Assembly (NCBI GenBank): GCA_049999805.1
Contig: JBNGIO010006283.1
Coordinates: forward strand, 296,742-327,190
DNA length: 30,449 nucleotides
Origin: Folioceros fuciformis
Taxonomy: Eukaryota
Reading direction: 5' to 3'
Shown: one piece after another, positions 1 to 30,449 of the stretch
Numbering within the stretch: the stretch's first letter is position 1
Layout: the number at the start of each line of letters is the position of its first letter
Made by a program: the position numbers and the translations under genes
The notes under the pieces: generated by a model
Seen by the model: only the letters and a program-made list of their open reading frames with translations
What the model was told of the DNA's origin: nothing
Database searches by the model: none

Positions 1-1441
1 GGCCACTTCGTCCGTTCCCGACTGGCTGAACAAGGGCGACAACGCATGGCAGCTGACGGCGGGGACACTGGTAGGAATGCAATCGGTGCCGGGGCTGGTG
101 ATCCTGTACGGCAGCATAGTGAAGAAGAAGTGGGCGGTGAACTCCGCCTTCATGGCGCTGTACGCGTACGCGGCAGTGCTGCTGTGCTGGGTGCTATATG
201 GCTACAAGATGAGCTTCGGGGAGAAGCTGCTGCCCTTCTGGGGGAAGGCGGGCTTCTCGCTGGATTACAAATTCCTTGTGGCACAGTCCATCCTGCCCAG
301 CACCGAGCACAGGTACAGTCACGGCGACGCCACCCATCCCAAGGGCAGCGTCGAGACGCCCGTCACCATGCCCTTCTACCCGGCTGCCACCATGGTGTAC
401 TTCCAGTTCGTGTTCGCAGCCATCACCCTCATCCTCATCGCCGGCTCGCTCCTGGGCCGCATGTCCACCAAAGCCTGGATCCTCTTCGTGCCCCTGTGGC
501 TCACCTTCTCCTACACCGTGGGTGCCTTCAGCCTGTGGGGCGGCGGCTTCCTCTACCACTGGGGTGTCATCGACTACTCCGGCGGCTACGTCATCCACCT
601 CTCCTCCGGCGTGGCTGGCTTCACCGCCGCCTACTGGGTCGGCCCGCGCCTCACCCAGGACCGCGAGCGCTTCCCCCCCAACAACCTGCTGCTCATGCTG
701 GCGGGCGCGGGCCTGCTCTGGCTGGGCTGGGCCGGCTTCAACGGCGGGGACCCCTACGCCGCCAACCGCGACGCCAGCATGGCTGTGCTCAACACCAACA
801 TCTGTGCCGCCACCAGCCTGCTGGTGTGGTGCCTACTGGACGTGGTCTTCTTCGGGAAGCCGTCGGTGATCGGCGCCGTGCAGGGCATGATCACGGGGCT
901 GGTCTGCATCACCCCCGGCGCCGGCGTCGTCCAAGCCTTCGCTGCCATCTTCATGGGCATCGCCAGCGGCAGCATCCCCTGGTTCACCATGATGGTGGTC
1001 CACAAGCGCTCCTCCTTGCTTCAGCACGTGGACGACACCATGGGCGTATTCCACACCCACGCCGTGGCAGGCACCCTGGGCGGCATCCTCACCGGCTTGT
1101 TCGCCGAGCCCAACCTCTCCTCCCTCTTCTGTGTCGTCACCAACACCAAGGGCGCTTTCTACGGCAGCCCCTTCCAGCTCGTGCTCCAGATCGGGGGCGC
1201 CGCCTTCATCATCGGCTGGAACGTGGTGGTCACCTCGCTCGTCCTGCTCCTCGTCCGTACCATCACGCCCCTGCGTATGGACCAGGACATGCTCATTATC
1301 GGGGACGACGCTGTGCACGGCGAGGAGGCGTACGCGCTATGGGGCGACGGCGAGCGCGAAGATTATTCTCGTCACGATCGCTCGCAGGAGCTCCTTCCTA
1401 CAGGCGACAATTTGAAGAGCCATCCCGATGAATCCACGTAA
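1..1441 (+). CDS. AMT2: Ammonium transporter, plant AMT2 (MEP-like) family; 5' end probably just outside the window; single exon in view
   Basis: The frame is open from position 2 ([51 protein letters not shown]), the typical AMT2 N-terminus, so the ORF-track Met at 77 is internal. Twin-His motifs [10 protein letters not shown] and FHTHAVAG, plus DRERFPPNN and [18 protein letters not shown]; stop TAA at 1439-1441. Confidence 0.96.
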
Positions 1442-1688
1442 CAACTCCTCAGAAAAATCACCCCCTCGTCAAATATAGTTTACAAAATCCCTTTTTTCTC
1501 ACTACTGCCATCTCCTACCCTCCTGCTCCAATCTAGCTAGTCTAGTATTGCGATGTAATGAGCGGATCATTTACATACATAAATACACGAGTTTGATTTG
1601 TTTGCAACACTCATGTACCAAACATGAACTACCTATGACTATATGCCTACCTGTTCTGGCGCGGCTAGAGTTCCACTCGGCCAGCTAC

Positions 1689-4104
1689 CTACCAGGAACT
1701 TCGCAGACTGCCGCTGCTCCTCGTTGGAACCACCGGATCCGAATCCGCTATCTGTCTCAAACGCGTCACTAAGTTCTCAAACACCTGCTCCCGGCTTGTC
1801 AGACTCAGCCGCACAAAATTGGCATCCGCGCCGAAAATGCTCCCGCCCTCTCCTATTATGCCACCCTCTCGCAGCACTGCTGCACAATCCCGCTCCGACT
1901 CTCTCGTGCATTGGATCCAGGCGAATGCTGCGCGCAATCGTACACACGTATGTAATTTGTGACATCGTTAGTCAGTCGTCCAACAAACTCAAACAAAAGT
2001 AGTGCTTGTTAGAACGATCTGATCAATCATGACGGACACACGAGACGCACGCGGACGGCACTGACACATGGAGCTGCCGGGTATCATGACGGCAAGCAAT
2101 AACGAATTTCACGGACATTATGGCAAGAGGTAATAATGCACGGGGCCTACCTGGTGATGGCGACGACGCTCGGCCAAAGAAGGTGCAATTCCGGGCTTCC
2201 AGATTCTGCAGCTTGAAACGAGAGGAGGCGGATAGAACGTGTTGCAGCCTCTCCCAGCGCTCGCTCAGGAGAGCATGGGCGAAGTGAAATAGCCGTCGGC
2301 TGTAACAAAACGCTGCTGCAGCGCCAGCAGGAGTGGCTTGCCTCTCTTCACAAGTTGATTGTGCTGACTCCCGGCGGGCGGCATTCGAGGTCCTCCACCC
2401 GGCCGAGTACCCTGACATCACTGTCTGGAGGAGCTGCGTAGCCCTGAGCTGAGACTCATGTGACACCCCCATAGTGCTACGCCACACATACGCGTTCATC
2501 TTCTCTGCCACTACTCTGTCCTTCACAAGTGCCCACCTGCAGCGTCCACGGTCAGCACTGTGGGCCGATTTACACGACACTGTATGTACCACGCCGTGGG
2601 AATCGAATGAAAATTGCACAAAACCGATATTCATGCAAACGAAGCTCCCAGCGGTAGCAAAGGGATTGAGAGACTGCCTTTCTCGTCAGGAATTCATGAG
2701 CAAATTTAGATACTGACCCGATGCGGCTGCCAGCATGGCCCGTGAGCTTAGAGAGCGAGAATATCATGACGTTGTGATCAGCAGGACCCGTGATAGGGGT
2801 GAAGTGAGGCCAGTAGTAGGCGAGGTCGTACACCGTACTGCTGCCATTGCCGCCCAGTACAGACTCCTGGGGCTTGCCGTCAGGGTAGTTCGGAGAGGCT
2901 ACAATCTCCAAAAACCGACTGGTGTGGCCACATGTAGTAGCCTCCCCCTTCCGCAGCATGTGATCACCATTATCGTATTGCCGAGCATCACCTGCCCACT
3001 CAAACCAAGTGGAACGAAACAGCTCTGCTTGGGAAGCATACGACTGCGCCAAAACCAAAGCCAAGGAGCGTCAGATCTGAGGCGAAAAATGTCGCGCAGC
3101 ATCGCAAATCTAGCCAGCTGCAGGTGGAATATTCTTGAGCCATACATTGCAGTAAGGAGCAGGCGCCACAACTTTGGTAGGCTCCTCACAGCTGACAGCT
3201 GCACCAGGCTGAAGCTGGGAGATGCTGTTGATTGCGGCGGCGACGAGCTGAACCGAGCCTGTCCCCAACACAACGTGCCTGCCCTCGATCATGGCATTCC
3301 CTACAAGCTCATGCACCGCCCGGATCTGCCTCTCCAACGTCCCCAGTGCAGAGCTGGAGTCCCATCTGCCACTTCTGGCCACCTTGTAGCTCATACTGTA
3401 CCAACCAGGTATCACCACCGCACTTTTTTCCGCATTCCGCTTCCAAAATCCCTCAAACATGAGAGAATCCTCGCTGCCAATTTGAGGACAATTGTTAGCA
3501 GAATCTCGATCGTAAAACAAGAAACAGTTGTTGTTGATTGCAAAATATATAAATCCACACGTAAGAGTCCCATCGTCCCCCACTCTAACAAACCAATCCG
3601 CAAACCGATCCAGATACGGCTTGAGGGGAAAAACGAGCACCTGGATGAATCTGCTCGGCAGTCCGGAACGGCCTCAGAGCAATCATGGCCGGTAAAGCAA
3701 TCATTGCAGTCGCAAACAGGCGTGCCATTGGTCTCCCTTGCCTCCACCAGGGTGTCCACAAACAGCTGGCCGTTGCCGGAACAGTTGAAAGATGACGCTG
3801 CTTCCGCCTCCAGTGCAGCACGCCGGCTCCACTGCATAAACAGCGGCGGACCCTCGGCCGGTCTGCGCGACGACAGATCCTTCTGGCTCGACGCGCACAG
3901 GATGACGAAGAGCACGTTGAGGAGCACCGAAAGGGTGAGCACGATTGGCATGCAATTCTTGCATCCTGTATCTTTCCTCGGCTCATCACAAAAGCCGTTT
4001 GCGAGCTCCTCCTTGCCAAGACTGCCTACCACCAGAGCTTGATGCGACAGCGGCAGTGAATCGGCAGCCGACTGGGAGGAGACAGATGTCGCCTGCTCCT
4101 CCAT
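1689..4104 (-). CDS. Alliinase / tryptophan aminotransferase-related (TAR3/4-type) PLP-dependent protein with N-terminal membrane anchor and EGF-like domain, ~580 aa
   Basis: Exons 4104-3641, 3473-3146, 3043-2718, 2536-2151, 1927-1689; all GT-AG and phases join (1743 nt). Hydrophobic segment IVLTLSVLLNVLFVIL; EGF-like CSGNG...CDCNDCFTGHDCSEAVPDC; DLAYYWPHFT; PLP-Lys motif SLSKLTGHAGSRIGW; FVRLSL. Confidence 0.92.
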
Positions 4105-4726
4105 CTTCCCGCAATCATGCAGCTACACCTTACACAACTTGACGAAATTTCTCATCGCCGGCCGCACTGCCGCCGGAGTTGCGTAGGGCGGGGCGTGTCA
4201 CAAAATCACACCACTTTTCCTGGCAACAAACATGAATCGGAGAGGAAGCAGGCGCGCGTCTCCTGAACAGCACACGTCGCAAGCCCTGAACCGCACTGCA
4301 AATCGCAAGTGGACTCTCGTGTCGATTTGCGAACGGCACCTGCATTTCAGCTGGTGGAGCAACCATCGCCTCTGCTTCACGGTCAGCTGTCGACAGCTTT
4401 ACCGTGGTAGTCTGCATTCCACACGTTCAACGATCGACCCTTCATTTAACTTGTTTGAGAGGTTAGCGGACTCATGTGCATTTTGTTTTGACACCCCCAG
4501 CCGTCCTCCACGCAAAACGACGAATTTGACAGACCGACCTAGTGAGAATGATAGGCACACCACTCGAACGGTTCGTATCCTTCCAAGTCCCAACCGACAC
4601 TAGCCCCCGTGACATTTCATAGTTGTGTTCACACCGAGGTTGAATTACACTGAACTGTTCCATTTATTTCAAATATATTTTTATATAAATATTATTTAAA
4701 TCTTATGACCTATTAATTTAAATATC

Positions 4727-5111
4727 TTTTCTTTTCTTATGATTATAAGGTTTTCTTTTCTTATGATTATAAGGTTTGTATAAGCGATCGGTTCGTTTAC
4801 GTTTAGAGTATCGTGCACATTTAGAGTATTTAGAGTATCGCGCACGTGGCAAGCTCTTTACGTGGCAAGCTCTTTCGGCCTCGGCCTCTCATGCATCGGG
4901 TGACAAGAGTAGTCTAACGATCATAACTTAGCCATCGGGGGTGACAAGAGTAGTTTGACAATCATGACTTAGCCACTTAATTTGCAACCACGTTGCAACA
5001 ATTTTATTCTTAACCCACTTACACCCAAGTTTAGACCGAATGACCAATATTGCTCAACTCTAAATCCACCCAAGTTTAGACTGAATTACCAATATTGCTC
5101 AAGGCTAAATC
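4727..5111. repeat. Cluster of adjacent short tandem duplications
   Basis: 24-mer TTTTCTTTTCTTATGATTATAAGG x2 (4727-4774); TTTAGAGTA x3 (~4802-4837); 16-mer ACGTGGCAAGCTCTTT x2 (4844-4875); ~40-mer CATCGGG..GACAAGAGTAG..ACTTAGC x2 (4894-4972); 45-mer CACCCAAGTTTAGAC..CCAATATTGCTCAA..TAAATC x2 (5022-5111). Confidence 0.9.
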
Positions 5112-5212
5112 CATGGGGTCTCAAAAAAACCATGATTCAATGTTGAGGTTTACTAAGCTTCCACGCCTCTAACGTAGACATAAAGTGGCACAGAGTGCGG
5201 AGGCCGGAATGC

Positions 5213-6077
5213 TTAACGCATCGATCCATCCATGTTCCCACTAACATACTCTTTGGAGCCCTGGAGTTCAACAATCTCGCCCAACAATTCATGACCAATA
5301 GGCTGAGGATAGATAGGTGGTTGAATCTGGATGGAAGAAGTGTCTTCAAGGTGATCGGCATTCGTGCACAAGTACATCATTGCCTCCATAAACCCTCCTT
5401 GCCGAATCTGCATCACAAAACCAGAACCTAAGCTTTCTTCAACTTGATTTTCCTTCTTCACCACACATGTTTCTCCTTCTTCAAGGAAATCTTTTCCCTG
5501 CACATCTTGGTTAGCATGCTGTCCTCCCTCGGTAGTTGCTTTCTCGGCATGTTCCTCCGTCTTCATAGCCAACGCTTCCATGAAAGGTATGTACATCTCT
5601 TCCACATGATTTTCAGGCTTCATAACAAGGGCCTCCATAGAAGATGCTTCTATACCATTTCTCGGCGCAGCAAAATGTGCTGGCTTTCCTGGCGCAGGTA
5701 TGTAGCGATCTCTCTTCATCTGAATTTGCTGCACTCCATAATCATATGCAGATTAGCTAGACATGTTAGTACCTGAAAAACCAGAAGAGCATTAAAACCT
5801 ATTGTTCAATGAAACAACCAATGTAAATGATACATACCTTTTCATCAAGAATTTCGCAAGCCTCCAATATCTCAAACTTCAATGCGAGAGGACGAACTTT
5901 GCACTTCGACATATCCTTCCCCCCCTCAACAAGATGTTGAATTGCCCGGAGATAATTGCCGTACGCAAAGCTTTTTTTGCAATATTTGCAAACTATGCGC
6001 TTCGACATCTTGAATTCACTCGACTCCACATGGTCGTAGTACTTCCAAATAGGATGGTTACGACCGGCAGTGACCAT
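5213..6077 (-). CDS. BED zinc-finger protein (hAT-transposase-derived N-terminus) with acidic/repetitive tail, ~251 aa; no transposase catalytic domain visible
   Basis: Exon 6077-5838 encodes PIWKYY...IVCKYCKK...RAIQHL...KCK (zf-BED). Donor AAG|GTATGT at 5837, TACTAAC branch-like motif at 5765-5771 and acceptor TGCAG at 5729 join it in frame to ORF 5728-5213. A nearer acceptor at 5773 would give an early stop instead. Confidence 0.65.
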
Positions 6078-6163
6078 CTTTGTATATTGCTAACCTCCTG
6101 CATGCATGGCACAAACAATCATAACAATAAAATTAGAATCGTACAACATTAACATGATCATAC

Positions 6164-6216
6164 TCTAAACCCTAAACCCTAAACCCTAAAACTCTAAAAC
6201 CCTAAAACCCTAAAAC
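6164..6216. repeat. Interstitial telomere-like repeats
   Basis: CCCTAAA x3 (6170-6190) followed by 8-mer variants CTCTAAAA/CCCTAAAA. Confidence 0.85.
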
Positions 6217-6664
6217 AACATGTGCAATCATTGCACATGATAATCTTCTTATCATTATGATAAGAAGATAGAAACAAATGGCCCTAAAACATATCAAAAT
6301 ATCTATCCTACTTACTCTCGTGTCACGCCTTCTCTCTTCCTACACATCACATCACTGCGGCTGGTTCCGACTCCGGACCTCACATATATAGACGCAGACC
6401 ACACGTGTGAAGACACTACTTTCGATTGTATGAGAGAAACTTTCGATGCTTCATTCATTAGACCTTATAATTTAATTGTGTTATTTATGACTTATTGGGA
6501 AGCTATCAGGTTATAAATTTTATACATTATACATAAATATATTTTTTTCAGAAAGATAATGCTATATATGCATCGTTTGTCGTTCCTTTGGCCTTTTTCT
6601 TTGTTGAAGTGTAGTTGAGGCGCTGTCATTCGCCAATTTAAGACTTGTTCCATTAGAGCTCGTA

Positions 6665-6980
6665 CATCTTCCTACATGATGATGCTCGCAATGTCATGTG
6701 TTCCATGGAGTGAGAGTATGAGTTTTTTCAATGATCTTCACACATGATGCCATTCTCCATATCATATTGTGAATGGCGAAGGAGTGTGAGTTCTTTCAAT
6801 ATGTCTTTACACATGATGTCATTCACCCATGTCATGTTCTCAATGACCTACAAGTCTGAGTTTCTTCTTGTATACATTTACACATGATGTCCAAGGATTA
6901 CCAAGGCTTTCCTTACCCAATGCTCTTTACAAAGCAACATATATGCTTGCCCAATGCTGTTTGTAAAGCAATGGATATGC
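6665..6980. repeat. Degenerate ~69-bp minisatellite (just over 3 units) plus a ~34-bp tandem duplication
   Basis: (C/T)ACATGATG recurs at 6673, 6741, 6810, 6881 and xAGTxTGAGTT at ~6714, 6782, 6852. CCCAATGCT..AAAGCAA..ATATGC occurs twice (~6913-6980). Confidence 0.75.
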
Positions 6981-7271
6981 GTGGTCAAAAAAAGACCACC
7001 ACATATTGAAAAGAGAAAAATAAACTGATTGATCAATAATAGAGATGGGTATTGTTATATCCATTCCTCACCAGTGGGTAGCAAGAGGTACGTACATATT
7101 ATTTGTTTGCCCAAAAAACAAGGAAGTTGAGGGTCGGTCGGGCCCTTCCCTTCAGGCAGCAGCACGAAAGGATATGCTTTTTCTTCGCTTTCCGCCGGTG
7201 TGTAGAGATGAGAATAACTTTGTCATAGGGTTGATATTTTTGGGTGAGGGGTGGGCTTGGTTTGCCGTTTT

Positions 7272-7287
7272 CCGACGTGGTGAGTCA
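7272..7287 (+). promoter_or_regulatory. Possible stress elements upstream of the RD19-like gene: CCGAC core overlapping ACGTGG (ABRE-like), followed by TGAGTCA
   Basis: CCGACGTGGTGAGTCA lies ~170 nt upstream of the ATG at 7446. The motifs are short and could be chance. Confidence 0.25.
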
Positions 7288-7445
7288 CCATTGGCACTTG
7301 TCCTCAAGGTGGTGAAGTGTACAACACGGTCATCCTTCTCACCCCGTCTCAAGTTACCTGCTTCCTGCCTCCTGCCTCCTGCGTCGCCCATTTGCAGAGT
7401 GTGACGAGGAGGAGGAGGAGGAAGACGGCCACGGCGACGGCAACA

Positions 7446-8910
<1,465 letters not shown>

Positions 8911-9531
8911 GGACCAGAGAAGCGCCTCTCGTCAACGGATTCTGAGTGCCAACGTGTTGTCAGCCTATGCTAGCGCCGCCTATATGGCGAGTGGCTGTGC
9001 AGACATACGTGTTCCGAGAGCTGCCTGACAACTGTGTCACCATCGCTCTGAAAGTGGTCGCGATGTCTTGCTTTACTGCACAGCTTCACTCGGTACAGCT
9101 AGCTATCCCGTGTTATGAAATCGGGTGCTGTGATGTACTAGGCTGTATGCCTGTACTTATGTAGATACATAGATAGCTGGGCTCGGAAGTTCGACTTGCA
9201 CACTGTAAATATCATATTTACTCCTCTATTAATCAGATTCCGTCCGCCCCACATTCTTTTGCCGATCCTGCTTTGTAGCAGCCGAATTTCTCGGGATCCA
9301 GGCAAAACCCAGCGAGTCGGGCTTAGAGCCTGGAGCCAGCGCATTGTTGTCTGTGCGATGGCACTAAGTACGGCTCCGCTGTCAGCTCGCTGCTAGCCCG
9401 CCGATGTCAGCTTGCTGCCGTCCGGGTGATATTCCTTCCAAGCACACGAACAATTGAGCCTCGGAACTTACGTGTCGAGACAATTCCTGCGCGCGGTATG
9501 ATCTGTTTGGAGAGCCAGGCTAGCGAGGACG

Positions 9532-11623
9532 ATGGAGGATACGCCATTGCTACCGAGCTCCGACATAGCCGTGGAAACCAAGCTCCCTTTAGAATCTCTC
9601 CACAAGCAAATCAAGTAGGTTGTCCGATTGACTTCCTCTGTCGGCCTGTTTCGGCTGTCAGCTTTGGACTCAACTGACTTGGCTTCCTTCCAGATCAGTA
9701 TGCAAGGAACTGGTACCTGGCTGGCGCGATTTTGGCGAAGAGGACATGACGGTTTGCACCATATCAGGGGGCATCACCAACTTCTGTGAGCTGCGGTTCC
9801 TGTTGCCAGCCAGGTGTGGATTTGTCTGAGTAGTTTGGACAGTGTAGTGAGACATTTCGGTTTCTGCCGCACCTCAGTGGTTAAGGTTTCGGTGGAAGAT
9901 GCGCACGTGACACTTCGGGTTTTCGGGGACAACACGGAGCTGGTCATTGATCGCAAGCGGGAGCTTCAGGTGCTTCTTCAGTCTTGCATTTGGCTTTTGG
10001 GAGCTTTCTAGGTGCTTACTGCTCTTTCCTTTCTACAGGCGCTGTTGCATTTGTCTCAAGCAGGGTTTGGAGCAAAATTGATCGGCGTGTTTAAAAATGG
10101 CATGGTGCAGTCCTTCATTGATGCCGAGACACTGAAGCCTGAAGGTATGCTGGCTTGATGTGTTGTTCTTCCTTCTCTTCGGTGGTTTCATTATCCAGAC
10201 CAGAACTCATGGTTGCTCTGCAGACATGAGCAGGGTGGACCTGGTTCCGTTGATAGCAAAGGAGTTAAGAAGACTGCATGATGCCGACGTTCCTTTTCCA
10301 AAGCAGCCGCAGCTTTGGTCAGACGTCGCCAAGATGTTTGGAGAAGGTTGTAAAGCTAACTGTTTTGCATGCCAGTTATCATCTGGCCAGCGAAGACAGT
10401 CCTCCTGTTATCTGCGCCTGATGAAATAACACTAAGCGCTTATGGTTTGCAGCTTCAGCCGTAACTTTTGAAGACGGTGAGAAGCGGCGAAAGCTGGAAA
10501 CAATACGATTTGATCTGCTCGAGGACGAGTTGAGAGCACTGAAGGTGACACAAACGTATCTAACGTTCTATTGTCCCAGTCGTCGCAGCACAATCCTCGT
10601 TCCCCCTCGAACTCATGCGGTGGAGGCGGGATTGAGTTTATCGTGACTCTTGATCTCAAAGCTTGATCCCAACTGTTGCTAAGAGAATGCCCCCTAGGGA
10701 CCGCTTGATGGAAACTTTCTAACCAGTCTGTTATCGTGCAGGTGGTGACTGATTCTCTGCATTCGCCCATAGTGTTCGCACATAATGACCTTCTCTCGGG
10801 AAACATCATGATGAATTTCCAGAGTGGTAAGTTTGTTGCATGTGGAAATTTTCTCCGGGATGATTTGATGGAAGCAAGCTGCACTGAAGGTTTCTTTAGC
10901 GTTACCGACAAAAGTTTGGGTCTTCCTAATGTCCTAGGTACTTTGTTCCTTATTGACTTCGAGTACAGTGGGTACAATTATCGGGGATTCGACATTGGGA
11001 ACCACTTCAATGAATATGCGGGATTCGATTGTGACTTCAGCTTGTAAGCCTTCCTAACCAATTTCAATGTAGAGCCTGACCAGAAGTTGTGTGCTCGTTC
11101 TTCCGTAGTGACATAATGAAAGATATTTTCCACCCAGGTATCCTGACAAAGAAGCTCAATATCGATTCTTTAGACACTACTTGTATCCAGACTCTCCCGA
11201 AAAGGTAGTCGATATCATTCTGCAACTCATATCCTGTAGATGACAAGCAGATCCGGCCAGCCCGTAATCGATGTTGATTGTTTTTCGTATTGGAAGGCAT
11301 CGGACGAAGAGTTGGATAAGTTGTATGTGGAAAGCAATTGTTATGCACTTGCTTCTCATCTCTGTTGGGCTCTTTGGGGCATTGTTCAGGTACAGACTGT
11401 GACTAAACTGTCGTTGTCGATCAACCTGGTCCTCCACTCATCTTCCCTTCGTTTACAGTATGGGTTTGACCCTTTGCAGGCCCGGTTTTCCAGTATCGAA
11501 TTCGACTACTTGGAGTATTTTTTCCTCAGGTACAACGAATACAAGAGGCGAAAAGTGGAATTCACGTCTCTGGCTTTTTCGTTCCTGTCAAAGACAATGG
11601 AACAGCCTGTGTCGACAATTTGA
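9532..11623 (+). CDS. CEK4: Choline/ethanolamine kinase (ethanolamine-kinase type), 360 aa, 11 exons
   Basis: Exons 9532-9614, 9694-9785, 9878-9969, 10039-10144, 10224-10346, 10453-10544, 10742-10826, 10938-11043, 11138-11204, 11297-11389, 11480-11623 (1083 nt). ISGGITN, Brenner motif FAHNDLLSGN, LIDFEY..YNYRGFDIGNHFNEYAG, WALWGIVQA. Confidence 0.93.
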
Positions 11624-11921
11624 TGATTACTATGTGCAACATAGGAGTTGCAGTTTCAGCTTTTGGAGCAATTTCTGCTGGGGTGTTCCAAGAGCAGGGT
11701 CCTTCCCGTCCAGCTTTGCTTTCCACAGCTCGGACTGGTTCTCATTTCTTCGATCGCACTTTCCCAACCTTCACTCTCAAGCCCATCTTGGTCTGGAAGA
11801 CCGTGACACATTTCTAGGCTCCAGTGAGTAACCAAAAATTCCTTCGCCAGACAAATCACGCACTACATTGCAATGTCCAATTTTGGAAGGCTTAGAGCTT
11901 CAGACTTCCTTTCCGACGCTG

Positions 11922-13633
11922 TCAATGAATGTTGCATCTCTGCAAATATGGCTGGGAATAATCTACGTACTTTTCCCATAAAGGTTTGTATCTGGCCATC
12001 GCAAGCTTCAACCAAGGCTTCAAATTTCCGTTGTAATGCACAACAGCTCCACTTTCAATCGCCTGACTGTCGACATTAGCATCATACCCTAGCCCTAAAA
12101 CATGCCATTTCCGATCCAAAGGTTCCATAAGACCATAGAAGGTAAGCAAGCCAGGAGGCAAGGTACCCAAGCTCCAAAGGGTCCTGTCCACGTTCTGCTC
12201 TTGCCAGTAGTGGTAGCGGCTGGTGACATTGGCCGCTTTCCAGGCCACGAGATCAAATACATTCATCCCAAAAGCCCAACCACAGGACTCGGGATCAAAA
12301 TTGGAGCGAATCTTAGGATGAGAGAAATTAAGATACCTGTGGAAACGGTGGAAACTTTCCAAACATGTCTCCACTGCACCTATCACGTTCCCGCGCAAAT
12401 CAATGGAGAAGAGACCCGTCAGATCTCTCTGCACCACGATGTCATCATCCAGGAACACCACCTTGTTGAGCTCAGGGTATATCTCGGGGATGTAGAATCG
12501 GACATGATTTAGCATTGACAAGTATTTGGGATTCCTGAACTTGACAGCACTCTTGGAGTCTTGGGAGCCCTTGAAGTAGTAACTTTGTGTCTCAGCATCC
12601 TGCAACTGCTTCATTACTGGGACGTACGAGGCGTTCAGCCAGCTAAAGCTGTCAATGTTCTGCACCTCTACAACGGCTCCCCGAAAATCATTCTGAGAAT
12701 ACCATGCCTGCATTGCTGCATAGTTCAAGCTGTCCGTCACTAGGTGGAAAACAAGCTCTTCGGGGTTGTTAGCGTTGCAGACAGTGGAGTTTACCACCAC
12801 CGAGGTAGCCAACACATTGTCCGAGAACACGCAAAAATGGTACAACCTGTTGTCAGTAAACTTAGGGTTAGCGTTCATCAGGGACACACGAGCACGGAGT
12901 TCTGGCTTGGTGACCATGTCCGTGGTCAGCATCATGGATAAACAATAAAGACCCTTCGGCACCGCCTCTGCTGCTATCTGTCCAAACTTTGTGCTCTGCA
13001 CTGCAGCAGCATTCACACGCTCCTCCAAAGCCTGAATCTGAGCCTTAAGCTTCATAATTGTCGTTGCGCTGTCATAGTGAAGCTCCTTTGCCTGAAATAT
13101 CAGAGCTGACAATCCCTTTATAATAGGCTCCGCCTGTGGCAGTGTCACAGGCTTGCTCAGAGTTGCAGCTTGCGACAGCAGCAGCTGACAGGCTCTTATT
13201 TGGGCACTCAACTCCCATGCCAGCTGCAAGTTGTTATTTTCTTTGGCTATCACAAGATATGACTTTGCAAGAGTCATCTGATCCCCCAGTTGCCTTGCAG
13301 GTGAGTTCACGCTCAGCATCTCCATTGTGAAGTTGAGCTTCTCATCTTTGCGCACGCTTTCATACTGCAAAACAGAGGCAGATACAGAGACGCAAGGTTC
13401 TTGAGAAGCAACCCACACAGAAAAACTCCATTACAAACAGCCTGACGCATTCCAGCTTCACTGACGTAGAGCACTTCTGCACTCACCTGAGTTTGCTTGG
13501 GCTCCGGCTGCCGCCGATGACTGACCAGCACAAGTATCAGAATCACGATGAGTCCGCCAGCCAACACAAAGGTGCAGGAAGAGCGAGTTCTTTGGACCCG
13601 TCGGCCCCGGGACAGCTCCCTTCTGAATGCCAT
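11922..13633 (-). CDS. GAUT10/11: Galacturonosyltransferase (GT8), GAUT10/11 clade, 529 aa
   Basis: Exons 13633-13487 (type II membrane anchor) and 13364-11922 (1590 nt). FSDNVLA, KFRNPKYLSMLNH, VVFLDDDIVVQRDL (DxD), CGWAFGMN, LGTLPPGL, HYNGNLKPW. Confidence 0.95.
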
Positions 13634-14186
13634 TCACAACTGCTGGATCTAACGGTGCCTGTTGTGGAACCCACCGCCCTGACATTCATGAGCTGCGTCT
13701 AGGTTCTTTGAAAACCTTGCTTGCATCCACACCACGACGAGAGAATTTCCCTTCGAGGAAAGAAACAACTCCTGCCCTGGAAGCAACAACGGCTTCCTGA
13801 TCTGCCAACTGCCTCCGCTGCTGGCATCCTGGGCTCCAGGCCAGAGCTACGCAAATCCGGCGCCACTAGATCTACTCCTTTGAATGTTAACACTGATCGT
13901 CCCCGACCGATCTCACATGGAAGAGATCGAGAGGAGGCAAACCTTGGCTCGGTAATGGCGGCGATGAGTGCAAGCTAGTAGTCCACCATTGTGGGGCACG
14001 TCCGTGGCCGTCGCACCAGGACGGCTGAACTGGTTACCAAAAACCGAGACTTCGAGTCTCTCTAAGCAAAGGATCCGATGTAAATGGCAACATTCACGGC
14101 GATGAAGCAGGAAGAGAGTTGAAATACGATCGCTTTGACATTGCTAGGGTTTGGGGTTTTACACATTGTGTAGGCCGTGAGGCGCG

Positions 14187-15774
14187 ATGTTGTGGAGATG
14201 TATGGTGCAGCCGATGTGCTGTCATCACTCTCCACCTACTTGGATCCCCAGACGACAAACGTGTCCCGACTCCTCCTTACGGATATCCGGTGCTGTCTGT
14301 TTCCAGATCCGGTGCCAGGTGCTGCGTTGTTTTAACTTCCTGATGCTGCACCTGGCTATGTGGTTGACAAGGAATGTGCCTGCTCTGGTACATGGATACA
14401 ATTGAGGATGCGGACTCGAAAGCATGCTGCTCAGGAAGGAAGGTGCTTTTCTGATGTAGATGGATGAAAGGGAAGATTGGATCCGGAAGAATGAGTCTTT
14501 GGTGAGAGGGGCACCCATTGCCCTGGGCTCAGCCTCTATAGCTGCTGTTCTCCTGAACCGTGCTCTGTCAGGAATCCCCCTCGTAGCCAGTGCTAGCAGG
14601 TATGAGTTGGTTCTCAGAAATAGTGTGGTTGTGTTCTCACTGCTGGAGTCGTTGCTGACAGGCACTTCTCTTCTTGTGAACTCCAGCTCTCTGTCCAGGG
14701 CCGATGTCCTCACCCTGGCGTTAGCAGCCAGCGTTTTGTTGACTGGTCTAGTTTGGAAGTCTGTGCAAACAAAGCCTCCTGTTGCGGTCTCTCACTACCC
14801 AGCTCGTTCCGCTCGTTTCTTTTCCGGTCCTCCTGCTCCTGTTCTGTGAAATGATTTCTGGTAATATGAAGTGCCCTGAAGAAATGAGACTGTTTTGGTG
14901 CCTGCAGGTAAATCTAGAAGGTGTGCAGTGTATGCGGCTCGCTGACAGCCTACCAGATGACGTTCTTCAGGAGCTAAACTGGTGTGCATGTCCTGGAAGC
15001 ACTGTTTAAAGTGTCTGCAGCTGGGACTAAGATTTTGGCTTGCTGACTTACGGGTGTTCTTCGGAAGGGGGACGAAAGCAGGATCTGGGGAGCCTTTCAG
15101 TCTGCAGCACGGTCTCGTGCCCTGGTGGTTGTCTATCAGGACATTTGTCTGCTGCAAGCGGGTGTTGCTGCAGAGTCAGAAGGTCAAGCTGTGACTGTGG
15201 ATGCTGCCAAGTTGATGCAGGGTTCCCTCTGCAAAGGAGTCCTTTCATCTGGAAAACGTAAGTTTGCCTTCAAAACTTTCATTTTGATGCTTTCATGCAC
15301 GATTGCTTACCAGCTCACGTTGGTACAGAGAACTATCTAGCCAATCTGGCCTTGTACCCCGGAAGATTCGAACTACCCTTCCTGCCCAGTAATACGCAGG
15401 TAGGCATACCTCTCCTCTTATTGTAGCACCTACAACATTAAATGTTCAGCTGCCGTGGGTCCGCAATTCGTGATGGCATCGGTGTGTGACATACACAACA
15501 GGCAGTAATTGTGCAACCTTTAGAGCAAGGTGTCTTGGTACTGGGCACCGACACAGTACGCGGATTTGACACGAAAGATCAGGCAGGTGCCTGGTGCTGT
15601 GCTTCGTCTTTCAGTGGACATGTCGATGGCATTCGTGCTCACAAGTAGTGATTTTCTTTGCTGGAACAGGCCTGGATAGCGGCGATCGGACAAAAGTTGC
15701 AGTCCACCTTAAGCGACTGCCACCCTCAACTTGTATCATCAACACCAAACGAGGACCGAGTGAAGCAAATCTAG
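14187..15774 (+). CDS. CCB4: Cofactor assembly of complex C subunit B, CCB4 (cytochrome b6 heme ci biogenesis), plastid-targeted, 292 aa
   Basis: Exons 14187-14318 (transit-peptide-like, least certain), 14460-14599, 14687-14786, 14908-14981, 15082-15257, 15329-15399, 15502-15582, 15670-15774 (879 nt). Motifs AVLLNR, SRADVL, YLANLALYPGRFELPFLPSNTQAVIVQPL, RGF..KDQAWI. Confidence 0.9.
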
Positions 15775-16113
15775 AGCAAATCGTCACGGAATATAAGAGT
15801 TTCCAGGAGTCTAAGAGATTGTTATACACATCCAGGGCGTGAAGGACAGAACAGCTATATGAAACGTTCAAGCAAGATCCGTTGCCTTCAGGTCGTGAAA
15901 TCAACTCATTGTGCTATGTATGACAGCAAATCGAAACCCTAACGTAATCGCATCTGACGATAGGCTTCAGGTAAGGAAGCACACATCTCGCAGGGGGCCC
16001 TGCCAATCTGTTCTCAAAGCTCAGCCTGATGACCTTCTGCCATGCAACAACAGGGACAAAAGAGGGGGTTATGATCAGGAGAAACCCTCAAGCCCGGTGT
16101 TGTGCCATACTTT

Positions 16114-16485
16114 CTAAGCCGAATGCGTACCGCCGACTCCAGCAGCGGGCTTAAACTCCTCCAGCTTCTTGAATTTCTCCCAAGGCTTGACCCAGACGCG
16201 GGCATCCCAGTGGCGAGCCTCATGTCCCTGGTGCGCCTCGATGGTGAGGTGGTAGAGAGTGCCCGCCACCACCTGTGTCTTAGCAGACAGCACCTTGGAG
16301 AAGGAGAGACGCTCGGCGTCGTTGCGGTTGTTATTGTACTCGCTCACCGCGAACTTGGCCAGCTCCTCTACCTCCAGGCTATTCTGCAAGTTAGCGATGT
16401 TCTGCGGGCCTCCCACGAGCGCCATGCTTAACTCCAGGCTCAGACACGCCACCAGCAAAACCAGCAAGACAGCAGCCAGCCGCAT
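16114..16485 (-). CDS. Phytocystatin (secreted cysteine protease inhibitor), single exon, 123 aa
   Basis: Signal peptide, N-terminal GG, LAKFAVSEYN (phytocystatin LARFAV motif), QVVAG reactive loop, VWVKPW. Confidence 0.95.
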   Translation of the reverse strand: MRLAAVLLVLLVACLSLELSMALVGGPQNIANLQNSLEVEELAKFAVSEYNNNRNDAERLSFSKVLSAKTQVVAGTLYHLTIEAHQGHEARHWDARVWVKPWEKFKKLEEFKPAAGVGGTHSA

Positions 16486-16914
16486 TCCAAGATGTCACAC
16501 GCGAATTGAGAGAAATGCGACACCACACACAGGGGCGCAAACCACGACCGCGCCTAGCGTCGAATCTAAATGAGGAGCCTGCTCTGCCTCACAACTCCAG
16601 GCGTGGAGGACAAGTCTAAAAACGTCGAGCAAGCGGAGCCCGGAATGGAATGGACAGGAGCCTATTTCCGGCACACGCGTTCTTCAGAGCGGGTGCCTGG
16701 TGTGGAGCACACACGTCACCCGGTCTGTGGAAACACCTCCAATGTAAAATTTGTAAGTTACATGCTTTAGGGCCCCAACCCTGCTAACCAGGCCGTGTTA
16801 TTGGTATGAAATCATATTTGTTTTGGTTAGTCTCACGATTTGGTTAATCCCATCGTTTGGTCTCACAAACTGTGTGGGTCAGGACGACTTGTGCGCATGT
16901 TCTGTCAGCAGGTG

Positions 16915-17790
16915 AAGCGAAATTCGACGACATCAAAGACGCATGCGAGCTTTTTGAAAGCATGGCCACAAAGGATGTGGTGACATGGAATGCCCTGGTA
17001 TCTGGGCGTGCAAAACGTGAACTCAAAGATGCACGCAAGGGTTTTGACGGAATGAGGACAAAGATGGACAAATGGAGCAGGAGGGGCTGGTTCTGGGTTA
17101 CTTTGTTATACTTTTGCTTGCCTTCTCAAGGGCTGTGGAAGGTTTGGTGACTCAGTAGGGCAAGCAGAGCTGCACTTACTGATTGTTGTCAGAGGACTGC
17201 AAGGTAACCCATCTTGGCGCAACTGCGTGGTGGACATGTATGCACAATGTGGTGGACTGGAAAGTGCACGCCAGGGTTTCGACAGCTTAGGCAAAAAATA
17301 CGAGGTGACATGAGATACCCTAATATGCTGGTATGCACAGCAAGGACTCGGCCACGAGGCGCTCAGTGTACATGGTCAAAAATGGAGGAGGTGAGCCTCA
17401 TTTTGGGTGGTGCTCTTACATTTCCTTGCTCTCTGAGGGCCTGTGGAAGCACGGGTGCGTGTGAGAAAGGATGTAGAGAGCATGGATGCATGTGCGAAGC
17501 AGGAAGGTGGCCATGCACCACACACAAAGGTGGTGTTGAAGCCACTGCATGTCTGAGAAGGAAAAAGAGGATTCGCATTGTGGGCATGCTGAGAAGTTAG
17601 CTTTGGCATCGGTCTCTCGAACACGCCGAGTGGCACACACCTCTGGTCGTCACTAGGAATCTACTCATGTGAGTGATTGCCACAGTTGTATGGAGATCAT
17701 GCCAAAGCTTGAACAGGGCTGACATTGTTGTAAGAAATGGGACCGTGTGCACCGAATGGCTGCTGGTGTCTTTCCTTGGGGATCAGAGTG
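16915..17790 (+). pseudogene. Decayed PLS-class PPR gene with DYW domain of the HAE / 'DYW:KP' type
   Basis: PPR fragments in shifting frames (ACELFESMATKDVVTWNALVSG; NCVVDMYAQCGGLESARQGFDSL; TLICWYAQQGLGHEAL; TFPCSLRACGSTGACEKG) with stops. DYW remnant 17497-17786: KQEGGHAPHTKVVLKPL/SEKEKEDSHCGHAEKLALA/GLSNTPSGT/PLVVTRNLLM/SDCHSCMEIMPKLEQG/DIVVRNG/RVHRMAAGV, with at least six frameshifts. Confidence 0.88.
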
Positions 17791-17920
17791 CTTACTGAAT
17801 TCCATCTCTGGAGAAACTGAGACTTGCACAGGCAAACCCTAAACCCGATCATCGTAACACAGAGGATCAAATCCGAAAGAATCGATTATACCTGGTAGTC
17901 TGAGAAGTCCATGTCCTACT

Positions 17921-20900
17921 TTAGCATGACAAGATGATGGGTTTCAATCTCATGGCTTGCTGAGGTACCACTGCGGATTCGATTTCAGAGTATTGAGCTA
18001 TCAAATCGTCCACTTGATCTGCCAAACATTAATACTTCCTGTTATACACAAGTATTTGCCTGTAGGTTTTATTATCAACATTCAAACTTATTAAATTCTC
18101 AAACATCCATTACCGGAGCAGATATCAAAGTCACTTATTTCCATATACTGTTGGTAGTGATGAACAAAAACGCGCTTCTTGTATAGCTTGTTAAAGGTGT
18201 CCCTCATGGTTCTGAGTTTGTTGCTGTTCAAGTTTTACACCACACATGAAACAATAACAAAATCTAAAATAATTTTATATAATCTAAAAAATCTGCCACA
18301 ACCATAAAAATACAACACACACCCACACACACGCTATTTTGATATACCTGAAAGCTGTGTTATTTGCAAGACAAAGAAGTGATAGATTGGCATTCATTGG
18401 AGGTTGGTGACATATTCCAATTTTAAAACTTTCCTTGTTCCAATGCACCTACAGTATGAGCTTTGTAGTTGACATCAAATCTAATTATTTTTGCATACTT
18501 AAGGAAAGAGCTTAATCCAAGACTTGAAATCAACCAATGCTAATGCATTACCATTCTAAATCGGTGTTTCATACGTTGTAGATTGTGGCTCAAATCAGAA
18601 ACATTGCACACAACTCCTCGTAAAAGAAGAGCGCATCCCAAGTACGTAGCACAAGAAGGATTAACTTTCAACAATTGGCTTTCCTTTGCAAACACCTCAT
18701 TGAACATCTGTGCACCCAGTTCTCACTTTCAGCATGAGATAGTTTGCACTTAGTATACATAAAATGATAAATATTTCTCTTACTTAGACAGCACAGCGAA
18801 TTCAAGTTCTTGTTGCAACACGAACTCACTTGATCCACTCCTTGAGTTTGGGATGTTACTTTATCTGGGGCAAACAAAGATGGGACAATGAAAAAACAAG
18901 CTATGCCAAAACTTTATAAGTATATCTTGCTCATGTTTGTATAATCTCTTAGACCTTACCACAAATTTGTTGCTCCATGTTCAGTGGTGCCATACTGGAA
19001 AGGAGGAAATGTAGCTTGGGGAATGGAACAAGATTGGCTGTAATCTCATTCATGTCCACTTGGTGTTTCAAGGCAGCAAACAACATTAAGCAGCCATGGT
19101 AAGATCGTGATATTATAATGAGAAAATTTATTAAAAAATCACCTAGTTTTGTACTTTACTGCAACATTGTCAGGACCTACCATTTAATGGTCCTTCAAAT
19201 CGAATGGAGCTTGTCAAATTTAGCAAGAGGTTAGCTGCTATTTCATTCATGGAATCAAATGCTTGCAACTTCATCTTCGATTTTGTTCTCGATGTACAAA
19301 AATTTTGCTTTACAACCCAAGCTTCATTTTTTCTAGCCAGAAGAATATCTATATGTAAGAACAAATGGCTCCGAAAGAAAGAAATACTTCTCAAACGAAT
19401 GACTTCATAGAAAACTATGCATACCTGACGATATCAAATAATGCTTGGTTCTCAAGAGGAAGAACACAATCCACATGTTCAGCTAAAGTCGCAGTGGAAA
19501 GAACACTACTTAAAAAATCACCAAAGATAAATAAATGAAACACATAAAACCATGTGGGTATGATTTGTATGGACGAATATGATTGCAGCATCACCTACCT
19601 GTTGTAAGGGGATGTCACGACATCGTCATCCACTGATGGATAGATTGATGTTGTCAATCTATACAGTTTAGGATATATATCCTGACAATATGTAAAGGAA
19701 ATTAATATTTTATTTAAATATTCTTTTAGAATTAATTTTTAAAGAGCATGAAGAAAACATGACCTACATGTAGAGTCTCCATTACATAGCTTCCAAGACC
19801 TGAGCCTGTACCTCCACCTAGTGAATGTAGCAAAAAAAAGCTTTGGGGGGATTCACACCGTTCTACCTACAAACAAAAAAAAACACATCCTTAATCTTTA
19901 TATAAAAAATATCATGGTTTGTTGACCTTAAAGCTTCATACAATCTTTTAAAAAATATTGAAGCCGACTGGTAATTTTTTTGAAGTTTGAAATAAGAGAG
20001 GGAGAAATATATAAATACTATACTATATGTGTTAATCTTGTACCTCGATTCGTATCTTTTCAAGTATCCTATCGATATATTGAGGTCCATATAGTCCGTA
20101 TCCATGAGCCCTAGATTAAGAGAGCATGACACAAAGATGAAATAAAATCAAGCAAAATAATATAAGCATAAAAATTAAGTAAGGAGTGTACCCACCAGTT
20201 GTTCCCAGACCCTGATGTTCCAGCTAGCAGTTGTTTTGAGTCAAAAAGATCAGAAATATTTCCCTACATTAAATAAGAAAGAAAGAAAGAAAGGAGAAAT
20301 AATTATTCAAAGTAAAGTAAAATAAAATAATAACGGACTTAAACATCAACAACTTACTCGTAGTACAGTGTTGATAACATTTTCTTCCATATCGATCAAA
20401 ATTGTTCTAGCCTGTGACACACCATTACGTTGTAGTTCAGGAAGACAGACTTAAGACTCCTGCTGGAGCAGGGCTGTAGAGAAGCTCAACAATAATTGAT
20501 CTAACCTTCAAGGAATGAATAGGAGTATCGCCTGCTCCAACAGGTAGGTCCAGGGGAGGATCGTGGCGGCTATCAACATGCCTGAAGAAGCTGTACAAGT
20601 CATAAGATTAAGATGTTTAGTTAATTAAGTGAAGGAGGGAGGTGAAATCCAAACTGTTGTGCCATTCCAACAAAGCTAATCAGAGTCAGACGCTTGCTTT
20701 CCTGCTCAGAGCGTGATCGTAAGCTGCTTTGGTATTGCAGGTGGCATGCTCCCTGAGAGCCAGTTCCCAAAACCGGCAGCCCACCTTGCAGGAGACCAAA
20801 ACAAAACAACAGAGGGCAAGAATTGGAAGTCAGGCAATGTGCTGTTAACAGCATGGGGAGAAGGCTCAGCTCCATGATTGCAAGGCATGGATCCAGTACT

Positions 20901-20973
20901 GGCCAGCCGGAATTGGAAGTAGTACCTGATTGCCGCATTGACCGCACTGGATGGTAATAATCTCGCGAGGCAT
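17921..20973 (-). CDS. TUBE1: Epsilon-tubulin (centriole/basal-body tubulin, BLD2/TUBE1 homolog), 472 aa, 16 exons
   Basis: Exons 20973-20926, 20784-20702, 20590-20506, 20411-20358, 20263-20196, 20110-20044, 19866-19768, 19681-19599, 19505-19425, 19332-19181, 19058-18960, 18864-18830, 18707-18552, 18448-18348, 18223-18114, 18018-17921 (1419 nt, phases consistent). MPREIITIQCGQCGNQVG, ALSSFFRHVD, IDMEE, SGSGNNWAHG, HSLGGGTGSGLG, DDDVVTSPYN, RFEGPLNVDMNEI, LANNT, FNKLYKKRVFVHHYQQYME. Intron 2 needs a GA donor. Confidence 0.93.
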
Positions 20974-21002
20974 GCTATGCTATGCTATGCTATGCTATGC
21001 TA
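20974..21002. repeat. (GCTAT)n / (ATAGC)n pentanucleotide microsatellite, ~6 units, abutting the epsilon-tubulin start codon
   Basis: gctat gctat gctat gctat gctat gcta directly after the CAT at 20971-20973. Confidence 0.9.
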
Positions 21003-21818
21003 GGCTGCTTTCTTCAACTTCTTGTCAAGAAGCTTCAAGACTGTCTTCTCCAAGAAGCAAACGCCAAGCTCGAAGGCTGACAGTTTTTGCAGTGACAGGT
21101 CAAGTTGGGTGGCCAAGATGTATTCGTTACGTACACTGTATACAGCTCTGAACCTGAAAAGTAAAGTGGTGTCAATAAGTATGCGTGGGAGTAGGTGTGT
21201 TTGGTGGTGGGGAGAGTGATACGCGAAGCAAGAAGGCTGATTACCTATGGCGCGAGTGCGAGTGCAAGTGAGCAATTCTTGCAGTCTGTGTTGAATCCAG
21301 TGCCTCGCGGGGAGTTTCGATCACTCGTGTACGCTCCTGTCCATGGCTTTTGCGGGGAACTCTCACCTTCGTGCACCAGCTGTAGCTACGGATTCTGGGT
21401 ATGGCACGGAAGGCTGCTGGGAGGTAGGTCTAATGGCCTTCGAGGCGTAGTCGGGTTTGAGGCTGGCTGCCTTGATCGATCGTTGCCTGCCTGCCTCACG
21501 TATCAGGCCGGCTCGCAGAAGAGCCGTTTCCCGGTGACTTCATGTACGGATTTTGCAGGGAGAGGAAATGGATGAGAGCGCAGGAGGTCATGGGGCTACT
21601 GTATGTAGTGGTGGGCCTGGACACTGGAAACGTTCCCCCAAAGGTAATGAAGATAAATGAAGAAAAACGAGAAGAAATAGTGTGGTGAGGGACGCTGTGA
21701 CCGGGAGCGACCCTCCCGGAGGGTGACTGAACACAGTGTGGACGTCGTACCGAATCGGAAACAGCAACCAACGGTAGCCAGACAGACTTGCTCTAAGCTC
21801 TTGATGACCAAGGCTGCC

Positions 21819-22455
21819 ATGGCCGCCGTGACCAACGCCTGTGCTTCCACCTGCTGCCTCGCGCGCGCCTTCGCCATCGCCAGCCACAGCCCCAGCTGCA
21901 GCTCCTGCCCCAGCCCCAGCCCCTATGCCACCGCCAGCTGCAGCAGTTCCAGCCTAGGGTCAGCAAGGCTCCAATCAGGGCCTCGATTTGTGTCGCTGCG
22001 AGCAGAGCCGCTGCCACTTCCGCTGCCGCGGAAACGGAAATGGCAGGTGTGTGCGGCGGCCAAGAAGGCGGCCAGCGTAGGGGTGTCGGAGTTCGAGTCG
22101 GTGGTGCTCAAGTCGGAGGTGCCGGTGCTGGTGGATTTCTGGGCCGAATGGTGCGGGCCTTGCAAGCTGGTGGCACCNNNNNNNNNNNNNNNNNNNNNNN
22201 NNNNNNNNNNNNNNNNNNNNNNNNNNNNNNNNNNNNNNNNNNNNNNNNNNNNNNNNNNNNNNNNNNNNNNNNNNNNNGGTGGAAGCTGGCCGCGACCAAT
22301 CGCTGCTTGAGAGGTATGGCATTTACGGCCTACCGGCTTTGATCATCTTCAAAGATGGCCAGGAAGTGTCGGGGAGTCGGAAAGAAGGAGCCATTTCCCG
22401 CCAGAAACTGGAGGCTTTGATCAACGACATCTTGCCTACCCTGGTGTCCAACTGA
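21819..22455 (+). CDS. TRX-x: Plastid thioredoxin x (interrupted by assembly gap; alternative ATG at 21804)
   Basis: Ser/Ala-rich transit peptide, [29 protein letters not shown]. After the gap: [32 protein letters not shown]...stop at 22453-22455. YGLP and SRxEGAI are x-type hallmarks. Confidence 0.9.
22178..22277. other. Assembly gap (100 N)
   Basis: A run of exactly 100 n inside the thioredoxin gene. Confidence 0.99.
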
Positions 22456-23067
22456 CACCTCCTCCGCGGCCTCGTCCACGGGAGACGCAGCGGCAGCGTG
22501 TTCAAGGTTTTCCATTTTCTTCGTCTCCGCGAATGTACAGGCAGACATCGTATCCCTCAACAGTCACCCGGCTGTTGAAGGCGTGTGCAAACTCGGATTG
22601 TGATTCTTACATCTCTTCCTGACGCAGGCCTCTTCGAATTGCGGGCCTTATCATCTTCACTCTAGAGCAAGAGATGGAAACTCATCTTCATAGGTAGTCA
22701 GTCCTCCGTCTCCCGGAGGAGAACGTGGTTGTGATGGATGTGAAACGGCCTACGGCAAGACTGGACGTGGTCTTGTACAGGCCCTGGCACATGCCTTGTT
22801 GAACCTCATGGCTCCAAGACGGGCTTCACGCTGGCCCCCAAAAGTGCTCTTCAGCAATCTTGCCTCGTCGTGCTCATTGCACTTCGTGTTTCTCCAGCTC
22901 TTTGCTTTCAAGGCAGTGTGGAGTGACCCTCTCCCGTGACCAGGCAAGCACGCAAACCCATTCCTCCAGTGAATGTCAAACCACTGTAGGCCGGGCGGTA
23001 GACAAGACCCCTGAAGTTAGGCCACCCTCCTCCTTCAGACGGATAGGCTTACTAACGTCTTCGCTTT

Positions 23068-26000
23068 TCAGCCATAGCTCGCAATTAAGTCGTCCATCTC
23101 CTGCAGCACATCGAAGGAGCCCGTGCCGGATTCCACGACACGGCCCATGACGATACGGGAGGAGGGAGATTCCAAAGTGTCGATTTCCTGCTGCAGGGTG
23201 GCATCCACAAGGAAGCTCGTGGCCGTCTCAAAGCTCATCTTGAGAAAGGGAGAGTGGCTGGACTGGATCCCACTTCTGTTGAATCCCCGAAAGCCTCCGC
23301 CGGAGGTCATGAAATCGGCAATGAGACCCAAGTGACGGCTGTTCACAACAATACCGTACAGCCCAAACACGGCTTGCACCTCCGACAATATTGTCGCCCG
23401 AGCAGCTTCCACCCCGTACACCTGAAGCATGGCTGCAATGCTGTTTGTGGTTAGCCTGCTTATATCTAAATCCTCATGAAACGCCCACAGTCCCTCAAAG
23501 TTGACACCATCTGCCTGCAAGGCTGGGATGTTGGGATCGCCTTTGTAGTCAATCACCGCACACCGTTCGATACCTGCAACAGACCGCACCGTCACGTGCC
23601 TGGCCACCTTCTCAACAATCTGCGAGTACGTTCACACCACTCATTAATACAGGCACCCTAGCTGATCATGCACGCACCATCTGCACAAATGATGTTACCT
23701 CTGTCAACATGATCGGAGGATGTTTCTTTTTCACAGTCAATCGGATCTCGAACATTGACCCCTTGGCAGAGAACATGTTCTCTAGATCACTTTCTTTCTT
23801 CATCCCTTTCCCAACTCCACCAGTGGAAGGTGGTTTCACGTAAGCTTGATGTACACTGCTTCTTCCACTCGATTCTCCTTCCGCGTCATCAACATCACTA
23901 TCAGGCTCAGCAGTTCCTCCATTGCTCGTCAGGTCCCTCTTCCCCTGCCGTTGTCCCTCTTCCTCCACCTCCTCCATGATTGTGTCTTCCCCTTCGAACG
24001 AATTCTTCGCAATTGTCTCCTCTTCCTCATCTTCCATATCATCATATCCTCTCTCGTCAGTCCCTTGACCTCTCCTCTTCTCTGCGTCAGCACCTTCTTC
24101 GTCTATATCCTCGTCCTCGTCCTCTTCCTCCTCATCATCTTGGCCTTTTTTCTTCGCCCCAGCGTTTTCAATATCTGGCCTTTCAGCATCTCCAGGTGGC
24201 TCCTCTTTGCTGCCCTCGGATTGAGAAACAGTTGTAATTTGCACAGCTTCGCCTCGAGTTTTGCCTGAAGCTGCGAAGGCCCGACTCATCTCTTTCGACA
24301 GCCGAGGACAAAATTGGTTACGAACTACCTCCTCGCACTCTTCTAATCCAAGGTTCAGATATGCTGGGAACCTTTCTGGAGGAAAGAGGTGCAGCTTCAC
24401 CACGTAGCCTCTATGGGCCACACCGTTGTGCACCAAGAAGGGCACTTCGGAGACTTCAACCCTATCAAGAACATCTGATAGCCTAAGTTTTCTCAGTTGC
24501 GAGGCTATTCTCTCTGCATCATCCCTGGGTGCCAGCAGCAAACAAGTAACCAAATCGACACAGAATCAGCTAGCTCTTGCTCAGAAAATAAGGGCAAGAC
24601 AGCAGTTCTGAATTGAACAGATCAAAAGACATCCAGCTGAAGTTTGTCAGAATCCACACCTTGTTCTACCAGCTTGCAATGGGCACGTCATGATAGGTGT
24701 AGATATCTCCTTTGATGCAGTCATTAAAATTTCGCGAAGGCGCGGAATGCCAAGAGTCACATTCATCTCTCCACGTCCAGCAAAGTGGAAAGTGTTCAAC
24801 CTGTATCATGCAATGTTTGCACACAAATGAGCCCAAGGCACCCATCCCGCATGAGCGCTGGTGAAGTCAATTATTTTACACAAGACTTATCAGTTTAGCC
24901 TTCCAACAAAGAAACTTACGTCATTTGTGTCGACGGCTCACCGACAGATTGGGCAGCAACCACACCCACTGGTTCCCCTGGGTTGGCAAGACTTGACACA
25001 TACTTCATTTCCATCAACTTCTTGAAGTTTTCCTTCTGATAAGTATGTCGCAGCTGCATATGTTTCCTTTCTTGTCTTGAGAAAGAGTCCACACGTGCAA
25101 GAAAGTCATCCAGCTCCTGCATGTATGCTTCTGATAAACTCTCGAGGGATTCACTGTTCTGAGCATCAACCTTCACAGACCGTCTCTTTTTCTTCTTGCT
25201 ACTCTTCTCCAGACAGGATTGCAGCAAGTCGTCTCTGCCCAAGCGAGTTGCCACCAGATCTTGGTTCTACAGGAGGGAAAAACAAGTGCATTTAGATCAC
25301 AACCCTCCTGCACATTTCAGACGTCACTGCATGAGAAGGAAGGCACAGGGAATCTCAGTATCTCACAAGCGCAAGTCTCTCAAACTGTTCCAGAAATCCA
25401 GATTTTGTTACATCCACACCATCTTCTCCATAGCGAAACTGTATGATGGAATTGTCAGAGTCTCGCACAGTGTAATCATAGTGCACTTTCAATGACTCAA
25501 GATGTTTCACAAGACATCTTTGTAGATAGCCACTGCTTGATGTCTTCACCGCCGTGTCTACCAGTCTGTACGACAGGTTGCAGTATAAGAATCGATACAA
25601 AGGGTGGTAAACAAACAAAAGAACACACTCGTCTGTTAAGCATATCAAATCTGGTCTTACCCATCGCGACCTGCCATGCAATGAAAGTAGTATTCCTGAG
25701 GCCTTAAGCCAGTCAAAAAACGATCACTGATAAAGCCACCTGCCCGAGCTCCAGTATCCCAAGCAGGAAAGCATGGCAGAGTCTTGCCCGAAGCCATACG
25801 TGGTACACGCTTCCCCTCCAGCTCTTGCTGGCCTAAAAGGGAAGAAATCTGAGTGAAGTTTACCTGCAGATGTGAGCACAGTAAGTATCCCCACCAACCT
25901 GTGACATCATTCATGTTGTCTCAGCTAGAGGGAAGCTTCCAAGAAGAGAGATTGGATAGCTGAACAGGTTTGTGCTCACCAAACCACCCTTTGCCCCTGT

Positions 26001-29000
26001 TACGGTCATCAACGCGAGCCCATTTGAAAGGAAAGGCTTCAGAAGCTGTCTTGGAAGCAGAGAGTTGTTTACATCAGAAGTAATGCGGTTCAGGGCACTT
26101 GTCATTGACATGTCCAGACGTGCACGCCCAGCATCTCCGGTTGTCTGCAAAATCTTCTCAACTGCCAGTTTAAGTGTCTCCAAGTCTGTTCATGTACAAA
26201 TCAAAACATTAACAACAACCTTGAAACACAAAGTTCTGGTTCAGATACCAGGTAACAGTCTGGCACGATGCAGGAGCAACATCAGAGATGCACGTAAGAA
26301 ACACTGTTCAACTGCTAAGGTTACCTGACTTGAACTCTATGTTTCTTTCAATCCCAGCACGAGCAAGCACCCTCACCTTTACTGTCAGTTTCTCTGCCCA
26401 CAAATCGCCTATGGACATCATCTCCTATCTCGTCAGCCTTCTGCAACTTCATGGACCGTTCTTGCTCTCCACGTGGCTTCATCAGCAAGTCTGACAGACG
26501 GATTGAGTGACCATGCATCTGCTTTACATCAAAGGGTCAGCTTCGGTCAGACAGGTCCAGTAGATCACAGAGCAAAAAGGACAAAACACCACAAACCTTT
26601 AAATAAAAGGTGAACAAACGACTGAAGATAGAAAGTAGGCATCCAGTAGCTTCAGGTCCATAAAGCTCTTGGAATGTATGCACCAAGCCATACTGGCCAA
26701 ACTGAGCTTTATCAATCACACCACACAGAAGCTCATTGTTGCTGATGACTACTTCTACTTCACCACTTGTCTTGCCCCAATAATCCCCTGGCACCTTTCC
26801 TGGTGCTTTCATCGAAAAGGGACGAGACCCACTTGTCATATAATTCAACACTGTTGTGATTACCTGCTCAAACAGAGTACCGTTAGCTAACACCGAGAAA
26901 GCCTGCAGGAATGCCGCAATGAACAAGAGCTCAGAAGAGACACGGGGACTCACAAAGTACCTGCTTTCCCGTCCACAGGGGCCGGGGTTTGAGAATAGCT
27001 GGAGGAAGTGGCCTTATTGGCCTAACGCCTTCAACTATTCCCACACCACGGTTCGGTGTCAACCAACGTGGTGGTGGAGATGAATCACAAGCTGTCCAAA
27101 CCAGCTGGTGGTAGTCTTCTTTGGTAAAAAATGTGTCACGCTTTGTAAGAAGAGTTGCACTGACAATGTGATCCTGAAAAGTACACCAGAGAGCTACTCA
27201 AAAGTGCGACTTGAAAAATGGTACTAATTTCAAGTGCTGACCACTAACAGGTTCAGTAACGGAAGTATCCATGACATAACCACGTTTGGGATCCCCACAA
27301 CACTTGATATCCCCACCATATGCCTGTACCTGAATAAGTCCACGCAGAGGAGATCCACTAGTCGGCGTCACATATTGCTGATCTGCGTTCACAATGCAAT
27401 ATGCTTCCGCTCGTCCATTTTCGTCTTGCGGGAAATGAACATTCATCTCATCCCCATCAAAATCTGCATTATACGTGCTGAAAATAACACCAACAGGAGT
27501 TTGTTTTGAAATCAACAACAAGGTTGAATAAGATGTCATATTGCCCTAAATAATCAACGAGTGCACTACCAGATAAGCACCTGCAGTTTGCGTAATGCAA
27601 CCGAAGCGTTTTTTCACCCTTGAGAACCCGTGCACGATGTGCCATCACTCCTGGTTTGTGAAGGGTTGGCTGTTTGGCACAATCAAATGTGTCAGCGACT
27701 TCTTAACAGAAAACTGAAATTATGCACTCCTACCGGCACAGGACACTGACAACAGCACTGAAGGCTGGATGCCCTCACCTGTCGATTAGCTAGTAAAATG
27801 TCTCCATCTCTCAAATGTCTATACACGATTTTCCCTCCAGCTTTCCCCCCACTTGCAATTTCAGGATGAGACCCACCAGGAGTGCTAGAAGTGGCAGCTC
27901 CAGGTGTAGAGAGGAGTGTCTTTGCAAGAGCTATCCGTTTGTACTTGGGAAGACGATCCAAGCTAGTAACGTTTCCTTGCTCATCCTCAATATGAGTTGC
28001 CCCAGGATGAGTATTTGCTCCATTCTCAACAGCCTTTCTCATTACTTGAGCATTCCAAGGTGTCACTCTCTGCCAGAATGGCGTAAGGTTTGGATGTCAG
28101 TTAAGGACGCTTAAGAAGGGTGCCTCAAGCAAATGCACGAACTCCTGAACTTAACGACTGGCTCCTTACCTCTGGATACGTCAATCGAGTTGCAAAGTAC
28201 GGAGGAATGCCAATTTCGTTGACAGCAATGTAAGGATCAGGCGAAATGACAGACCGGCACGCATAATTGACACGCTTTCCCATCATATTCATACGGAACA
28301 AGCCCGCCTTTTTTTCCAACAATTGCCGCACTCCAGCTCCCATTTCAGCTGTTTGCTTACTAGCTGATTGACCAGGAAAGAGACAGTAATGTAGCATTTG
28401 CCGTACACCACGCTAACACCAGCTAAACTAGTGGATGCAAGCTACAACTACCCATAGTTCAAATAACTTTGCAGAGGAGTTGGGTGCTTACCAGTGGAGC
28501 TATCCAACAGTGCATTCACGCTGTTTTGTAGATTCAACCACAATTGAGTTGTCTTGGACAAGTCAACCTTTGGATTTCTTGCTGCTTCGGTAAGATTCAA
28601 ATTTGCTTGGACAATCCTACTGTAGAAGACGTTTTGTGGATGCTCTAAGAGCTGGATGGCAATAGCCACGAATAGGGATCAACATTACAACCAAGTGACA
28701 GCTGCTAGAAACTCCAAACGAGCAACGAAACTTACATCTTCACCCATCTTGTTTGGGGGACGAAACCTATTGGGGGTGACAACAATATCATTGAGAAAGA
28801 ACATTGAGAAACTGTTTTTTGGGTAAGGAGAGGCTGCTGTAGACTCCCTCAACTGATCGATTCCCCAAATAAGAGAACAGATCTGGGCCTCTCGCTCCCA
28901 CAAACGCCTCATGTGTTCCCTGACCTGTGAATGACGAAGACAAAAAGCCATTTCCAAGGTAGCACCGTCACAACAATGTGAACCAACATAACACGACAAA

Positions 29001-30439
29001 AGACTGCAGAAACTGTTCTACACAGGAAGCTGACCTCCATGCTTGTCAGGAACCGGGGCTCACTGCGCTGCTCTAGATCCTTAGGATTGATGGCATATGT
29101 TCCTGTCTTTGGCGGCTTCTTCACGGCATCTACATTCCCTGGTATTCCATGATCATTTTCCTTGTCCTTTCCATCTGACGGCCGTAAGTCGTCACTGAGC
29201 TCATCCTCCCCCTCCTCCTTCTCCTCCTCCTCAGAAGGATCGCCCTTCACTGTGATCCCCCTCATGAATGTCTTAGGATCAAACACCTTATTCTTCATGA
29301 GGTTTGTGACGAGGCGGCTCTTGGTAAGAGGTAACTACGACAATTTCCAACAGGTTAGGAATACAACAAGGGCAGTGATTTTCTAGAAATACAAGATCCC
29401 CAACGTTAACACAGCGGGAAGCACAAGCTATGCATGCAAACTGCTGCACCTGAAAAATCTTCCCAACGCCTTCAGGCTTGAAAGCAGGAACATTAGCGTC
29501 ACAATTGGCACATTTTAGCCTCGGCATGGCCTCAAAAAATTGCTTGATGATGTCTTTAAGGGCAGACACTTGAAAAGAAGTCAAGTGCAGTTCACCCTCA
29601 CCCGCCAGTTTGGAGAGGTCAGCTTCGTCTGCACATGATGAATTGTCCCAATCATGATGCATTTCAATCTCTTGGACAGTTCCATCGTCTTCCTCATCTT
29701 TCTCTGTTTTCTGTGTGCGGACGGCCATAGCCTCCACCATGCAACCAGTTGCTACAAGAGCAAGTTTTTTAGCGAACGCAGCCACCTGCGTCATGTACAA
29801 AGGGTCAGTGTTTCTGAACTGATATTCCGCAGACAGACTTTCCCACCCACCAGCAGGAGATGAATATTTACCTCGTCCTTCTTCAGCCTGAAATGATGGC
29901 AGTAGATGCATGTGCAACGTAGCGTCTTCATAAGTATCTTGAAAACCATGGGGTTGTACACAGGCAGAATCAAACTGATATGCCCAAAATGTCCAGGACA
30001 CTGGAAGGTGTTCTCCCCGCAGGTGGGACACCTGATCACGTAGAGAATGAGAATCAGAGAAGCCGGTCAAGAGCCACGGTTGTGAAATCAGCGAAGCCTA
30101 TAGGGCCCGGGTTCAGTCACCTTAGTGACAGAAACGCAGGAACTTACTTGGCATTTTGCTCGACGGGACCAAGAGCAGGATCATACAGGCCGCCCTTCAC
30201 AGCTATTTTGAAACTGTCGAATAAAACGGGGCTGGTAATTTGCCTTACACTAATCTTGCGTACTTCCGCATCGGTGTAGAATGCAAATCTGACGGCATCC
30301 ACCTGTGCTTCCACAGCCTGACGCAGCACCATTTCCCACTGTCACAATGCAGGAGCCTAAAACAAAAAGCAATTCAACTCCAAAAAGCTGCGCACAAGCG
30401 AGCCACCCTCACCTCAGGGCGTCCCTGAAGCCGGGCCAT
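23068..30439 (-). CDS. NRPA1: DNA-directed RNA polymerase I largest subunit, ~1719 aa, 21 exons
   Basis: Exons 30439-30413, 30317-30148, 30031-29872, 29785-29450, 29334-29035, 28924-28736, 28651-28492, 28363-28170, 28069-27779, 27669-27581, 27477-27330, 27173-26961, 26863-26597, 26518-26377, 26185-25980, 25863-25661, 25565-25367, 25266-24920, 24800-24660, 24524-23699, 23619-23068 (5160 nt, all GT-AG). [31 protein letters not shown], catalytic [11 protein letters not shown], Pol I-type [29 protein letters not shown], acidic expander loop, KMSFET. Confidence 0.96.
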
Positions 30440-30449
30440 GGTTTGAGAT

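Follow-up and report, generated by a model that had tools for sequence, protein, structure and literature searches.

Epsilon-tubulin serves the triplet microtubules of the basal bodies and centrioles of flagellated sperm. On the minus strand of the stretch of Folioceros fuciformis DNA that was analysed (here called the window; 30,449 nucleotides), a gene for this protein was read in which the second intron begins with GA. The question raised by the locus is whether this is a genuine GA-AG intron, the trace of a recent mutation, or an error in the data. The question bears on annotation, as gene finders limited to GT or GC donors would truncate, mis-splice or pseudogenise this epsilon-tubulin, and this plant could then be counted as having lost a marker that is conserved where sperm are motile. 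The reading favoured here, with a probability of about three in four, is that intron 2 is a genuine GA-AG intron which the standard U2-type (major) spliceosome cuts out.

Gene model

The gene model was rebuilt from coordinates, with the exon borders taken directly from the sequence. The coding sequence occupies positions 20973-17921 of the minus strand, from the ATG at 20973 to the TAA stop at 17923-17921. It consists of 16 exons and 15 introns, with a 1419-nt CDS that encodes 472 aa and contains no internal stops. Exons 1 to 4 are located at 20973-20926, 20784-20702, 20590-20506 and 20411-20358, exons 5 to 8 at 20263-20196, 20110-20044, 19866-19768 and 19681-19599, exons 9 to 12 at 19505-19425, 19332-19181, 19058-18960 and 18864-18830, and exons 13 to 16 at 18707-18552, 18448-18348, 18223-18114 and 18018-17921, all on the minus strand. 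GT-AG ends are present in 14 of the 15 introns, and these 14 span 85-177 nt. An intact frame of 472 aa and 14 ordinary introns had already been claimed in an earlier note on this DNA, and the rebuild from coordinates gave the same counts. Introns 6-15 were placed solely by frame and homology, exons 7-15 lying outside the cover of the RNA-like sequencing run described below (X3).

Identity of the gene

The translation of exon 7 (19866-19768) matches the Pfam family Tubulin (PF00091) with an E-value of 3.2e-9 and 37.8 bits (cut-off 33), and it is through this match that the GTPase domain (Tubulin/FtsZ with the GGGTGSG loop) was found in the model. Exons 11, 13 and 14 match positions 1-18, 29-76 and 83-116 of the Tubulin_C profile (PF03953) in collinear order, with single-exon scores of 13.9, 22.2 and 23.8 bits, each of which is below the cut-off of 26.6. 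Homologues that align end to end with the model carry both PF00091 and PF03953.

When metagenomes were scanned with exon 10, 21 epsilon-tubulin loci of distant green-algal or other eukaryotic origin were obtained. In tblastn searches the spliced model aligned in one piece at 14 of the 21 loci, in an alignment that begins at residue 1, 6 or 7 and runs through to 468, with 48-52% identity; among the others, four are cut by contig ends, two align in three pieces and one (L001) in nine. Fourteen of the 21 loci are intronless across the model. In L001, which is rich in introns, the position of intron 2 is uninterrupted, and a single piece covers residues 33-64.

A protein collection was queried with the uninterrupted, full-length open reading frame of an algal locus (L005). 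The matches include proteins named epsilon tubulin from Micromonas, Klebsormidium nitens, Riccia fluitans and many animals. Identity with the model is 57.9% over residues 1-471 for the Physcomitrium protein (P0084), 56.9% over residues 1-469 for that of Riccia (P0078, 'Tubulin epsilon chain') and 58.0% over residues 1-459 for that of Klebsormidium (P0042, 'Epsilon tubulin'). In a maximum-likelihood tree of 24 rows, all of them epsilon-like, with alpha, beta, gamma and delta tubulin left out, the model clusters with the moss and liverwort rows with support values of 100/99. The end branch of the window's protein has a length of 0.65, as compared to 0.37 for the moss and 0.33 for the liverwort. 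At conserved columns (at least 108 of 120 homologues in agreement) the model deviates in 16 of 141 cases, the two land-plant orthologues in 11 and 10, differences which give no picture of decay. The gene is supported as the epsilon-tubulin of a land plant that is no close relative of Physcomitrium or Riccia.

Protein searches with single-exon queries of 52 aa (8 word-sharing candidates) and 50 aa (2 candidates) gave no match at E <= 0.001, a threshold hardly reachable for queries of this length against 5.8 billion sequences. A search of PDB sequences with exon 10 gave only weak tubulin matches, the best at E 0.29, and none of them was an epsilon-tubulin.

Intron 2 and its donor

Intron 2 (20701..20591, minus strand) is 111 nt long, is of phase 2, has a GC content of 0.39 and ends in GA..AG. 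It is preceded by exon 2 (20702..20784, 83 nt), whose last two bases, AG, are the start of codon 44, and is followed by exon 3 (20506..20590, 85 nt), whose first base, C, completes that codon (AGC, Ser) before FFRHVD. On the minus strand the region reads ...GCT CTG AGC AG|GAAAGCAAGC...TTGTACAG|C TTC TTC AGG.

The donor (20696..20704, minus strand; positions -3 to +6) reads CAG|GAAAGC, with a non-canonical A at +2. On the plus strand the corresponding letters are T at 20700 and C at 20701. The donor agrees with the textbook consensus at seven of nine positions, and at six of seven when +1 and +2 are left aside. By this latter measure its context is the joint best among the 15 donors of the gene, level with that of intron 8. 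The duplex of the donor with the 5' end of U1 was estimated at -6.3 kcal/mol, with one internal mismatch, which places it at rank 8 of 15, the median. The earlier note had described the donor as one base off the consensus, and outside +2 the site is indeed close to it.

The acceptor region (20591..20615, minus strand) reads ...CATCTTAATCTTATGACTTGTACAG| and ends in a canonical AG. Two branch-like motifs, TTAAT and TTAAC, put an A at a distance of 17 or 30 nt to the 3' splice site; the A of TTAAT, 17 nt away, is a putative branch point on the basis of its motif. Pyrimidines make up 0.55 of the final 40 nt of intron 2, within a range of 0.40-0.80 across the gene.

Alternative junctions

If intron 2 were retained, an in-frame TGA (20686..20688, minus strand) would stop translation after residue 48, and reading through the whole intron meets four stops. 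All frame-keeping combinations of GT, GC or GA with AG, and of AT with AC, were enumerated between 20784 and 20506 for introns of at least 30 nt. The frame stays open with 23 donor/acceptor pairs: three GT-AG, nine GC-AG, three AT-AC and eight GA-AG. Among these 23 the sole pair that yields ...DHALSSFFRHVD... is the GA at 20701 with the AG at 20591, the product of which is also read as ...AAYDHALSSFFRHVDSR...; all 15 GT-AG, GC-AG and AT-AC pairs were rejected, as conserved residues are lost or substituted and ALSSFF is never restored. An example of such a product is VGCRFWELALRDFFR...

The model was aligned with 120 listed epsilon-tubulin homologues, a set that consists mostly of green algae. 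At the split codon 44, 111 of the 120 have Ser, and residues 45 and 46 are each Phe in 116, the other four rows having gaps. No insert columns occur between residues 40 and 48 in this alignment. Judged from the alignment, the GA..AG junction restores exactly the family sequence at ALSSFF. Since S44, F45 and F46 are conserved without an indel, and since the RNA-like contig described next has the same joint, the pattern at intron 2 is more than chance.

DNA and transcript contigs from public runs

Contigs of four public sequencing runs (X1-X4) were compared with positions 17800-21100 of the window. X1, X2 and X4 are DNA-type runs from one sample (S1 for X1 and X2) of a study of 2025 (P1). X3 is from another sample (S2) and another study (P2, 2017) and shares 0.15 of the words of the stretch; its label, 'RNA?', is a guess, and none of the runs listed for the stretch is recorded as RNA. 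Two further runs (X5, X6) share next to none of these words, and X4 contributed only short, repeat-like pieces.

One contig of X3 (record 10; 923 nt, word depth 14.1) consists of six exon pieces, 20924-21100, 20702-20782, 20505-20590, 20357-20410, 20195-20262 and 20041-20109, which follow one another in the contig without a break. It contains no other letters, and five successive introns (1-5), intron 2 included, are absent from it. The joint at intron 2 leads from 20590 to 20702 ('skips 111'), and the shorter of its two sides has 81 letters. Its ends on the plus strand are CT..TC, equal to GA..AG on the gene strand, and the joints of introns 1, 3 and 5 are CT..AC on the plus strand, equal to GT..AG on the gene strand. 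The removal of intron 4 was deduced from the continuity of the record, a repeat at that place being masked. The junction between exons 2 and 3, which the earlier note had proposed to look for in transcripts, is found exactly in this contig.

In X1 a contig with a word depth of 11.2 spans 20338-21100, and in X2 two contigs with word depths of 7.59 and 9.18 span 20338-20748 and 20728-21100. The introns are kept in all three, with no other letters and no gaps. As the intron-joined form is absent from the DNA of X1 and X2, the X3 contig must derive from spliced RNA. Support for the spliced joint comes from one assembled contig of one run, and contigs lose rare forms. The cover of X3 is confined to exons 1-6 and the 3' end (17800-18096), and the interior of intron 2 is without an X3 contig. 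Between X3 and the assembly there are no differences in 832 compared bases; the two samples are close, though 832 bases do not settle the letter at the donor. Because RNA and DNA are from different samples, it is by inference that splicing is assigned to the GA allele itself.

Because of the three bases CAG on both sides, the intron 2 joint can slide by 3 bases, and it may be placed as GA..AG, GG..CA, AG..AC or CA..TA. None of these four placements is canonical, and G at +1 together with an AG acceptor is kept by GA..AG only.

Interpretation

That an epsilon-tubulin gene has here a genuine GA-AG intron was already the leading reading of the earlier note, which derived ALSSFFR from a GA donor and an AG acceptor. 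The sequence, the enumeration of junctions, the homologues and the RNA-like contig all agree with that junction, and the X3 joint together with the evidence on the identity of the gene lends support to the reading as a whole. The U1 snRNP would still recognise the site, with CAG before the cut, A, A and G at +3 to +5, and a lone internal mismatch at +2; the strong donor context would compensate for the A at this position. With the invariant G kept at +1 and a canonical AG as acceptor, both catalytic steps would be possible. Efficiency may be somewhat below that of a GT site, as in the single measured plant case, and the product would be a normal, full-length epsilon-tubulin.

In an unlikely alternative, the T at +2 of the donor was recently replaced by A, in the sequenced accession alone or as a polymorphism of the species. 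The spliced contig would then come from a plant with GT, and the sequenced plant, with little or no splicing of the intron, would have a weak or null allele. The RNA (S2/P2, 2017) and the DNA (S1/P1, 2025) do differ in sample, X3 has no contig within the intron that would display its donor, a single step away from the consensus is what a fresh change would look like, and the window's protein sits on the longer end branch. Published counts put GA-AG at about 1 in 10,000 of the annotated introns of plants, so that a donor mutated recently is a priori not much less likely than such an intron. Data on variation within a species are needed to separate bona fide non-canonical sites from new mutations, a point made in a survey of plant genomes (PMC6310983). 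Against this alternative stand the 472-aa frame, which is whole over 16 exons, and the conserved columns, where the count of differences (16 of 141) beside those of the land-plant orthologues (11 and 10) speaks for no decay; the absence of differences between X3 and the assembly in 832 bases stands on the same side. A near-consensus GA donor can also work, since a GC-to-GA change in SYMRK of Parasponia is fully functional (PMC10668435), and even an allele with a recent change to GA need not be null. The option of a recent loss-of-function allele, which the earlier note had left beside its leading reading, is weakened, and keeps a small probability owing to the difference between the RNA and DNA samples.

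The earlier note also saw in the intron a possible splicing throttle on a sperm-specific gene. Improbable, too, is the idea that the GA donor is a fixed site of this lineage, kept by selection. Weak or specially recognised, perhaps through a U1 snRNA variant or a factor specific to a tissue, it would gate epsilon-tubulin to spermatogenesis, the stage at which basal bodies arise de novo. Intron 2 raises a new question only if the GA site proves conserved or regulated.

A base-call or assembly error over a true GT donor was a further option in the earlier note and is very improbable. Such an error would look like a single-base deviation from the consensus, and X1 and X2 may be the source data of the assembly itself and hence not independent of it. 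At plus-strand position 20700, the letter which the earlier note had singled out for inspection, the DNA contigs of X1 and X2 nevertheless agree with T; they were assembled separately, and no other letter and no gap is present in either.

Processes other than major-type splicing are the least credible of all. The minor-spliceosome donor box is RTATCCTT; the donor GAAAGCAAG is unlike it, and a U12-type intron was rejected after a by-eye comparison of the intron start, GAAAGCAAGC, with this motif. Editing of the donor from A to I or from C to U was rejected because neither turns GA into GU, and nuclear editing of A to U is not known. Template switching and editing are named as conceivable sources of apparent GA-AG sites by Frey and Pucker (PMC7072748), and the direct repeat of three bases, CAG, that flanks the joint is microhomology typical of template switches; a chance jump between the CAG triplets, by the reverse transcriptase or in the assembly, would however have to hit the exact position that restores, without an indel, a motif shared by 111-116 of 120 homologues and that also eliminates the in-frame stops, in a contig with four ordinary GT-AG junctions.

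Comparison with known GA-AG introns

Across 121 plant genomes the minor non-canonical combinations total 0.09% (Pucker and Brockington 2018, PMC6310983). Intron 2 falls into this class and is one step from GT-AG, the commonest type among the minor combinations in that survey (PMC6310983), the main text of which names GA-AG nowhere (PMC6310983). A literature search on GA-AG introns in moss, fern or liverwort found nothing relevant among the papers listed. In five plant annotations, GA-AG introns were counted at 0-14 per genome, or 0.00-0.01% (PMC10668435). Intron 2 is rare, but the GA-AG kind is already known.

The nearest likeness reported in the same source is intron 12 of SYMRK in Trema orientalis, where a GA donor of a fully functional allele is spliced to about 95%, as compared to 99.9% splicing of the GC donor of a Trema relative; the same GA change works when engineered into SYMRK of Parasponia (PMC10668435). 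Both are short plant nuclear introns (118 nt in Trema, 111 nt here) with a GA donor and a canonical AG, and in both genes the remaining introns are of the ordinary kind, with correct splicing of the transcript and an intact frame (PMC10668435). In Trema, DNA and RNA are from the same plants, whereas those for epsilon-tubulin are from different samples, and only Trema SYMRK has a measured efficiency, a known ancestral state (GC in relatives) and a genetic test of function (PMC10668435). With the present case the very short list for plants grows by one GA-AG intron that is backed by a transcript and comes from a seed-free land plant; on the preferred reading of a genuine GA-AG intron, it is again a case in which A at +2 is tolerated in a donor whose context is perfect.

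Among animals, GA-AG introns are frequent in both Eurytemora affinis and in Oikopleura dioica, with AG upstream and A downstream of the GA; they amount to 3.2% of the supported sites in one of these animals, for which a variant form of U1 was perhaps responsible (PMC7072748). At epsilon-tubulin intron 2 the cut is likewise preceded by AG and the GA followed by A, but in the two animals GA-AG is a genome-wide habit, and here it is one of the 15 introns of a single gene (PMC7072748). For human FGFR, GA 5' splice sites with efficient use by the major spliceosome were described by Brackenridge et al. 2003, as cited in PMC7072748. The human sites resemble the present one in that a gene which is ordinary in other respects has a GA 5' splice site for the major spliceosome (PMC7072748). 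Unlike in FGFR, the last 70 bases of epsilon-tubulin exon 2 are without GT, and the only frame-keeping GT lies at 20773; the GC dinucleotides nearest to the donor of intron 2 are those at 20705 and 20693.

Protein sequence beside the intron 2 junction

Residue 48 of the epsilon-tubulin (20576-20578, minus strand) adjoins the junction left by removal of intron 2, and the protein reads FFRHVD here versus FFRNVD in the family motif. In the alignment of epsilon-tubulin homologues, asparagine occupies this position in 115 of the 120 sequences. The window's protein, which sits on a long branch, departs from the family at 16 of the 141 highly conserved columns (those in which at least 108 of the 120 homologues agree), and the histidine is among these changes.

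An intron-rich epsilon-tubulin was recovered by the metagenome scan as nine tblastn pieces on a single contig (locus L001, positions 134-3111). It is the best match to exon 10 in that scan (72% over residues 246-299), and its tblastn pieces indicate that it lacks an intron where the window's gene has intron 2.

Transcript ends

A pentanucleotide repeat of about seven AGCAT units (20974-21012, minus strand) abuts the epsilon-tubulin ATG on its upstream side. Positions 20963-21012 were masked as repeat when the contigs of the public runs were aligned to the window. The spliced contig (record 10) of X3, a public run that resembles RNA, carries 388 further letters upstream of 21100, outside the aligned stretch (window positions 21101 upward). 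From this, transcription of the epsilon-tubulin gene would begin some 500 nt or more upstream of the ATG; alternatively, the transcript would overlap sequence that the gene has in common with the divergent thioredoxin-like gene.

At the other end of the gene, X3 contributes another contig (record 9, 763 nt), aligned at 17800-18096 and starting within the last intron (18113-18019). It crosses the last exon unspliced and continues below 17800. The last intron could have been retained, or the contig could derive from residual DNA or pre-mRNA, or from a transcript of the neighbouring region that overlaps this stretch.

Neighbouring reading frames

The frames flanking the tubulin gene were named from characteristic motifs or resemblances, and the assignments are putative. 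On the plus strand at 21681-22455, and pointing away from the tubulin gene, lies a reading frame which we take to be thioredoxin-like on account of its WCGPC motif; it is broken by a run of 100 N (22178-22277), the sole N run in the window. An open frame of 187 aa (23068-23631, minus strand) may, by its resemblance, encode the C-terminal part of a nuclear RNA polymerase large subunit. The ORF at 16114-16494, which follows the tubulin gene downstream on the same strand, combines a signal-like start with a QVVAG motif and is a putative plant cystatin gene. Between the tubulin and cystatin-like genes, short pentatricopeptide-like open frames on the plus strand (16848-17313), with wording such as …DVVTWNALVSG… and …MYAQCGGLESARQGF…, are interrupted by stops; they may belong to a PPR gene that is either degraded or intron-containing.
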